Below are positions 1-64,000 of a stretch of DNA of 64,000 nt, piece after piece (position 1 is the stretch's first letter; each line of letters opens with the position of its first letter). The position numbers were made by a program, and so were the translations under genes. The stretch comes from an uncultured virus (IMG/VR IMGVR_UViG_2690315748_000003). Lineage: Duplodnaviria > Heunggongvirae > Uroviricota > Caudoviricetes. The notes beneath the pieces were generated by a model. It did not search any database. It was not told the DNA's origin and saw nothing but the letters and a program-made list of their open reading frames with translations. Where the stretch lies: positions 1 through 64,000 of IMG/VR virus record IMGVR_UViG_2690315748_000003; one strand, written 5' to 3'.

Positions 1-1224
1 CTAATTGTTGATTGCCCATTCAAAATCGTCAGCGATCTTGATTTGGCGGTTCTTTGTGACGTGGAGATAGATCAGTTCTGTAACTTTAGAATTGCTCTTA
101 TGCCCGATTCGTGCCTGAATTTCCGGCAATCCAACTCGTGGATTAGAAGCAAGTAACGATACATGGGTATGGCGTAAACTATGTGGAGTAAGATTGGTTG
201 GCAATTCAGCATTCGCAAGAACCTTCTTCATATAGTCTCCCACCCTTGTGACTTGAACTGGATATCCAGGATAAGACGGACACCAAAAAACAAAATTATC
301 CTTTGGGTTAAACTTTTTGGCAGAAAGGCGTTCATCCTTTTGCGATTCCTTCAATAATCCGAGAGCCTTGGCTACAGTATCTCCAAAGCTTACAATGCGT
401 TCGCTTTGTTCATTCTTTGGAGGAATAAAGGAATACTTAAGAACGCTTGTACCGTAAAGCTGTTTGTTTACATCAATCGTTCGTGCATCAAAATCAATAT
501 CGTCCCATTGAAGTCCTGCTGCTTCACTGATTCGTAAGCCTGTGTAGGCTAGTACAATGAAAAAAGCCCACATATTGGTTGTAAGCATAAATCTGGCTAA
601 TTGTAGAAATTTTTTTAGTTCGTCCTTCTCAAGAAATTTGGGGAGGACTTGCCTTTTTTCTCCCGCTTTCCGTGCCTTTTTTTTCTCCTTTGGTATAACT
701 GCATCAGCGGTTGGATCGAACTCGATCAAGCATTTTCGTTTAGCGTGTTCATACATAAGAGATGCTGCTGTGTGTATAGTGGTAATAGTACTGCGGCTCT
801 TACCTTCTTCTTTTAGTTTATAAAGGAAATCCTGATATTGACTCGCGGTCACGTCTGCAAGCGCAAAGCCACCAAATTGCTTCAACAGAACACTTAGCCC
901 ATACACGCGACTTTTGATCGTGTTGCCAGCTGGCTCTCGCTCTATGATATATGCTTTAAGCCAAGTCTGACTCCAAGTCCTTACTGTTAGGTCGTCTGTG
1001 TATTTCAACTTTTTCTGTATCTTTTTCGCCTCGATCAAGATTCCAAAATCAACTGCCTCTTGAATTGTATCAAATCTAGGCGACTCCATTTCTTTACTGC
1101 TTTTCTTCTCCTCCCCATCAATGAATTTGGTAGTGGGAATGTAGTAGCGATAAGTATACTTGCCATCACGTTCCCTTACATTTGTTGGTATCTTCCTTTT
1201 TGTGGAACTTCCTTTCTTTTTCAC
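1..1224 (-). CDS. int: Tyrosine recombinase / phage integrase
   Basis: YTGLRISEA (catalytic R), HSLRHTH, IGH, IYLH motifs. Confidence 0.95.
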   Translation of the reverse strand: MKKKGSSTKRKIPTNVRERDGKYTYRYYIPTTKFIDGEEKKSSKEMESPRFDTIQEAVDFGILIEAKKIQKKLKYTDDLTVRTWSQTWLKAYIIEREPAGNTIKSRVYGLSVLLKQFGGFALADVTASQYQDFLYKLKEEGKSRSTITTIHTAASLMYEHAKRKCLIEFDPTADAVIPKEKKKARKAGEKRQVLPKFLEKDELKKFLQLARFMLTTNMWAFFIVLAYTGLRISEAAGLQWDDIDFDARTIDVNKQLYGTSVLKYSFIPPKNEQSERIVSFGDTVAKALGLLKESQKDERLSAKKFNPKDNFVFWCPSYPGYPVQVTRVGDYMKKVLANAELPTNLTPHSLRHTHVSLLASNPRVGLPEIQARIGHKSNSKVTELIYLHVTKNRQIKIADDFEWAINN

Positions 1225-1254
1225 ATTTTTGACTCCTTTCCTTTAGAAATATAA

Positions 1255-1266
1255 GAACATACGTTC
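1255..1266. promoter_or_regulatory. LexA/DinR SOS box upstream of integrase
   Basis: GAAC-ATAC-GTTC matches Bacillota GAAC-N4-GTTC. Confidence 0.7.
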
Positions 1267-1312
1267 TTTTTGTGGGTATATTTAAACAGCCTTGCAGCTG
1301 GAAAGCACAAAG

Positions 1313-1732
1313 TTATATGTGAAAATTATGAAGTTGTTTCGGAATGCCGCAGCGCAGTAAATAGTCTTCGTGCGTTTCCCCCGGCTCCGGTTCCACGGAA
1401 TATGTCAGTAGTTTTACAGCAAAAAAGTTGGCTTGCCGTTCGTATTTCCCGACTGCAAAAAAGGTGTGCTCATCTAACCAGAATTGGCTTAAACCTGAGT
1501 GTAGACGGTCGTGTCCAAGCTCGTGAGCACATACTACACGCTGCCATTCATCAGACAGACCATTATGGATACAAATAAATCGTCTTCGCAATTTACGGTA
1601 ATACAGACCGCGAGTCCCTTCATCGAATTCCACATGGCGGATTAATATGTTAAGCCCCTTGGCAATGACAAAGGGGTCGTTTGTTTTGAATCGTTTAACA
1701 AGCTTGTGAATAATATCGTCCAAAACATTCAC
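1313..1732 (-). CDS. ImmA/IrrE-family metallopeptidase (anti-repressor)
   Basis: AHELGH (HExxH) and ERQANFFA motifs; next to repressor. Confidence 0.9.
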   Translation of the reverse strand: MNVLDDIIHKLVKRFKTNDPFVIAKGLNILIRHVEFDEGTRGLYYRKLRRRFICIHNGLSDEWQRVVCAHELGHDRLHSGLSQFWLDEHTFFAVGKYERQANFFAVKLLTYSVEPEPGETHEDYLLRCGIPKQLHNFHI

Positions 1733-2161
1733 CTACTCTTTGTCGTCCTTCGAGGCACCTTTCTTCTTTTTTCCATAAGTCTTTTTATTCAGTTCCTTGG
1801 CTTCCCAAAAAAGCCCAGTGAGCATATCCATGACTCTCTGACGCTTCTCTCCCTCAATAGGAACACCGTCAAACAAAATTGGTTGGTCTTCTTCAAGCAT
1901 CTGCTTAAAGTCAGCTACGTCCTTGGATGTCGCCCATTCAGGAATTAACTGCGTATCTTCGCCTTCATCAACAGTAAAATAATCCAAAGGCTTGTTGAAA
2001 TAATTAGCTATTAATTTTAACGAATCTATTTGAGGGTGTTTTGTTTGTCCCGTAAGTATTTTAGTGACACCGGTGTAGGAGACGCCTGTTTCCTTGGCAA
2101 GACGGTATTTAGTAATTCCACGTTCATCCATCAATTCCTGGATTTTATCTGCTAACTCCAC
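1733..2161 (-). CDS. XRE-family prophage repressor (ImmR/CI-like)
   Basis: N-terminal HTH; divergent from cro; GTG start at 2161 with AGGAGG RBS. Confidence 0.9.
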   Translation of the reverse strand: MELADKIQELMDERGITKYRLAKETGVSYTGVTKILTGQTKHPQIDSLKLIANYFNKPLDYFTVDEGEDTQLIPEWATSKDVADFKQMLEEDQPILFDGVPIEGEKRQRVMDMLTGLFWEAKELNKKTYGKKKKGASKDDKE

Positions 2162-2178
2162 AACAGCAATGCCTCCTA

Positions 2179-2328
2179 TATATCTCAATAGTGTTATATC
2201 TCTATGAAGTTATAATAAAACACAAAAGGGAGATAAGTCAAGTATTTCGAAGAGAGCAGGAGAAAAAAGGTCATTATATAACACTATCGGGTTATATCGT
2301 GCGTTGATTATAATCCTATAGAGTTATA
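2179..2328. promoter_or_regulatory. Four 20-bp operators of the lysis/lysogeny switch
   Basis: Copies of TATAACNCTATAGNGTTATA-like palindrome at 2179-2198, 2195-2214, 2277-2296, 2309-2328; the last overlaps TTGATT-17-TAGTAT. Confidence 0.75.
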
Positions 2329-2343
2329 GTATGTGTGTAGGAG

Positions 2344-2553
2344 GTGAACGCAGTGGGACAAGCAATTGAAGAAAATGTGCAGAGGTTAATTGATGCAAAA
2401 GGCTGGACAATCTACCGTCTCTCTAAAGAGAGTGGGGTTGCAGTATCTGCATTGTACAACATAGGGAAGAAAAAGCAAGGTCCATATGCTGAAACGCTAG
2501 TAAAGCTCGCTGATGCTCTTGAATGCACAGTTGATGAATTGGTCAGATGCTAA
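2344..2553 (+). CDS. Cro-like XRE HTH regulator
   Basis: Short HTH similar to the repressor N-terminus (YRLSKESGV), divergent. Confidence 0.85.
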   Translation: MNAVGQAIEENVQRLIDAKGWTIYRLSKESGVAVSALYNIGKKKQGPYAETLVKLADALECTVDELVRC

Positions 2554-2583
2554 AAAAATAATATTGCTACAGGAGGGTGAGCT

Positions 2584-2775
2584 TTGACGAATGTTGATTT
2601 AAAGCCAACGTTGAATGTTATTGACGCTGCAAATTATCTAAATGTCAGCAAATATACTGTGATCAATCGTATCAAACAAGGTAAGTTAAAAGCCTATAAA
2701 CAAGGTCGGGTATGGAAAATTAAAAGAGAATGGCTTCTTGAATATGAAAATGATCTACTCAAACAAATCGCATAA
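2584..2775 (+). CDS. Excisionase-like HTH protein
   Basis: AANYLNVSKYTV..IKQGKLKAYKQGRVWKI pattern. Confidence 0.8.
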   Translation: MTNVDLKPTLNVIDAANYLNVSKYTVINRIKQGKLKAYKQGRVWKIKREWLLEYENDLLKQIA

Positions 2776-2792
2776 ACGAGAGGAGACTTATC

Positions 2793-3914
2793 TTGCAAAT
2801 TGACATCAACAAAATCAAAGTCAATGACCGAATCCGAAAAGACTTTGGTGGAATTGAAGAACTGGCCCGAGATATAGAACAAAATGGACTCATTAATCCT
2901 ATTGTAGTAACACCGGATTTTCAGTTAATTGCTGGAGAGCGGCGACTAAGAGCACATCAGTTTCTAGGTCGGAAAGAAGTAACGGTCAGAGTCATGGAAA
3001 TAAAGGATTTTGAACATCAACTACAGCTTGAGATCAGCGAAAACGAACATCGCAAGGAATTCACGTTTAGCGAGCGAGTCGAGTGGGCGCGGAGATTGGA
3101 GGAGGTTGAACGTCTAAAGGCCAGAGAACGGATGGTTGGCGGCAAGGAAAATTTACCTGACCAACCAACCGGACAAGTACGGGACATTGTAGCGGATCAA
3201 GCAGGCTTTGGTTCCGGTAGGCAGTATGACAAAGCGAAGTTTATTGCGGAAAATGCTACTCCTGAAATCATTCAACAGCTTGATGAAGGTTTGATCAGCA
3301 CTCATAGGGCATTTGTAGAAACCAAAGCTCGGCTCGAAGCTGCTGTGCGTGAGGCAGAGGAAAGAGCAGAGCAGGCAGAGCGGGACAAGCTTGAGTTACA
3401 AAGACAGTACAAAGATGCCATTCCTGCTGATCAACTTGAAGATGCAGTATCTGCTGCTGTAGAGCGTCATGAGGAAGAAACGGGCATTTTCATTCGTCAA
3501 AAGGAAAAAGAGGCAGAAGCACAGCTCAAGCAACGCGATGAATATTGGAAAAACAAACTCAATGATGATTTGGAAAAAGAACGTTTAAAAGTTGAACAAT
3601 TGAAGAGTGGCTACCAAAGAGCTAAAGAAGAACTTGAGAGTATCAAACTCCAGAAGCCAGACGACTTCAACGAACAGGAGGCCGCTGCTCAAATGAAGAA
3701 GCTTCGCTTTGAAGCGGACAGCAACACGATCCAAGTGAGTATCCATGTGAAACAGTTTCTGCAAAAGGTTGGAATTACTTCGTTCATGTTGGGGGCAATA
3801 GGCAGTGCAAGTAGCTCTGAAAAGAAACGGTTGTCTGAAAGTTTGGATATGTTGGAAGCCTTCATTGAACAACTTCGTCCAGCCGTTAACGGTAGAAAGG
3901 TGGTAGAAAAATGA
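2793..3914 (+). CDS. ParB N-terminal domain protein with HTH and coiled coil
   Basis: GLINPIVV, LIAGERRLRA, ISENEHR ParB motifs. Confidence 0.85.
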   Translation: MQIDINKIKVNDRIRKDFGGIEELARDIEQNGLINPIVVTPDFQLIAGERRLRAHQFLGRKEVTVRVMEIKDFEHQLQLEISENEHRKEFTFSERVEWARRLEEVERLKARERMVGGKENLPDQPTGQVRDIVADQAGFGSGRQYDKAKFIAENATPEIIQQLDEGLISTHRAFVETKARLEAAVREAEERAEQAERDKLELQRQYKDAIPADQLEDAVSAAVERHEEETGIFIRQKEKEAEAQLKQRDEYWKNKLNDDLEKERLKVEQLKSGYQRAKEELESIKLQKPDDFNEQEAAAQMKKLRFEADSNTIQVSIHVKQFLQKVGITSFMLGAIGSASSSEKKRLSESLDMLEAFIEQLRPAVNGRKVVEK

Positions 3915-4342
3915 CACTAATTAATCCTAATCAGCAGCCAGATTTTTTGTCTGTAGTTGAAAAGCAAATGCAACTGACAGAAGCCCAAGGCATGGCAATT
4001 AGAGGCCTCGTAGACGGTATTAAGCAAATGCATTTGGATGTAACTGAAAAAGTGGAAGAAGTTCAGATGATGGTTCAAGAGGTTCGGGACAGTGTAACGC
4101 TGACGGATGCTGAATGCTATCAGTTACAGGATGCAGTAAGAATTAGGTCCATTACTCTCACAAAAGATCGTTACAAGGAGACAGATGGAAAATTTAACGA
4201 AACGGTCGGAAAATATCGCCGCATGATTTGGAGTAAGTTGAAAGTTTTGTTCTCAGTCGCGAAGTACAGTCACATCCGGCGCATTGATTTTGATGATTCC
4301 ATTTACTTCGTTAAAGACTTTCGTCCAGAAGACTATATCTAA
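3911..4342 (+). CDS. ORF6C-like phage regulatory protein
   Basis: C-terminal LKVLFSVAKYSHIRRIDFD pattern. Confidence 0.6.
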   Translation: MTLINPNQQPDFLSVVEKQMQLTEAQGMAIRGLVDGIKQMHLDVTEKVEEVQMMVQEVRDSVTLTDAECYQLQDAVRIRSITLTKDRYKETDGKFNETVGKYRRMIWSKLKVLFSVAKYSHIRRIDFDDSIYFVKDFRPEDYI

Positions 4343-4349
4343 GGGGTGA

Positions 4350-4451
4350 ATGATTATGACTCTACCGGAATTGGCTCGTATCTGGTTCGAAAACGAATTA
4401 CAGCATGCCATTATCGTTCGTAATATACAACGCAAGAGCAAGTCAAAATGA
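4350..4451 (+). CDS. Small hypothetical protein (33 aa, not in ORF track)
   Basis: AAGGGG RBS; MIMTLPELARIWFENELQHAIIVRNIQRKSKSK; ATGA overlap with next gene. Confidence 0.5.
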   Translation: MIMTLPELARIWFENELQHAIIVRNIQRKSKSK

Positions 4452-4816
4452 GTAGCAAAATGCAAACCATTTACTCTATTCCTATTGTGGATGATGAAGG
4501 CTTCAAATTTACATTGGATCAACCAGCAGACTCGCTTATAGCCGCTGTATTACTCATGCATCGTTGGTTGAATTGTCAACATTCGGTAGATATTGAGATG
4601 CTACAGCTGACAGAGCAGGATAAGAAAAAGCTTTCTCTTCAAAAGGAAAAAGAAATAACTGAACAAAAGCTTCGGGCCATTTATAAAACTCAATATGCTA
4701 TTACAGATAGTCCATGGCCTAATCACGTTTGTATTCAGAAGATGAAACCTTTGAAGGAACAAGCAAGGCAATTGAAGGCTAAAATATCCGAACTTGAGGC
4801 GGAGATATGGAGCTGA
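4448..4816 (+). CDS. Hypothetical phage protein
   Basis: Coupled ORF in early operon. Confidence 0.6.
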   Translation: MSSKMQTIYSIPIVDDEGFKFTLDQPADSLIAAVLLMHRWLNCQHSVDIEMLQLTEQDKKKLSLQKEKEITEQKLRAIYKTQYAITDSPWPNHVCIQKMKPLKEQARQLKAKISELEAEIWS

Positions 4817-5208
4817 GAGAGTTGGAAGATCATAAACGATCTAGAGTGCTTAGAGCGCAATTACGTGAGTTATATGAGGACAGCATTGACGCTGTCAAAT
4901 TCGGATTACCGACTGACGAAATTCATGCTCAAATAGATTTGCTTACTGCTGAATTAAGTGAACTTGAGGAATTTAAAAATGAAGAATATGAAGGGCTAGA
5001 GGCTCCTAAGTCATCAGGATACAAGATATCTGGTAAAAAAATAGGATGCTGCAAGCATTGTGAAAAAGAAGTCTTTGAAGGACAAAAAATTCCTAATCCA
5101 AAAGAAGAAGGACTTTTCTGTAATTACTATTGCCGTAAGTTATACCGCAAAAGAAACGACAGAGAAGCCCAGAAAAACAACCGTGCTACCAACACGATCA
5201 CTTTATAA
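4807..5208 (+). CDS. Hypothetical protein with Cys cluster
   Basis: CKHC..FCNYYC; GGAG RBS. Confidence 0.6.
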   Translation: MELRELEDHKRSRVLRAQLRELYEDSIDAVKFGLPTDEIHAQIDLLTAELSELEEFKNEEYEGLEAPKSSGYKISGKKIGCCKHCEKEVFEGQKIPNPKEEGLFCNYYCRKLYRKRNDREAQKNNRATNTITL

Positions 5209-5265
5209 ACATTTCAACGGCAGTATATCACGTATTTTAAAAATTGAAAATAGGAGCGTAATAAT

Positions 5266-5964
5266 ATGAATTTAAATAATTTGGTAAATGATGCGATGCA
5301 AACTATTCAAAAAGACGGGTTTGTTGAGCAGGTCATTAAAAAGCAACTTGAGACTACTATCAAAAAAGTGGTAGAAGAGTATTTTGGCACTTACGGAGAT
5401 TTTCGTAAAGAGCTAGAAAATCACGTAAAAGAGCAGTTGCAAATTGATATGAAAAAATTGGGTATCGGCGGATACAATCTTATGGTTTTGAATGAAGTTA
5501 AATCTCAGTTGAATGCCGCTCTCCATATTCAAGGTGTTCAAAAAATTAAAGAAAACATTGAACAAATGCTTGTTGGTATTAAACCTGAATACAAGTTGTC
5601 TGAATTGATTGAAGCAATGAAGAAAGATGAGAATGATCACCATGAACGAGATGGTGAAAAAATATCTTTCATTTTGGAAGGCGAGGAGGATGGGTATCGT
5701 CACATCTATTTTGATCCAGAAAGCGAAAGTAGAGATTCGTGGGGTTCTGAAAAATCAAAGTACAGATACAAATATCAACTCCACTTGGACAAAGAATGAC
5801 ACGTCTATGACTCTAAAATTGATGGTCAAAACCTTTCCAATAACAAAGATATTATGACATCGTTCTACCATTTTGAAAAGTTGATGTTCCAAATTTTTGC
5901 GACTGGAGCCAAGGTTATCGTGGATGAAGACGAAGTTGATACTTATTACGGCGAAGAATATTAA
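5266..5964 (+). pseudogene. Phage protein interrupted by in-frame TGA at 5797-5799
   Basis: Frame stays open for 54 codons after the TGA, to TAA at 5962-5964. Confidence 0.6.
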
Positions 5965-5978
5965 TTGAGGGTTAAGGA

Positions 5979-6386
5979 GTGGCTGCATTGTCTCTACAAA
6001 AACAATATACGCTCGGAGAGCTTTATAGTCTTGCGGATCAATGCAGTCATGATTACCCTGCTACCCTGGCTCGCAAGATTGAATTGTTGACCGAAGTCCA
6101 GATTCTCCTAGGGCGCAAGTCAGCTGAGGCCGTAAGGGATTATAAGAAGAAATATGCTGAGAGGAAACGCGTTTATGCTGAAGCGTATATTGCAGCAAAG
6201 AACCTAAGGGAGCAGCGTGCGGAATTGGCGGTAATTGAACTTCGCGTCCAAGAAGCAGATGCAGAAGCTGATAAGGTCCGCTGGAGTAATGCTGTAGAAA
6301 GTAATGACCAGGTAATAAACTCTTTAAAATACAGTCTAAAGGTGTTGCTGGCGGAGTATGGAAGCTCCGCCAGCGGGATTAGATAA
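5979..6386 (+). CDS. Hypothetical coiled-coil protein
   Basis: ORF in early operon. Confidence 0.6.
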   Translation: MAALSLQKQYTLGELYSLADQCSHDYPATLARKIELLTEVQILLGRKSAEAVRDYKKKYAERKRVYAEAYIAAKNLREQRAELAVIELRVQEADAEADKVRWSNAVESNDQVINSLKYSLKVLLAEYGSSASGIR

Positions 6387-6394
6387 TATCCGGG

Positions 6395-6835
6395 GTGAGT
6401 GAAATGGACAAAAATAGTATTTGCTTGTGGTGTGAACATACTTCTGAGGATGTAAACCACATAAGATTCGTAGACTTTACGGGTACAGGATATGGAATTT
6501 GCCAGCTGTGCTACTGGAGGTTAGAGGACGATGGTTTTATGGAACCTAACCCTCGTAGAAGACCTGTAAACATAATAAAAAAGATACCTGTTTATTCTAA
6601 AGCTTTGATTCCTAAGGAAATGAGGAAATTGGTACTAGAAAGAGATTGTTACAAATGCCAATATTGCGGGAGAGAAAAGGGACTAACCATCGACCATGTG
6701 ATTCCTGAATCAAAGGGCGGACCGACTGAGCTTCATAACCTGATAGTTGCTTGTAAATCATGCAATTCCAAGAAGGGCGTTAAAGATGCTGAAAATATGA
6801 GAACTGCTATTCAGAGGATTGATACAGATGGCTGA
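6395..6835 (+). CDS. HNH endonuclease
   Basis: CQYCG..TIDHVIPESKGG..NLIVACKSCNSKKG. Confidence 0.9.
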   Translation: MSEMDKNSICLWCEHTSEDVNHIRFVDFTGTGYGICQLCYWRLEDDGFMEPNPRRRPVNIIKKIPVYSKALIPKEMRKLVLERDCYKCQYCGREKGLTIDHVIPESKGGPTELHNLIVACKSCNSKKGVKDAENMRTAIQRIDTDG

Positions 6836-7844
6836 GATTAAATGGATTAAGCTCAGCACCGGCATGTTTGACGACGAAAAAATAAAAATCATTGAAGATA
6901 TGCCCGAAGCTGACACGATCATTGTTATATGGCTCAAGCTAATGACTATGACTGGCAGATCCAACATGGGCGGTTACATCATGCTAACCGAAACTATTCC
7001 ATACACAGAGGACATGTTGATTTCAGTGATCAAGAGGCCGCTGCCAGTTATAAAAATGGCTCTATCCATCTTTGAAAGATTTGGGATGCTAGAAGTATCT
7101 GAGCAAGGAGCTTTCTTTCTACCTAACTGGGAGAAGCATCAGAATGTAGACGGGATGGAGAAGGTCAGGGAACAAACTAAAAAGAGGGTTCAGAAATACC
7201 GCGATAAGCAGAAGCAGTTTGGTTCAGGTGAAGCGAATTACCATGTTACAGGAAACGCTACTAGTAACGTTACAGTAACGGTCGGTAACGAAACAGATAA
7301 AGAATTAGATTTAGAACTAGAAAAAGAAAGTTGTTGTTGCTTAACTCCCGAAACTGAAATCAAATCCGAAGATGAGGGGATACCGTCTTCCCGACAGGAT
7401 ACCGTTCCTGTCACTCCTGAAACAGATGCCGACTCTGGACAGGATGAAATATCATCTGCGGATATGGATTATCGCAACGCTGTTGCTACCAAATACCTTC
7501 AGCGTAGGGGGAAAGGGTTAATGATCAGCTTGAAAGATGAGTCTGTTATAAGCAAGTACATCGCTGACAATATACCGCTCAAAACGGCGCTTGACGGAAT
7601 CGACAAAGCTTTCGATGATTTCAAACCAAGTCCAAAGAACAAGTATGACGGTATAAAGAGTCTAAATTATTGTACAGACCTCATTTATGCACTTCATGCC
7701 AGTCGGGATACTGCGATGGAAAGCAAGAAGTCCATCGAGACAGAAGTTCAAGGACAATCCGATCAGACTGAACTGGTAAGCGAATATACCAAATCTGACA
7801 TCCAAAGCATGCTTGCAAAACTGAGGGCTAAACAGGGAGGTTGA
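6828..7844 (+). CDS. Phage replisome organiser / replication initiator
   Basis: N-terminal WIKLSTGMFDDEKIKII and NWEKHQNVDGMEK motifs. Confidence 0.9.
   Translation: MAEIKWIKLSTGMFDDEKIKIIEDMPEADTIIVIWLKLMTMTGRSNMGGYIMLTETIPYTEDMLISVIKRPLPVIKMALSIFERFGMLEVSEQGAFFLPNWEKHQNVDGMEKVREQTKKRVQKYRDKQKQFGSGEANYHVTGNATSNVTVTVGNETDKELDLELEKESCCCLTPETEIKSEDEGIPSSRQDTVPVTPETDADSGQDEISSADMDYRNAVATKYLQRRGKGLMISLKDESVISKYIADNIPLKTALDGIDKAFDDFKPSPKNKYDGIKSLNYCTDLIYALHASRDTAMESKKSIETEVQGQSDQTELVSEYTKSDIQSMLAKLRAKQGG
7242..7295. repeat. Iteron-like repeats, probable replication origin
   Basis: G(T/A)AACG at 7252, 7264, 7275, 7285 (about one helical turn apart) inside the initiator gene. Confidence 0.6.
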
Positions 7845-7850
7845 TGCCAT

Positions 7851-8807
7851 ATGGAGAGCTTCGGTAAAGAACTAAAGGCATTAATACCCGCTGGTTTTGC
7901 TAAAAGACAGGCTGCGGCGCTTGAACATCTTGCAAACCACCCTGAGGTTCAGCGATTAAAGAATGAATTTCCTGAACAAACCGAGGATCTGACCGAACCA
8001 AAAAGATATAGAGATCTGTCACAGCATATATCCTATTGCGATAAATGCAGCGAGTGTCCGGGTTTACTGGATTGCCAGAACGAACAGAAGGGGCATACAA
8101 GCGTTGCAGAACCTAGCCCGACCAAAGGTGATGAACTGGTCTTTCGACTTCGAAAATGCCCATTGTTGGCTGCTTACGAAAGGGAACAAGGGATAGGTCA
8201 GAGGATCAAGAGCCACTACATCCCGGCTCACATCCTGAATGCCACCTTTGAAGACATTGAACCTGACCCGCAGCGGATATCTGCAATTGCGGCGGCAATA
8301 AACTTTTGTGATGAATTTGTACCAGGTGAAACAACAAAAGGTTTGTACTTTTACGGTCAAATGGGTGTAGGCAAAAGTCGTATTGTTGGAGCCATTGCCC
8401 AAGAGTTGGCTAAGCGTGACGTAAGCGTACTGATGGTCTATGTTCCTGATTTTCTACTGGAGGTCAAGGATGCAATTGGCTCAAATACAGAGACTGTTGA
8501 AAGCAAACTTGATGCTTTGAGAACTGTTCCTGTGTTGATATTGGACGATATCGGGGCCGAGTCATTAACGACTTGGACAAGGGATGAAGTCCTGGGACCA
8601 ATACTTCAACGGCGGATGGAACGCCTAACGACGATCTACACATCGAATTTAACCATGAGTGAGCTGAAACAGCATTTGGTGAATGTGAAAGACAGCAAGC
8701 CGAGCGAACAGAAACAGAATGACAAAAAAGCGGCCCGGATCTTTGAGCGAATAGAACCATTTGTAAAGATACTGCCGGTGGGTGGTAGAAATAGACGGAG
8801 GGATTAA
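7851..8807 (+). CDS. dnaI: DnaI/DnaC-type helicase loader
   Basis: Zn-binding Cys N-terminus, GQMGVGKS Walker A, LILDDIGAE, YTSNL. Confidence 0.9.
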   Translation: MESFGKELKALIPAGFAKRQAAALEHLANHPEVQRLKNEFPEQTEDLTEPKRYRDLSQHISYCDKCSECPGLLDCQNEQKGHTSVAEPSPTKGDELVFRLRKCPLLAAYEREQGIGQRIKSHYIPAHILNATFEDIEPDPQRISAIAAAINFCDEFVPGETTKGLYFYGQMGVGKSRIVGAIAQELAKRDVSVLMVYVPDFLLEVKDAIGSNTETVESKLDALRTVPVLILDDIGAESLTTWTRDEVLGPILQRRMERLTTIYTSNLTMSELKQHLVNVKDSKPSEQKQNDKKAARIFERIEPFVKILPVGGRNRRRD

Positions 8808-8811
8808 CGGT

Positions 8812-8970
8812 ATGTGTAGAGCATGCGAAGACACAAAGGTTGCATACAGTTTCATTGGCTCCATGATGATACTAGGTCCATGCCCAGAATGTAACCCAAA
8901 TGCCAAGAAGGACACGGTAAAGGAGGACGGACCATATGAATATAGTAGTGGACAGCGCTCTATTAGCTGA
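8812..8970 (+). CDS. Small Zn-finger protein
   Basis: CRAC...CPEC; GGAGG RBS. Confidence 0.55.
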   Translation: MCRACEDTKVAYSFIGSMMILGPCPECNPNAKKDTVKEDGPYEYSSGQRSIS

Positions 8971-10054
8971 GGCTTTAGAAGATGCCAGTAAGGCGATTTC
9001 AACAAAAGTAATAATCCCTATATTGAGCTGTTTTTTGATCGAAGCCACGAAGGACAGGCTTACTGTTACTGGTACCGATGACCGAGCAACTATTCAATCC
9101 TATGTTGAGGAAAACATAGACATCAAAGAGACTGGTTCGGCTGCTCTGCCCAAAGTTCTATTAGATATTCTCCAGAAGATCAATGGGAAAATAGAACTGC
9201 AAGTTAAAAATGGGAATCAAGTCACCATAAAGTCACGGAATAAGGAAATTGAGATTACTGGAATGCCTCCAGAAGAATATCCTGCTCCTCCAGAGATAAA
9301 TGAAAATGAGTTTGTTGAGATTAAGGGAAAAGACTTAAAAAATTTGATCAAAAAAACAGTTTTCGCGGCTGATATAGACGGAAAATCACACCCTATCATT
9401 ACAGGGGTAAACGTTATCCTTCAGAGCGGGAAAATTCAAATGGTGGCAACGAACCGACACCGATTGGCCCGTGCTGAGAGAGAATTTGATATTGGAAATA
9501 TCGGCACGGCTGTTATTGAAGCTAGAGGAATAATTGAGTTACAGAAGATCGTAAATGACAACGATGAAGTAGAATTCGGTTTTTCCAAGTCTTCTGGCGG
9601 AGAAGTAATATATGCGTTCGCACGAACAGAAAGATTTATATTTTATTCTCGTGTTCTAGAAGGGATTTACCCTGATACAACCCATGCTATGGCTATTAAA
9701 GCAGTTACCGAAATACAAGTGAATCGGAAAGAACTGATTGAATCATTGGAGCTTATTTTTACATTAGCGAAAGAAGAAAAAAACAACGCTGTTACACTCT
9801 CAGTTACAGAAAAAGAAATTAACATTCGAGGTAAGGGAAAGGAAACGGGTAAGGCAACAGAAAGCATAACACCAATCAGTTTCAACGGAGAAAATTTCAA
9901 CCTGACGTTGAATGCAAAATATGTGCTGGATGCATTGAAGGTCTTAGAAAACGATGTAATTACACTCGGGTACACTGGTTCTTTAAAGCCTCTCACTCTT
10001 CGGAGTGACGAGTCCAGTTTCTACATTGTTCTTCCTTATAGGGTGGCTGGATAA
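8936..10054 (+). CDS. dnaN: DNA polymerase III beta sliding clamp
   Basis: 372 aa; IPILSCFLI, VATNRHRLA, SRVLEGIYPD, LNAKYVLDALK, IVLPYR. Confidence 0.9.
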   Translation: MNIVVDSALLAEALEDASKAISTKVIIPILSCFLIEATKDRLTVTGTDDRATIQSYVEENIDIKETGSAALPKVLLDILQKINGKIELQVKNGNQVTIKSRNKEIEITGMPPEEYPAPPEINENEFVEIKGKDLKNLIKKTVFAADIDGKSHPIITGVNVILQSGKIQMVATNRHRLARAEREFDIGNIGTAVIEARGIIELQKIVNDNDEVEFGFSKSSGGEVIYAFARTERFIFYSRVLEGIYPDTTHAMAIKAVTEIQVNRKELIESLELIFTLAKEEKNNAVTLSVTEKEINIRGKGKETGKATESITPISFNGENFNLTLNAKYVLDALKVLENDVITLGYTGSLKPLTLRSDESSFYIVLPYRVAG

Positions 10055-10055
10055 G

Positions 10056-10574
10056 ATGAGTAAATATAATGCCAAAAAGGTCATTGTCACGGAGGACGGA
10101 ACGTTATTTGAGGAATGGATCGTAAAAAGGTATGAACTAGATGTGATAGGTACTCTCTTTGATAGCAAAGCAGAGGGAGAGTATTACCAAGAACTCCTTC
10201 GTCAGCGCAAGTATGGAGAAATCAAAGACTTCAAGTGCCACCCTGTATTTATACTACAGGAGAAACCAAAAGTGACCTACATTGCTGATTTTCTGGTCAC
10301 TAATCTGGACGATACTCAGCGAGTAATAGATATCAAGGGTGTAGAGACATCGACATTCCGCGTCAAATTGAAATTATTCCAAGCAAAATATCCGACTTTG
10401 CCTATAGATATACTCACTAAAAAACGAGGAGAATTCATTCCGATCAAGCAGTTCAAGAAAGAAAAAGCGGATCGGAAACGAGCTATCAATAAACTTTTAA
10501 AACAAGCAGAAGGAGAGAGGAAAAATGTCAGGACTATCCGGAATGCAAGTAAAATTCACCGTATTAAAAAATGA
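10056..10574 (+). CDS. DUF1064-like PD-(D/E)xK nuclease
   Basis: SKYNAKK, FDSKAEGEYY, YIADF, DIKG. Confidence 0.8.
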   Translation: MSKYNAKKVIVTEDGTLFEEWIVKRYELDVIGTLFDSKAEGEYYQELLRQRKYGEIKDFKCHPVFILQEKPKVTYIADFLVTNLDDTQRVIDIKGVETSTFRVKLKLFQAKYPTLPIDILTKKRGEFIPIKQFKKEKADRKRAINKLLKQAEGERKNVRTIRNASKIHRIKK

Positions 10575-10839
10575 GGATATCAATAAATACCTTGATGAAC
10601 GTGAGAAAAGTGATCTATCTCGTATTTTGTGGAAGGTTCAGGAGCTGCGGCTTCTGGATGGAAAGCCTCCACTTAATACGTATCTGGTAGTTAACACAGA
10701 CGAACCATATGCCACTGATATAGTTCGTATCATGCAAACTAATAACCATTGGGGGCCAATAAGTGACTCAAATCAAGCGGAGATGAAATTTGAGGGTAAT
10801 GCGCTTATTCTTTCGGAAGCGGAGGAGGAGATAAAATGA
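10525..10839 (+). CDS. Hypothetical phage protein
   Basis: ORF with RBS; YLVVNTDEPYA. Confidence 0.6.
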   Translation: MSGLSGMQVKFTVLKNEDINKYLDEREKSDLSRILWKVQELRLLDGKPPLNTYLVVNTDEPYATDIVRIMQTNNHWGPISDSNQAEMKFEGNALILSEAEEEIK

Positions 10840-11063
10840 AACACTCCCAAAATGAAATTGAACGTCCAGAAGTAACACGACGGATCATAGAATTGCTGGA
10901 CAAACAAAATGAGAAAGGCCTCAAGAAGTATGGAACCACAATAGACCAGGTATCAGATATGGCCTATGACTGGAAGCTTATGGCGCTGGAGGAGGCAATT
11001 GATCTTATTCAGTACCAGCAGAAAGAAATCATGCGACTCGAAAGGCTGCTTAACCCAATCTGA
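10836..11063 (+). CDS. Hypothetical phage protein
   Basis: KGLKKYGTT..ALEEAID pattern. Confidence 0.6.
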   Translation: MKHSQNEIERPEVTRRIIELLDKQNEKGLKKYGTTIDQVSDMAYDWKLMALEEAIDLIQYQQKEIMRLERLLNPI

Positions 11064-11087
11064 GGATAAACAAAAGGAGCACAGAGG

Positions 11088-11306
11088 TCATACTTCCTCT
11101 TGCTCCTCAACAAATAAATCTTCAATGGAAATATTAAGTGCTTTTGAGATCGAGAATAAAATATTTGCTTCGTGACGCTCGTTTTTGTCGAAACGACTGA
11201 TAGAAGCTTGCGGAACTCCACTAAGTTCAGATAGTTGATTTTGGGTCATATCCCTTTCTTTCAAAATGTTTGTCAAATTGGGACGCACCCTAACAACCTT
11301 AGCCAT
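11088..11306 (-). CDS. XRE HTH regulator, opposite to early operon
   Basis: MTQNQLSELSGVPQASISRF HTH; GAGGTG RBS. Confidence 0.85.
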   Translation of the reverse strand: MAKVVRVRPNLTNILKERDMTQNQLSELSGVPQASISRFDKNERHEANILFSISKALNISIEDLFVEEQEEV

Positions 11307-11702
11307 GATATCACCTCAATACAATGCATTATACGATGTTGTATATTTTTTATCAATATCTATTGACTGAATATGCAAACTCGTATATTGTATATTGCAT
11401 ATAAAATGGAGGCGCTGATTATGAGAAAAACATACAAGCAATGGGTATTCTGGCAAGACGGGTTTTGGGAATTCGAGTGGAACTTCATCCTACTTACAAT
11501 TTGGATCAAAGAATTAAAAACTCGTCTGAGCGAGTATAAACAGGTCATTAAGCTCAGAGCGTTCACCGGGATCATTCGGTGAGGTTGGCACAAGCCAAGA
11601 TCAGTTAAGGAAACTTTTCCTACGCTGAATGATTCGATTACGCAACACTGTATCCGAACGAGCAACCTTGTATTGGAACCGAAAACATATAGGAGGGCGG
11701 AT

Positions 11703-11891
11703 ATGACGAAACAAGAGGCTGACGAATTTACCACAGCTTTGTCGGAACGATACGCTCAGATTCAGAAATATAACTCTCATAACAATGAATTGCTGAGTTT
11801 GTGGGAAGAAGTTATTGAAACCTTACCATCAAAATTAAAGAGTGTGTTTGAAGAAAAATACGATCACCTTGTAAGGGAGAGTAGTTCGTGA
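11703..11891 (+). CDS. Hypothetical protein
   Basis: AGGAGG RBS before ATG 11703. Confidence 0.55.
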   Translation: MTKQEADEFTTALSERYAQIQKYNSHNNELLSLWEEVIETLPSKLKSVFEEKYDHLVRESSS

Positions 11892-12070
11892 AAAAGCTCG
11901 ACTTGAACAAGCTTGATGAAGAACCTATTGAAGTACAGCAGGCCGTGGCCTTCTACGCATCCCATACGATAAATAAAGTGCGTGTAACAACGAAAGAAAG
12001 ATATAATCATTATTCCATTTTAGAGGAAGCTGGCTTGCTTGAACCTCTAAAATCCGTAGTGGAGCCGTAG
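11888..12070 (+). CDS. Hypothetical protein
   Basis: GTGA overlap, GGAG RBS. Confidence 0.5.
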   Translation: MKKLDLNKLDEEPIEVQQAVAFYASHTINKVRVTTKERYNHYSILEEAGLLEPLKSVVEP

Positions 12071-12130
12071 TGGTTTAGGCTCAAAATATAAGCATAAGCA
12101 AAGGAAAAACGAATTTAAATTGTCGGAAAG

Positions 12131-12814
12131 GTGGCGAGGGGAATGTCCCATCAAACATTTTGGAAGCCGGAGAAAAAGCCAAAGCAAAAGAAGGCTTACA
12201 GCAGCCTTGGACAACGGAAAAAGGATAAAAAACCTGTTCCTGAATGGAAGAAAGATATTCTCTCTCACCACCAGTCACGGCCTAATACCAAGGAGCGTGG
12301 AGAATTCCCGAAGGATGTAATTGCGGAACTGATTGCTGATTCAAACGGAATATGTGAATGTTGCAAAGCCGCCGAAGCCACGACTACTCATCACGTTTAT
12401 CCGCGCGGGAGAAACGGACGAGGAGTCAAGACAAACGGCCTGCGGCTCTGCTGGCCTTGCCATGATCGAATACAAATAAATGAAGAACTTCTTCAATTTT
12501 GGATATCGGCATTCCGTGATAAATACGGCGATTACTTTTGGTTCGATGAACAGGATTGGGAAGAGCACAACCGTAAACTGGCGGCGCGGCAACGTGTGGA
12601 ATTCGAGAAAAAAGAACGCTTGGAGAGCATAAAGCCAGTCGTTGAACTGATTACTTCAGCGACAGGGCGAACTTTGAAAGTTAAAGAAGTGCGTTTGCTG
12701 GAGTCTATGGATGATAAAGAAATGCTTGTTTTTACAAATATGATATCCGATGCCTTTAACAATTTCAGCAAACCAGCTCCATCTTATGGTTACGGAGAGC
12801 GCTTTGAGGATTAA
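12131..12814 (+). CDS. HNH-like nuclease
   Basis: CECC..HHVYPRGRNG..NGLRLCWPCH. Confidence 0.75.
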   Translation: MARGMSHQTFWKPEKKPKQKKAYSSLGQRKKDKKPVPEWKKDILSHHQSRPNTKERGEFPKDVIAELIADSNGICECCKAAEATTTHHVYPRGRNGRGVKTNGLRLCWPCHDRIQINEELLQFWISAFRDKYGDYFWFDEQDWEEHNRKLAARQRVEFEKKERLESIKPVVELITSATGRTLKVKEVRLLESMDDKEMLVFTNMISDAFNNFSKPAPSYGYGERFED

Positions 12815-12875
12815 ATATATAGCCCCCAAGGGCAGAGAGGACAGGCCCAGGGGATAAGAAGGAGGGAACAGCACA

Positions 12876-13781
12876 TTGGAAGATCCAGTTAATATAATTT
12901 CTCTGTCAGGAGGCAAAGACAGCACGGCGCTATGGCTGCTTGCTTGCCAAAGACTTGAACCGCATATTGCAGTCTTCGCAGATACGGGCAATGAGCATCA
13001 ACAAACCTATGAATATATTGATTATCTGGAAAGAGAGATTGGCCCGATCCGCCGCATCAAGGCAAATTTCAGCGCGCAAATAACCCGTAAGCGAGAATGG
13101 GTGCAGACGAAATGGCGCGAAGAGGGGATATCCGAAACAATCATTGAGCAGGCTTTGTCTGTACTGCATCCAACAGGCAATCCGTTCTTGGATATGTGCA
13201 TTTGGAAAGGAAGGTTCCCCAGCACAAAAGCACGTTTCTGCACTGTGGAGTTGAAGGTAAGACCTTTCTTCGACCAAGTATATTTGCCTCTCCTGGAGCA
13301 AGGAAAGCGCATTGTGAACTGGCAAGGTATACGAGCACAGGAAAGTCTTGCGCGATCCCAAATGCCAGAACGGGAGGAAACACCGGAAGGATATGAGATA
13401 TACCGTCCGCTTATTAATTGGACAGTCGAAGACGTATTTACAATGCACGCCAAACACAACATTGAGCCAAACCCGTTGTACAAGCTGGGAATGGGTCGTG
13501 TGGGGTGTATGCCATGTATAAACGCAGGCAAAATGGAGCTGTTTGAAATAGCCCGTCGCTTCCCGGAAGAAGTGGAGCGGATCGCCCAGTGGGAGGAAAT
13601 CGTAAAGCTGGCTTCCAAGCGACATGGTGCATCATTCTTCGCAAGTTCGGACGGGGAACAAATTTGGGATAAGGTCGAATGGTCGAAGACGGTTCACGGG
13701 GGGAAGCAAATAGATTTGTTCAAGACTCTGGCATTCGATGATGTACCTGTTTGCTCCAGCCAGTACGGACTATGTGAATAA
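12876..13781 (+). CDS. PAPS-reductase-family protein
   Basis: SGGKDS PP-loop, FADTGNE, GIRAQES, RVGCMPC. Confidence 0.9.
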   Translation: MEDPVNIISLSGGKDSTALWLLACQRLEPHIAVFADTGNEHQQTYEYIDYLEREIGPIRRIKANFSAQITRKREWVQTKWREEGISETIIEQALSVLHPTGNPFLDMCIWKGRFPSTKARFCTVELKVRPFFDQVYLPLLEQGKRIVNWQGIRAQESLARSQMPEREETPEGYEIYRPLINWTVEDVFTMHAKHNIEPNPLYKLGMGRVGCMPCINAGKMELFEIARRFPEEVERIAQWEEIVKLASKRHGASFFASSDGEQIWDKVEWSKTVHGGKQIDLFKTLAFDDVPVCSSQYGLCE

Positions 13782-13819
13782 GGAGGGAACAGCCCTCCAT
13801 AAGGGGGATAGACAAAAAT

Positions 13820-14620
13820 ATGAAAGCACCACGCATATTACATTATCCAGGTAGCAAGTGGAGCATGGCAGATTGGATTATATCTAATATGCCAGCTCAT
13901 ACAACATACCTTGAGCCTTTCTTTGGTAGCGGGGCGGTGCTTTTCAACAAAGAACGCTCTAAATTGGAAACGGTGAATGACCTGGATGGGGAAGTGTCCA
14001 ATCTATTTCAAATAATTCGGGACCAACCGGATGAGCTGGCCAGACTCATTCACTGGACTCCATATGCCAGGGCTGAGTATTACAAGGGCTACGATTCCGA
14101 GGGTTCAGACGTTGAACGTGCAAGGAGGTTCTTGGTGCGTTGCTGGATGGCACGCGGAGGAAAGACAAGTGACCGGACCGGATGGCGGCATATTATTGAC
14201 CTGAACGCACCTCACCCGGCAAAGGACTGGCAGTTACTGCCTGACAAGATCATGACTGTAACCGACCGACTGCGTGGAGTGCAAATTGAGTGCCAGCCTG
14301 CGGAGAAGTTGCTAGAGCGTTACAAGCGTCCGGAAGTCCTGATTTATGCAGATCCGCCTTACTTACTGTCAACCCGAAGCAAGCGGATGTACAAGTGCGA
14401 AATGAATGATGCGGACCATGTTGCCTTACTTGAAACGTTGCTAAAACATCCCGGTCCGGTCCTACTTAGTGGGTATGATCACCCTATGTATGAGGAAGCT
14501 TTGAGAGATTGGCGACGGGAGACGAAAACGGTTAAAGCAGAAGCGGGACGGATCCGGACCGAATCACTTTGGATCAATCCTATTGCTGCGGGTCAGGTTG
14601 GTCAGATGTCACTATTTTAA
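13820..14620 (+). CDS. DNA adenine methyltransferase (Dam/D12 class)
   Basis: YPGSK, EPFFGSGAV, NDLD, DPPY. Confidence 0.92.
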   Translation: MKAPRILHYPGSKWSMADWIISNMPAHTTYLEPFFGSGAVLFNKERSKLETVNDLDGEVSNLFQIIRDQPDELARLIHWTPYARAEYYKGYDSEGSDVERARRFLVRCWMARGGKTSDRTGWRHIIDLNAPHPAKDWQLLPDKIMTVTDRLRGVQIECQPAEKLLERYKRPEVLIYADPPYLLSTRSKRMYKCEMNDADHVALLETLLKHPGPVLLSGYDHPMYEEALRDWRRETKTVKAEAGRIRTESLWINPIAAGQVGQMSLF

Positions 14621-14660
14621 GGGGGATACACCCCCTACTACCTATAAAGGAGAGATATAC

Positions 14661-14984
14661 ATGTCCAGACAAGTGAACCCGGATTTATATGATCTTTTGA
14701 GAGAGCGTGAAACTGGACTGTACACGCAAAACTTTGAAAAAAACCAAACAGTATTCGCATATGTTCATTTAGACTACAGTGACGTTGCTGGTTTTGTAGA
14801 CTTGATGGGATATGATTTTTTATGTGAAGGCGGCTATGATGCAAAGATTTGCCCGACTTCCGTCTGCATTGAAATTAACGATGTTATAGGGTATTTCGGC
14901 AATGAATTGTCGGATTACAAGAATTGTTTCGATGAAGATGACTGGGAACGCTATGAAAGAGAAATTGCAATTATGGAGGCATAA
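14661..14984 (+). CDS. Hypothetical protein
   Basis: AAGGAG RBS. Confidence 0.6.
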   Translation: MSRQVNPDLYDLLRERETGLYTQNFEKNQTVFAYVHLDYSDVAGFVDLMGYDFLCEGGYDAKICPTSVCIEINDVIGYFGNELSDYKNCFDEDDWERYEREIAIMEA

Positions 14985-15026
14985 CAGCCTCTTACCCTAT
15001 ACCCCTATATAAGGAGCGAACAAGGA

Positions 15027-15404
15027 ATGAAAAATATTAACGAGGTGCTTCATAAGCTGGCAGAGACCAGATTGTCATGTCCAACTTTTATCATAGATGA
15101 GCTTGAAAGATTATATTACGAGTCGGACGAAAACGGCATGGCTACCGCTCTATTGGAGGCAGACCTATTAGCTACAAAAAAAGAGCTAGCAGAGAAGGAC
15201 CGGACAATAGCCAAACTGACCAAAGATAACGATGTTGTGTTAGAGCAGTCCATGCGGGAGTTAGCAGCAGCGGAAAAGAACTGGCGCGAGAAGGGCGATG
15301 AAAATCGCAGGCTTCGTAAGGCGTTGGAGGATATAGCTGACACTAAAAGAGACTGGTCGGGAGTATATTGCCGAGTTGCAGCCCGTCAGGCATTAGGAGA
15401 GTAA
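15027..15404 (+). CDS. Hypothetical coiled-coil protein
   Basis: AAGGAG RBS. Confidence 0.6.
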   Translation: MKNINEVLHKLAETRLSCPTFIIDELERLYYESDENGMATALLEADLLATKKELAEKDRTIAKLTKDNDVVLEQSMRELAAAEKNWREKGDENRRLRKALEDIADTKRDWSGVYCRVAARQALGE

Positions 15405-15585
15405 CCACCAATACAATACGCTCCTGGGGATTGACAAAAGCTTATTGCAACTATCTCACTAAAAAAACGTGTATTTTGCAACCGTGACATGCAATTGCAA
15501 CCAATCTGCAATTTAGTATTGATTTTTGCAACCAAAAGATATTCAGGGTGTAGGACCTACACCCACTAAGGGAGGATATATAGAT

Positions 15586-15816
15586 ATGGCAAGAGTTTGC
15601 TACAACTGCAAAACAGACCTGCCGCCAGAAACGGCACATTATGAAATTAATGATGAAGTATACTGCACGGATTGCGTCACTGCACATCCATACACATCGT
15701 ACAGCTATTACATTAACGACGAGTATGTAGGCGGTTCGGAAGATGATCATACACGGTATGTAGAGTCTTTGGATGATGAATATGAAGGTGATGAGGATGG
15801 GGAAGAACAACAATGA
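15586..15816 (+). CDS. Small acidic Zn-ribbon protein
   Basis: CYNC..CTDC; GGAGG RBS. Confidence 0.6.
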   Translation: MARVCYNCKTDLPPETAHYEINDEVYCTDCVTAHPYTSYSYYINDEYVGGSEDDHTRYVESLDDEYEGDEDGEEQQ

Positions 15817-15995
15817 CAGATAAACTACCACAGAAGTATCCGAAAATGACTTATGAGCAACTTGAGAACTCTCATAAATGAGTGGAAGAAAACAGCTATG
15901 GACAATTACGATTGGGCTAAATTGTGTATGTTTAAAGCCAAACTGAGGATATTTTTTCTCCATTTCGGTAAAGATAAATCTGGAAACATGATTTT

Positions 15996-16628
15996 ATGAA
16001 AAAGGAGTCTTCAGGTTTGGAATACGAATGGATATGGCAGACAATTTTAATCTTTATTGTAGGCGTTCTTCTCTTACGTATAACTGGACGCAGGTCCATT
16101 TCACAAATGTCAATACCAGTAACTGTAATGATGATTGCAATTGGAACATTACTCATTCAGCCTGTAACTGGGAAAGGTCTCTGGGTAACGTTTGGAGCAG
16201 CTGCATTATTAACTTTGCTATTAATCGTGACAGAGTATATGCAAATTAAATTTGATGCTTTTGAAACACTAGTTACTGGTAAAGCGGTAGCAGTAATTCA
16301 AGACGGACAGTTAATACTGGAAAATATGAAGAAAGTTAAATTATCAGTTGATAAATTGGAGCAAAGACTTAGACAAGCTGGTATAGCCAATATCACAGAT
16401 GTAGAGTGGGCGACACTAGAAGTTAGTGGACAGCTTGGGTATCAACTGAATGCAGAAAAACAGCCAGCGACTAAAGCAGATATTCAGAAACTTATCAATC
16501 TTATCGAAACAAAGTGGGAGCACGGTGATGGTGTTATAGAGAAAGGTCAGAAGGAAAACACTAATAATCTGTTTACCGAAGTAATTAAAGGAGGGCATGA
16601 TTCTCGCCCACCTGAGGAATTACAGTAA
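15996..16628 (+). CDS. DUF421/YetF-family membrane protein
   Basis: GRRSISQMS, three TM helices, LRQAGI..VEWATLEVSGQLG. Confidence 0.85.
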   Translation: MKKESSGLEYEWIWQTILIFIVGVLLLRITGRRSISQMSIPVTVMMIAIGTLLIQPVTGKGLWVTFGAAALLTLLLIVTEYMQIKFDAFETLVTGKAVAVIQDGQLILENMKKVKLSVDKLEQRLRQAGIANITDVEWATLEVSGQLGYQLNAEKQPATKADIQKLINLIETKWEHGDGVIEKGQKENTNNLFTEVIKGGHDSRPPEELQ

Positions 16629-16819
16629 AACTTTACAGCCTCCTCCAAACAAGAAGAAAATCATAACGGTTTACGTCTGTGCCGCGTCCGCACGGTGCCT
16701 GTCCAGTCTTACAGTAGAGAACATAGAGAATAATGTCCCGGGTGTCCCTGCTGAATGAAGCAATAAATTATATTGGTTAAAATTTTTTTATTGTTTTTAT
16801 ATCCTATTGGAGTGATTTT

Positions 16820-17452
16820 GTGATGATACGTAATGAAATACTACAAACAAAAGGTGAAATTGAGGACAATCTTAAAATTATTCAGGTGAATTTTTTTGAC
16901 GATATCGAACAGGATGATATTAGAAAAACAAAGTGGTTGCTAAACAAATATACTGACTTAATTGATGTAATAAAAAACTACGAATATTCCCTCCAACAGA
17001 TGGAAAATGGTATGGCTGCGTACGATTTGCTTTCGGCAGAAGGATCGGTTGCGAAGCGAGTTTCTGGTGAAGAACTGGCAGCAGATGTGACAGCGAATGC
17101 TGTTCTACTAAAAGACCAGCGCCATGTAAATTATAAATTTTATCAATTCCTTACGAATAACATTAAGTTTGCAATAAATAATATGCGTGATAAGCACGAG
17201 GGATTGATAGCAAAGCTGTTATTTATGGATGGTATGAAATATCTCAAAGCTCAACAATATTTGGAAAAAGGTTATCGCAAGGACATTCCACCTATCTCAG
17301 CAACTACATTTGCAGATAAACGGCGTAGGGTTATTGTTAATATAGCAAACAGCCTAAAAACAAACCGTACATTGGATTTTGTCACCATCGACTATGGTCG
17401 GGGGCGAAACAAAGAGGGTGAAATTGGACTTAGAATGCCAGAAGTAAACTAG
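16820..17452 (+). CDS. ArpU/RinA-like late transcription activator
   Basis: End of early region; C-terminal sigma-4-like helices (ISATTFADKRRRVI). Confidence 0.6.
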   Translation: MMIRNEILQTKGEIEDNLKIIQVNFFDDIEQDDIRKTKWLLNKYTDLIDVIKNYEYSLQQMENGMAAYDLLSAEGSVAKRVSGEELAADVTANAVLLKDQRHVNYKFYQFLTNNIKFAINNMRDKHEGLIAKLLFMDGMKYLKAQQYLEKGYRKDIPPISATTFADKRRRVIVNIANSLKTNRTLDFVTIDYGRGRNKEGEIGLRMPEVN

Positions 17453-17736
17453 ACCGTAAGGGCTTAAGCCTTTGCGGTCTTAATTTTAGGTGTCTAAAGT
17501 TCTAGACTGAAAATAAAGTAATAGTCTTGAGGGTGCTTCATTAAGCTAACGGGCAGATTAGCACAACCAAGATAAGATAAGTAGATTTCGTCTGCTATAA
17601 TACCTACATCGACTATGAATGGAAGGGGATTGAGCAATCAATGCTTTTAGAAGAGGAAGCTCCCACATTATTGAGGGAGGTTTACTAGTTGAAAACTTCA
17701 AATTGAAACGGAAGAGAAAACATAAGAGCAGGTTAG

Positions 17737-18666
17737 ATGAATTACGGAGGAATGAAAATGTATTTAGATAAATTCATATTGCCTATAGATGAAGAATCCT
17801 CATTGATAGAACAAAGAATGGCATACAATGGCGGTAGGTTTGGATATGTCGACGAAACTTACCCATGTGGCATTTTCTCAAAAAATCGGTTTTCCGAATT
17901 GAGCTTTTCAAAAATCACAATTTTATATGGAGGAAACGGCTCGGGGAAAAGCACACTTCTAAATCTCATAGCGAATAAATTGGAACTAAATCGAATTGCA
18001 CCATTCAATTCAAGTGAATTGTTCAGTTCATATGTTGAACATTGTAAATTTGAACTTGGACTTGACGACGAGGGATTTAAACATCGAATTCCAAATGGAA
18101 GCAGGATAATCACAAGTGACGATATTTTTGATTATATGCTTACAGTCCGCACAAACAACGATGAAATCGTGGATAGCACAGAAGATATAAGATCGGAATG
18201 GGGAAATCTGAAATTCGGCAATACAGTGAAAATGAATAGCATGGATGATTATGAAGCATTGAGGTTACAGGTGCTCTCAAGAAAAAAATCAATTTCACGC
18301 AGGGAGTTTATTCGCAGAGTCGCCGGCACCGAAATTAAACTGAACAGCAATGGGGAGACAGCCCTGAGTTATTTTAATTCCAAATTTAAAAATGACACAT
18401 TATATTGTTTGGATGAACCGGAGAACAGTCTATCTCCTAAAATGCAGCTTGAACTTGTCAAAATGATAGAGGAAATGGCTCACTATTGCGGATGTCAATT
18501 TATCATTGCAACGCACTCACCGTTTTTACTGGCGATGGAGTTTACAAAAATATATGATTTAGAAGCTAATCCAGTCGACATAAAGCAATGGTGGGAATTA
18601 GAAAACCCAAAAGTGTACTTTGATTTTTTCAATAAGCATAAAGGGCTGTTTCTACACAATAAGTAG
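17737..18666 (+). CDS. Stand-alone ABC/AAA_21-type ATPase
   Basis: GGNGSGKS, SNGE, LDEPENSLS, IIATHSP. Confidence 0.85.
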   Translation: MNYGGMKMYLDKFILPIDEESSLIEQRMAYNGGRFGYVDETYPCGIFSKNRFSELSFSKITILYGGNGSGKSTLLNLIANKLELNRIAPFNSSELFSSYVEHCKFELGLDDEGFKHRIPNGSRIITSDDIFDYMLTVRTNNDEIVDSTEDIRSEWGNLKFGNTVKMNSMDDYEALRLQVLSRKKSISRREFIRRVAGTEIKLNSNGETALSYFNSKFKNDTLYCLDEPENSLSPKMQLELVKMIEEMAHYCGCQFIIATHSPFLLAMEFTKIYDLEANPVDIKQWWELENPKVYFDFFNKHKGLFLHNK

Positions 18667-18871
18667 AGAAACAAGATTTGAACAAAAATATATCCGCCGC
18701 GTATATAAAAAAAAATTTGAGCTTATTTATTTATCGCTGATTACGCTAACGGGAAACGTTAGTTCAATGGAACAGCGACAGTCTAGGACTTTTTTTCGTC
18801 CGTGGTTGTCGCTGTTTTCAATTTCTAGGCTCAGTCTACCACTTTATTTTCTGCTGATAGTAGGAACTAGC

Positions 18872-18909
18872 AAATCCGTAGTAGGTACGGAGTAGAAAGG
18901 ATTTACACT
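18872..18909 (+). promoter_or_regulatory. Putative late promoter 1
   Basis: AATCCGTAGTA with TACACT -10; same geometry at 30022 and 50826. Confidence 0.65.
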
Positions 18910-18951
18910 TTATTCAGGAACAAATTAAATCCATTCTAGGAGGCAATAAAC

Positions 18952-19206
18952 ATGGCACATAGTTACGCTTACTTGGACAACACAGGTATTTTACATCTTC
19001 ATCCGTTGGAAAGCGAAGCAGCCAAGCATGGCAAGTATGTAGGCACAAATCTGGATTACGACGAAAGCGGCTTCCCAATTATTGGCGGTGAAGGTGTAGT
19101 TTACTATGTAGACAAAGACACAGCTTATGTAAACGGCAATGAACATGATGGTAAACAAATTGCTGTACCAAGTGGGCTTAAAGCGCTAGCTGGTCAACTT
19201 TTGTAA
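18952..19206 (+). CDS. Hypothetical protein
   Basis: AGGAGG RBS. Confidence 0.7.
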   Translation: MAHSYAYLDNTGILHLHPLESEAAKHGKYVGTNLDYDESGFPIIGGEGVVYYVDKDTAYVNGNEHDGKQIAVPSGLKALAGQLL

Positions 19207-19524
19207 TCGTTAAGATTTAAATGTGGTGGCGGAATAGACGCAAGGCCGTGATACATGCCTCGCCCACATCGAAACTAACTACAACTAATTCGAACAGCCG
19301 TAAAGAGGGTCATAATACCCCATCAATAAGGGCGGCAGATTGTTCCGCACGTAATGCGGACTATAGCGATTGACGGTAATCGCTGTGAAATAATTCCCGT
19401 TGGGAACCATACCGCGTGTATAAGGGAGCGGCAGTGGCAAGCGCATGACGGAGGGTTAGGGCGCAATTAATATGAGTGAGAGAGCGATGGGAAACCACCG
19501 CTTTTTTACGTTCAGGAGGTTTGT

Positions 19525-19902
19525 ATGGAGCTGGTAAAGATATCAAATGGACTTCTTACCGAAAAATATACTACTGTCCATCACGAAAAGGATTATCAAT
19601 TCAACGCACCACACTATTTTGAGGTTCATGATCATAGCGGTAACGTCCTGGGCAGTGTTCATTTCCAAGAAGGACCGATCCAAGAAGCTGGAGTAAATGG
19701 AGTGACCAACGAAGATTTAATTGCTATGGTTATTGCTCGTCTGGAAGGATTCCAAAACAGTGAGTTCCGTAATCGGGATAATGCAGTTGCAATCACAAAG
19801 TTGGAAGAAGCGCTTCTGTGGCTTAGAAAACGGACATTAGAACGCGAAGCCCGAGGCGTGGAAGGAACACATACCAAAAGGTCGGGTTCATTATGCACCT
19901 GA
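19525..19902 (+). CDS. tad1: Tad1-like anti-Thoeris signal-sponge protein
   Basis: FQEGP..GV..DL..RL..FQ..F..R.NA.A.T..EEA..W...R...R..R.VEGT pattern of the Tad1 family. Confidence 0.8.
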   Translation: MELVKISNGLLTEKYTTVHHEKDYQFNAPHYFEVHDHSGNVLGSVHFQEGPIQEAGVNGVTNEDLIAMVIARLEGFQNSEFRNRDNAVAITKLEEALLWLRKRTLEREARGVEGTHTKRSGSLCT

Positions 19903-20014
19903 GCTTATTTGACACATACAGGATTATAGCTGTTTGATTCCGCTGTGTGTCTTAATAGATGTTTACGATTATAAGAAACGTGCTGTAAAATGTCCGTTAA
20001 ACACACCTTAGAGG

Positions 20015-20500
20015 ATGGTACAGCCGATGATAATGGATCGTGAACAATTTAGAATGCGTTTGAAAGAGGGTAATCGCAAAGACTTGCCTCTTATAAAAAT
20101 AATCGCATTCAAAGCAAAATACGCTAAAATGGAAGAAATGAACTTCAAGACACGGTTCGATAATCTCATGAGCGTACGTCTTAGTAACGCCCTGGCAAAA
20201 GAGTTTCAAGGAAAATCATTTCGAGAATTTGCTAACTATAAACCGTCTTATTATTCAGGTATAAGTAACATGGGCAAGCTGACGTTTGCTGAATTTCTGG
20301 ACGTGCTGTACGACATGGCGGTTCCAATACAGTTAGACTACAAAAGCAGTGATTACTATACTGTTGCTCAGCTATCTAAAATACTGGTGGCTAAAGAAGA
20401 GGAGATAATAAGACAGTTAGAATCAGGCCGTTACAAAGATGCATTCATTAATGAAAAAGGCGAATGGCTGAAGCCGAAGCCGCCTGAAACTGAAATTTAA
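20015..20500 (+). CDS. Hypothetical protein, possible C-terminal HTH
   Basis: YYTVAQLSKILV..IRQLESGRYKDA..GEW. Confidence 0.6.
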   Translation: MVQPMIMDREQFRMRLKEGNRKDLPLIKIIAFKAKYAKMEEMNFKTRFDNLMSVRLSNALAKEFQGKSFREFANYKPSYYSGISNMGKLTFAEFLDVLYDMAVPIQLDYKSSDYYTVAQLSKILVAKEEEIIRQLESGRYKDAFINEKGEWLKPKPPETEI

Positions 20501-20591
20501 CTTAGTAGTCGCCATTAGGCGGCTTCTTTTGTATGTCAGGAAACTTTTCCTTAGCTTCAGATACATTATCAAAAGGGGTGAATAACAAGGC

Positions 20592-21875
20592 ATGGGACGA
20601 AAGAGAGATCCGAAACGGGACGAAGCATTTGATTTATACAAAGCCAGTTCCGGCAACATACGTCTCACAGATATAGCCTCTCAACTTAGTGTATCTGAAG
20701 GTACGGTAAGAGGATGGAAGGCTAAAGATAAGTGGGAGAGTTTGATTGGAGAAGCGAAACATACGGAACGTTCCGATGAAGATGAAACTGATAAAAAAAA
20801 TGAACCTGCAAAGAAAGATGAAGATACAACATCATATCCAGACGATCTTTTTCTAAAAGCTGTCCAAATTGTAGCCGAGGCCAAACAAGCCTCGGTTTCT
20901 TTATTACAGAGAAGAATGAGGATAGGTTATAGCAGAGCGGCCCGACTGATTGATGAAATGGAGCGGCGCAAATTCATTGGTACATATCAAGGTGATAAGC
21001 CGAGGGAAGTATATGCTACTCTGCTTACTGTTGATGCACTATCAAAAGAACTGGGGGAAGCTCCAAAAATACGGAACGCTCCGAAAAAAGTACAGGAACG
21101 CTCCGGTAATATGGAACGTTCCAAAAAAGTACAGAGCGTTCCAGCGATTGTTGAAGAACCTGAACCTGAAATTCCCGATGAGGATGGTTTAACGCCTAAG
21201 CAAAGGATGTTCACTTATGAATACCTTCGAGACTTCAACGCTACCAGGTCAGCGATTGCGGCGGGATACAGTAAGAAAACTGCCTATCAGATTGGTTTCG
21301 CTCTGTTGAAGAAAGTTGAAATACAAAACATCATTCGACAGCATAAGGAAACAATGATCGACGAGGTAGGTTTAAATGCTCAGCGCGTTCTAATGGAGTA
21401 CATGAAGATTGCTTTTGCAGACATAACGGACTACGTAGAATTCGGTCAAAAGGAAGAGGATGTTCTTGGCTTGGAAGGAGACCCCGTGTTTGATCCTGAC
21501 ACTGGAGAAACGAAGAAGTATAGGTACAATTATGTCTCTTTTAAAAACAGTGATGAAATTGATGGAACTCTGGTTTCAGAAGTCAAGCAGGGTAAGGATG
21601 GAGTGAGTGTAAAGCTACACGACAAAACCAAGGCATTGGACGTGCTGACTAAATATATGGATTTGTTGCCAGATAAGCATAAACGAATGGTTGAAGACGA
21701 AAAACTTAAGATGCAGCGTGAGAAACTTGAGCTTGAAAGGGCAAAAGTCACAGGAGAAGGCAATACAGAAGACGATCTAATTGACGATTGGGTAGAGGCG
21801 GTGGTAGGTGATGAAACAGAAGGATTCACCGGAGACGAAACGGAGGCTTCAAGCATTCAAGAAACGAATTCCTGA
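20592..21875 (+). CDS. terS: Terminase small subunit with internal FtsK/SpoIIIE gamma domain
   Basis: N-terminal HTH (VSEGTVRGWKAKDKW); ASVSLLQRRMRIGYSRAARLIDEME; LTPKQRMF..NATRSAIAAGYS. Confidence 0.9.
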   Translation: MGRKRDPKRDEAFDLYKASSGNIRLTDIASQLSVSEGTVRGWKAKDKWESLIGEAKHTERSDEDETDKKNEPAKKDEDTTSYPDDLFLKAVQIVAEAKQASVSLLQRRMRIGYSRAARLIDEMERRKFIGTYQGDKPREVYATLLTVDALSKELGEAPKIRNAPKKVQERSGNMERSKKVQSVPAIVEEPEPEIPDEDGLTPKQRMFTYEYLRDFNATRSAIAAGYSKKTAYQIGFALLKKVEIQNIIRQHKETMIDEVGLNAQRVLMEYMKIAFADITDYVEFGQKEEDVLGLEGDPVFDPDTGETKKYRYNYVSFKNSDEIDGTLVSEVKQGKDGVSVKLHDKTKALDVLTKYMDLLPDKHKRMVEDEKLKMQREKLELERAKVTGEGNTEDDLIDDWVEAVVGDETEGFTGDETEASSIQETNS

Positions 21876-23268
21876 GTATCGCAAGAATCCCATATTGTTC
21901 TGTCAAGAAATGCTTAAGTTCTATCCTGATGATTGGCAGGCAAGCACTCTAATGGATTTAGCTAATAATCCTCGTGTTTCAGTACGTTCAGGTCAAGGCG
22001 TAGGAAAAACAGGATTAGAAGCGGCAACAGCTCTATGGTTCTTGTCGTGTTTCCCATATCCAAAGGTAATTTGTACAGCTCCTACAAGACAGCAGCTACA
22101 TGACGTGTTATGGGCTGAGATAAATAAATGGCAGTCCAAAAGCCCAGTGCTGAAAAGAATCCTTAAATGGACTAAAACCAAAATCTACATGAAGAACTAC
22201 GAGGAACGCTGGTTCGCTACAGCTCGTACAGCTACCAAGCCTGAGAATATGCAAGGCTTTCACGAGGACTACATGCTATTTATTGTGGATGAGGCATCGG
22301 GTGTTGCTGATCCAATCATGGAAGCCATTTTAGGTACTCTGTCGGGTGAGTTCAATAAAATATTGATGTGCGGCAACCCGACAAAAACGTCGGGTGTTTT
22401 TTATGATTCGCACAATAAGGACAGAGCGGATTATAAGACACGCAAGGTTTCATGCTTGGACAGTCCAAGAACAAGCAAGGATAATATCGCTATGCTCAAG
22501 CGTAAGTATGGTGAAGGCAGTGATGTATGGAGAGTCCGGGTTGAAGGTGAATTCCCCCGTGGAGAATCGGATACATTTATTTCGTTGGAAGTGGCTGAAT
22601 TTGCAGCTAAAGAAGTGAAGCTGGACCCCAGCGGAGATACGCTAACCATAGGCGTTGACGTTGCACGATTTGGTGATGATGAAACCTCAATGTTTGCTGG
22701 TATAGGGCCAAGAGTTGTAGGAGAACACCATCATTTCAAGAAAGACACAATGGTTACTGCTGGTTGGGTAATCAGCCTGGCTAAAGAGCTACATAAAGCT
22801 CATCCATATTTAAATCGAATCAGAATAAGAGTAGATGATAGCGGTGTAGGTGGAGGAGTAACGGATCGACTAAATGAAATCGTAGCTGAAGAAGGGCTAC
22901 CATATGAGATCATTCCAATTAACAATGGCTCTTCTTCTTTAGATGAGCACTATGGGAACCTGGTTACTGAAATGTGGGCATCCATAAAGGAACAATTAGA
23001 ACAGAATATGAGCAATTTTATAAATGGAGATGTGAGCGTTCTGCAATTGCCTGATGATGATGTTCTTATAACCCAACTTACAGCACGTAAATGGAACATG
23101 ACCAGTAAAGGGAAAATACTGCTTGAAAGTAAGAAAGATATGAAAAGGCGTGGGCTTAAGTCTCCAGACAGAGCTGACGCTTTTGTTTTGACATTCGGAG
23201 AATATTTAATGGAACCAGATACACATATTATGCTTCCTTCAATAGGTAGTGTTGCAGTAAGAAGGTAA
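21808..23268 (+). CDS. terL: Terminase large subunit
   Basis: SGQGVGKT Walker A, IVDEASG Walker B, GVDVARFGDD, SPDRADA. Confidence 0.95.
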   Translation: MMKQKDSPETKRRLQAFKKRIPEYRKNPILFCQEMLKFYPDDWQASTLMDLANNPRVSVRSGQGVGKTGLEAATALWFLSCFPYPKVICTAPTRQQLHDVLWAEINKWQSKSPVLKRILKWTKTKIYMKNYEERWFATARTATKPENMQGFHEDYMLFIVDEASGVADPIMEAILGTLSGEFNKILMCGNPTKTSGVFYDSHNKDRADYKTRKVSCLDSPRTSKDNIAMLKRKYGEGSDVWRVRVEGEFPRGESDTFISLEVAEFAAKEVKLDPSGDTLTIGVDVARFGDDETSMFAGIGPRVVGEHHHFKKDTMVTAGWVISLAKELHKAHPYLNRIRIRVDDSGVGGGVTDRLNEIVAEEGLPYEIIPINNGSSSLDEHYGNLVTEMWASIKEQLEQNMSNFINGDVSVLQLPDDDVLITQLTARKWNMTSKGKILLESKKDMKRRGLKSPDRADAFVLTFGEYLMEPDTHIMLPSIGSVAVRR

Positions 23269-23607
23269 CTTGCTAAGTAAGGAGATTCAATCAAAGTATC
23301 TGAATAATGAGAGTGAGTTTGATTACAACAGTTGTGGGAAGATATCGAAAGTTCCTTCAGACGAATTAAGCCTTATGTAGTCAAAATTGGCGGCTTTTTT
23401 ATAGCGATTGTATTCCAAAAAAAATAGTGTGACAATTGAGGTTGACATTACCCAACTTCAATTGTAATTATTTGTCGAATTAAAGGTGCTCAAGGCACTT
23501 GTATTAATTTGGGAAATGGAATATGTAAAATGTGATATATAGGCTATGTGAATATAAATCCCAAAATGTTAATATTTAATGGAAATATATAAATAAGGAG
23601 TGAGAGA

Positions 23608-24279
23608 ATGAGTTTTAAAAAAATTTTATCTTTATCAGTTGCATTTGCCTTAACCTTAGGTTTGGCAGGACCCCAAGTATTTGCTGAGAATGATATAAGC
23701 AGTTCTCAGAATAAAAATGATATCGTTGTTGAAAACAATGAATTGAATGTTCAATCGGTAACAACGACGACTTACGGCGAAATTCAGTACATACCTGATA
23801 AGTATTTTCCTAAAAAGCAAACACCTGGGGAAATTCAGCCGATGTTTATACCAGCGGCAGCAGGAATATATTTTATCCCTGGTGTTGGTGAAGTAGCTTT
23901 GGTAGCAACTGGAGCAGTGGTTGTTGGAGGAGTAGCTTATTATGCTGGTTCTGCTGTATATGAAAAAGTTAGAGTTTACTTTGCTGAAAAAGACGCAGCA
24001 GAAAAAGAAGCAGCAGAAGAAAAAAGTTATCAAGATGCTAAACAAAGAGGCGTTCCAGCGGGCACACACTCTGAAAAGTATCCCCCCTTTAACAAGTTGG
24101 GCGTAAATGGAAAGCCTCGTTCTTCAGAAGATTTGTATGATAGTAAAGGCTTGAAACAAAGAAGATATTATGATAAAAATGGTAATGCAGATGAGGATAT
24201 AGATTATGATCATTCGAATGCAGATGGATCACACACCTTTCCACATCGCCACAAATGGGTAAACGGACGAAGAATGTAG
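23608..24279 (+). CDS. Secreted polymorphic-toxin-like protein
   Basis: Signal peptide, Gly/Ala hydrophobic hairpin, C-terminal RRYYD..G..DID..H..PHRHKW. Confidence 0.65.
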   Translation: MSFKKILSLSVAFALTLGLAGPQVFAENDISSSQNKNDIVVENNELNVQSVTTTTYGEIQYIPDKYFPKKQTPGEIQPMFIPAAAGIYFIPGVGEVALVATGAVVVGGVAYYAGSAVYEKVRVYFAEKDAAEKEAAEEKSYQDAKQRGVPAGTHSEKYPPFNKLGVNGKPRSSEDLYDSKGLKQRRYYDKNGNADEDIDYDHSNADGSHTFPHRHKWVNGRRM

Positions 24280-24291
24280 GTGAGATATAAA

Positions 24292-24546
24292 ATGAGCGAG
24301 AATGAAATTACTCATCAAGAAATCACAGAATTTTTTCAACAGCACAGGGAAATAGAGTTTTATTATCGCGATAAGTTGTATGCTTTTCTTTCTTACAATG
24401 GAGGTTTTGTGCTTGTTTGTGAAAATAAAGCGATAACTCCTACTTTCGAAACGTATGAAGAGATGGTAGAGAAAGGTTTGATTGACGGAAAGAAATTTTT
24501 GGAGAGATTCAAAAATAATGAATTAATAATTGCTGCTGTACTTTAA
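24292..24546 (+). CDS. Putative immunity protein
   Basis: Small acidic ORF right after toxin, followed by hairpin terminator. Confidence 0.55.
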   Translation: MSENEITHQEITEFFQQHREIEFYYRDKLYAFLSYNGGFVLVCENKAITPTFETYEEMVEKGLIDGKKFLERFKNNELIIAAVL

Positions 24547-24589
24547 CATTTTAGAGGGTGCCTATTAAGGCGCCCTCTTTTTTAATAGT

Positions 24590-25363
24590 GTGCAGATCTG
24601 TATAATGTCGGTCTACTTTTATTTGCGGAAAATTCCGATATATAACAAAAAAAGGAGGAATACTATCTTGAAGAAATACACAGAATATTCGAGCACAAGG
24701 GAATACTTAAAGGACAAGTTTGAATTAAAGCGGAAATGGCCGAGATTCAAAAAAACAATTACGCTAGAGAAACTTGAATTTATTAAAACAACTTTAAAAA
24801 AAGAACATTCTCTAATTGAACTTGGTACTATAAAATCTGATATTGAAGGCGAGTTTGAACAACACAAATCAGTTGCCTCTATAGCGCCTATGATAGCGAT
24901 AGTAATAACAATTTTGGGGATTATTCTTAGCAATAATAATAATGCTAGAAATAGAATTTCTGATCAGACCAGCAGACTGATAGAAAAGGTCAGAGATGTA
25001 AAATTGGAAACACTACCACATGATCAAAAGTTATCAGAAACTGCAAAATACGCAAAAGACGATTTAGACACTTTATTAACACCATTTTTATTAACATATT
25101 CTTATTCATATATCTTCTACATTTTAGGTTTTACTGTGTTAGTGCTTGCCTATTACTTCTATAGTTCAACTAAAACTATAGCTTCGCTTAATACAATAAT
25201 AGCTCAAAGTTATGAGGAGAAGAAAGCAGAGGAAGAGGAGAATAAAGACCGCCAAGATAAGCAGGAGCAATCAGAAAAGGCACTTAAGGAAAAGGAATTA
25301 AAAGATGCAAGAGCTATTTTTGAAAGGAAAAGAATTAGACGTCCTAATAATCTAAAGAAATAA
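24590..25363 (+). CDS. Membrane protein (2 TM), moron
   Basis: Two hydrophobic segments; AT-rich. Confidence 0.6.
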   Translation: MQICIMSVYFYLRKIPIYNKKRRNTILKKYTEYSSTREYLKDKFELKRKWPRFKKTITLEKLEFIKTTLKKEHSLIELGTIKSDIEGEFEQHKSVASIAPMIAIVITILGIILSNNNNARNRISDQTSRLIEKVRDVKLETLPHDQKLSETAKYAKDDLDTLLTPFLLTYSYSYIFYILGFTVLVLAYYFYSSTKTIASLNTIIAQSYEEKKAEEEENKDRQDKQEQSEKALKEKELKDARAIFERKRIRRPNNLKK

Positions 25364-25632
25364 TGACCGTTATTTGAACGAGAAAAGACTGCTTTATGTC
25401 CTGCCACTGGACTTTTGATGCGGTAAATTTATATCATGGAAAATCAAATGAGGAACGCACCGCAGCTTTCGAGCCATGGTAAATCAGGTCGGCCAATGTG
25501 TTGGTCTTTTTACATGGCCCGCGCAGGCGACAAGGTAACGTTACAGTGGAGATATTAACAGTCTGGTCGGACCCCCTTGGGCGGTTCAATTCCGCAACAA
25601 AAACAAGCCGCTCTCAGGCGGCTTGTAAAAAA

Positions 25633-26472
25633 TTATTTAGATGATTCTCCTTCTGGAATAAGCGGTTCAATAGTGTCAATAAAGTCATCGAACTTATTAA
25701 TAAGCTCTATATGTTGCTGATTATCAAGTTCAATTTGCGCTTTTTGGTCTTCCGAGATCTGGCGCCAAATTCTTATTTCTTCTTGTTGAAGTGTAATCTG
25801 TTCTTGTTGTAATTGAATTTGTTGTTGTTGTATTTTTTTATTTTCAGCGTCTTGGATTCCAGATTGATATTCTTGATAAATAGGAAACACCAACGCTGCC
25901 CAAATATCTAAAGTAAATTGGGCTATACGAGCCCAAGTCCACTTATTTTCTTGAGCATGTGGAGTATCCTGTTGTGGGGTTCTGACCTCTAGAGTCGCTT
26001 CTAGATCCGAATTCCCTTCTTTTGGAAGGGTATCTTCAAGAATTTCGGATAGAGACTCTAATTTTGGATAGAGTGAGTCCGGGATTGAAACTGGATGAAG
26101 AGGGATTGAAGATAATTTATTGAAAGCATGTTGCCACTGTGCGATATTCTTAGAAATCAAATTTATTGCTTCTAGATGTTTGTTAAAATTATTTTGAAAA
26201 ATTGAAGGATCGAACAGCTCCATTGCTCTAGATGCTGCCGTTATACTTGAGGAAAGCCGTTCAATTGAATTTAATGAATTTGTGGCATTAATTCCGGCAT
26301 AATGTTTAGTTATTGCAATTGCTTGTTCTTGAGCTTTTATAAATTGATTTAAACTTTCTGATCTTTCTAATCTTTCAAGCTGCACTTGATATTGTAGAAT
26401 AGGCTGGTACATCTGGTTAATAGATTCCTGAAATCTTCTGATTTTTTCAAAAGAATCATTAAAATTTGCCAA
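25633..26472 (-). CDS. Hypothetical protein with one TM and Gln-rich coil, moron
   Basis: AGGAGG RBS; reverse strand. Confidence 0.65.
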   Translation of the reverse strand: MANFNDSFEKIRRFQESINQMYQPILQYQVQLERLERSESLNQFIKAQEQAIAITKHYAGINATNSLNSIERLSSSITAASRAMELFDPSIFQNNFNKHLEAINLISKNIAQWQHAFNKLSSIPLHPVSIPDSLYPKLESLSEILEDTLPKEGNSDLEATLEVRTPQQDTPHAQENKWTWARIAQFTLDIWAALVFPIYQEYQSGIQDAENKKIQQQQIQLQQEQITLQQEEIRIWRQISEDQKAQIELDNQQHIELINKFDDFIDTIEPLIPEGESSK

Positions 26473-26951
26473 GGTTCATCCTCCTAGTTAATTTCTGTGT
26501 ATCACATGTTTAATACTACACATAACAGCTGATTGTGAAAAGTTATTTATGCCAATTAAATTTGAAGATATGATGTATCCGATGTTTTCCCTATTATAAT
26601 GTTATATTTAAAAAAGAGAGGCATCTGGAGCCTGAAGGGACTTAATTGGTTATTTTTCGGGTTATAAATAAGCGTCTGTGTTACTTTGGTGCTGTAAATA
26701 CATAAGATACAAGTCACTCATTTGGGTGGCTTTTTTATTGCCTTGAAAGGTTTAATGATTTGAAGAAGAAGCAGAGAAAGGAGTTTTGCTCCCGTTGAAA
26801 GGACTACCAATACAGCCGAAGAAATACAAAGGTTGTGTATGGGGGAGATGGGGCGGGGTTAAACAGTTTTGTTTACGCCCATGTGTTAAAGAGGAAAAAC
26901 CTTCCTGAATGTCGAATTTTGGAATTAGACAAAAGCTAGGGAGGAATCTTT

Positions 26952-27155
26952 TTGAATGTTTTTGAAGGAGCAAATGTAGATATGTGGGGTGCTGTAGGAG
27001 GAAACAAGCTATTAATATTTATTTTAGCCTCAGTCTTTTGGTGTGTAGTATGCATTCCCATTAAAAAAATACTTGGAAAAAGATTAACTGGAATCCTAGC
27101 AAGTGTAGGTATTCTGGTTATTTTATATTATTGGGCTAAGCTGTTTCTCAATTAG
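26952..27155 (+). CDS. Small 2-TM membrane protein
   Basis: GGAGG RBS, sigma-H-like promoter 26890-26919, downstream terminator. Confidence 0.6.
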   Translation: MNVFEGANVDMWGAVGGNKLLIFILASVFWCVVCIPIKKILGKRLTGILASVGILVILYYWAKLFLN

Positions 27156-27460
27156 GAGCAACCTTCGGGGGCTCTTTTTTTTATTTTGTAGGATTGAATG
27201 TATGTCTTAAGCTTTACTTCTGTTTATGAACGAAATGCTGTAAGGAGTTCAGGGAAGGCATGTACGCGTTTGTGATCATGTTGACTGGTATATGAATATG
27301 CGTCTTGCTTTTGATATTTATTCAAGAGAAATCCTCTTATGGATTAAAAAGTAGTGACATCATCGATTAATCTTGTAATAATAGGTAAGTGATTCTATAT
27401 ACCTAAAATATTAGGTACATAGTCTTGATTTAACACTACATAAATGAGAGGACAAAAAAG

Positions 27461-29887
27461 ATGAAGAAGTGGGTTAATGTTTTCACGGCCGGAATTTTAG
27501 CGACCTCTGTATGGGCTAGCCCCATATTCGCAGCCGATAGTTCACACCAAGTAACAAAGGAAGAAAGCTCTACTGTATCTCAACCTTATGGGGATATGGC
27601 GAACCATTGGGCAACGGATAGCGTTACAAAATGGAGCTACCGAGGTGTGGTTTCGGGTGTAGAAAACGCTCGTTTTGAGCCGAATCGTCCGATTACGAGA
27701 AGTGAGTGGGCTGCTTTACTAAATCGTGCATTTCAAATTCAGCCAGGACAAGCAGCATCTTTTACCGATGTAAATAAAGATGATTGGTTTGCTCCAACCG
27801 TTACGGATGCAGTTTATGCTGGATATATGAAAGGATTCGAAGATGGTAGCTTTCGTCCTGCGCAAGTATTAAGTAGAGAAGAAGCAGCAGTGACCATAAA
27901 CCAATTACTTAAAATCCCTTCTTCCGATACCAATAAAACCTTTAAAGATAGCGCATCTCTGCACAAATGGTCCCAAAAGGCCGTTAATACTGTAGTGGCA
28001 GCGGGTATTATTGAAGGTTACCAGAATGGTACATTTCAGCCTCAAAAATCATTGACTCGTGCTGAGGCGGTTACGATCCTGGATCGTGCTGTGAATCATT
28101 TTGGTGCTTGGTATGGAGAATCAGGAACATATGGGCCTTCGACTGGACTTGCCAAGCAGGCAGGCAATGTAGTCATCAACACAACGGGGGTAACGCTCCA
28201 GAATACGGAAATCGCAGGAGACTTAATTATTGGTAGAGCTGTTGGGAACGGCGATGTATTTTTGAAAAATGTTAAAGTTCACGGTCAAACTTACGTTTAC
28301 GGGGGCGGAGACCATAGTGTTCATCTGAACAATTCTGTGCTGTTTAGCATCATTGTAAACAAAGTGGATGGAACTGTTCGTTTGGTTGCAGAAGGTGCAA
28401 CGTCCATCAGTGAAATAAAAATCAAGACGGGTGCAGCCCTCGATGTCTCACAAGGAGCAAGTGTTGATCGGGTTACTCTAACAAATGAGCTCCCCGCAAA
28501 ATCCAATGTGAGCCTTACAGGTTATTTTCACACTGTGAATGTAGAAGCATTCGCTATTAATGTAAATATCCCAAATGGACAGATTGATACGTTAAACGTA
28601 GCTGACAACGCTACGAATACAACTATAGATACAGCAAAAGAGTCTTCTATTCTCTCGGTAGTTCTTAATGCTGCTGCCAAAGTAATAGGATTAGGTTCTG
28701 TTGATAAAGCTATAGTTAATGCTGAAAATGTTTCTTTTCAAACAAAACCTAAATCTGTGACAAATGGCGACAAGGTAGGTAGTAATGTTAAAGTCACAAT
28801 AGGGAATTCATCAAATACTTTGGGTTCACAAGGGACAACAACATCAGGTGGCGGTGGGGGTTCTTCTAGTAACTCTAATGAATCCGATAATTCCAAAAAA
28901 GATGATCATAAAAAAAGTGACGACAAGAAAGATGATACACCTCAAGTACCGGAGCATAATGGGGACGCTAACATTTCTGTTCCTAAAAAAATAGTGACGG
29001 TCGGAGAGTCCGTTTATTTTACTAGCTCTTATGATGGCACTGCTTACTTTTCAAGTGATTTCATAGATTACCGTAATCTGCAATCCCTTGAGTTGGGTAT
29101 CAAAAGCGGCGAAGTGTTGAAAATTGAGGTTCCGGCGAATAAAACCGTCAGTTTCGCGACATATGATATTAATCATTGGAATTTTCCCAATAACTATGAA
29201 TTTGATCTGACGGTTTATGACAAAAATAGTAACTTTCATAGCAAGGAAGTAACGGTTTTGGATGAGAATGAGCCTTTGGATCAGTCACCGATATTTGTGC
29301 AATATCCTGAAAGAAAGGATAGACTTGATCAATTCTCTGTTGATTATAATCGTTTATTGCATCTTGCAGATGGGAAGACAACGGAAGATATAGTTCAGTG
29401 GTCTGTTGGCGATGGTTCTTTTACGCCCTTCACAAAGGAAGATGGGGCCGTAAGAGTTGAGGACAATAAAGTCTTTATATTGCCTAAACATTTGGAGGAT
29501 CGGTTGGTTTATAAATTCCGTTTAATCACAGACTCCGTGGTTACATCAAATGGTGAATTCAATAAAGAATTTCAGACCTGGGGAGATAGAAAAACGGTCA
29601 GAATTACAATGATTCAATCTACCGGGGATATATTAAAGGTTAAAAAAGGAGGCGACATTACATTCTCTCTTTCAGATGTTTCAGAAGTGTATCTGCTAAA
29701 TACATTTGTTTGGGGAGGCCAAGGTAACTACGACGATTTGGTCGCAGAAAACTGGGGTAAAAAGATAATTGTTACGGATGATGAAGTAAATAAACCAGTT
29801 ACTATTTCTACAGGCGCGTTGCCGCCCGGGAAGTATAAACTTGATGTTTGGGATGGACAATACTTGGATCTGGAAATTGTAGAGTAA
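27461..29887 (+). CDS. S-layer homology (SLH) cell-surface protein
   Basis: Signal peptide; three SLH repeats (FEPNRPITRSE, FRPAQVLSREE, FQPQKSLTRAE). Confidence 0.9.
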   Translation: MKKWVNVFTAGILATSVWASPIFAADSSHQVTKEESSTVSQPYGDMANHWATDSVTKWSYRGVVSGVENARFEPNRPITRSEWAALLNRAFQIQPGQAASFTDVNKDDWFAPTVTDAVYAGYMKGFEDGSFRPAQVLSREEAAVTINQLLKIPSSDTNKTFKDSASLHKWSQKAVNTVVAAGIIEGYQNGTFQPQKSLTRAEAVTILDRAVNHFGAWYGESGTYGPSTGLAKQAGNVVINTTGVTLQNTEIAGDLIIGRAVGNGDVFLKNVKVHGQTYVYGGGDHSVHLNNSVLFSIIVNKVDGTVRLVAEGATSISEIKIKTGAALDVSQGASVDRVTLTNELPAKSNVSLTGYFHTVNVEAFAINVNIPNGQIDTLNVADNATNTTIDTAKESSILSVVLNAAAKVIGLGSVDKAIVNAENVSFQTKPKSVTNGDKVGSNVKVTIGNSSNTLGSQGTTTSGGGGGSSSNSNESDNSKKDDHKKSDDKKDDTPQVPEHNGDANISVPKKIVTVGESVYFTSSYDGTAYFSSDFIDYRNLQSLELGIKSGEVLKIEVPANKTVSFATYDINHWNFPNNYEFDLTVYDKNSNFHSKEVTVLDENEPLDQSPIFVQYPERKDRLDQFSVDYNRLLHLADGKTTEDIVQWSVGDGSFTPFTKEDGAVRVEDNKVFILPKHLEDRLVYKFRLITDSVVTSNGEFNKEFQTWGDRKTVRITMIQSTGDILKVKKGGDITFSLSDVSEVYLLNTFVWGGQGNYDDLVAENWGKKIIVTDDEVNKPVTISTGALPPGKYKLDVWDGQYLDLEIVE

Positions 29888-30021
29888 AACGTAATGCCGT
29901 AGGTACGTGGACTAAGCATTACGATATTATAAGTGGTCAGGAAACTTTTCCTGACCACTTTTTTGTTCCAATATTCCGCCTTAAAAGAAGATATATGTAA
30001 GCATAATGCCTATCCTCTCGA

Positions 30022-30059
30022 AAATCAGTAGTAAATCCGAATAAAACTGATGTTATCCT
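30022..30059 (+). promoter_or_regulatory. Putative late promoter 2 (portal)
   Basis: AATCAGTAGTA with TGnTATCCT. Confidence 0.65.
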
Positions 30060-30078
30060 TTATTCATAGAAGTTTGCA

Positions 30079-31557
30079 ATGAAAGGCGGTGAAATCTTGG
30101 AATGGTATCATAGAGCTGTATATTCATTTGCTAATGCTGTTCTTCCGGCAACGGTAAAACGGCAGATGATGGGCGTGGGCAGGACGACAGTCCCGAAAAA
30201 CTCTAACCCATGGGGAATATTTAACTGGTTGCCTAAAAAACATCAGCAGGCTCACAATATAGACCTAACCAAGCTGCAAAGCTATACGGCGGAGGAGTTG
30301 CTTGAGCTTCTGATATCTGTTCATCCAGACGTATCCTATGCTTTGTACACATACTTACGTATGGGAGATACCGATTTAACATTTACAGCTAAGAAGCCAA
30401 ACGGGAATGTAGATAAGGGCGGACAACGGGTACTGGATGAACTCAAATCTCTGCTAAACACACCGCTACCTTCGCCAGGATATCAGCATGGACGGTCGTT
30501 GAATAAACTGGACACGATCCAACGGATGATGATTATGGTCCGTGGTGCGTGTGCTGGAGAGGTAGTCTTGAATGAACAGTGCAATGATGTGATTGATATT
30601 GTTCCAGTTGATCCGGCTTTAATTTGGTTTCGTAGGGAGCCGGAGACTAATCGCCTTACACCGTGGCAATACGTGAAAAACCCGCGAAGGAATGCAAATG
30701 AAGAATGGTTCGGTAATTACAAGAAGATCGACACACCAACATTCATTTATGAAGAGTTTGATCCTATGGTTGATGATCCTTATGGACGAACGCCTATGCT
30801 TCCGGTACTGCAAGTAGTATTCTTTCATCTTCAAGTGCTGGCTGACCTAAAAGCAGTCGTGCATAACCAAGGATATCCACGGCTTGATATCTCCATGCTG
30901 GAAGAAATCATGCTGAAGAATATGCCGAACAACTTGAAAAGTAATCCCGATGGTCAACAGAAATGGCTCAAAGAGCGAATGGAAGAGATGATAAACCACT
31001 TCAACTCACTTAATCCAGACGATGCCCTTGTCCACTGGGATAGTGTAAAGGTCGAGTATCTAAAAGGCGGTAATTCGGGGCCGATGATTGATATCAAGAA
31101 GCTGATTGATATCATTGATACCCAAATGGCTACTTCACTCAAAACATTGCTGACCATTCTTTCAAGGCATCAAGGCTCAACCGAAACATACAGCTCTATT
31201 GATACTCAAATATATATCAAAAATGTAGAGTCCGCGCGGAGCGTAACCAAACGTTTCTGGCAGCGGGCTTTTTCGTTGTCCGCAAGAGTAAAAGGGACTC
31301 AAACAAAAGTTGAAGCTGACTACCTCCCCATTGATCTACGCTCTGAAAATGAGATTGAACGTGACCGCCGTTCAAAGATCGATAACTACATCATAGCGGA
31401 GAAGAATTTCTACATCACACCGTTGGAAGCTGCTGAAGAAATACGTTGGACACTTGGTATTAATGCCAAAATTCCTGCTGAATTACTTCCTTTGCTTGTA
31501 AAGAAGCATGAATCTGATTCGAATGAAGAAAATACTCCATCGGAGGGAGGTGAATAA
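30079..31557 (+). CDS. Portal protein
   Basis: Size, first head gene, DDPYGRTPM motif. Confidence 0.8.
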   Translation: MKGGEILEWYHRAVYSFANAVLPATVKRQMMGVGRTTVPKNSNPWGIFNWLPKKHQQAHNIDLTKLQSYTAEELLELLISVHPDVSYALYTYLRMGDTDLTFTAKKPNGNVDKGGQRVLDELKSLLNTPLPSPGYQHGRSLNKLDTIQRMMIMVRGACAGEVVLNEQCNDVIDIVPVDPALIWFRREPETNRLTPWQYVKNPRRNANEEWFGNYKKIDTPTFIYEEFDPMVDDPYGRTPMLPVLQVVFFHLQVLADLKAVVHNQGYPRLDISMLEEIMLKNMPNNLKSNPDGQQKWLKERMEEMINHFNSLNPDDALVHWDSVKVEYLKGGNSGPMIDIKKLIDIIDTQMATSLKTLLTILSRHQGSTETYSSIDTQIYIKNVESARSVTKRFWQRAFSLSARVKGTQTKVEADYLPIDLRSENEIERDRRSKIDNYIIAEKNFYITPLEAAEEIRWTLGINAKIPAELLPLLVKKHESDSNEENTPSEGGE

Positions 31558-31562
31558 ACAAT

Positions 31563-32867
31563 ATGGCTAAACCTACACCCGAACAATTGGCGAAGATCAA
31601 TCAAAAAGCATTGGTCCCTTTAACCGATGAACAAACTCATGTGTTTCAAGCGAGAATCATTGGAACCAAGTGTATTGATAAGTACAAAATGAAGATTACT
31701 CCAAACTTCCTACGCAAAATGGCAGATCAAGTTAAAGAGGGAGTTGCCTTGCTGGTTGACCATCCGTGGCAGAAGTGGGAAGCCTTATCTTTCCCGTATG
31801 GCAGAACTTTTGACAGCCGGATTATCGAAGAGGGAGGGGAACTGGAACTTTACGGTGATCATTACATGGCAAAAGGGCTAGAGGCTGATGGAATCTCAAC
31901 AGATCAACTGGCTACCGGCATTGATTCAGGAACTATCTTTGATACCTCCGCAGGGTTTGTTACTACAAAGCATACGTGTAGCATTTGTGGCGGCGATTAT
32001 TATGGTTCCTCAGCATGTTCGCACATTCGTGGGCAAACGTACGATGACAAAGAATGTCTTGTTCTCGCGGATGATGGATATATCATGGAAAACTCTATCG
32101 TGTTTGATGGCGGTTACGAAGGCGCTGGAATTACACGTGAATCTCTCTCAATGAAACAACATGGTGAATCTGAACAGCCGAAACAAACTGAATACGAACC
32201 GTTACCTTTAGATGCGAAGTCGCTTGATGGCGATGGACGCGTCTTTTATTTTTTCAGCAACAAAGGCGGTATGTCTGCTTTTGTATCTAAACAGCATCAA
32301 ACAAAAGAACAGGCCGAGACACTGGCCCAAGGAGATGACACTATGAATGAAGAACAAAAAGCTGCTTTGGCAGCAGCGCAAACCCAAGCAACTGCACTGG
32401 CAGTGGCTAATGGCATGCTTGGACAAGTACGGACTGCATTGGGCGTTGAGAGTGACGCAGAAATCCCAGCGAAGCTTACAGCGCTGAGTGTTCAAGCTAC
32501 TGATGGAGCAATGTACAAGGTGAAGGTCACTGAACAAGCATGCGGAGCTGGCGTACGTGCTCTTGGTGAAGCCTTTAATGTAGAGGCGATGAAAACAGCA
32601 CTGTCTCATCTCCCGGTATCTGAAATTGAAAAGATCGGCGCAACGTATGAGGCGCAGGCACAAGCTGCTTTGGGTGGTGGTGGTCGCCATACACAAGGTG
32701 ACGATGTAAACCTTCCTGAGGGAGCACTAAATGGAACACCACCAACTAACTCACAAAATGATGGTGGCGAGAAAACTCCAGAACAACTTAAAGCATTAGC
32801 TCGTGAAGAAGCTCGGGCGGCACTTAAGAACACAGGCAGAGGTAATCTGCTGAAGGAGGATAAATAA
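31563..32867 (+). CDS. Prohead protease / scaffold
   Basis: LLVDH, DTSAGF, CSICG, ENSIVFDG; Ala-rich C-terminus. Confidence 0.75.
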   Translation: MAKPTPEQLAKINQKALVPLTDEQTHVFQARIIGTKCIDKYKMKITPNFLRKMADQVKEGVALLVDHPWQKWEALSFPYGRTFDSRIIEEGGELELYGDHYMAKGLEADGISTDQLATGIDSGTIFDTSAGFVTTKHTCSICGGDYYGSSACSHIRGQTYDDKECLVLADDGYIMENSIVFDGGYEGAGITRESLSMKQHGESEQPKQTEYEPLPLDAKSLDGDGRVFYFFSNKGGMSAFVSKQHQTKEQAETLAQGDDTMNEEQKAALAAAQTQATALAVANGMLGQVRTALGVESDAEIPAKLTALSVQATDGAMYKVKVTEQACGAGVRALGEAFNVEAMKTALSHLPVSEIEKIGATYEAQAQAALGGGGRHTQGDDVNLPEGALNGTPPTNSQNDGGEKTPEQLKALAREEARAALKNTGRGNLLKEDK

Positions 32868-32869
32868 TT

Positions 32870-33250
32870 ATGATGCAATCTCAGTATAATGGCGCTCCTG
32901 GTCCCGGTCAGGTTATTACTCAAGAGTTTACAGAGGTTCTTGCATCTACCGATCTTCAGGCAAAGCTTCCCGGAGGTATTTTGCTGAAACAAGGACAAGG
33001 AATCCTGAAAAAAGGGACAGTTATCGGCAAAATAACAGCGGCTGGGGCGGATAAGGATAAAGCGGTGGCGTATAGCGCATCGGCAACCAATGGTTCCGAA
33101 GTAGCCTTGTGCATTTTGGATAACGACCATGATACAACAATCTCAGATGTTGGCGCTTCGGCGTGGATCGCTGGCATTTTCCATGAATCTAAATTGACAG
33201 GCATTGATGCAGCGGCTAAGACAGCGCTGAAGCTTTGCTACTTTGTATAA
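32870..33250 (+). CDS. Head decoration protein
   Basis: LKKGTVIGKIT, GSEVALCIL; precedes capsid gene. Confidence 0.8.
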   Translation: MMQSQYNGAPGPGQVITQEFTEVLASTDLQAKLPGGILLKQGQGILKKGTVIGKITAAGADKDKAVAYSASATNGSEVALCILDNDHDTTISDVGASAWIAGIFHESKLTGIDAAAKTALKLCYFV

Positions 33251-33265
33251 GGGGGATAAACACAC

Positions 33266-34279
33266 ATGGCAAACGTACTTGATCCATATTTCCTTACGGA
33301 AGTCGTCCAGAACATTCGGACGGATATTAACAGTTTTCGCGGGGCTCAACTACTGACAAATGGCGTTGACTTCAAACCTGAACTTGGACTCACCATCGAA
33401 TATGACGTTACTTATGACGACACGGGGATGACACCTGCTACTGGGCTGAATGATCCTTCACCAATTCATACGTCTCCTGTGGTGAAACATATGAACTTCA
33501 CGAACCAGGAATGGAGAGAAAAGTCCATTATTGATCGTGAAAAGATTGTCACTTTGAGAAAGCCAGGTAATAACTTGCAGCAACAGTGGGCAGAGGAGTA
33601 TATGGTAGATCAACTGGTCAACTTGAATATGCGGCTTGAGACACGTTTTGAGTGGATGCGTTGGCAGTCCCTGACCGGTAACCTTATCGTTCCAGCAACA
33701 GCAAACAAACCTGCCAGAACGATTGATTACGGCGTCCCTGCCACTAACAAGCCAACGGCAGATGTGCTCTGGAGCAATACGGCAACCGCTGATCCGCTGA
33801 AAAACTTGGATGAGTGGCTCCTTCTATTCCGGGGAAGTGGTGCAAGAGGAGTTAAGATTCTGGCCAATAAAAAGGTAGACAGCTACATGAAGCAAAATGA
33901 GAAAATTCGCGAATTGATTAGATACACATATGGCAAGGATGTTGTAACTGATGGCTCACTTTCTGAAATTGTCAGCCAAAATTTGAGCGGGCTTCAGTAT
34001 GAAGTTTACGATGGTGGCTACATTGATGATACCGGGACGTTCTACCCGTTTATTCCTGACAATGCCGTAATTATCATCGGTCAAGGCATGACAGGCTCCA
34101 TTATGGATCTTGTTACAAGTCCAAATAACTATGAGGATATTTTTACAGGCCATACTGGGAAATTTGCTCTCACCAAACTGATTCAAGGTGACCCTGATCA
34201 ATGGCAAGTCATCAATGGTGCGACTGTGCTGCCGCGGCTGAAATACGTCAACTGGCATATCTTCGCTACAGTGGCGTAA
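33266..34279 (+). CDS. Major capsid protein (lambda gpE-like)
   Basis: RFEWMRWQSLTG, IDYGVP, WSNTATADPL. Confidence 0.9.
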   Translation: MANVLDPYFLTEVVQNIRTDINSFRGAQLLTNGVDFKPELGLTIEYDVTYDDTGMTPATGLNDPSPIHTSPVVKHMNFTNQEWREKSIIDREKIVTLRKPGNNLQQQWAEEYMVDQLVNLNMRLETRFEWMRWQSLTGNLIVPATANKPARTIDYGVPATNKPTADVLWSNTATADPLKNLDEWLLLFRGSGARGVKILANKKVDSYMKQNEKIRELIRYTYGKDVVTDGSLSEIVSQNLSGLQYEVYDGGYIDDTGTFYPFIPDNAVIIIGQGMTGSIMDLVTSPNNYEDIFTGHTGKFALTKLIQGDPDQWQVINGATVLPRLKYVNWHIFATVA

Positions 34280-34296
34280 GGGGGAGAACTCAATTT

Positions 34297-34686
34297 ATGA
34301 CAACTGTAAAAGTATTGGTTGATGCTGTTGGACAATACAATGCCGGAGACATCGTAACAGATGCCCCTGACGGTCTTGTAGATATCGCAAAGAAAGAAAT
34401 TCGTAATGCGGCAACCGGACAATTGCTTGCGGAAATTGTAGATGGTAACGGGGCTGTTGATGGTTCTCCTTCAGAACGGGAGTTGCAACTTCAGGCCGAA
34501 TTAGAACAGTCTAAAGCGCGAGAAGCGGAATTACTTGAGCAAATTGATATTCTTCAGTCTGATGGTGAGTTGAAAGAATTGAAAGCCTCAGCTAAGGAAT
34601 TAAAAATACCCGGATACACCAAAATGAGTATTGAACAATTGAAACAGGCTATCAGTGCTGCTGGCGGTGCAGCAGATGGCAAATAA
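34297..34686 (+). CDS. Rho-N/HeH domain head-associated protein
   Basis: ELKASAKELKIPGYTKMSIEQLKQAI. Confidence 0.7.
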   Translation: MTTVKVLVDAVGQYNAGDIVTDAPDGLVDIAKKEIRNAATGQLLAEIVDGNGAVDGSPSERELQLQAELEQSKAREAELLEQIDILQSDGELKELKASAKELKIPGYTKMSIEQLKQAISAAGGAADGK

Positions 34687-35110
34687 GATACTCATTACAG
34701 AAACATATCATGAAGAAATTAGAGGGCGTCTAGGCGTTGGTGAGGATGTAATATCCGATGCTGACATAGACGCTCTTTCTGTTTTGCCCATTGGAGAATC
34801 GAGGATTGTAAAAGCCGTTCCTGATTATGCTGAGTTAACTGGTGATGATCAAACTTATGTGTATGCAGCAGCCGTTTGTATGGTTGCTGCCATACTGGCC
34901 CCTTCCATGACAGCGAGAATCAAGAAGTCTAAAAAGGACTTTGACTTCTCTTTTGAAAATCAGGTTGTTGATTGGAAAAAGTACGCTGTTCAGCTTGTTG
35001 ATGAAGCCTATGATTTTATCGAGTCCATATCAACAGTACAGCAAGGGACAGATGTTCCGGTATTCGGTGTAGCTGGGCCGACCCGGGTGAGAGAAAGGCG
35101 GCGTCACTAA
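34676..35110 (+). CDS. Head-tail adaptor (putative)
   Basis: Synteny and size. Confidence 0.55.
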   Translation: MANKILITETYHEEIRGRLGVGEDVISDADIDALSVLPIGESRIVKAVPDYAELTGDDQTYVYAAAVCMVAAILAPSMTARIKKSKKDFDFSFENQVVDWKKYAVQLVDEAYDFIESISTVQQGTDVPVFGVAGPTRVRERRRH

Positions 35111-35685
35111 TGTTTAAAGACTTCGCTCATAGGCATTCACCTTGTACTGTCAATGGTGAGCCCGATGTCGTTATATTGTCTAGGGAAACGAAAGCCACAA
35201 CGGTTATCGGAAAAGAGTATATGTACAATGGTTTGTTTTCTTCGAAATCATCTGTAAAGCCGGGAGATATAGTTCAGAACGAATCGTCTTATTTGGTACA
35301 GACTCTACGTACAACAACTGAGAAGGACAAGTACTGCTCTCTGATTAAAACGAATGCTTTAATCGAGGTGCAAAGATACCAGCAAGCTTATGATGCCAAC
35401 GATAACCCTATAGGTGGTCCTGACTTTGTATCTGTTGCTGCTGATGTTGTTTGTTCTGCACAGTATGTCACAGCACAATTGCGACAACAGGAGCCGGGCT
35501 TGCTGCCGAGTACCGTGTTTACCTTGCAGTTACAGACGACAGTCGATGTAAGAGACCCTCAAGACTCAAGTCTATCCGCGCCTGACCGGATTGTAATGGG
35601 CGGGAAGACATACCAGGTAGATGTGGTAGATAAGATCAAGTACCCTAATCTGCTATACGTTCAGCTTTCGGAGGACCGTCGATGA
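35110..35685 (+). CDS. Head closure protein (putative)
   Basis: Synteny; DRIVMGGKTYQV. Confidence 0.55.
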   Translation: MFKDFAHRHSPCTVNGEPDVVILSRETKATTVIGKEYMYNGLFSSKSSVKPGDIVQNESSYLVQTLRTTTEKDKYCSLIKTNALIEVQRYQQAYDANDNPIGGPDFVSVAADVVCSAQYVTAQLRQQEPGLLPSTVFTLQLQTTVDVRDPQDSSLSAPDRIVMGGKTYQVDVVDKIKYPNLLYVQLSEDRR

Positions 35686-36260
35686 TTACGGGCTATGATG
35701 CAGCGCGGGCCGCAAAGGATCTGGAGAATAAATTGGCTGTTGAGATTACCGGATTAACAAAGTTGGTCATGCTTACGGCTAAAAGCGGCATACGGTATTA
35801 TCCGGCAGTTCGGGACCACTTGGAAATGCACATGTTTGTGCTAGCGAATCAGATGATTTCAGGCGACATTACAGCGCATTACTGGCAAGTATGGCTTGAG
35901 CAATTCGGTAAAGGCTCCAAGATGGCAGACAGTAGCCAAAATCCCGGCTTAATAACCTACATGAACAGCGAAGCATGGAACCGACTGAGATCCAAAGGTG
36001 ATCGTATCATTGTTGGTCGCTCAAGAGGGAAGTACCGGGCGATTGACGGAACCATGAAGGAATCAGGTGGGGGATATGCTGGAGTAGATTTGGAGGAGCT
36101 TGCGGAGCGCGGTGATATTGATCCTTCATTTAGGGCCACACCACCAACCTACTTCCTGCGTATTGCAATTCAGTCTAACCGGAAACGTATTTTGGATGGC
36201 ATTAGCCGTGTAATAACTGAGTTTCCGTATCACAGATACTTCAAGGAGGTACGGGAGTGA
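35682..36260 (+). CDS. Neck / tail completion protein (putative)
   Basis: Synteny; LEQFGKG, PTYFLR. Confidence 0.5.
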   Translation: MITGYDAARAAKDLENKLAVEITGLTKLVMLTAKSGIRYYPAVRDHLEMHMFVLANQMISGDITAHYWQVWLEQFGKGSKMADSSQNPGLITYMNSEAWNRLRSKGDRIIVGRSRGKYRAIDGTMKESGGGYAGVDLEELAERGDIDPSFRATPPTYFLRIAIQSNRKRILDGISRVITEFPYHRYFKEVRE

Positions 36261-36691
36261 GCCTACAACTTATTGATGCTGTTCAAAATGCTTTGAAAGA
36301 AGATTCGGAATTTATGAGCATGCTGAAGCTTACTCCTTCATCATCCTCTGCTGATGTCGTAAAGCGATTTACGAAAGGCATGGAGCCTGAGATAACGGTT
36401 TCTAAGGATACAGTTCCACATATCTGCCAATATGTCATGCCGGGACGATATGCCACTAATCCACTGGTGTTCGAAGGTAAGTTCTGTATCGACTTTTATG
36501 GTAAGACAGCATATGAAGCAAAGCTTCTATTTGAAAGAGCATTCAAAACCTTGCACGAAAAAAGGTTGTTTGCACAGGGGTTTATGTCCTATCTTTGTGT
36601 GCTATCCTATGACTCGGATTTTGCTACTGGTATCCAAGGGGCTAAGGGGTACAAAGCAATTTTCGATGTTGATTACTTGAGAATGAATTGA
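36257..36691 (+). CDS. Tail terminator (putative)
   Basis: Synteny and size. Confidence 0.5.
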   Translation: MSLQLIDAVQNALKEDSEFMSMLKLTPSSSSADVVKRFTKGMEPEITVSKDTVPHICQYVMPGRYATNPLVFEGKFCIDFYGKTAYEAKLLFERAFKTLHEKRLFAQGFMSYLCVLSYDSDFATGIQGAKGYKAIFDVDYLRMN

Positions 36692-36701
36692 GGTGAGCAG
36701 A

Positions 36702-37148
36702 ATGGCAGATGCAGCTGTATGGAAAGCAACCGGGAGATCCGGTGATCACAATGGTGTTAACCACGTTGAATATGAGCTGCTGGATTCAGCACAAAAGCGA
36801 GTTTCTTTGGCTAAAACCAACGTATCCAGTATTGAAAAAGATGGGGTTAAAATTGAACCGGATGATCAGGAAACTCTATGGTTTAGTGAAGCAAATGCAA
36901 CCAAGAAGTACAAATTTAATGTTGTTACTCTTGCTGGTACAACTTATGAAGCCGAATTGAATTGGACTCAACCTAATCCTCCTAAACCAGAACCTACCGA
37001 GTGGGAAACGCTGATTGCTGAAAAAATCGCGCTTGCTAAAGGATTGGGTATCATGGGGATCTGGAATCCAAAACAGGGTTACAAGCTAACCAAAGAGTAC
37101 AGTCGCATTGCAGAAATTGATAAGCGTCTATGGGAACTGGTCAAATAA
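36702..37148 (+). CDS. Hypothetical virion-associated protein
   Basis: GAGGTG RBS; between neck and tail tube genes. Confidence 0.55.
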   Translation: MADAAVWKATGRSGDHNGVNHVEYELLDSAQKRVSLAKTNVSSIEKDGVKIEPDDQETLWFSEANATKKYKFNVVTLAGTTYEAELNWTQPNPPKPEPTEWETLIAEKIALAKGLGIMGIWNPKQGYKLTKEYSRIAEIDKRLWELVK

Positions 37149-37193
37149 GCTGACCAGTTTTTTTGTGTTCACATATAAGGAGGATGAAACTAT

Positions 37194-37982
37194 ATGCAAC
37201 CTTTAGTATTTGATGGCGTGGGGTCAGCGCAGGTTTATGAAGAAGGCGGAAGGCTTAAGTTTCTTGATGATAAAATCACTAAAGTAACTTTGCAATTGCA
37301 GTTTGATTGGGACAAAGTAATGGGTGGCGATAGTGGATATGCATTCCACTATACTGCTAAGGATTTAGGGGATAAAGCCTCTATGGAGATTCCTCGTTAC
37401 TCTGATATTTTGGCTGAGTTGTCTCAAGGGGCTGAATCAGAAAAAGGCACAGTTCAATTTGATGAGGTAGAGCAAGGATTTTTGACCGCTACTGATGGCT
37501 ATAAATTAAAGGCTCCGACAAAGTATAATGGAACCTTTGTTGATAAGAGTGACCGCGTTTACTTAAAAGACACTGTCACAGGAGAACTTACTGAACTGAC
37601 TCGTGTTGCTTCCACTCCAACAGCAGAACAGTACGTAATTACAGCTGATGGAAAAATTACTTCTGATGTTGCAAATGAAGGGAAGTTAATTACCGTTACG
37701 TTCAAATGGTCTAAAGAGAATGCTACAAGAAGTAGCTTAAGCGGTAAACGCCGTCCGAAACCATTTAAGCTGGTACACCGTTTTTCCTTAACCGATGATC
37801 GGAACGGTAAAGAAGTCCCTTGCCAGCTCACTATTTGGAAGGCCCTCGGGGGCGGAACTTTGGACGTGTCCCAAGAACGCAAAAAGCCAACCACTAACAC
37901 ATTGGCGCTGGAGATTATGGAACCGGATATCACGCCGGAAAACCCTAACGGATATGCAGTGGAAATCATTTTCGGTATCTAA
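37194..37982 (+). CDS. Major tail tube protein
   Basis: Synteny, strong RBS, beta-rich. Confidence 0.7.
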   Translation: MQPLVFDGVGSAQVYEEGGRLKFLDDKITKVTLQLQFDWDKVMGGDSGYAFHYTAKDLGDKASMEIPRYSDILAELSQGAESEKGTVQFDEVEQGFLTATDGYKLKAPTKYNGTFVDKSDRVYLKDTVTGELTELTRVASTPTAEQYVITADGKITSDVANEGKLITVTFKWSKENATRSSLSGKRRPKPFKLVHRFSLTDDRNGKEVPCQLTIWKALGGGTLDVSQERKKPTTNTLALEIMEPDITPENPNGYAVEIIFGI

Positions 37983-38046
37983 TTAATCACTAACCCAACC
38001 CCCTACCAGAGCGATAGGGGGTTACATACATTGAGGAGGAAATTTA

Positions 38047-38388
38047 ATGAGTACAGACAAACAGTTGGATAAAACTCTTAATATAGGTTCAGAAATTCGG
38101 TTGGCAGAGGGCATCAAAAAGCATGTGAAGATCGGGACTATTGCATTGATCCGTCAGGTTCGTGAAGAAATGGATGGTGTAGTACACAAGTTTTCCTTTT
38201 CGATAGGCCGGAAAAAATGGGAGGCTACCGAAGACCGGGAAGCAGTTGACTGGCCTAAAGTGGAGGAAATGTACAAAAAGGTGTTTAATCTCGTGCTGGT
38301 TGAGGAAATAACGGAAAAAGAGTATGAACTGATTGACCAGGACGGTATTGCAGTACTGGATGATTTGTTAGACCGATTTCTATTCTGA
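38047..38388 (+). CDS. Tail assembly chaperone (gpG-like)
   Basis: Between tail tube and tape measure genes. Confidence 0.75.
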   Translation: MSTDKQLDKTLNIGSEIRLAEGIKKHVKIGTIALIRQVREEMDGVVHKFSFSIGRKKWEATEDREAVDWPKVEEMYKKVFNLVLVEEITEKEYELIDQDGIAVLDDLLDRFLF

Positions 38389-38674
38389 GTCGTTTCCTCC
38401 AGATGAAGAGTCAGATGAGGAAGATGAACAGGAGGAGTCTAACCCTGTCGAGGATGAGCATGAAACGGACTGGTTAGAACTTTGGGCTTTATGTGTGAGC
38501 AATGGTATTTCTGATTCGGAGTGGCCTAATATGACTATTCCAAAAATTAGAGCGCTCATGAAGGCTAAGAACAGAAACCGGGAATTTGAAATCATTCTTC
38601 ACGGTGGCAATGTTGAAAACAAAAAGCCGAAGAAGGTTAAGACATTATCTGATCTTGGTTTCTTCGCCAAGTAA
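38372..38674 (+). CDS. gpT-like frameshift extension of the chaperone (+1 frame)
   Basis: 100 open codons overlapping the chaperone 3' end, no 5' start or RBS. Confidence 0.65.
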   Translation, partial: TDFYSESFPPDEESDEEDEQEESNPVEDEHETDWLELWALCVSNGISDSEWPNMTIPKIRALMKAKNRNREFEIILHGGNVENKKPKKVKTLSDLGFFAK

Positions 38675-38764
38675 ATTAAGAGGCATCCGCAATCATGCAG
38701 GATGCCTCTTTTTCTGTATTCAGGGCAGGAAAAGTTTCCTGAACCCTATGAAGAGGTGAGCAAA

Positions 38765-41700
38765 GTGGCGGATTTAAGTAAAGATGTAGTAGGTGCGCGG
38801 ATAAACTTGGATACAACCAAGATACTACCCGCTTTCAAGGTGATCGACAACGGAGCAAGGGCGAATGCTGAATCTTTTAAGGTTTTAAATTTGGAACTCG
38901 GACTAAGTGAGAAGAATTTCAAATCTCTTGCCAGTAGCGCAGACAAGTTTGCTCTTTCAGCAGATGACAGACGGAAGAAGATCCTTGCTGAATCCGAAGC
39001 TCTTGTTAAGCAACGCACTGCACAGGCAGAATTAAATGCTGCACGAAAGAACCAACTAGACCAAGCTAACAAAATTACAGATGAGAAGCTAAGGGCACAA
39101 CAGGCCATTGTAAAAAAGCGTGAGGATGCAATTGAACAGCAGGAACGAGAGCATCTAAAACGGATGGAAGCCCTTCAAAATAAGGCGACATCAACCGGGC
39201 AGAGAGCTGCTAAAGTTTCAGGGGCAGGAACAGATGATAAGACGCGTGAACGTGTTCTTATGCAAGAACAGGCTATCCGCATAAAGCTGCAACAAATGGC
39301 GGATAAGGAAGCGCAGCAGGCGAGGAAAAACGCACAGGATTATGAAAAGTTCTGGCTAAGTGCTCTGCGCGCTAGAGAGCAGAAAGAAGCACAGGTTCGC
39401 GAAAAGGTACTTCAAGAAGAACAGAAGATCCGTCGTTCACTGAGCCAAACTGAATCGCAAATGAAGCAGACTTTTAGTACAACTCCTAATTGGATTAGTC
39501 GTGTAGGAGATATGGCTACACATGCTCTGGTATTTAATACAGCATACGCAGCTATGCATAAAACGCAGGAGGCACTTAAAGAGGGATTAGTTGGCATTGA
39601 GTCCAACATGGCGGGTTATATCCAAACCAATGAGCACTATTTTTTGGAGTACAATGAAGGCACCAAAGAAATGGTGATGAACACCGAAAAACTTCATGAC
39701 CAGACGACCAAATTTATTCGAACGGCGCATGACCTTGGTTCGGAAATTATGGACGTTACCGAATCAGCACGTCTTTGGGGCCGGATGTATAAGGACGCAG
39801 GCGTAGTTCAGGAAATGGTGCGTAAGTCTACGATGCTTTCGACTGTCGATTTGGTTTCTCTTGAAGGCGCGACTAAATCAATGGAGTCCACATTTGCTCA
39901 ATATGGCGTGCAGATTAAAGACAGCAACGATGCCATGGTGCTTGGTGGTCGCGTGTTGGATTCCTGGTCCAAGGTTGCCCATGACACGATGGCACCAGCG
40001 AGAGACTTGGGAGCTGCCTTCGAACGGACAGGTAAGATAGCGGCAGAAACAGGCGTTTCATTTGATTTTATGAACGGCTTGATTTCAGCAGGTGTTCGTA
40101 ACACGGCTCTCAGCGGGGAAAACTTGGGGAACATGTGGAAGACAGTCCTGGGTACAATCCGTACAGATAAAGCCGTAGCAGAGATTGAACGATTGGGAGT
40201 TGCAACAAAGGAAGTCGTTAACGGACAGGAACAGTGGAGACGAGCAGAAGATATCTTGCTGGACTTATCCACCAAAGTAATCGACAAAAACTATGATCTT
40301 ACGAAATCATACGCTGATATTTCACGTGGTGTATATCAATATGCTAAATTAGCCGCTTCTCTAAATGCTGGAGACATTCTACTTGGTACAGCAGCCTCTA
40401 TTGGTTCAACGGGATCTACAATGGAGTACCTCAAAGTCCAGATGGATACCATTCAGCGCAAAGCTGCTCAAACTAAGGCTTCTTTGCTTGAGATATTTAA
40501 TAATGCAGGCGACGATGGTTTGAGAAGAACAATCAAGGATGTATTGGATGCAATTGACCAACTACTTATTGGACTTACAAAAGTTCCTTCCGGCGTGTTT
40601 GAGGGGACGGCAGCAATCGGTGGTCTACTACTTGCCTATAAAGCTCTGAGCGGACCAGTCATGAATGTAATTGCTGCTGTAAAAGTATTGACGGCTGCAA
40701 AGGCTGCGGAAACTGCCGCTATTGGTGCTAATACTGTAGCTAATAATGTTAATATCGTTTCTTCACAAGGAGCAACTCTTTCAACAGTTCAGAGAGTTGC
40801 CGCTACCGAAGGAGCTACAGTAGCACAAGGAGCTTTAACGGTAGCAACCGAGGGAGCTACAGTTGCTACAAAATCATTGTCTGTTGCTCAAGCCACAGCG
40901 ACTGTGACAACAGCAGCCGCCACAGCGGGATTGAGCTTACTTGTTGGTGCAATTGCTCTGGTTGCGATGAATAGTGGTAAAGAGGAGAAGGCTACTCGCG
41001 ATAGAATTCAGAATTTAAAAGATGAGGACTCGGCATCGCAGCAAATGGTTAGCCAATATCAAAGACAGATTGAATTATTGCCTAAACTGACAAATGCTCA
41101 TCGCTCACTTGAACAATCAATGAAAGCCGGAAGCATTTCAGCAGAGAAGGAAACACAGGTAAAAAAACAACTTGAAGAGATTTCTAAGGCGCTGGTTATT
41201 ACTCTTGGAAAAGAAGGGGCCAAGCAGCTTGAAGCTGCTGGTTATACGGATGAGGCTGTACAGGTGCAAGTTGATGCGTTAAACAAACTCATCGAGAAGC
41301 AGAATGAAGCCCGAAAAAATGTATTGAAAGATCAGCAAGCGCAATTAATCGAACAACAAAAACAAAAAATAAATGAAATCACAGAAGCTACAAAAGAACT
41401 GGAACGAGTAAAAAAGATCATCGCTAATCCAATTGGAAATTTTTTAGGGACAGGCGAATTTAAGGAAGATGCTGCGAAGTTAGAAGAAAAAATAAAAACG
41501 TTAGAACAAGAGAATAACAAACTCACTTTATCTGTAACAGAAGTAGGAGTAGCTTTAGGCCAAGCAGCTATTGAAACTGACCAATTTGCTGGGAAAGCTG
41601 GAACAGCAACCGAAAGTGTTAAATCACAGGAGGAAGCTCTTGCCGATTTAAGAGAACAGATTCAGGGTAATGGTAAGGCAATTTCTGAGATGAACACTGT

Positions 41701-44179
41701 TTTAAATGATCTTGCCAATAAACAGTCCATGAACGCAGAAGCTGCGGCTGAATTAATTCTTAAATACCCTCAATTAGCTTCGGAGATTTACAAAACATCT
41801 GAGGGATGGGCTTTCGAAAAGAATGCTCTCGAAGTTGTTCGTAAAGCTAAAATACAAAAGGCTATAGATGATCTAAAGTCAGAAAAAGCGTCCAGTTTAA
41901 GTACAAAACTTGAGTCTGATGATCGTATCGCAGTCTACATTAAAGAGGCTGGAGCGATTAAGAGTCTTGCTGAGTTAAAAGCTAGATTGAATGGAGTTAT
42001 GGCTCAAAGTTCACTAGATGTTTTTAATAAACAAAAAGAATTAAACAACATGACTGGAGTGAAATCTTTTCTAAGTGCTCCTTTTCAGAACCAGTTAAAC
42101 CAAGATAAGAAAAACATGGAGCAAAGTAAAAAAGATATAGGCGAAATATATAGTGGATACGAGAAAGATATGAAGCAGTATGACACTCAGATTAATGCTT
42201 TAACCAAGCTATATAATGATCCTAAATTTGGCGTGAGTTCTTCTGGTTCGAAAAAATCGAAGGGAAGCGGGGGCAAAAAAGGCAAGAGCGATGCGGAACG
42301 TGCAGCTGAAAAAGCAGCTAAGGACGCATCTGCGGCACGTAAAGATAGTTATGATGACGATCTTGATAACTTTAAGTACATCGCTGAACGAAATGAATGG
42401 TCTATAAACCAGCAGATTGCAGGATACAAACGACTGGCTCAACGACATAAGCAGTACCTATCGGAAGATAAGGATGCAATGAAGCAATGGAGCCGCGATG
42501 TTCAGAAACTGAATGATTCAAGATTTCAGGAAGACGTGGAGAATCTTGAGCGAAGAACCGAGCGTATGCGGCAGGTCAACAAACAAGAAATTGAGATGGT
42601 AAAAACCAGCCTGGATTTCTATAAGAAGGAGCAAAGTAAAAATTATCTGCTTCCTGCTAACCGTAGAGAGATTGCCAAACAAATCTATGATTTAACCGTC
42701 AAATACAATGAGCTTCGCTATCAAAACAGTGAGAAGTGGATTGATAAAGAGACTTCCAAAATGGAGATGGCAGGGCAAACCCAAATTGCTATCCTCAAAA
42801 TGGAATATGACGCTTATATGCGTATGAGTAAGGCAAAGGATCGTACTGCCGAACAAAGTTTTGAGTTGCAACAGAAGATTTATGAGAAACGTAAAGCTCT
42901 GGAAGATGAGTTCCTGTCCGACTTCCAAAAACGAATCAATTACCAAAAGAGTATGGAAGCCGTATCTGTTTCCGATCAGCTCAATTTATGGACAAAAATG
43001 CAGGCTCTTTATAAAGAAGGATCAGAACAACGGATGGAAATTGATGTACAGGTCCATGATTTGAAGAAGCAACTTTTGGAGGATCAGAAGAAGGCTGCTA
43101 CCGAAGCTGCCAAGAAGGAAAAGGAAGCACTTGAAAAGACTCGGGATGAGGAAGTAAAGCGGATTGAGGCGGAACGGGATGCTTTTATCGAGGCTCAGGA
43201 CGCTAAAATTAAGGCCATAGACGACTTGCTTGCCAAAATGCAGACAGCTAATGAAGACGAGGATTATGAACGCGCAATGGCGGAGAAACAAGCGCGCCTT
43301 GCCCTGCTACAGTCTGCTGTCGGTCCGGAAGGTATTGCTGAACGAAAACAGACTGAAAAAGATATTGAAGATATGCAGCGGGAACATAACCGAACGCTGG
43401 CTAAGCGTGGATTGGAGGATCAGAAGAAGAAGCTCCAAGACGAGAAGACTGAGCGGGAAAAGGATTACAATGACCAGATTGAAGCTGCCAAACAACATTA
43501 TGATCAGCTAGCCGAGAAATATAATGAGTATTCAGATGGTGTTGAATCTAAAGCTGAAGATTTGAAAAATACCCAAATCTCAAAAGAAACCGAGAAGAAC
43601 GCGGAGATTTTGCGTCAGTTGGATCAGTTTATTGCTGACTATCAGGCTAAAATGGCTGAAATCAATTCCACCTCATTGTCTGCATCCTTTGATACAGGTT
43701 CCTCAATATCAGAAAAGGACAGCGATTTGGCGAGATACAATTCTAATATTGATAAATGGTATTCAGCAGGTGCTGCTGAGAAGACCAAACTGCACGAGGA
43801 AAATGCCGCTCTGCGGAATAAGTATGGCATTAAGAAGGATACAGGGAAACTTCAAAAATTCCATTCTGGCGGGATCGTTCAAGGCCAGAAGGGAGCAGAG
43901 GTACCCGTCATTGCCCGTGAAGGGGAAATGTATTTGAATGGTCAACAACAGAGCAACTTGTGGAAAATTATCAATTTTAAGATGCCGAAACTTAATTTCT
44001 CTATGCCTGATTTTTCAATGCCAATGGCTTCGGGCAGTTCAAATCCGCAGCAAATCAGCAACCAGTTCGTAATAAAATCAGGTGATACTTATATTGAAGA
44101 CGAATCCGCAGCAAAGGTGTTTTGGAGCGAAAGGGACAACTTTGTACGGAGGTTGCAAACGAGGGGAGGCAAGTCTTAA
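38765..44179 (+). CDS. Tape measure protein
   Basis: About 1800 aa helical, TP901-type core; GAGGTG RBS before GTG 38765. Confidence 0.95.
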   Translation: MADLSKDVVGARINLDTTKILPAFKVIDNGARANAESFKVLNLELGLSEKNFKSLASSADKFALSADDRRKKILAESEALVKQRTAQAELNAARKNQLDQANKITDEKLRAQQAIVKKREDAIEQQEREHLKRMEALQNKATSTGQRAAKVSGAGTDDKTRERVLMQEQAIRIKLQQMADKEAQQARKNAQDYEKFWLSALRAREQKEAQVREKVLQEEQKIRRSLSQTESQMKQTFSTTPNWISRVGDMATHALVFNTAYAAMHKTQEALKEGLVGIESNMAGYIQTNEHYFLEYNEGTKEMVMNTEKLHDQTTKFIRTAHDLGSEIMDVTESARLWGRMYKDAGVVQEMVRKSTMLSTVDLVSLEGATKSMESTFAQYGVQIKDSNDAMVLGGRVLDSWSKVAHDTMAPARDLGAAFERTGKIAAETGVSFDFMNGLISAGVRNTALSGENLGNMWKTVLGTIRTDKAVAEIERLGVATKEVVNGQEQWRRAEDILLDLSTKVIDKNYDLTKSYADISRGVYQYAKLAASLNAGDILLGTAASIGSTGSTMEYLKVQMDTIQRKAAQTKASLLEIFNNAGDDGLRRTIKDVLDAIDQLLIGLTKVPSGVFEGTAAIGGLLLAYKALSGPVMNVIAAVKVLTAAKAAETAAIGANTVANNVNIVSSQGATLSTVQRVAATEGATVAQGALTVATEGATVATKSLSVAQATATVTTAAATAGLSLLVGAIALVAMNSGKEEKATRDRIQNLKDEDSASQQMVSQYQRQIELLPKLTNAHRSLEQSMKAGSISAEKETQVKKQLEEISKALVITLGKEGAKQLEAAGYTDEAVQVQVDALNKLIEKQNEARKNVLKDQQAQLIEQQKQKINEITEATKELERVKKIIANPIGNFLGTGEFKEDAAKLEEKIKTLEQENNKLTLSVTEVGVALGQAAIETDQFAGKAGTATESVKSQEEALADLREQIQGNGKAISEMNTVLNDLANKQSMNAEAAAELILKYPQLASEIYKTSEGWAFEKNALEVVRKAKIQKAIDDLKSEKASSLSTKLESDDRIAVYIKEAGAIKSLAELKARLNGVMAQSSLDVFNKQKELNNMTGVKSFLSAPFQNQLNQDKKNMEQSKKDIGEIYSGYEKDMKQYDTQINALTKLYNDPKFGVSSSGSKKSKGSGGKKGKSDAERAAEKAAKDASAARKDSYDDDLDNFKYIAERNEWSINQQIAGYKRLAQRHKQYLSEDKDAMKQWSRDVQKLNDSRFQEDVENLERRTERMRQVNKQEIEMVKTSLDFYKKEQSKNYLLPANRREIAKQIYDLTVKYNELRYQNSEKWIDKETSKMEMAGQTQIAILKMEYDAYMRMSKAKDRTAEQSFELQQKIYEKRKALEDEFLSDFQKRINYQKSMEAVSVSDQLNLWTKMQALYKEGSEQRMEIDVQVHDLKKQLLEDQKKAATEAAKKEKEALEKTRDEEVKRIEAERDAFIEAQDAKIKAIDDLLAKMQTANEDEDYERAMAEKQARLALLQSAVGPEGIAERKQTEKDIEDMQREHNRTLAKRGLEDQKKKLQDEKTEREKDYNDQIEAAKQHYDQLAEKYNEYSDGVESKAEDLKNTQISKETEKNAEILRQLDQFIADYQAKMAEINSTSLSASFDTGSSISEKDSDLARYNSNIDKWYSAGAAEKTKLHEENAALRNKYGIKKDTGKLQKFHSGGIVQGQKGAEVPVIAREGEMYLNGQQQSNLWKIINFKMPKLNFSMPDFSMPMASGSSNPQQISNQFVIKSGDTYIEDESAAKVFWSERDNFVRRLQTRGGKS

Positions 44180-44733
44180 TGATAGACGCTACGGTGGATG
44201 GGAAATCCTTTAAATCCATTGGATTAGGGCTTAAAACTCACAATATACCTGTGTTACCACCAACAAAAGACCATAGCCTTGAGATAGCTGAGAGGGATGG
44301 AGAGTTGGATTTTGGCAGCACGTATGGAGCGCGGTTAATCAATCTCGAATGCGTCCTAATGGCTGATGATACTACCCTTGATTACCATAGGAGAGTCGCC
44401 CAAGTGGCGGCTCTTTTTAATGCCAAAAAAGGGGATATCGTATTCACATTTTCTGATTTGCCGGGAAGACGGTATATAGGACGGTACGCTGGAACATTGG
44501 ACATTGAAAAGATACTTTGGGATGGGGAACTGACTATCCCGATTAAGATGGGTGAGCATCCGTTTCCAGAGTCAGAGGAGAACATAAAAGAGGTAATTAT
44601 CACACAGTCTCCGCAAACAGTTTCAGTTATTTCTACAGGGGATGAACGGGCGAGTCCTGTTATTGTTCTAACCAACATCGGCAATAACGAGATTCGGAAT
44701 TTCAGGATAGCAAATGAATACCAAGTAGAATAG
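44179..44733 (+). CDS. Distal tail protein (Dit)
   Basis: Follows TMP; RDGELDFGSTYGAR, FSDLPGRRYIGR. Confidence 0.8.
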   Translation: MIDATVDGKSFKSIGLGLKTHNIPVLPPTKDHSLEIAERDGELDFGSTYGARLINLECVLMADDTTLDYHRRVAQVAALFNAKKGDIVFTFSDLPGRRYIGRYAGTLDIEKILWDGELTIPIKMGEHPFPESEENIKEVIITQSPQTVSVISTGDERASPVIVLTNIGNNEIRNFRIANEYQVE

Positions 44734-44745
44734 GAGGTTTTATGA

Positions 44746-45159
44746 TTGGCAGATGAAATATTGCTATCGAAGTCAAATTATTGGAAAAGGGCTTGTCTGA
44801 ATGCGGCCCTGCGTGGTGTACCATTTACAGCACCATCCAAGGTGTATATCGCACTATATACGAGTAATCCTACAGATGCAGATACAGGCCAGGAAGTCAC
44901 CGGTGGTGGCTATGCGCGCAGCGAAGTAAGTTTTAGCGAACCGACATTTGCGGACCGTTGGGGATCTGCACGGAGTTCTGCTGATGTGTATATGCCTATC
45001 GCCACCAAAGATTGGGGCCTTATCACGTACATCGGCATTAGGGATGCAATGACTGGTGGTAACTTACTATATCACGGAGCGATTACCAAACCGCGTACTA
45101 TCTTGGAGGACGATCATATCCGTTTTGCAGCCGGGAAGCTAGTAATTGATGAGGGGTAG
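44746..45159 (+). CDS. Tail/baseplate protein
   Basis: YIALYTSNP..EVTGGGYAR..GGNLLYHG. Confidence 0.75.
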   Translation: MADEILLSKSNYWKRACLNAALRGVPFTAPSKVYIALYTSNPTDADTGQEVTGGGYARSEVSFSEPTFADRWGSARSSADVYMPIATKDWGLITYIGIRDAMTGGNLLYHGAITKPRTILEDDHIRFAAGKLVIDEG

Positions 45160-46668
45160 GTGTTAAGCATGGAAAAAATGTATCCACCAGTTGTCAATAG
45201 TCCGAAAACGGAGCTTGCAGAACTGGTAACGGACACGCAAACAGAAATTACGGTGTTAAATGCGTCTGTGTTGCTTCAAGGGGAGGGTATAGCCGTTTTA
45301 GGGAACGGTGATGTAGCAGAAACCATTACGTATACATCGGTAGAGGGTAACGTGCTTAAAGGGTGTGTACGTGGGTTTGAAGGCGTTACGCGTGCGTGGC
45401 CTGTTGGTACACGAATCGCACGTAATTTTACTGCTGCGGACTGGAAAGCGGCCCAAAACAATATTAATGAGCTTGATGCAACTAATAAACGCATTGATGA
45501 TTCGTTTAAACTGATTTCACCAGAAATAATAACCTTCCCTGCACACGCTCCTTTTCGGGCATGGCAGGGTGTTTGTACTGATGGGAAGTATATTTATCTC
45601 GCTACTGATAATCCCGAAAGCGGCATTCAGGACGATGAAAACATTATAAGTGTTTATGATATGTATGGTAACTTTGTGGACGAGAAAAGAAATGCGTTTA
45701 CAGGTAAGGACTCAGGCGGTTTATTCATGTCTTTTGGTGATATAAGCTTCATTGACGGACGTTTGTATGTAACAGCCTATAATATAAATTCTGGAGGTTC
45801 GACACCCTATGAATCTAGAATTGTTCAGTATAAAACTTACGATGATGGATTCAATCAGATTAGCGTAACAGATATTGGGGTTGGAGCAGCGGAGTGCATC
45901 ATTGACCATGACGAATTTTTGTGGGTTAGTTATCATGACCAACAAATAATCAAGAAGTTCAGTAAAACATTATCGCTTGTAGCAAGCTACCCATTGCCAA
46001 CGACTGCCAAAGCTTATGGGGGATACCAAGGGATTTTATGGGAGGATGGAGCATTATACGCAAATATGCACGGGCCTAATGCCAAGGGGGGCGAGTTCGC
46101 AGGTGGAATTGATAAATTCACTTTTAAGAATAATACTTTTTCCTATGTTGAAACAATTGTTCCGCCTACTTTTGGTTCTACACAAGGCATGTGCAAGTAT
46201 AACGGGGTTTATTTATTCAATGATCGAGCTGAGAATAAAGTGATAATCGTCAAAAATATAAGAGTCGGTGATCTTGAATTATTGGCGCGCTCCAGTTTGA
46301 ATAACATTCTTGTGAAGCCGGAATTGAGTAACCATTGGGAGATATTTGATGCTAGTTACGATAGACCGCCAAAATATTATAAAGGTAATGACGGAAGAGT
46401 ATACCTTTCTGGTATATGTAAAAATACCACTTTCGAGGATATTGCAAAATATATATTTCAATTGAAAAAAGGATACAGACCTAAGCACAGCCTTAATTTT
46501 GTTGTGTGGGGAGAAAATGGCCCATTACGGTTGGGGATCGTCGGGAATAAAAGTACATCTACCGCAGATATGGCTGGACAAGTTATACCTACTCCTTCTG
46601 GGGTTGGATGGGTTTCCCTTGATGGTGTCAGTTTTCTAGCTGATCCAGACGATATAACCATCGTGTAA
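45160..46668 (+). CDS. Tail fibre / receptor-binding protein with central beta-propeller
   Basis: N-terminal anchor (RGFEG), QG-repeat propeller 45553-46260, C-terminal GYRP..WVSLDGVSF domain. Confidence 0.75.
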   Translation: MLSMEKMYPPVVNSPKTELAELVTDTQTEITVLNASVLLQGEGIAVLGNGDVAETITYTSVEGNVLKGCVRGFEGVTRAWPVGTRIARNFTAADWKAAQNNINELDATNKRIDDSFKLISPEIITFPAHAPFRAWQGVCTDGKYIYLATDNPESGIQDDENIISVYDMYGNFVDEKRNAFTGKDSGGLFMSFGDISFIDGRLYVTAYNINSGGSTPYESRIVQYKTYDDGFNQISVTDIGVGAAECIIDHDEFLWVSYHDQQIIKKFSKTLSLVASYPLPTTAKAYGGYQGILWEDGALYANMHGPNAKGGEFAGGIDKFTFKNNTFSYVETIVPPTFGSTQGMCKYNGVYLFNDRAENKVIIVKNIRVGDLELLARSSLNNILVKPELSNHWEIFDASYDRPPKYYKGNDGRVYLSGICKNTTFEDIAKYIFQLKKGYRPKHSLNFVVWGENGPLRLGIVGNKSTSTADMAGQVIPTPSGVGWVSLDGVSFLADPDDITIV

Positions 46669-46680
46669 TAGGAGGGCGCT

Positions 46681-47304
46681 ATGTTTGGTGGAGGATTCAA
46701 TAGTTTAGGGTTTAATCAGCCAGCAGCAGAGGGGAATATTATTGACCTCTCTGCTCACATGGCCGGACAAGGAAAAATGTACTCAAGGAAGATCGAAACA
46801 GGCAATGACAGCGATCAGGCGTTTAACCTGATGTCCTTTAATACAACCAGCCCGGCAACGTCCGTGGAATATGTGCTAGATTTCGCGGTACATATGACCT
46901 TATCTGCACAGTTGTCTGGACAGGCTCAATTTAGTACTGAGTTCATCCGATCATTCGACCTGGAAGCCGAGCCGATGTCCGGTCAAGGACGTATGCAGGC
47001 TGAGTATATCCGTGAAATTGAGATGATAGCAGAGCGTATGTCTGGAGTAGGTAGCTTACATGCAGATGCTGACAGGTATCATACGGACTTTATCGAGTTT
47101 ACAGATGTATTCCGACCTGGGGAAGTAATTGTTATCGATTCCGGCAAATTCAAAATTACAAGGAATGGACAGAATGTTTCACATCTTTACAATGGAGATT
47201 TCTTTGACTTGAATCTCGGTAATAACAACCTGACCTGGACGGACCCTGAGACAGGGCGGACAGTTTTGTTCCGTATTACACACCGAGATAAATTCTTATA
47301 CTAA
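46681..47304 (+). CDS. Tail protein with Dit-like C-terminus
   Basis: GEVIVIDS..GDFFDLNLGNNNL. Confidence 0.65.
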   Translation: MFGGGFNSLGFNQPAAEGNIIDLSAHMAGQGKMYSRKIETGNDSDQAFNLMSFNTTSPATSVEYVLDFAVHMTLSAQLSGQAQFSTEFIRSFDLEAEPMSGQGRMQAEYIREIEMIAERMSGVGSLHADADRYHTDFIEFTDVFRPGEVIVIDSGKFKITRNGQNVSHLYNGDFFDLNLGNNNLTWTDPETGRTVLFRITHRDKFLY

Positions 47305-47316
47305 ATGAGGTGGATT

Positions 47317-49467
47317 ATGCCTACTCCAACTATGCAAGTCTTTGATAAAAATATGAGGCGCGTTGGTACGCTGGTGGACTCTTATGATATTCAACGGCGG
47401 AGGAGAATTAACAGCGACTATGAATTAACCTTTATGGTCCCAATGACCTCAGATGACTATCGTGAGAAAATAGCAATCAAGGGCCACGTTCGAGATGAGC
47501 GTGGCCAATTTTATGTCATACAGTCTCGAAGCCGGTCACGGGAAGGACGAAAGCTGACTGCAAATATCTATTGCAATCACATCATGTTTAAGCTTAACGA
47601 TTACAAATTTCCATATGCCTCATACATCGCAGAAGCATATGGTATCCATATCAATCAACTCACAGACCTGATTACGGCAGCTACAGGCGGGAGATTCAAA
47701 TTTGTTATCCATGACACATTCGATTTGCATGATATAAAAGACTTTGGGCGCGGGACGTGTTTGGAAGCTCTCAATAAGATCGTGCAAATGTATGAGTGTG
47801 AAGTGGGGCCAGATAATTTTGTGATCAATTTGAGAAAAAAGATCGGGGCTGATAATGGGCTACAATACAGACTCAAAAAGAATATCGTTTCTAGCTCCTT
47901 CAAAGATAAAGGGGAATCCCTTGTAACCCGCATGTTTTCGCAGATGAAGGATGGACGCACCTTTATTGGAATGGATGCATCTAAATTGACGGACGAGGAG
48001 CGGAGTTTGCTTTCCGGTGTGCCGGGAACTATTGTAAACGGGAAGCTGGCAGTTAACTACTTAATTTCTCCTTATGCTCAATATTGGACCAGTGATTCCG
48101 TACCATTTTATGATGGTGAAATCATAGAGCAGGATATTGAAGAACCTGAAGAGCTGCTTAAGGCTACTCGAAAGGCTCTCAGGGAGCAAGAAAACGTAAC
48201 ACTAGAAGTTACCGTATCAACGGCTGACCTATTTAAAATTGACAATACAGAACCAGAACCGCATTTAGGTGACACGGTAATGTGTATTGATCCGGCTATG
48301 GATATGAACAAACTCAAAGCCCGAATAACAGAGCTTACAGAGTATCCGTATAGCCGAGACAAACACAGTGAGCCTACCATATCAAATGTCAATTTACGGG
48401 ACTATGCAGATATCATTTCTGACCTGGAGCGGAACAAGAATATTATCAATAATCTGTTCAGTAACGGGAAGATCCGAACGGAAGTATTTGAGTCCTTTGC
48501 CAAGCAAGCCGTGATCGACATTGATAATTCCAAAACGGAAATCAAGTACGATCAACGTGGCATAATCCTACAGGACAAGACCAATGCTCAGAACCAAGTT
48601 ATTATGACTTCAAACGGGGTTGTTTTAACAACGGACGGAGGTAAAACAGCAAGAACAGCAATTACAGCACGTGGCGTTGTTGCTGAACAGATTGTCGGGC
48701 AGCTCGGAAACTTTGTATCCTTGGTTATTGGTAGTGGCAATAACGTAACCAAAATTAATACGAACGGAATCAGTGCAGGGAATGACGACTATACCATTGC
48801 GCCATTCCGGGTAGACATGCAGGGGAATGTTGTTGCCAGGTCAATCAAGCTTACGGGCCAAATTGATAACTCAGAAATGAATGCTTCAGATATTAGAGCA
48901 AGTACAGTTAATGCAAGTACAATACGTGGCAGTAAACTGATCGGCAATGAAATAGAAGGCGGTATTATTACAGGGGCCTTATTCCGTACAGCCAAAGAGG
49001 GTAGGCGCATAGAAATAAATTCTAATGGTCTTACTGCTTATAATTCTCGTGGCGGAGAAGCTGTCTCATTAGGTCAGTATAATGATGGAGGCGGCTTATT
49101 GTTTATGGATGATGGCTCGCCGAGAGGAAGTGTCTACGGAGATAGAGAAGGATTTCATATGGGGAACATGGGACCTATTATCATAAGATCAGTTGACGAT
49201 GCTACGTACTTAAAAGGACCTGTAGATTTCTCTGAGGCATTCGTGAGTGGTCTTGATCTTAAGCCGGGGAGTATCGAAGGACTTGAGGATACAATCAGCA
49301 GTTTCCGTAATGAAATAGCCGAGATTCGTGGCGATTTGTTTAATGGATTAATTGTTAATGCGACATTTGATCCAAGTTCCAGGAATCTAAAACTGTTCAG
49401 TCGTGGTAGAACGGTTGCAACAGTCAATATACCTGCTGGCGGAAGTACAAGTAGCTTGACAACATAA
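47317..49467 (+). CDS. Tail spike / Tal (prophage endopeptidase-like) protein
   Basis: Prophage-tail N-terminus, HLGDTV, beta-helix-like repeats. Confidence 0.8.
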   Translation: MPTPTMQVFDKNMRRVGTLVDSYDIQRRRRINSDYELTFMVPMTSDDYREKIAIKGHVRDERGQFYVIQSRSRSREGRKLTANIYCNHIMFKLNDYKFPYASYIAEAYGIHINQLTDLITAATGGRFKFVIHDTFDLHDIKDFGRGTCLEALNKIVQMYECEVGPDNFVINLRKKIGADNGLQYRLKKNIVSSSFKDKGESLVTRMFSQMKDGRTFIGMDASKLTDEERSLLSGVPGTIVNGKLAVNYLISPYAQYWTSDSVPFYDGEIIEQDIEEPEELLKATRKALREQENVTLEVTVSTADLFKIDNTEPEPHLGDTVMCIDPAMDMNKLKARITELTEYPYSRDKHSEPTISNVNLRDYADIISDLERNKNIINNLFSNGKIRTEVFESFAKQAVIDIDNSKTEIKYDQRGIILQDKTNAQNQVIMTSNGVVLTTDGGKTARTAITARGVVAEQIVGQLGNFVSLVIGSGNNVTKINTNGISAGNDDYTIAPFRVDMQGNVVARSIKLTGQIDNSEMNASDIRASTVNASTIRGSKLIGNEIEGGIITGALFRTAKEGRRIEINSNGLTAYNSRGGEAVSLGQYNDGGGLLFMDDGSPRGSVYGDREGFHMGNMGPIIIRSVDDATYLKGPVDFSEAFVSGLDLKPGSIEGLEDTISSFRNEIAEIRGDLFNGLIVNATFDPSSRNLKLFSRGRTVATVNIPAGGSTSSLTT

Positions 49468-49528
49468 TGTTTACTGCACCTTCTATGGATGGTAATATTA
49501 GGACATATATACTACATAGGAGGTTCTA

Positions 49529-50113
49529 ATGATGAAAAAATGGTCATATTTGCTCATTGGTCTGTTGATCGGTGTGGTTTTTGCTACGACTGGAAACGCA
49601 TTTGCGGATCAAATTAAATCTATGGTTGGGCAGACAGTGGCAGGAGAGTATAGTGTAAAGGTTAATGGTAATTCCCTGTCTGAAAACGCGATAGTCGTTG
49701 ATGGAAAAGCACATGTTCCGCTTCGCGCTGTCACCGACTCTTTAGGGGCGAGTTTAAAAGTGGATGGTAAAACAATTCAAATTGAATCGTCGGAAAATTC
49801 TTCTTCAAAACAAACTGATAATATGGCACAGTCTGTTTCGAATAAATACCAAGGGTGGCCTATTTCTAAGTTAGAAGATAGAAAATCAGAGCTTGAAAAA
49901 TTTGTGACTGATAGCGAAAAGGATAAAGAGAGCATGCTAAAATCTCTCGAAAAATATAGTAAATTTAAGACTGAATATTCAGGAAATGAAAAACTGATGG
50001 AAAAGCTAGATTCCGAAACAAAAGATACTGAAGAACGCATAAAGGCAGCAGAAAACAATATAGCTAAATACAAATCTGACTTAGCCGAAGTAAATGCTGC
50101 CCTCACGAAGTAA
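49529..50113 (+). CDS. Secreted protein with stalk domain, moron
   Basis: Signal peptide; HVPLRAVTDSLG. Confidence 0.7.
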   Translation: MMKKWSYLLIGLLIGVVFATTGNAFADQIKSMVGQTVAGEYSVKVNGNSLSENAIVVDGKAHVPLRAVTDSLGASLKVDGKTIQIESSENSSSKQTDNMAQSVSNKYQGWPISKLEDRKSELEKFVTDSEKDKESMLKSLEKYSKFKTEYSGNEKLMEKLDSETKDTEERIKAAENNIAKYKSDLAEVNAALTK

Positions 50114-50116
50114 TTC

Positions 50117-50815
50117 ATGAACAAAAAGATAAAACAGGCATGGATTATTTTGACGGTTGTTGTTGGGCTTTTTATTGTAGTATGCGTTTCATCTTTTCTA
50201 TCGGAGAACAAGGAACTGGATGAAGCATCTGTACCTGTAATTAATAATCATTGGTACTACGAATTTACAGATGATCAAATACAAGCGGCAATAAATAAAG
50301 GGCTAGAGAGTGATCGTAGTGATATGTTTCAAGAGGAATCTAGCAGGATAATCAAGGTTCATGAAAACAATTTGTTAGAAATGAAAGAAAATCCACCATT
50401 AGTATATTTCTACACACCAACATATCAAATCATAAGAAGAGCATATAAGGACTCTCAAAAGATGGATATGCCTTCAGTCAGTGATGTAAGACGAGATAAC
50501 ATAAACGAAAATTTCTTGTACTTCTCTATTGATGTAGGTATGAATAGGGAAGACGCTTACCAGAATTTCCATGCTGTCTTAAGACAGGGAGATGTCACAT
50601 TACAGCCTGTAGGTGGTAAATTAGCCAGATTAGACAGTCCATCTACAAAGATTTTTTCTCCTGGTGAGGGCCAAACGAAATACACTAAGGAAGTTATTGC
50701 TCCTTTTATGATTGACGATAAGATTAATCTAAAAGAGCCGTTATATTTAACATTCATCTATTCAGGTAAGAATGATACTGCAACTTATGAAATAATCCCT
50801 TCACAACAAAGATGA
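50117..50815 (+). CDS. Membrane-anchored protein, moron
   Basis: N-terminal TM segment. Confidence 0.65.
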   Translation: MNKKIKQAWIILTVVVGLFIVVCVSSFLSENKELDEASVPVINNHWYYEFTDDQIQAAINKGLESDRSDMFQEESSRIIKVHENNLLEMKENPPLVYFYTPTYQIIRRAYKDSQKMDMPSVSDVRRDNINENFLYFSIDVGMNREDAYQNFHAVLRQGDVTLQPVGGKLARLDSPSTKIFSPGEGQTKYTKEVIAPFMIDDKINLKEPLYLTFIYSGKNDTATYEIIPSQQR

Positions 50816-50825
50816 AGAAAACGGT

Positions 50826-50863
50826 TAATCCGTAGTAAATAAGTAATCAAATACAAATACAAT
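50826..50863 (+). promoter_or_regulatory. Putative late promoter 3 (lysis cassette)
   Basis: AATCCGTAGTA with TACAAT at identical spacing. Confidence 0.65.
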
Positions 50864-50927
50864 ACAAGTATGAAAGCCTCTGATAAATCAGGGGCTTATT
50901 TTGCGTCTTGAGGGGGTGACGAAACCC

Positions 50928-51149
50928 ATGGCAAAAATAAAATCTACATTGGATATACAACTGGATCTAACCAGACCTGTTGAGGATTTGACCGAGGTCA
51001 TTTCTGCTGTTATTGCTTCGCAACCAGCGCGCCGGAAGGAAATACTTAAAGGTTTGGATATGGCAGTAGGAAATGCATTAGCAGAGATACAGGCCCAAGA
51101 AGAAAAGGAACAGAAAGTAGACGATGATAGCTCAGGAAAAGTTTCCTGA
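50928..51149 (+). CDS. Hypothetical protein
   Basis: GAGGGGG RBS. Confidence 0.6.
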   Translation: MAKIKSTLDIQLDLTRPVEDLTEVISAVIASQPARRKEILKGLDMAVGNALAEIQAQEEKEQKVDDDSSGKVS

Positions 51150-51171
51150 ACGGAGAGACGGGGGAAGCAAG

Positions 51172-51624
51172 GTGGATAAGTGGGAGGTTTTTAAGTTCAG
51201 CACTGCTTTAGGAAGTAGCGCTGTGACGTATTTTTACGGTGGGTGGTCGGGAGTATTGGGGGTGTTACTTGCACTGGTCATTATTGATTATGTGACCGGA
51301 TTATTTGCGGCTGGCGCAGAAGGTAAGAAGGGTACCGGACCTGGTTTAAAAAGTAAGATCGGTCTTATTGGTATCGCTCGAAAGGTATTTATTTTTACGA
51401 TGGTAGCAGTATCCCATCTAATTGATGGAGTCTTAGGCGATTCGCACTTATTCCGGGATGCGGTCGCCTATTTTTATATGGCAAATGAGCTTTTGTCCAT
51501 TTTGGAGAATGGCGGCAGACTCGGCGTACCTATCCCGCCAGTGATCCGACAGGCCGTAGAAGTTTTGAAAAGTAAGAGTGGTAAGGAAGGAGAGAAAGAA
51601 GATGCAACGACGAAACAGCCGTAA
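51172..51624 (+). CDS. Phage holin (holin_4_1-like)
   Basis: IDYVTG, GIARK, NELLSILENGGRLGVPIP. Confidence 0.9.
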   Translation: MDKWEVFKFSTALGSSAVTYFYGGWSGVLGVLLALVIIDYVTGLFAAGAEGKKGTGPGLKSKIGLIGIARKVFIFTMVAVSHLIDGVLGDSHLFRDAVAYFYMANELLSILENGGRLGVPIPPVIRQAVEVLKSKSGKEGEKEDATTKQP

Positions 51625-52552
51625 TGCAAGAGGGATCGACGTATCCAGATATCAAGGAAAGATTGATTGGAAGGCGGTTAAGGCTGATGGTATTTCATTT
51701 GCCTTCGTTAAAGCAAGTCAGGGACAACGTTATGTTGATCCGACATTCATTACAAATGCCAAAAGGGCCAAGGAAGCAGGTGTATTACTGGGAGCATACC
51801 ATTTCCTAGATGCAACCAACGTTGACGCAGCAAAAGTAGAAGCAAAGCATTTTGCTGATGTGTTGGACCAGGTTGGAGGCGCTAAAACGTTGGACCTTCC
51901 TCCGGTGATGGACTATGAAAACAATCCCGGCAACTTGTCCAAAACACTTATTAGTGCTGTAGCTTTGGCCTTCCTGCTTGAGCTGGAGAGACTTACAGGA
52001 CGCAAGCCCATTATCTATACAGGCAATGCATTCGCAGCTAATTTTAACGCCTCATTGGGCGGTTACCCACTATGGATAGCCCGGTATAGTGATACTCGCG
52101 TCCCAAGCGATACAGTGACGTGGAAACGTTGGGATATTTGGCAATATAGCGATAGCGGCAAGGTAGCAGGGATAAAAGGGAACGTGGATATGAATGAGTA
52201 TGATGGTACGGCGGACGAGCTGCGTGAACGTTTCACAAAGCGCCCTGAGCAGCCGGAGACAGTCACGTCCGGTACGTTCATCGTAAATGGCAAACAGGTA
52301 GGGAAGACGCTGCTCTTTAGTGGCAGGACGTATGTTCCGCTGCGTGTGCTTGCTACTGTGTTGGGCTTATCGTGTCATTGGGACACCAGTCTCAAGGTCG
52401 CTTATTTAAATGGAGCCAAGCTGCATTTTATCCAACTGGTCGAAGGAGTGGCATACGTGCAGCTCAGACCCGTTGCGGAGGCATACGGCGCTGTAGTGTC
52501 CTGGGATTCAAAAAATAAAATCGCATCGTTGAAAACGAAAGGGGATAAATAA
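51602..52552 (+). CDS. GH25 lysozyme endolysin
   Basis: GIDVSRYQG, GAYHF, MDYE, WQYS, NVDMN; C-terminal cell-wall-binding repeats. Confidence 0.92.
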   Translation: MQRRNSRNARGIDVSRYQGKIDWKAVKADGISFAFVKASQGQRYVDPTFITNAKRAKEAGVLLGAYHFLDATNVDAAKVEAKHFADVLDQVGGAKTLDLPPVMDYENNPGNLSKTLISAVALAFLLELERLTGRKPIIYTGNAFAANFNASLGGYPLWIARYSDTRVPSDTVTWKRWDIWQYSDSGKVAGIKGNVDMNEYDGTADELRERFTKRPEQPETVTSGTFIVNGKQVGKTLLFSGRTYVPLRVLATVLGLSCHWDTSLKVAYLNGAKLHFIQLVEGVAYVQLRPVAEAYGAVVSWDSKNKIASLKTKGDK

Positions 52553-52554
52553 TC

Positions 52555-53115
52555 ATGCAAACCATTATCGAAACTGTACAGCCTTATGTAAATACCATTG
52601 TCACAGCCGCTGCGGGTGTACTTACAGCGTTTGTTTTAGGAGGTCTGAACAAACTCAAGACTAAGGTTAACGTATGGTTAGAGGCGCGTACAACGGCAGC
52701 ACAGAGGGAAGTAATTCATAAGATCGCTGGGGAAGGATTTGCTTTTGCTCAGACAGCTTTTAAGCAAGCTGGAGGCGAGCGCAAGCTTCAAGAGGCTTTA
52801 CAGTATGCTACACTCCGTTTGGCAGAACAAGGTATTACAGTGTCAGTTGTGGAGCTTCAAGCCGCGATTGAGAAAGCATACCTGGAGTATAAGGCTAAGA
52901 CAAAAGCGGTACTCGCTACTGAAGCACAGCCGAACGAGGAGACAGCACAGACCGCAGCTAAGGAAGCTGTATCGGATCTGGCTGCAAAGCTTAATGATTT
53001 CTTGGCACAGGCTACAGCTGAGATAGCGACCATTGCTCCTGCTCAGGTTCAACCTGAACCAGAGCCTATTCCCGCACCAGTAGAATCGGAACAAACACCT
53101 GTTACTGCGGATTAA
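52555..53115 (+). CDS. LL-H-family holin-like protein
   Basis: N-terminal TM, GERKLQEA..AAIEKAY. Confidence 0.7.
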   Translation: MQTIIETVQPYVNTIVTAAAGVLTAFVLGGLNKLKTKVNVWLEARTTAAQREVIHKIAGEGFAFAQTAFKQAGGERKLQEALQYATLRLAEQGITVSVVELQAAIEKAYLEYKAKTKAVLATEAQPNEETAQTAAKEAVSDLAAKLNDFLAQATAEIATIAPAQVQPEPEPIPAPVESEQTPVTAD

Positions 53116-53275
53116 GGCCAATGCAGCTACAGTTACAAAGTAATTCATCAAAAAAGTACCCTGCTGGTTTGTGCTGGCAGGGTATTGAAAATGTGTTAAT
53201 TAGAAAAATTGAATTATTTGCATATTATTTTATCTTTTTATCATTGTTAATTGAAGTTACAAAGGTGGATTTATA

Positions 53276-54112
53276 TTGTTTCATATACTAAGAATTATAG
53301 TAATTACCTTAGGGTTATTTTGTTCTCCGACAGGCATGTATAGTTTAACGAGTACGAGTGGTGATTTCCACCAAGAAGTGAAAGTGTTAAAGGTTGACAA
53401 GAATTATAGGGCATGGCAAGGTGTCGCTTCTGACGGAACAAATATTTACATTACATCTGACCGTGATGAAAATTTCAAGCTTTCCAATACGATATCTACA
53501 TACACAATTGACGGTAGTTTTGTAACTGAGAAAACGAATGCTTATACAGAAACAGATCAGAAAGGGCTTTTTATGTCTTTCGGGGATTGTTACATTACAG
53601 ATGGGTACCTTTACGCAACGGTATATAATTTTAATTCGGGGCCATCAACAGAGGAACGAATAAGTAGAATTGTAAAGTATAGCCTTCCTGATTTGAAACA
53701 GGTAGATGAGTTCGACATAGGGTATGGCACAGCAGAGTCTTTAGCAGAATATAATAATACGTACTGGGTAGTTTACCATGACTTAAATGAGATTAGACAA
53801 TTTGATAAAGATTTTAATCTAATAAAGTCATACCCCTTATCAGAGAACTTTGGAAATGATGGTGGTTATCAAGGTATCTTTTTTGATGAGGATGAGTTAT
53901 ACGCTAACCTACATGGCGCCAATAAATATGGAGAAAATTATGCGCAAGGACTGGATCATTACCATTTTAATGGTAGGGAGTTTAGATTTATTGAGCGTAT
54001 AAAACCCCCTACATATGGAGCAGGTCAAGGTGTTGAAAAAGTTGGAAAATTATATCTATGGGCTGATCGTCCTGGAAATAGCATAATAGTTACCGAAAAA
54101 ATTAAGAATTAA
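53276..54112 (+). CDS. Exported beta-propeller protein, paralogue of the tail-fibre domain
   Basis: Hydrophobic N-terminus; shares RAWQGV, GLFMSFGD, YHD, SYPL, GGYQGI, LYAN.HG, PPT.G..QG with 45160-46668. Confidence 0.85.
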   Translation: MFHILRIIVITLGLFCSPTGMYSLTSTSGDFHQEVKVLKVDKNYRAWQGVASDGTNIYITSDRDENFKLSNTISTYTIDGSFVTEKTNAYTETDQKGLFMSFGDCYITDGYLYATVYNFNSGPSTEERISRIVKYSLPDLKQVDEFDIGYGTAESLAEYNNTYWVVYHDLNEIRQFDKDFNLIKSYPLSENFGNDGGYQGIFFDEDELYANLHGANKYGENYAQGLDHYHFNGREFRFIERIKPPTYGAGQGVEKVGKLYLWADRPGNSIIVTEKIKN

Positions 54113-54356
54113 TTCTGTTTCCGTTTGCTAAGATGAATTTAGATGGAAAATTAATGATATACAAAAAATTACTAAGCATTGTATAATCATAACAACACAT
54201 TCGGAAGCACCGTTGTGCAATCCGAAAGCATCGGTGATACCCTGCTGGCATACGCTGGTGGGGTGTTTTTCTGTTTTATAGGGGGTGCTATTGCTAAAAA
54301 CAAATAAAGTATTTTCTTAGTGCTTAGGCTAAGAAAATACTTTATTTAATGTCTGT

Positions 54357-54629
54357 TTAATCTTCAGGTTTCAAAAAAACTTTATAGGTTATATCATGAG
54401 CTACCGAGCTTTGAGTGCTTGGGCTAGCATCAAAATTATAGTCGTACGGGTTTGTATCAAAACTATACATAACATCTAGCACACGATAAAGTTTATTATT
54501 CCATAAAATCATTTCTCCTTTTCTTGGGACAAAAGGCAGGGCAACCAGGTCGAAATTTTCAGCGTAGTAGCCCTCTTTATCATTTAATACAATTGCTAAT
54601 TCGATAACTTTCAATTCCTCACCTCTCAA
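54357..54629 (-). CDS. Hypothetical protein
   Basis: LPFVPRKGEMI; downstream of secreted protein. Confidence 0.55.
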   Translation of the reverse strand: MRGEELKVIELAIVLNDKEGYYAENFDLVALPFVPRKGEMILWNNKLYRVLDVMYSFDTNPYDYNFDASPSTQSSVAHDITYKVFLKPED

Positions 54630-54644
54630 ATGTAGAAATACTCT

Positions 54645-55172
54645 TTAATTAATAACTACTACTCTTGGAGGCGAAAAGCAAGATGCAGGTCCTTTATCTG
54701 TATAAAGTTGAGCAACTCCGCCGACTGTGTAAGTCCCTGGTTGACTGTATTCCCATGTTTGACTGAGAGTTACTCCCCCAGTATTCGGCCCTTTAAAACT
54801 GGTAGCTTCCGTCCAACCGGCTCCCGTTTTAAAAGAAGCATTGACTTCTCTTATAATTGAGTCCGTTGCAATACCCCACTCCACCGTTACTGTTCTTCCA
54901 TTCTTAGTTACATTAAACGATTTGGTTACCCACACAGGCGCTATTATTGATTGGATACTTTCATTGGAATTTGAGGAATCAGGAGCTAATTGTGAAGAAG
55001 ATGGTTCGACTGATAAGGGCTGAGCTTGAATAGAATTTTCGACTGATGAGGACTGATCTTGAGTAGGGGTGACGCTTTGGGCAGATACCGGGACAACTAA
55101 TATCACTGAAATTAGAAAGGATAAAAATAGAGACGACAGTTTTTTACTCATTTTTATACGCACCTCTTCCAA
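54645..55172 (-). CDS. Secreted protein
   Basis: Signal peptide, Ser-rich linker, beta domain. Confidence 0.65.
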   Translation of the reverse strand: MEEVRIKMSKKLSSLFLSFLISVILVVPVSAQSVTPTQDQSSSVENSIQAQPLSVEPSSSQLAPDSSNSNESIQSIIAPVWVTKSFNVTKNGRTVTVEWGIATDSIIREVNASFKTGAGWTEATSFKGPNTGGVTLSQTWEYSQPGTYTVGGVAQLYTDKGPASCFSPPRVVVIN

Positions 55173-55765
55173 ATTATTTTTATACTAAATCCTTAAATAT
55201 AAGGATGAAGTAAACCATTGATGGAACATATAGGTTATATTTTCCATATCATTGTAACCTCATCTTTCTATTAAATAGAGTTGTAGATTTTTGTCAACAA
55301 CGCCTATGTGACGCCAGTGGGCGCTATAGCGCTGCGTGGATCTCGTTCGGATCGGAGAGAGCTGCCGCGTTCCGGATGCTTGGGCTTCAGCTCGGAGTCG
55401 CATCCACATTTTTAGCAGCATTCATTCAGCCCCCGTGCTAAATAGCTCAATTCAATTGGAGCTTGAGCCTTGAAGGTGGCTATATCCACCCTAATAAAGT
55501 ATCCAAAGGATCAAGAGTAATTGAAACGCACCAGATCGAAAACAGAAAAGGGCAGGAGGAATAGAACTCTAACTGCTCTTTTTTTGCCTTGGACAACGAA
55601 CACTTGTTTACATATAATATTTGCAGAGGCTTTCAGTATGAACCATACATATTGCATTTACAAAATCACCCAAAACAATTATACTTATCTTATAATCCGA
55701 AAGTATCGGTAGCACTCTGCTGGCTCAAGCCGGTGGGGTGTTTTTACGTTTAGGGAGGTTTACAA

Positions 55766-56212
55766 ATGTTAAAATGGATATTTACCGTGTTGATAACAGT
55801 CCTATTAGCTGGATGCAGTGTACAACAAGACGTTGTAAAGACCACTAAGAGTGACTCTGTAGCCGTTCCGGTAACGCAGATATCTGCCGATACGGTTAAG
55901 CTGGAATTCCCGTCAGCCAAGTACCCGGAAACGGCCCAGCACATCAAGGAGGCCATTGCAGCAGGTAAGTCACCAGTATGCACCATAGATCGCGAAGGAG
56001 CCGATCATAACCGCGACCTGTCCCTAAAGGGTGTGCCCACCAAGAAGGGCAAAGATCGAGATGAATGGCCTATGGCGATGTGTGCGGAAGGTGGAGAGGG
56101 TGCAGACATTAAGTACATAAGTCCAAAGGATAATCGTGGAGCTGGATCGTGGGTAGGTCACAAGCTGGATAACTATGCTGACGGAACAAAAGTTGAATTT
56201 ATCGTGAAATAG
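55766..56212 (+). CDS. NucA/NucB-family DNase lipoprotein
   Basis: LAGC lipobox; [30 protein letters not shown]. Confidence 0.9.
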
Positions 56213-56349
56213 AAACTCTCCGCTAACCTTAATCGGTCGGCGGGGAGTCTTTTTCTCATTGCTCATATAGGATGTACCCATAAGATTTGGTATGTAATAT
56301 AAAAGCCCTCCATTAAAGGAAGGCTATAAAAAATCATAAAATTGTTTGA

Positions 56350-56514
56350 TTATAAATATGAACTAACCAAAGCGATTGCTAAAATAACAAGAATAACCAT
56401 AAAAAATATTTTATAACCAGGTTGCCCGTGTGTATTTTTTTTCTTCTTAATGTAGTAGACAGCCATATAACTTATTCCCCAAATAATCACTAAAACAGCT
56501 AAAATACTGGTCAT
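56350..56514 (-). CDS. Small 2-TM protein, possible immunity (54 aa, not in track)
   Basis: AAGGAG RBS; MTSILAVLVIIWGISYMAVYYIKKKKNTHGQPGYKIFFMVILVILAIALVSSYL. Confidence 0.6.
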   Translation of the reverse strand: MTSILAVLVIIWGISYMAVYYIKKKKNTHGQPGYKIFFMVILVILAIALVSSYL

Positions 56515-56536
56515 AGAGTCTCCTTACTGTGTCGTA

Positions 56537-57146
56537 TTACAAAGGTTCAACATCAAACACTGCCGCCCATGAAACAGAAACATAAACTCCGTTACCATTG
56601 TTATTAGCGCTCATACGAGCTGCAAACAATGCAAAGTATCCTGCGACTGATCCTGAAATACCTGAAACAGGAGGATACCAAGCAGTTGCCCCTGAAACGA
56701 GTGCGCCGCCACCTGCCACACTATTATAGTAATCTATCGCTTGTTTAGTTTGAGAGTCAGTGAATTTCCGATCATATCCCCACCAAATGGTAGGTCCAGG
56801 ATCCGTATTCTGCATTAAGCGAGATGGTATTGTCCTTTATGCTTAAATCGCTATTAACAGTAATTTTACCTGATTTTGATAACTCATTTAATTCATCAAA
56901 ATGCTTTTGTAAATCCGATAAATTATACTGGTTATAAATACTTTCAGGAACGTCTTTTAGGGACAATACCCCATCCTTAACTTGTACATAGGGTTTTACT
57001 GCCTCAACTGCACTCTTTTGAGTTACACTTGAACTTGAATTTTGTGTGATTTGTTCTGTGGATGATTCAGCAGATGCTGCAATTGGAGCGACTGCTGTAA
57101 GAGCCAATACACCTGAAAGAATGATTGCTGTGTTCTTTAACTTCAT
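56537..57146 (-). pseudogene. Secreted bacteriocin-like protein split by a 1-nt frameshift
   Basis: Removing one base at 56785-56787 joins ..GSWTYH to WWGYDRK.. Confidence 0.7.
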
Positions 57147-57419
57147 CCAGAACCGTCCTCTCGAAATGGTATTATTTTGAACTACCAATCCAGTGTACCA
57201 CAAAATAAGGAATAATTTGTGTGTTTTAAATAATTAAATGGAAAATGACCCTATAGAACTATTTGTCTTACAGTAGTCGACAATATTCAAAAAATATAAT
57301 TTAGTCGAATATCGAATGACAAAAATTTCAAAACTTATTGACAACTGTTAAATTATCGACAACAATAGATTGCAATAATATAAAAGTTTTGGAATTTCTG
57401 TATGAAGGGTGGATATGAC

Positions 57420-58835
57420 ATGAAGCATACACCTACGATTCGAGCAGAATTAGATAGTTATCTAGAACAAAAGGGTTTGAGCTTAGCGCAATTTGGACAA
57501 CTTGCAGGCATGAATAGGGGAATAATAAGTGCTATTGTGTCAGGGAATAAGTCTATGTCAGTTAACCAACTTGACTTAATCACTGAGGCTATGGGTTTAC
57601 CAGAGGGAGAGTTTTACGATCTGTTTATAGAAAACTACATTATTGATCATCCTCCAAATATGAGGCGAATCGAGCCGTTTTTGTTTCGCTGTGCGGAGTT
57701 GGGCAAGTTGGATGCAATCCGTCGAGTACTGGGAGCCATCATGGATAATCTGCTATATTCGCCCAAGCTATTTGAAATCGCAGAAGAATTATTGTCGCAG
57801 GGACGAAATGAGGCTGCTTTGCTGCTTTATGAGGGTGTAGCTGAAACAGAGAGATATCAACATTCTGAACGCTTGGCAGTCTGCCAATATCGTATATTCA
57901 CGATTCAAGTTGGAGACGACCAAAGCCGCAACCACAAGGCAGCTATACTATTTGAGCCTTATGTCGAGCGCCTAGATGAAATAGACCAGCTTGACGCATT
58001 GAAGGACTTAGCTAATGTATACAGGTCTTTGCGTAAATGGGACAAGGTAGACGAAATGGCAAGACAAATGAGAGCTAAAGCGGAAATCCAGTATAGTTTA
58101 AAACACCAAGAAAAACGTGAGTTACGAGATATTGAAAAGAGAACAAGAGGTCCGCTATTTGGATACATTGCTTATGCTGACCTATTGTGTGCAAGTGTTT
58201 GCGAAGCCCGGGGCGATTATCAGCAAGCTCTACAATATACATACGCCTATGCGGATTTAGACTGGGTTAAAGAGACCGACGAGGACACAAGACACTGGGT
58301 AAATTTGTTCAGTCAGTGGGCAGAAGGTAATGCTTACGTATATAAATTGTTGTCAGGAGAAACAAATCTACTGAATGAATATGTTGAATATATTGCTGTA
58401 ACATCAGCCGCTAATGAGAATGAAAAGCTCTCAAAACTGTTGAATGTTATAATCGCAGCAAACCAGTTCAGCATAAATGTAGACGATATACTCAAACGAT
58501 TTGAAAAACTAATCGGGACTTTTTCACAGCAACCATCATCAGATGATATGTATACCCGACAAGTGATACCGGATTATATCGCGTGGTTTGGTTACGAGTT
58601 AGGTTTTTATTATTTACATCGAGGAAAGTACAGTGATGGCTTTAAATATTTAATGAATGCAATGGTAAAGTCACATATAATAAATAATGAAACTTACTTT
58701 ATAAACTGTATGGGGTTATTTGTTCGTTTTCAAGCCCATGCGGTTCCTGAAACTAAAGCTGAGTATTTCAATCTTATTGAAAGGGTGTGGGAAAACAATG
58801 TTCAAAAAAATGGTGCTTTTAATCATTGCGGCTAG
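57420..58835 (+). CDS. RRNPP-type peptide receptor (HTH plus helical repeats), AloR-like
   Basis: N-terminal XRE HTH, all-helical body, overlapping small exported peptide gene. Confidence 0.75.
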   Translation: MKHTPTIRAELDSYLEQKGLSLAQFGQLAGMNRGIISAIVSGNKSMSVNQLDLITEAMGLPEGEFYDLFIENYIIDHPPNMRRIEPFLFRCAELGKLDAIRRVLGAIMDNLLYSPKLFEIAEELLSQGRNEAALLLYEGVAETERYQHSERLAVCQYRIFTIQVGDDQSRNHKAAILFEPYVERLDEIDQLDALKDLANVYRSLRKWDKVDEMARQMRAKAEIQYSLKHQEKRELRDIEKRTRGPLFGYIAYADLLCASVCEARGDYQQALQYTYAYADLDWVKETDEDTRHWVNLFSQWAEGNAYVYKLLSGETNLLNEYVEYIAVTSAANENEKLSKLLNVIIAANQFSINVDDILKRFEKLIGTFSQQPSSDDMYTRQVIPDYIAWFGYELGFYYLHRGKYSDGFKYLMNAMVKSHIINNETYFINCMGLFVRFQAHAVPETKAEYFNLIERVWENNVQKNGAFNHCG

Positions 58836-58920
58836 CTTTTTGTTGATTGTTACTGTGCCGGATCAAGCCTTTAACCACCACCATAGTATTCAGCCTAACG
58901 TTACCATTGGAGGATTTTAA
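58798..58920 (+). CDS. Signalling pro-peptide (AloP/AimP/Phr-like, 40 aa)
   Basis: MFKKMVLLIIAASFLLIVTVPDQAFNHHHSIQPNVTIGGF; terminator follows. Confidence 0.75.
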   Translation: MFKKMVLLIIAASFLLIVTVPDQAFNHHHSIQPNVTIGGF

Positions 58921-59004
58921 AGCTAAAGCTCTGCCAACCTTATGGTTGGTAGGGCTTTCTTTAGTGCAGGAATTACCACACATACGGCAGAATAACTATC
59001 TGAG

Positions 59005-59241
59005 GTGATCAGCATGAACCATACATATAAAGTGTTAAAGTCAGATATAGAACTATTTGCAGCTGCATTAAGCCAGGTAAAGGTGTACGTTGTTCAGTCG
59101 TTAGGCGAGGATTTTATATCGGTTGTAGACTATGGTGGCACTATAGAAAAGTTTTCGCCTGAATCGGTCAAGATTGCCGGAGCTTATTACATACGGAATC
59201 AATTTGAATTTAGAGTAGATGTAAAAGACTCTACTGGGTAA
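59005..59241 (+). CDS. Hypothetical protein
   Basis: GAGGTG RBS, sigma-H-like promoter 58966-58995, terminator. Confidence 0.6.
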   Translation: MISMNHTYKVLKSDIELFAAALSQVKVYVVQSLGEDFISVVDYGGTIEKFSPESVKIAGAYYIRNQFEFRVDVKDSTG

Positions 59242-59348
59242 CTAGAGAGTCTTTTTTTTGTTTTGTTACAACATGCGAGATACTTCGACATTACTAATAA
59301 AGTAATATGAAGGTGAATGTAATCCATATTACTAGGAGGTTTTATACT

Positions 59349-59792
59349 ATGAAGAAATTCTGTGTTTTATGTTCAACATTCTTTGTTCTCGCATGCGCAC
59401 TGGTATTGTTTTTACCTCAATCAAGTTTTGCAAAGACTAGTGATAATTTTCAATATGCTGTTTGGGATAGTGATTATGCAGAAACGTCAAGCGGAAAGAC
59501 ATTCAAAGTTACATTCAACAAACCCGTCAAAAATGTCCACTTTGGAGTTGTCTTGGATGATACTACGAACGTGGACTTTCCATGTGATGTGAAAATTCGA
59601 CTTGAACAAGACGGTCAAGTCTTCACTTGGAAAAAATTAAATTTCGATTCTGAAGGAGATAAGGATTATTCAAACAAATATAGCCAAACAATTGATCCAG
59701 GAACCTATAAAGTATACATAGAAGTTTCTAATGGTTCTGGTTCTCATTATATTAAGGGTAACGGTTATATTTATTACGATTATGCTAATTGA
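59349..59792 (+). CDS. Secreted protein
   Basis: AGGAGG RBS, signal peptide ending SFA. Confidence 0.65.
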   Translation: MKKFCVLCSTFFVLACALVLFLPQSSFAKTSDNFQYAVWDSDYAETSSGKTFKVTFNKPVKNVHFGVVLDDTTNVDFPCDVKIRLEQDGQVFTWKKLNFDSEGDKDYSNKYSQTIDPGTYKVYIEVSNGSGSHYIKGNGYIYYDYAN

Positions 59793-59880
59793 AATATATG
59801 ACTTTAAAATAGTCCATGCTACAGCAGCTGGTCACACATTAAAAAGCTCTGCTAACCTTAATTGGTCGGCAGAGCTTTTA

Positions 59881-60084
59881 TTATTTGAACAATTTTGAAA
59901 GCAGCTTGAATATATCAAACGTTGACCGATTGTACACCTTATTGTATGCCGCCTTACGTGGGTTTTTTAGCCATCCCCAACCCCGTGGCATCTTAATGCC
60001 TGCACGGTGTACAATCTGCCGTTTGAGGCTGGTACGAGCTGCTATGCGTTTGTTTAGGCTGGGTTTACGTAGGCCGTATTTCAT
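59881..60084 (-). CDS. Small basic phage protein
   Basis: GLRKPSLNKRIAARTS..PRKAAYNKVY. Confidence 0.65.
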   Translation of the reverse strand: MKYGLRKPSLNKRIAARTSLKRQIVHRAGIKMPRGWGWLKNPRKAAYNKVYNRSTFDIFKLLSKLFK

Positions 60085-60086
60085 AG

Positions 60087-60194
60087 TTATTCCTCTCTTT
60101 TACGGATCAATTTAACCACTACTGTTATCAACCCTGCTAACGCAGCAGCACTAACCAACATGGTAATAATCACAAACCAAATTGCCTTTACCAT
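60087..60194 (-). CDS. Single-TM peptide, type I toxin-like (35 aa, not in track)
   Basis: AGGAGGT RBS; MVKAIWFVIITMLVSAAALAGLITVVVKLIRKREE. Confidence 0.55.
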   Translation of the reverse strand: MVKAIWFVIITMLVSAAALAGLITVVVKLIRKREE

Positions 60195-60232
60195 AATTTT
60201 ACCTCCTAATATAGAGGAGCCTCAGACTTGCG

Positions 60233-60601
60233 TCACTTACTCAGTTTATATAGGCAATATTGGTTGAAGGATATGCCTTCTGCTGCTGCACGCTCCATCA
60301 AATGCTTATGCAGGGACTTTGGAGCACGTTGAAGCCACTTGCCGCTATATTGTTCCTCATTTACTGGTTCCGGTATCTCATCACCAAACTCAAGTTTTAC
60401 CTCAAGGTAACCCTCCATAGCTTCTCTAACCATTTTAAGGGCTTCTTCTGGTGTGTCACCATGGCTCTTGCAGCCTTCCAACTCCGCGACTGTAGCTAAG
60501 TGGTAGCTTCCGCTTTCGTCGTTCATATGCTTAATCTGAATTGTATACGGGAGCGCCATGTAATACGCTATGTCTTTTTGGATCGGTTTTTCATTTGCCA
60601 T
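60233..60601 (-). CDS. hicB: HicB antitoxin
   Basis: ELEGCKSHGDTPEEA, YSGKWLQRAPKSLH, EGISFNQY. Confidence 0.9.
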   Translation of the reverse strand: MANEKPIQKDIAYYMALPYTIQIKHMNDESGSYHLATVAELEGCKSHGDTPEEALKMVREAMEGYLEVKLEFGDEIPEPVNEEQYSGKWLQRAPKSLHKHLMERAAAEGISFNQYCLYKLSK

Positions 60602-60648
60602 ATTAATGTAGGCTAGGATAAAATGACTTTGAGAACAAAGGGGAGGTA

Positions 60649-60873
60649 CTACTCCCCGATGATCTCCAGTACGTCTTTGACGTACGCCGCCTTGACGGGT
60701 GTTTCAAAAGGTATCGGGAGCGTGTCTCCTGACTCATTTCGGAATATGTGATGCGAACCCTTAATTCGTACCACTATGTAACCCAGATGATTCAGGACTT
60801 TTGCTATCTCCGCGAACCTAATCCCGTTAGGGCGGTTTTTCATTTTCTCGATGATTTTATCGACCCTAGCCAT
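60649..60873 (-). CDS. hicA: HicA mRNA interferase toxin
   Basis: KGSHHIF motif, upstream of hicB. Confidence 0.9.
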   Translation of the reverse strand: MARVDKIIEKMKNRPNGIRFAEIAKVLNHLGYIVVRIKGSHHIFRNESGDTLPIPFETPVKAAYVKDVLEIIGE

Positions 60874-61007
60874 GTCTCACCTCCTAAATACATGATATCA
60901 CATATGATATCATTATACAAGGTTGTGAAGTGTTTTTTTTGGAATAATATTCTTAATTTTATAAGAACTCATGTTTGTATATAATAGTAACAAAGGAGTG
61001 GATCGCT

Positions 61008-61280
61008 TTGTTACCAGACATCGAGCGTAAGTTACTGCATATTCTTTACAACTTTTTTGCACAGAAACGACGAATGCCAACTATGAATGAGTTGGAGATC
61101 AAGACAGGTAGGAGTGTAACGGATATAAAGGCAGGACTGCTGGCCTTGGAGAAGGATAACTATATTACTTGGGAAGACAAGTCAAACACGCAGCACATTG
61201 TAGTTCTGGAGGGCTGGGAGCGGGGGCAGATCAGACCTATGTCGGCAGGAGATGCCAGTAGATATTTTACGGAATATTAA
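61008..61280 (+). CDS. LexA-N-like winged-helix protein
   Basis: RRMPTMNEL..LLALEKDNYI; SOS-box-like GAACTCATGTTT at 60965. Confidence 0.6.
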   Translation: MLPDIERKLLHILYNFFAQKRRMPTMNELEIKTGRSVTDIKAGLLALEKDNYITWEDKSNTQHIVVLEGWERGQIRPMSAGDASRYFTEY

Positions 61281-61330
61281 ACCTCGGATAATCTGAGGTT
61301 TATTTTTTTACGTACTGGAAATGATATCCC

Positions 61331-61359
61331 TTGAAAGGAACAAGTGTTCGGAATATAAT
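61331..61359 (+). promoter_or_regulatory. sigma-A promoter with SOS box
   Basis: TTGAAA-17-TATAAT with GAACAAGTGTTC at 61338-61349. Confidence 0.8.
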
Positions 61360-61389
61360 TTCTACATAACACATCAGGAGGCTACATAA

Positions 61390-61722
61390 ATGGGAAAGAA
61401 ACTTGAAGGTAATGGTTTATGGGAGAGTTCACGCATCATTTTGCCCGAGCATAAAGAAGGATACTTAAAACTTATGAAGGATCGCCAGCGGCGCGGTAAA
61501 CCGGAGTTGGATGATCAGGAAGTACAACTGATTGAGCAAGCTCTAATAGACTCTTACAACTCACGCAACGCCGTCACGGTGACCGTATTTAGCCCGTTCG
61601 ATGATACGGACATGACTGGTGTAGTTACGTCTATTAACACCGCCCGTAGGGAGGTAAAACTGTTCCGGGGTGAAGATGATTTTAGTTGGATTAAGCTGGA
61701 GGATATTATATCAGCAGGCTGA
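61390..61722 (+). CDS. YolD-like protein
   Basis: GNGLWESSRIILPEHKE..KPELDDQE. Confidence 0.85.
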   Translation: MGKKLEGNGLWESSRIILPEHKEGYLKLMKDRQRRGKPELDDQEVQLIEQALIDSYNSRNAVTVTVFSPFDDTDMTGVVTSINTARREVKLFRGEDDFSWIKLEDIISAG

Positions 61723-61775
61723 AAATAATTACCTCACATAATACATAAATACTTCCATTTAACATGGTAATTGGA

Positions 61776-61821
61776 TTGCCTCTAACAAGTAACAAATATA
61801 GAATTAAAGCATATTTGTTAC
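61776..61821 (+). promoter_or_regulatory. Promoter and inverted-repeat operator of agr-like operon
   Basis: TTGCCT-17-TAGAAT overlapped by GTAACAAATAT-N11-ATATTTGTTAC. Confidence 0.55.
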
Positions 61822-61846
61822 CAATTATGTGAAGGGGTTATGTGTT

Positions 61847-62479
61847 ATGTGGGAGCCTATTAGGTTCTTGCTTTTCTCAACTGTAGAAACATTTGCGGCG
61901 TTCGTTTTAATGTTAACTATTTTCAGAGTTAGAGCTTTAGACTATGTATGGCCTGCATTGTTTATTGGATTGATAATGAACTTGCAAAGTTTCATTTTAA
62001 GGGAAGAAACTTCTTTGGCTTTTTTTGCTCCAACCATAAACATTATATTGTTCACATTATTGATAACCACTGTTGTTAGGATGCCGATTATCTGGGCAGC
62101 CATCATATCCATTACAGGCACATTTTTGTATACATTATTCCAAGCGGCGATTATATTAATGCTTTTTGGTACCTTGACAACAGAAATGCAGACCTCAGCA
62201 GAAGGATCGTTAGCACAAGCGGTAACCAGTGCATGGGTGTTAGCTATTTCGTGGTTCCTGTATAAATTTAAAATAGGCTTTACAGCAGATTATGAAAATC
62301 TACGTTTTAAGTGGGAGTATGTACTCGTTATTATCTTAATAATAGGAGTATTGGCAGCTTGTGCATTTATGTTTTACGTCAATAATTTCTTTTTGAGTAT
62401 TCTATTTATTGCCTTAGCATCTGCTATGTTTTTGTATTATGCATTAAAAACGGAGCGTGATTACTATAAAAAGTCTTGA
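61847..62479 (+). CDS. Multi-TM protein resembling the AgrC sensor domain, no kinase domain
   Basis: About 7 hydrophobic segments; ends where agrB starts. Confidence 0.65.
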   Translation: MWEPIRFLLFSTVETFAAFVLMLTIFRVRALDYVWPALFIGLIMNLQSFILREETSLAFFAPTINIILFTLLITTVVRMPIIWAAIISITGTFLYTLFQAAIILMLFGTLTTEMQTSAEGSLAQAVTSAWVLAISWFLYKFKIGFTADYENLRFKWEYVLVIILIIGVLAACAFMFYVNNFFLSILFIALASAMFLYYALKTERDYYKKS

Positions 62480-63011
62480 CACCATCGCTCTTAATATTGC
62501 GACTCACATCAAAACAGTTGTACCTGATCATCCTTCATCTATAGATGTTCTAAAACACGGGATAGCCGTTGCGATCAATACATTTTCAATTATTTTACTG
62601 ACTATCGGTATCTCATTTTTTACGGACAGAATGCAGGAAGCTTTGCTAGCGATGATATCTTTTTCAATGTTGCGCCAAATTGTAGGAGGAATACATTTAA
62701 AGAGCAATATAGTGTGTATTATTGTATCTACAGTTCTACTTACTGCTTTATCTTTCGCAAGTTTTAATTACAATTGGATCGTTATTACGTCGATAATAAG
62801 TATTGTGCTTATCTTGATTTATGCGCCGTCGAGGATAGAGGGGAGGACGCGTATATCAAAGCGGCACTATCCGTTGCTAAAGTTTATGGGAGTTGCAATT
62901 GTTGCTCTAAATCTGTGGTTGGCTTATCCGGTAGTAGCTGCCAGTTTTTTCGTTCAGAGTTTAACACTAATAGAAGGAGGTGTGAAAAATGAAGAAAACC
63001 AAACCGAGTAA
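62457..63011 (+). CDS. agrB: AgrB-family peptide-processing protein
   Basis: LRQIVGGIHL..C (catalytic H/C region), IYAPS. Confidence 0.9.
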   Translation: MITIKSLDTIALNIATHIKTVVPDHPSSIDVLKHGIAVAINTFSIILLTIGISFFTDRMQEALLAMISFSMLRQIVGGIHLKSNIVCIIVSTVLLTALSFASFNYNWIVITSIISIVLILIYAPSRIEGRTRISKRHYPLLKFMGVAIVALNLWLAYPVVAASFFVQSLTLIEGGVKNEENQTE

Positions 63012-63135
63012 AGTAAAGGCTAGTATGTATTACAATATTGCTGCAATGTTGACAACACTTGCGGTTGCTTCAGTAAGCACGGCAAGTTTGTCATGGATTC
63101 ACAGTCCCGAACCACCGAAAGAATTGTTAAAGTAA
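62989..63135 (+). CDS. agrD: AgrD-like cyclic lactone autoinducer precursor (48 aa, not in track)
   Basis: AGGAGGTG RBS; ..LAVASVSTASLSWIHSPEPPKELLK. Confidence 0.85.
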   Translation: MKKTKPSKVKASMYYNIAAMLTTLAVASVSTASLSWIHSPEPPKELLK

Positions 63136-63149
63136 GCGGGGAATGTTAA

Positions 63150-63545
63150 ATGCTAAGTTTAACCGTATCGGCAGATCCTGGAGGTATAGAAAAGGGAGAG
63201 AATGTTTTAGTAGACAAAGTCCTTTTCATCTCTAAGGGGAGAAAGCGAGACCAGATACTGGTTCACACATTTGATAAAACATACTATATGGTAGGAACTT
63301 TGAGGCATTGGGAGAATTTTTTGAATAGTAACGGATATCGTTTTTTGAATGTGGATAGAAGTAACACTCTTAATGTAGAAAAAGTAAAGATTGTTAATGG
63401 TATCTTCAAAGATGCTTACTTTGAAGATGATATAACAAAAACATCAAAAAGGTGTCCCATCGCTTATCACCGATTTGATGAGGTTGTTGAAGAAATGGGT
63501 TTCATAAATTCCAAAATAATCTTCACAGGAGTTGCTACGAAATAG
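63150..63545 (+). CDS. Stand-alone LytTR DNA-binding protein
   Basis: ILVHT..GTLRHW..FLNVDRSNTLN; no receiver domain. Confidence 0.75.
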   Translation: MLSLTVSADPGGIEKGENVLVDKVLFISKGRKRDQILVHTFDKTYYMVGTLRHWENFLNSNGYRFLNVDRSNTLNVEKVKIVNGIFKDAYFEDDITKTSKRCPIAYHRFDEVVEEMGFINSKIIFTGVATK

Positions 63546-63785
63546 CGACTCTTTTTTTGTCGAAAATAAGTGTCTTATAATGTCGAATATTAAGAGACGT
63601 TCAGCGCCCGAATTTTTGTTGCCAAGACCCTAATATTGGGATTTAATAGTAGTATAGTTATGTCAAAAATAGATATGTTCGATTATAGACATAATTGACT
63701 TGGGAGATAAAAAAGGGAGGGGAGTAGAGTTATCTGTAAAAAGTATGGTTCAACCATACTTTTATCCGAGGGAGAGCCAACGGGC

Positions 63786-63998
63786 TCACTCAAAGATCAG
63801 TTCGTATAAGTCTTCCATTTTACAATCGAGGGCATAGGCTACGTTAATCATAACATCAGCAGACATTTTATCCTGATTGTTGGCCCAATTGGAAATCAAA
63901 TGTCTGCTGTAGCCGGTGCGTCTAGCAAGATCGATTTGTTTTATACGACGTTCTTCGAGTAGTTCCTTTAATCGGCATCTCCCACGGGAGATTTTCAA
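63786..63998 (-). CDS. XRE HTH regulator
   Basis: IKQIDLARRTGYSRHLISNW..ALDCKMEDLYE. Confidence 0.85.
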   Translation of the reverse strand: MKISRGRCRLKELLEERRIKQIDLARRTGYSRHLISNWANNQDKMSADVMINVAYALDCKMEDLYELIFE

Positions 63999-64000
63999 TC

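What the first reader, a model, noticed from the sequence alone, without database searches (positions are those of the whole stretch)
20592..21875. Terminase small subunit with an inserted FtsK/SpoIIIE gamma domain
Seen: 20841-21014 encodes DDLFLKAVQIV..ASVSLLQRRMRIGYSRAARLIDEMERRKFIG..GDKPREVY between the TerS HTH and the TerS core. Known: this is the winged-helix gamma domain that reads KOPS/SRS octamers to orient chromosomal DNA translocases. Inference: it may give the packaging motor a second DNA specificity or directionality, bias transduction of host DNA, or compete with host SpoIIIE.
Basis: partly seen in the sequence, partly recalled or inferred. Interest (0 to 1): 0.75.

Follow-up and report, generated by a model that had tools for sequence, protein, structure and literature searches.

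The report
Phage terminase carrying host DNA-reading domain
A Paenibacillus prophage's DNA-packaging starter protein really does carry a copy of the DNA-reading domain of its host's chromosome pump, a fusion published once before, but the domain looks like an optional extra grip, while packaging specificity seems to come from a neighbouring domain that reads short palindromes inside the gene itself.

Summary
Confirmed. ORF 20592-21875 is a prophage small terminase with an FtsK/SpoIIIE gamma domain at aa 84-142 (Pfam 88 bits; 70-77% identical to Paenibacillus SpoIIIE gamma; dN/dS 0.09). New here: gamma is an internal, optional insert in PF10668-type TerS, giving three DNA-binding domains; its presence switches at least 8-14 times on the core tree; Paenibacillus and Brevibacillus phages carry gamma resembling their own host genus, at different insertion points (separate captures favoured, not proven: AU p=0.37). 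No conserved SRS/KOPS or dif site lies near terS. Instead five GGARCGYTCC-type palindromes lie inside terS, flanking gamma. Such arrays occur with or without gamma, follow the N-terminal HTH's recognition helix (44 of 44), and are absent from 13 of 13 PBSX-like elements, which package random DNA. Best reading: HTH1 plus palindromes set packaging specificity; gamma, displayed in many copies on the TerS ring, adds accessory DNA binding (0.5). Host-directed roles (transduction bias, SpoIIIE competition) stay open (0.25). New variant of a known kind.

The parts
20592..21875 (+). terS, small terminase subunit, 427 aa: HTH1 - linker - FtsK gamma - linker - HTH2 - oligomerisation core
   Evidence: phrog_2606, E 1.5e-86
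20592..20741 (+). HTH1 (PF10668), recognition helix TVRGWK; inferred reader of the palindrome array
   Evidence: covariation; dN/dS 0.20
20765..20774 (.). palindrome copy 1, GGAACGTTCC, upstream of gamma (read as T-E-R-S); often decayed in relatives
20841..21017 (+). FtsK/SpoIIIE gamma winged-helix domain (aa 84-142), host-derived insert
   Evidence: dN/dS 0.089
21073..21082 (.). palindrome copy 2, GGAACGCTCC (read in another frame, R-N-A-P)
21095..21104 (.). palindrome copy 3, GGAACGCTCC (22 bp after copy 2)
21113..21122 (.). palindrome copy 4, GGAACGTTCC (18 bp after copy 3)
21133..21142 (.). palindrome copy 5, AGAGCGTTCC (20 bp after copy 4; one change from GGARCGYTCC)
21180..21332 (+). HTH2, SF6/SPP1 G1P-type DNA-binding domain (aa 197-247)
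   Evidence: 4zc3, 2cmp; rmsd 1.0-1.5 A
21333..21722 (+). TerS oligomerisation core (rest of Terminase_2)
   Evidence: 3zqq
21808..23268 (+). terL, large terminase subunit
   Evidence: phrog_2, E 7e-51
30079..31557 (+). portal protein, separated from terL by about 6.8 kb of accessory genes
   Evidence: phrog_3753, E 5e-66
15288..15295 (+). the only GAGAAGGG (B. subtilis SRS) in the 65.6-kb record; chance level

Best explanation
Gamma is an accessory DNA-binding arm taken from the host's own SpoIIIE and hung on a flexible linker of the small terminase. Shown: it is a complete, selected gamma domain inserted inside an older array of 10-bp palindromes in the terS gene, and relatives lacking it keep the same HTH1 and array. 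Inferred: TerS forms a ring (mostly nonamers in solved phage TerS); HTH1 domains bind the palindromes (18-23 bp apart) and mark the phage DNA, with a headful first cut near terS; the ring shows about nine gamma copies, enough to overcome the weak binding of single gamma domains, so gamma raises affinity, dwell time or wrapping on DNA with at most a loose preference for purine-rich SRS-like words. It helps packaging initiation but sets neither the site nor the direction.
For: Gamma under purifying selection: dN/dS 0.089 (helices 0.046) against 1.02 in the linker before it, 15 polymyxa-group genes. Optional: 14 label changes on a 135-row core tree, 8 forced by starred branches; near-identical cores with and without it (P0040/P0062, P0066/P0106 with a clean deletion), decayed copies (P0083, P0067) and a doubled one (P0057). 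Array: 4 exact GGAACG[CT]TCC in 65.6 kb, all in terS; 107 copies in 16.2 kb of linker against 4 in 770 kb of flanks, in all three frames (67/32/8); a paired array found in 5 whole genomes only at the prophage terS (2 of 5 genomes). Significant arrays in 30 of 31 gamma-plus and 32 of 40 gamma-minus linkers, 0 of 13 PBSX-like; PBSX packs random 13-kb host DNA (PMC7667829). Helix class predicts the palindrome: T[VI]RGWK 44 of 44, Q[VI]RKWK 7 of 7, TIS.WK 3 of 3, T[LIV][RK]SRK 12 of 12, no cross-overs; 5 of 5 further GenBank phages of known helix class fit. B83, with the same palindrome in terS, is a headful packager cut about 96 bp upstream of terS (PMC6669507). Single gamma binds KOPS poorly and a covalent trimer binds better (PMC3384302). 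TerS rings are mostly nonamers (PMC9611059). Gamma is a portable module also fused to Mrr, TIR, DnaJ and AlbA domains. Paenibacillus-clade phage gamma is more basic than host gamma (mean +3.6 against +1.2) and its wing has drifted from the near-invariant host wing.
Against: No binding or packaging data. Gamma's conserved surface serves both DNA and XerD (PMC5052618), so conservation cannot tell the partner. GAGAAGGG is 1.6-fold above expectation in gamma-plus loci (27 against 16.9 in 543 kb, Poisson p 0.014, loci not independent; gamma-minus 4 against 5.3). HTH1 and the array are neighbours on the DNA, so linkage contributes to their covariation, and the array could be an autoregulatory operator rather than a pac signal. 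PBSX-like linkers are short (mean 75 nt) and closely related, so 0 of 13 counts as few independent cases. B83's TerS matched the query on HTH1 and was not among the 40 listed whole-protein hits, so its cut position is only an analogy. Brevibacillus-clade phage gamma is barely more basic than its host's (+0.5 against +0.1). Oligomeric state and headful packaging were not tested for this phage.
Confidence: 0.5

Rival explanations
1. Host-directed function: the TerS ring is a multivalent SRS reader acting on the host chromosome. It either loads terminase at polarised host sites (oriented generalized transduction or host DNA cutting) or occupies SRS and hinders the host's SpoIIIE, delaying septal DNA transfer or sporulation during lytic growth.
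For: Phage gamma resembles the host genus: the Paenibacillus-type clade keeps EAKQASVS and a Brevibacillus-type clade of 32 sits among Brevibacillus SpoIIIE gamma (99/80). Recognition-helix residues match the host. GAGAAGGG is polarised on a Paenibacillus chromosome (G099: 68 of the first 84 on the + strand, 172 in all; hand count, test) while the phage has one. Most Paenibacillus genomes show a single gamma-bearing long ORF. Transduction by host-SRS binding was proposed in PMC8190038.
Against: Host matching follows from recent capture alone. The wing has diverged from the host's. Free-standing gamma genes exist for such a job, one even in the G098 prophage beside a gamma-TerS. GAGAAGGG is not over-represented in G099 (172 against 213 for the reversed control), and that it is the Paenibacillus SRS was not shown. 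Packaging host DNA costs the phage capsids.
Confidence: 0.25
2. Gamma works by protein contact, activating host XerD (RipX) to resolve phage multimers or chromosome dimers at dif-like sites.
For: The nine residues that suffice to activate XerD in E. coli (1289-1297, PMC5052618) align with aa 107-115 and are nearly invariant. Strong dif-like sites lie near the terminase genes of five relatives (L019, L037, L100, PM1, D6E; score 24-26, none at 23 or more in 520 kb of simulated sequence).
Against: No strong dif-like site in the window's record or in the Paenibacillus gamma-plus loci scanned; 3 of the 5 phages with such a site lack gamma. Resolving concatemers would remove the packaging substrate (inference).
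Confidence: 0.1
3. One reading: gamma reads an SRS/KOPS-like octamer on the phage genome and gives the packaging motor a second specificity or its direction.
For: The HTH1 sites are palindromes and carry no direction; gamma is a known direction reader; relaxed GAGAAGG is strand-biased in the window (9 forward, 1 reverse).
Against: No conserved SRS position: 12 of 23 gamma-plus loci have none in up to 10 kb on either side; 2 of 31 against 1 of 12 near terS, and a search for 7- and 8-mers shared by both gamma clades and rare in gamma-minus loci gave only a few words, none SRS-like. GAGAAG strand bias equals Markov expectation (30 against 32.6). Sam46 has no GAGAAGGG.
Confidence: 0.1
4. Neutral passenger: a captured host fragment tolerated in a disordered linker.
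For: Frequent loss, decayed copies, insertion in a low-confidence linker.
Against: dN/dS 0.046 in its helices, equal to the TerS core (0.051), beside a linker at 1.02; retention across several genera; recurrence in an unrelated TerS (Sam46).
Confidence: 0.05

Closest known systems
gp1 small terminase of Bacillus phages vB_BcM_Sam46 / Sam112 (Kazantseva et al. 2021, PMC8190038; passages and abstract read)
   Same: FtsK_gamma fused to Terminase_2; gamma closest to host-lineage SpoIIIE; gamma 60-61% identical to the window's; the same functional hypotheses were proposed.
   Different: There gamma is N-terminal with no PF10668 HTH, on a distant TerS core (long branch; 35% over 165 aa), in myoviruses described with pac about 4.5 kb upstream; no perfect 10-bp palindrome in gp1 or at its pac. 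Here gamma is internal, in a temperate siphovirus, inside a palindrome array.
FtsK/SpoIIIE gamma domain (PF09397; PDB 2j5p, 2ve8, 2ve9, 5dcf)
   Same: Sequence, fold and the KOPS- and XerD-contact residues.
   Different: Not attached to an alpha-beta ATPase motor or membrane anchor; the wing is variable; displayed on a TerS ring rather than a hexameric translocase.
PF10668 + Terminase_2 small terminases (D6E, PM1, phi4J1; PBSX XtmA) and SF6/SPP1 G1P
   Same: HTH1, SF6-type HTH2 and core; position before terL.
   Different: They lack gamma; SF6 G1P has only the HTH2 equivalent; PBSX-like XtmA lacks the palindrome array.
Phage P1 pac site inside pacA (named in earlier scan notes e1-410564 and e1-442403; otherwise recalled, not checked here)
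   Same: Short repeats inside the small-terminase gene as the likely binding sites of its product.
   Different: Different TerS family and repeat sequence; no gamma domain.

Membership tests
FtsK_gamma domain (PF09397) | Profile match above the curated cut-off over nearly the whole model | tested here: met
   88.4 bits against 30.6, positions 4-62 of 63
FtsK_gamma domain (PF09397) | Winged-helix fold | tested here: met
   model pLDDT about 90; 2ve9 rmsd 1.2-1.6 A, target TM 0.86-0.90
FtsK_gamma domain (PF09397) | KOPS-recognition residues (E. coli R1300, E1303, E1306) | tested here: met
   R118, D121, E124, as in host SpoIIIE; mapping by my numbering of the alignment
FtsK_gamma domain (PF09397) | Sequence-specific binding of KOPS/SRS | not testable with these tools
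   no conserved or clearly enriched site on the phage side
FtsK_gamma domain (PF09397) | XerD activation | not testable with these tools
   contact peptide conserved; no dif site in the record
FtsK/SpoIIIE translocase | Alpha-beta ATPase motor with gamma at the C-terminus | tested here: not met
   no PF01580 or PF17854; NCBIfam FtsK 38.7 bits against cut-off 1566; database names 'cell division protein FtsK' on some homologues are misleading
Small terminase (PF10668 + Terminase_2) | Profile matches and position directly before terL in a head-gene module | tested here: met
Small terminase (PF10668 + Terminase_2) | Ring oligomer | not tested
   core resembles SF6 nonamer 3zqq; no oligomer prediction was run
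Small terminase (PF10668 + Terminase_2) | Recognition site in or near terS | tested here: inconclusive
   array and covariation; no binding data; raw reads gave 0 laid
Sam46-type gamma-TerS | N-terminal gamma directly followed by Terminase_2 | tested here: not met
   gamma is internal, behind PF10668; cores distant: analogous fusion, separate event

The most novel reading that the evidence does not exclude
Phages of spore-formers have repeatedly captured their own host's SpoIIIE gamma domain onto the TerS ring to build a roughly nine-valent SRS reader aimed at the host chromosome, which starts oriented packaging of host DNA at polar sites or jams the host's DNA pump to block sporulation, while a separate HTH-palindrome pair keeps the phage's own packaging specific.
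Probability: 0.25. Interest if true: 0.75.

Novelty: new variant of a known kind. Interest (0 to 1): 0.5.

Why it matters
The fusion itself is published, so the surprise is moderate. Two things make it useful. First, natural sister proteins with, without, with decayed and with doubled gamma, in a tractable host, allow a direct test of what gamma does on a terminase, which the 2021 paper left as hypothesis; repeated capture would point to a real selective benefit. Second, the palindrome array that follows HTH1 gives short, predicted binding sites for a large TerS family, while a 2022 review (PMC9611059) calls TerS DNA recognition an unanswered question and reports mostly weak, non-specific binding for headful packagers. 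Loss of the array in PBSX-like elements offers a simple explanation of their random packaging.

Tried and rejected
Single-sequence fold was useless (pLDDT 40) and was replaced by an alignment fold. Monophyly of phage gamma could not be rejected (AU p 0.371; 58 columns), although the best tree splits them into 3 groups and 0 of 200 bootstrap trees join them; that tree left out 2 decayed and 4 truncated phage domains and used 31 of 69 distinct Paenibacillus host domains. SRS/KOPS enrichment or a fixed position near terS: not found. Gamma-specific k-mers near terS: none SRS-like. A dif site in the window's record: none (patterns recalled or built). Sequencing runs: best share of words 0.28; two contig sets showed related terS/terL only and two raw-read runs laid 0 reads, so no packaging ends. 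The KOPS co-crystal paper (Lowe 2008) was not held, so the role of the wing is not cited. No complex prediction was run: gamma-XerD is a solved pair and would pass by likeness. A residue-level helix-to-base code was considered and dropped: TISGWK goes with GGAGTACTCC but TIS[NA]WK with GTAGTACTAC, so only helix classes are claimed. Searches for a paper on PF10668 palindrome arrays or on an internal gamma in this family (listings only) showed only PMC8190038 for the fusion; the library lacks most subscription papers, and supplements of PMC8190038 were not opened.

Full report
Observation. The window is almost all of a 65,641-base virus record: an integrase-to-lysis siphoviral prophage with host genes at the right end. 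Its closest TerS homologues are named from Paenibacillus polymyxa and relatives. ORF 20592-21875 has PF10668 at aa 1-50, FtsK_gamma at aa 84-142 (88.4 bits, cut-off 30.6) and Terminase_2 at aa 200-377. Solved gamma domains and the SF6 TerS HTH match by sequence and by fold. The protein is three DNA-binding domains on flexible linkers ahead of the oligomerisation core.

Precedent. A look-up of earlier scan notes pointed to Kazantseva et al. 2021 (PMC8190038; abstract, outline and passages read; supplements not opened). It describes an N-terminal FtsK_gamma on the small terminase of Sam46/Sam112, finds it closest to Bacillus gamma, and proposes KOPS/SRS-like loading sites, oriented packaging and host-DNA mispackaging. 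Three scan notes report gamma-TerS fusions on other DNA (not checked by me). The kind is therefore known.

Distribution. 81 of the 120 listed homologues carry gamma (the list is ranked on the whole query and so favours gamma-plus), from Paenibacillus, Cohnella, Brevibacillus and one B. thuringiensis record. Gamma-TerS was seen in 8 of 93 genomes of the Paenibacillus genus set, including the genomes through which I entered, and confirmed in 4 of 61 of the Brevibacillus family set (six loci fetched). On a tree of the Terminase_2 core (135 rows, quick method) the label needs 14 changes, 8 forced by starred branches. Sister pairs differ by a clean deletion (P0106), decay (P0083, P0067) or doubling (P0057). 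Gamma is optional.

Origin. Among longer proteins the 120 best hits carry FtsK/SpoIIIE motor domains and are named mostly from Paenibacillus, 67-77% identical on gamma. Brevibacillus-type phage gamma carries the Brevibacillus host signature and nests among those hosts (99/80); Paenibacillus-type phage gamma forms its own clade of 43 (96/82) beside Paenibacillus hosts. Insertion points differ: palindrome-coded peptides precede gamma in 30 of 42 Paenibacillus-clade and 0 of 31 Brevibacillus-clade proteins. Against this, the AU test does not reject one phage clade (p 0.371). Separate captures are favoured, not proven; Sam46 is a further event on a distant core.

Selection. Over 15 polymyxa-group genes dN/dS is 0.089 for gamma (0.046 helices, 0.16 wing), 1.02 for the linker before it, 0.20 for HTH1 and 0.05 for the core. 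The KOPS-recognition residues (PMC2680272, passages) and the XerD-contact peptide (PMC5052618, passages) are kept; the wing varies where the hosts barely do. Because one surface serves DNA and XerD, conservation does not name the partner.

Target on the phage genome. GAGAAGGG occurs once (15288) and GGGNAGGG once in the record, at or below expectation. In 29 gamma-plus loci it is 27 against 16.9 expected, scattered and from related loci; 12 of the 23 whose positions I listed have none; near terS 2 of 31 against 1 of 12 gamma-minus. On chromosome G099 the motif is strand-polarised but not over-represented. No strong dif-like site lies in the record or the Paenibacillus loci scanned; five relatives have one near their terminase genes, three of them without gamma.

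The palindrome array. All 4 exact GGAACG[CT]TCC copies of the record, and a fifth variant, lie in terS around gamma and are read in different frames; relatives change the amino acids while keeping GGARCGYTCC. In 84 distinct linkers, arrays beat shuffles in 30 of 31 gamma-plus, 32 of 40 gamma-minus and 0 of 13 PBSX-like (PBSX gene order recognised from recall in L153). The HTH1 helix class predicts the palindrome with no cross-over (44 of 44, 12 of 12, 7 of 7, 3 of 3; five singleton helices, two with their own palindrome and three without a listed one). Of 7 further GenBank phages, 5 of known class fit, B83 (TIRKWK) has the window's palindrome three times, and 0105phi7-2 has a new helix and new palindromes. 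B83 is a headful packager cut about 96 bp upstream of terS (PMC6669507, passages). PBSX packs random 13-kb host DNA (PMC7667829, passages). In five whole genomes a paired array occurs only at the prophage terS of the two that carry it. Caveats: HTH1 and array are linked, PBSX linkers are short and related, and an operator role is not excluded. I had noted the array before reading two scan notes that reach a similar idea for another TerS family.

Mechanism. Shown: anatomy, host-like sequence, selection, dispensability in relatives, array and covariation. Inferred: ring assembly (mostly nonamers, PMC9611059, passages), HTH1 binding of the array to start headful packaging near terS, and gamma working by avidity, since single gamma binds poorly and trimers better (PMC3384302, passages). 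I give 0.5 to accessory DNA binding for packaging, 0.25 to a host-directed SRS role, 0.1 to XerD activation, 0.1 to a second pac signal or direction, 0.05 to neutral carriage. Gamma's fusion to many unrelated partners (85 chosen hits scanned; the search favours proteins with two gamma copies) fits a portable DNA-binding module.

Verdict. Real; a new variant of a published fusion; interest 0.5, carried as much by the testable HTH-palindrome pairing as by gamma.

Noticed in passing
L037:6001-6035; L100:8561-8595; L019:12556-12590 and 15367-15395; L045 (PM1):7158-7192; L046 (D6E):2191-2218: Strong dif-like (XerC/XerD) sites close to the terminase genes of several phages of this TerS family, with or without gamma; L019 has an inverted pair about 2.8 kb apart (second copy weaker). 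B83 has a XerC/D-type recombinase gene directly after terS.
   Followed up: partly
G097, G098, G099 (e.g. G099:C1:3063608-3104561): Several palindromic dif-like sites (two XerD-type arms) cluster near the presumed replication terminus of these Paenibacillus chromosomes.
   Followed up: no
L148, L152-L155, L158, L159, L163, L168-L170, L174, L175: PBSX-like xtmA genes keep HTH1 but have a short linker with no palindrome array, which may explain random packaging.
   Followed up: partly
L089:14080-14277 (-): Free-standing 65-aa gamma gene 6.3 kb upstream of a gamma-TerS in the same prophage (G098); no second gamma-like ORF was noticed in the window.
   Followed up: partly
window 23269-30078: About 6.8 kb of accessory genes between terL and portal: a signal-peptide protein (23608-24279) followed by a small ORF (24280-24546), which looks like a bacterial toxin-immunity pair (inference), membrane ORFs, and an 808-aa SLH-domain protein (27461-29887). 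This region did not match the G098 prophage.
   Followed up: no
window 19525-19902: 125-aa protein with a weak Acb2/Tad1 hairpin match (E 8e-4, below cut-off; phrog_2428 E 9e-45): possible anti-defence sponge upstream of terS.
   Followed up: no
window 17737-18666: Lone ABC-type ATPase with AAA_21 and PtuA/AriA-like matches and no partner nuclease seen beside it.
   Followed up: no
L031 and L032 (G002:C21): Two terS genes with identical printed translations about 60 kb apart on one contig: tandem prophage or assembly artefact.
   Followed up: no
L011:10001-10423: terS reading frame stops right after gamma (141 aa): broken gene or sequencing error.
   Followed up: no
P0073; P0057: Gamma also occurs with a different HTH1 class (P0073) and as two tandem copies (P0057).
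   Followed up: partly
window 7264 and 25535: GTAACGTTAC palindromes, one inside the replication-initiator gene; the same word is the array motif of Q[VI]RKWK-type TerS.
   Followed up: no

Follow-up and report, generated by a model that had tools for sequence, protein, structure and literature searches.

A widespread agr derivative without phosphorelay domains, carried near the attachment site of a Paenibacillus prophage

Results

Organization of the four-gene unit

The window, meaning the whole 64,000-nucleotide stretch of DNA that was analyzed, corresponds to positions 1-64,000 of a contig of 65,641 bases and belongs to a Paenibacillus prophage with an integrase gene at 1-1224, repressor-like HTH genes at 1733-2553, and genes for a major head protein and an endolysin. 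Toward its end lie four open reading frames, all on the plus strand and all present where an earlier note on this DNA had placed them, which encode a membrane protein, AgrB, AgrD, and a LytTR-only protein. The features of this region are as follows.

61390..61722, plus strand: YolD-like gene (PF08863, E 4.4e-23), a frequent upstream neighbor in the close clade; context, outside the operon
61776..61804, plus strand: putative operon promoter, TTGCCT-17-TAGAAT, from a consensus scan
61789..61821, no strand: perfect 11-bp inverted repeat astride the -10 box, a possible operator, partly conserved in relatives
61847..62479, plus strand: membrane protein, 210 aa, seven helices in the AF2 model; by profile matches, a probable AgrC-type sensor domain without kinase
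62457..63011, plus strand: AgrB peptide-processing protease (PF04647, E 6.6e-18), whose start may shift by a few codons
62989..63135, plus strand: AgrD precursor, 48 aa (TIGR04223, 32.4 bits; cut-off 19)
63085-63099, plus strand: predicted ring S33-L-S-W-I37 in AgrD, placed by register with canonical AgrDs
63150..63545, plus strand: LytTR-only protein, 131 aa, no receiver (PF04397, 25.3 bits against 22.6)
63527..63553, plus strand: intrinsic terminator ending the operon
63558..63587, plus strand: two TGTCGAA heptamers (63558-63564 and 63581-63587) that match the Spo0A box consensus
63619..63647, plus strand: conserved promoter-like element, TTGCCA-17-TTTAAT, directed into the XRE gene from its 3' end
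63739..63763, no strand: 12-bp perfect hairpin located between this element and the XRE gene, probably a terminator
63786..63998, minus strand: XRE-family HTH protein, 70 aa (PF13443, E 5.5e-14), convergent with the unit and carried along with it

The membrane gene has its ATG start 9 nt downstream of the ribosome site GAAGGGG and overlaps agrB by 23 nt, if the GTG start of the latter is used; agrB and agrD overlap by another 23 nt, and 14 nt separate agrD from the LytTR gene, so that no space is left for a kinase or a receiver. The coordinates, the overlaps, and the Pfam and TIGRFAM matches agree with the earlier description of a tightly coupled four-gene unit, and the overlap of agrB with the end of the membrane gene bears out the argument that no decayed kinase lies there. 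Promoter-like sites are not enriched in the region (10, against 9.9 in shuffles), and of 136 distinct upstream regions, 18, most of them from the close clade, have the same -35/-10 pair as the operon. Rfam gave no match near the unit. Contigs from two RNA libraries (X2 and X7) cover the unit, and because the assemblies of these libraries amount to ~5.3-5.8 Mb, such contigs may derive from DNA; the raw-read runs X21 and X24, both of which probably come from material without the unit, had no reads on it.

Position in the prophage

The unit lies inside attR, not outside it as a host locus. Identity with the host chromosome up to the end of the contig begins only at ~64,462-64,465 in all four Paenibacillus genomes compared, at the 3' end of the gene that precedes a host gene starting at contig position 64,490, which we take from its motifs to be iscS-like. 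The preceding gene, presumably Rrf2/CymR-like, is an intact ORF in two of the four genomes, whereas the prophage contig retains just its last codons. The start of host identity and these residual codons mark the junction as attR, which places the unit ~0.9 kb inside the phage. The att site itself (contig 64465-64480, beyond the window) holds other inserted DNA in two of four related genomes (L201 and L202) and is thus an integration hotspot.

The closest named relatives of the unit are Paenibacillus ottowii loci with 98% protein identity. A 2.7-kb block at 61345-64088 is 93-94% identical in four prophage loci despite different flanks, from which it follows that the module moves between phages. 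This mobility bears on the idea that the unit is decaying cargo from a host chromosome without any role for the phage, which we consider very improbable. Some relatives are indeed broken or truncated (agrB is split in L016, the LytTR gene is split in L022 and missing in L021 and L023), and the family is common in host genomes; here, however, all four frames, the AgrB triad, the ribosome sites, and the terminator are intact, and five cultured phages share the layout with other ring types, as described below.

AgrB, AgrD, and the predicted peptide

The residues R73, H80, and C87 of AgrB have the spacing of R70, H77, and C84 in the Staphylococcus aureus enzyme, which leaves the triad intact, and the catalytic motif is present in 96 of 102 AgrBs of such units. 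When 105 distinct AgrD motifs were aligned on their conserved Pro-rich tail, position -7 was Ser in 67 and Cys in 13, while canonical AgrDs of Paenibacillaceae had Cys in that column in 12 of 12 cases. The Ser of this unit is in register with that Cys, which supports the ring cyclo-SLSWI, closed by Ser, that had been predicted from clostridial analogy. The remaining diversity includes 22 motifs in which Lys occupies -6 and position -7 is neither Ser nor Cys (L010-L013, L049-L051, L054, L142-L152, L160-L163, and L181), which suggests a different ring closure. Six of the 16 AgrBs that match Lys-type AgrDs miss the standard pattern of the catalytic motif. Ring type clusters on the tree of the membrane proteins, with 12 changes against 26.7 after shuffling, a pattern that shared descent alone may explain.

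Ser lactones are described for Staphylococcus pseudintermedius in PMC3673130 and PMC10482373, and rearrangement of some AIPs to head-to-tail rings in PMC12180512. Since S. aureus AgrB is reported to be unable to process a Ser precursor (PMC10482373), formation of a lactone here would need an adapted AgrB. Pp-AIP, the Paenibacillus peptide of PMC12180512, was considered as the product of this unit and set aside, as it belongs to a different, canonical paenibacillin locus. Taken together, the sequences of agrB and agrD make production of a peptide from this gene pair highly probable.

The membrane protein and its ancestry

The AF2 model of the membrane protein, built with 124 sequences, has a pLDDT of 94.2 and consists of seven helices, after the last of which the chain ends; the multi-TM protein of ~210 aa described before thus keeps its length, and its helix count is corrected to seven by the model. 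Loop charges indicate an N-out, C-in topology in which residues 138-157 form a long, basic loop on the cytoplasmic side. The family conserves the polar residues S11, E14, S48, R52, Q99, and Q124 and a cytoplasmic GF loop, and it has no conserved His and no EExxxR-type protease motif. Paired alignments had an effective depth of 72 sequences, too few for covariation analysis. Searched by phmmer with no filter on length, 1.84 billion representatives yielded 129 relatives, the longest of 242 aa, and a kinase stands at only 3 of 143 loci; the absence of kinase and receiver in cis, correctly noted before for this locus, is therefore also the norm of the family.

Searches for a known relative by other means gave little. 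No Pfam family matched the membrane protein, and DUF3021 and DUF2154 were matched by none of 124 family members at E 0.01. Foldseek of the model against the PDB reached a best E of 0.4, which is no clear match and excludes nothing; a VIA fold search against the PDB was similarly unclear (best Z 8.2, rmsd 3.9, 152 aligned), as was a comparison with viral models, and an Atlas search led to unnamed clusters only. Neither AgrB nor the membrane family retrieved anything in a sequence search of solved structures. When the membrane profile was compared with canonical AgrC of Paenibacillaceae and AgrC3 of Clostridioides difficile, the probabilities were 1-23%, in a setting where true AgrC families likewise failed to match each other. 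A weak search for forms of 425-2000 aa found none and was superseded by a later profile match to long receptors.

That match came from a profile search of 251 Bacilli genomes, 37 of which matched, the weaker tier being near-full-length matches in frames of 418-478 aa. Eighteen loci were fetched (L244-L261), with five weaker partial matches left out, and all 18 encode long receptors that match the membrane profile at the N terminus with 19-59 bits, compared with at most 4.1 bits for the reversed profile. Seventeen of them stand directly before agrB, with agrD next in 14 and a receiver-LytTR gene after agrD in five, and the AgrDs have Ser at -7 in 13 of 14 cases. Through these profile matches to the sensor domains of agrB-linked receptors, the membrane protein is shown to be homologous to agr receptor sensors, and it can be viewed as an AgrC-type sensor stripped of its kinase; the earlier note could only assume this homology.

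Ten of the long receptors have an intact H box and ATPase, and L259, which also lacks agrB, has no phospho-His. The seven receptors L244-L250 are pseudokinases that lack the N and G2 boxes as well as the His of the H box; a Pfam scan of four of them found no ATPase domain, and the seven have the top profile scores (50-59 bits). In four of the seven loci a receiver-LytTR gene follows agrD, in the same order and with its Asp kept. These proteins indicate that agr receptors devoid of catalytic activity are maintained in nature. The midpoint-rooted sensor tree joins the pseudokinases to the sensor-only proteins (SH-aLRT 97), and so does an AgrB tree (94) for which five canonical AgrBs served as the root; in the latter, sensor-only AgrBs form one clade (99), and two long-branched canonical rows, earlier placed among the sensor-only rows, had been dropped from it. 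A loss series from kinase through pseudokinase to truncation is the best tree, and it is suggested rather than proven, given that AU tests rejected no alternative order of events (p 0.37-0.56) and that the receptors were found with the same profile. The literature search, which covered few of the subscription journals, found no description of pseudokinase receptor-agrB-agrD loci or of the four-gene unit.

The LytTR-only protein

The model of the LytTR-only protein resembles the LytTR domain of AgrA (top Foldseek matches, E 8e-6), and its profile matches the structures of AgrA and ComE. In the loops that contact DNA in AgrA, the family has HNS versus an invariant DR. Because of this difference and the weak basicity of the family (median pI 7.8), DNA binding by these proteins is an assumption. 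No direct repeat occurs within 61690-61860, and the best conserved upstream pair of 9-mers (0.62 identity) falls inside the permutation control of 0.45-0.69. Two loci carry proteins of 235-244 aa (L050:597-1331 and L054:589-1296), in which tandem LytTR-like matches replace the single domain. At two others (L069:2330-3099 and L070:2289-3163) a LytTR-only gene occurs without agr genes, adjoining repressor-like HTH genes and accompanied by a convergent small XRE gene and TGTCGAA boxes.

Distribution of the layout

A profile of 124 membrane-family members gave 182 matches in 98 of 151 Paenibacillaceae genomes. The neighborhoods examined were those of 96 family-sample genes with enough flank (the 30 loci listed among the matches, 60 hand-picked across ranks, and a few reached via AgrB), plus other loci, which made 143 distinct membrane genes, 140 of them with at least 1,250 nt downstream. 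Among these 140, agrB followed in 132, agrD in 131, the LytTR gene in 116, and all three in 106; in the family sample alone (n = 96) the counts were 89, 87, 82, and 73. Recurrence of the same gene order at this scale means that the arrangement is not due to chance, and with all three partners so often kept and kinases so rare, it does not hold that homologous loci normally carry a full kinase, a finding which the earlier note had named as evidence that would speak against its reading. Of the 98 genomes that carry the membrane gene, 97 also have AgrB; the membrane gene in turn is present in 97 of 108 AgrB-positive genomes. The kinase-less layout is the commonest context of agrB in the Paenibacillaceae sample. 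Canonical agr loci are separate in the family: the twelve AgrB loci fetched without the membrane gene were all canonical kinase-plus-regulator loci, and the AgrC sensors of such loci do not match the membrane profile.

The rare kinases bear on an alternative in which the sensor binds the peptide and signals via a gene product from outside the unit, for instance a protease or a host kinase with which it pairs, and in which the LytTR protein is a co-regulated effector or competitor; we regard this reading as unlikely. The three loci in question, all of one clade, carry an orphan, intact kinase of ~450 aa, divergent from the unit (L157:3599-4948, L158:3859-5238, and L164:1117-2463), with a Spo0B-type helical domain and a membrane domain of similar size to that of the unit's protein; GHKL kinases are present in 111 of the 151 family genomes and in 67 of the 98 with the membrane gene; and, since receivers at pseudokinase loci keep their Asp, those intermediates may get phosphate from elsewhere. 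The LytTR protein here, however, offers no receiver for phosphorylation, and the divergent kinase has no full-length orthologue in any of five close genomes, where matches begin at residue 176 of 449 at the earliest. Moreover, 31 of the 98 membrane-gene genomes have no kinase match at E 1e-12, a threshold that also misses the divergent kinase of G036. In the complete genome G002, which has an 89%-identical unit, even the best match to an AgrC-type ATPase is not a strong one (E 7.6e-10); it lies in a frame of 586 aa.

An adjacent LytTR gene is missing from 24 of the 140 genes. In four closely related hosts (G001-G004; loci L052, L055, L059, and L065) a chromosomal membrane-AgrB-AgrD copy without LytTR stands beside rsmD and the next housekeeping gene, with a Ser ring, SYVYV, similar to SLSWI, and possibly constitutes a host channel for cross-talk. 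Three more distant rsmD-linked copies retain LytTR, and G003 has three membrane-AgrB-AgrD units and no full-length family LytTR that could be found. L059 has a single frame of 379 aa that unites the membrane gene with agrB.

Such copies would fit another explanation, namely that the membrane protein transduces no signal and is either a partner of AgrB in maturation or export or a decoy for peptides, so that the unit would be an emitter or jammer directed at agr-like systems of hosts or rivals, with an independent LytTR protein. The membrane gene is in fact tied more closely to agrB than to LytTR, as the counts above indicate, and agr maturation in staphylococci requires a second membrane protease, MroQ, according to PMC10482373. 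On the other hand, descent of the membrane protein from a receptor sensor domain and its lack of a conserved His or protease motif speak against such a function, and so does the retention and co-inheritance of LytTR in most copies, where its identity correlates with that of the membrane protein (0.74), although shared descent alone can produce such a correlation. We rate this explanation as improbable, on a par with the partner encoded elsewhere.

The downstream element and the convergent XRE gene

The convergent XRE gene occurs in 33 of 115 distinct downstream regions and in eight of the 58 family-sample units with enough flank. In nine of the 33 XRE-linked regions it is followed by a second XRE gene, of 127-153 aa, in the same orientation, an arrangement also seen in phage immunity regions. 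TGTCGAA boxes are found in 30 of the 33 XRE-linked regions and in 14 of 82 others, and the promoter-like element in 24 of 33 and 4 of 82, for which the association p of 1.5e-13 is overstated because many rows are near-copies. The heptamers match the Spo0A box consensus given in PMC2731898. Binding of the LytTR protein to them was considered less likely than binding of Spo0A because their spacing varies (11, 12, 13, and 23 nt) and many loci have a single box. No conserved small ORF resembling aimX follows the element in 28 loci, and none with a ribosome site does so in the window. The promoter-like element facing the XRE gene is the best local candidate for a target of the LytTR protein.

Discussion

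The unit is a real, intact, and widespread derivative of agr without phosphorelay domains, and it is borne by a prophage here. Compared with canonical agrBDCA, as in S. aureus or the paenibacillin agr of P. polymyxa that produces Pp-AIP (PMC12180512), it shares the R/H/C triad of AgrB, the seven-helix sensor, the LytTR fold, and the position of a five-residue ring in AgrD before a charged, Pro-rich tail, but differs in the absence of the DHp/ATPase domain and of the receiver, in Ser for Cys, and in the order sensor-B-D-LytTR. The Bacilli receptor loci L244-L261 have the homologous sensor before agrB and yet retain a cytoplasmic kinase (ten loci) or a degenerate pseudokinase (seven loci). The LytTR regulatory systems (LRS) HdrRM and BrsRM likewise consist of a LytTR-only regulator and a small, non-enzymatic membrane protein working without phosphorylation, as outlined in PMC6193735, which characterizes LRS by DUF3021 or DUF2154 and by 9-bp direct repeats, spaced 11-13 bp apart, immediately before the -35 of the operon. 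The present unit differs from LRS in having neither DUF nor the upstream repeat, in its membrane gene being first, the opposite gene order, and in a dedicated AgrB/AgrD signal, so that the kinship with these systems drawn in the earlier note does not extend to membership. The unit seems to combine agr-like synthesis of a signal with what is probably LRS-like transduction, and it is a member of neither group.

Related cassettes have been seen in phages before. For the Brevibacillus phages Davies, Emery, and Abouo, PMC3901668 (2014) noted in passing agrB, agrD, and membrane proteins that lack an ATPase domain, and in its account of the cassette the LytTR gene is unmentioned and no test is reported; PMC4168068 and PMC4909266 list an AgrB gene in a table or legend. 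Abouo, Davies, and Emery as well as the Paenibacillus larvae phages Harrison and Paisley share the layout of membrane protein(s), AgrB, and AgrD followed by a gene of 118-122 aa that matches the LytTR profile. The membrane proteins of these five phages match the family profile (E ~1e-30 to 1e-34), whereas their AgrDs have Lys at -6, not Ser at -7, and Davies and Emery carry two membrane genes. In tblastn against cultured phages, the membrane protein and LytTR queries found nothing, and it was the AgrB query that recovered them.

As the receptor comprises the peptide-sensing part only and the regulator the DNA-binding part only, any signal between them would have to pass without a phosphate relay. 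In the mechanism that we propose, AgrB would remove the C-terminal tail of AgrD and close a five-residue ring via Ser33, giving a lactone, or a rearranged cyclic peptide if the N-terminal tail is gone. The released peptide would bind the outer face of the seven-helix sensor, and the sensor would control the co-translated LytTR protein by contact at the cytoplasmic loop 138-157 and the C terminus, in the simplest form by holding it at the membrane until the peptide binds; the LytTR protein might then alter transcription. The role of the membrane protein as a receptor is probable in view of its homology, and direct coupling to the LytTR protein seems rather likely if the rest is granted. As a whole, this reduced agr circuit is the best explanation that we can offer, and we hold it tentatively, at slightly less than an even chance. 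The interpretation given in the earlier note thus stands as to the missing cis phosphorelay, the position relative to attR, the position of Ser, and the sensor homology, and is not supported as to LRS membership, while its suggestion of a phage communication system has become weaker.

The weakening stems from the convergent XRE gene being present in so few of the family-sample units, from several copies standing beside rsmD, and from the 24 genes without adjacent LytTR; as many copies look chromosomal, this is not a phage-only system. The extended arbitrium system aimR-aimP with aimX, aimC, and aimL (bioRxiv 10.1101/2025.11.23.689978) shares with the unit peptide genes in a temperate phage, a downstream transcription unit, and an opposite small single-HTH gene, whereas the unit has a membrane sensor and a cyclic peptide in place of an intracellular RRNPP receptor and a linear peptide, lacks the conserved small ORF, and shows the XRE layout in a minority of cases. 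A bolder possibility, which we consider doubtful, is a second kind of phage communication, derived from agr via the pseudokinase stage, free of phosphorylation, and based on a membrane-sensed cyclic peptide, in which the freed LytTR protein and host Spo0A would set the level of a non-coding transcript running antisense into the XRE repressor gene, and would thereby tie the lysis-lysogeny decision to lysogen density and sporulation state. A role in phage lysis-lysogeny is, in our estimate, similarly unlikely. If the bolder scheme were true, the Ser, Cys, and Lys ring variants would serve as private channels, and near-matching host copies would permit cross-talk.

A kinase and a phosphorylated regulator are the defining parts of agr signaling, and the layout described here drops both, yet is the commonest context of agrB in a sample of Paenibacillaceae, a family of plant-associated and biocontrol bacteria. 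If the unit signals, it represents a peptide-gated sensor with its transcription factor in four small genes, which could be rebuilt in Bacillus subtilis, and it may provide an architecture of the LRS type with the inducing signal that has been missing. From kinase through pseudokinase to sensor alone, the three forms constitute a natural series for studying the loss of phosphotransfer from a two-component system, and the pseudokinase agr loci L244-L250 merit study in their own right.

The accessory region that holds the unit also contains a gene for a NucA/NucB-type nuclease lipoprotein (55766-56212, plus strand), a HicAB toxin-antitoxin pair (60233-60873, minus strand), and a gene for a winged-helix protein just before yolD (60975-61280, plus strand). 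At 57402-58835 on the plus strand lies a gene for a 477-aa protein with HTH and TPR regions by Pfam, and behind it an ORF of 40 aa whose N terminus is hydrophobic (~58798-58920, plus strand), which is the layout of an AloR/AloP RRNPP pair (PMC7425212). This layout suggests that the phage carries a second peptide system 3 kb away, so that the four-gene unit on this prophage could be a communication channel beside an RRNPP-type pair of the same phage. In phage Emery, a similar HTH-TPR gene adjoins the agr cassette.
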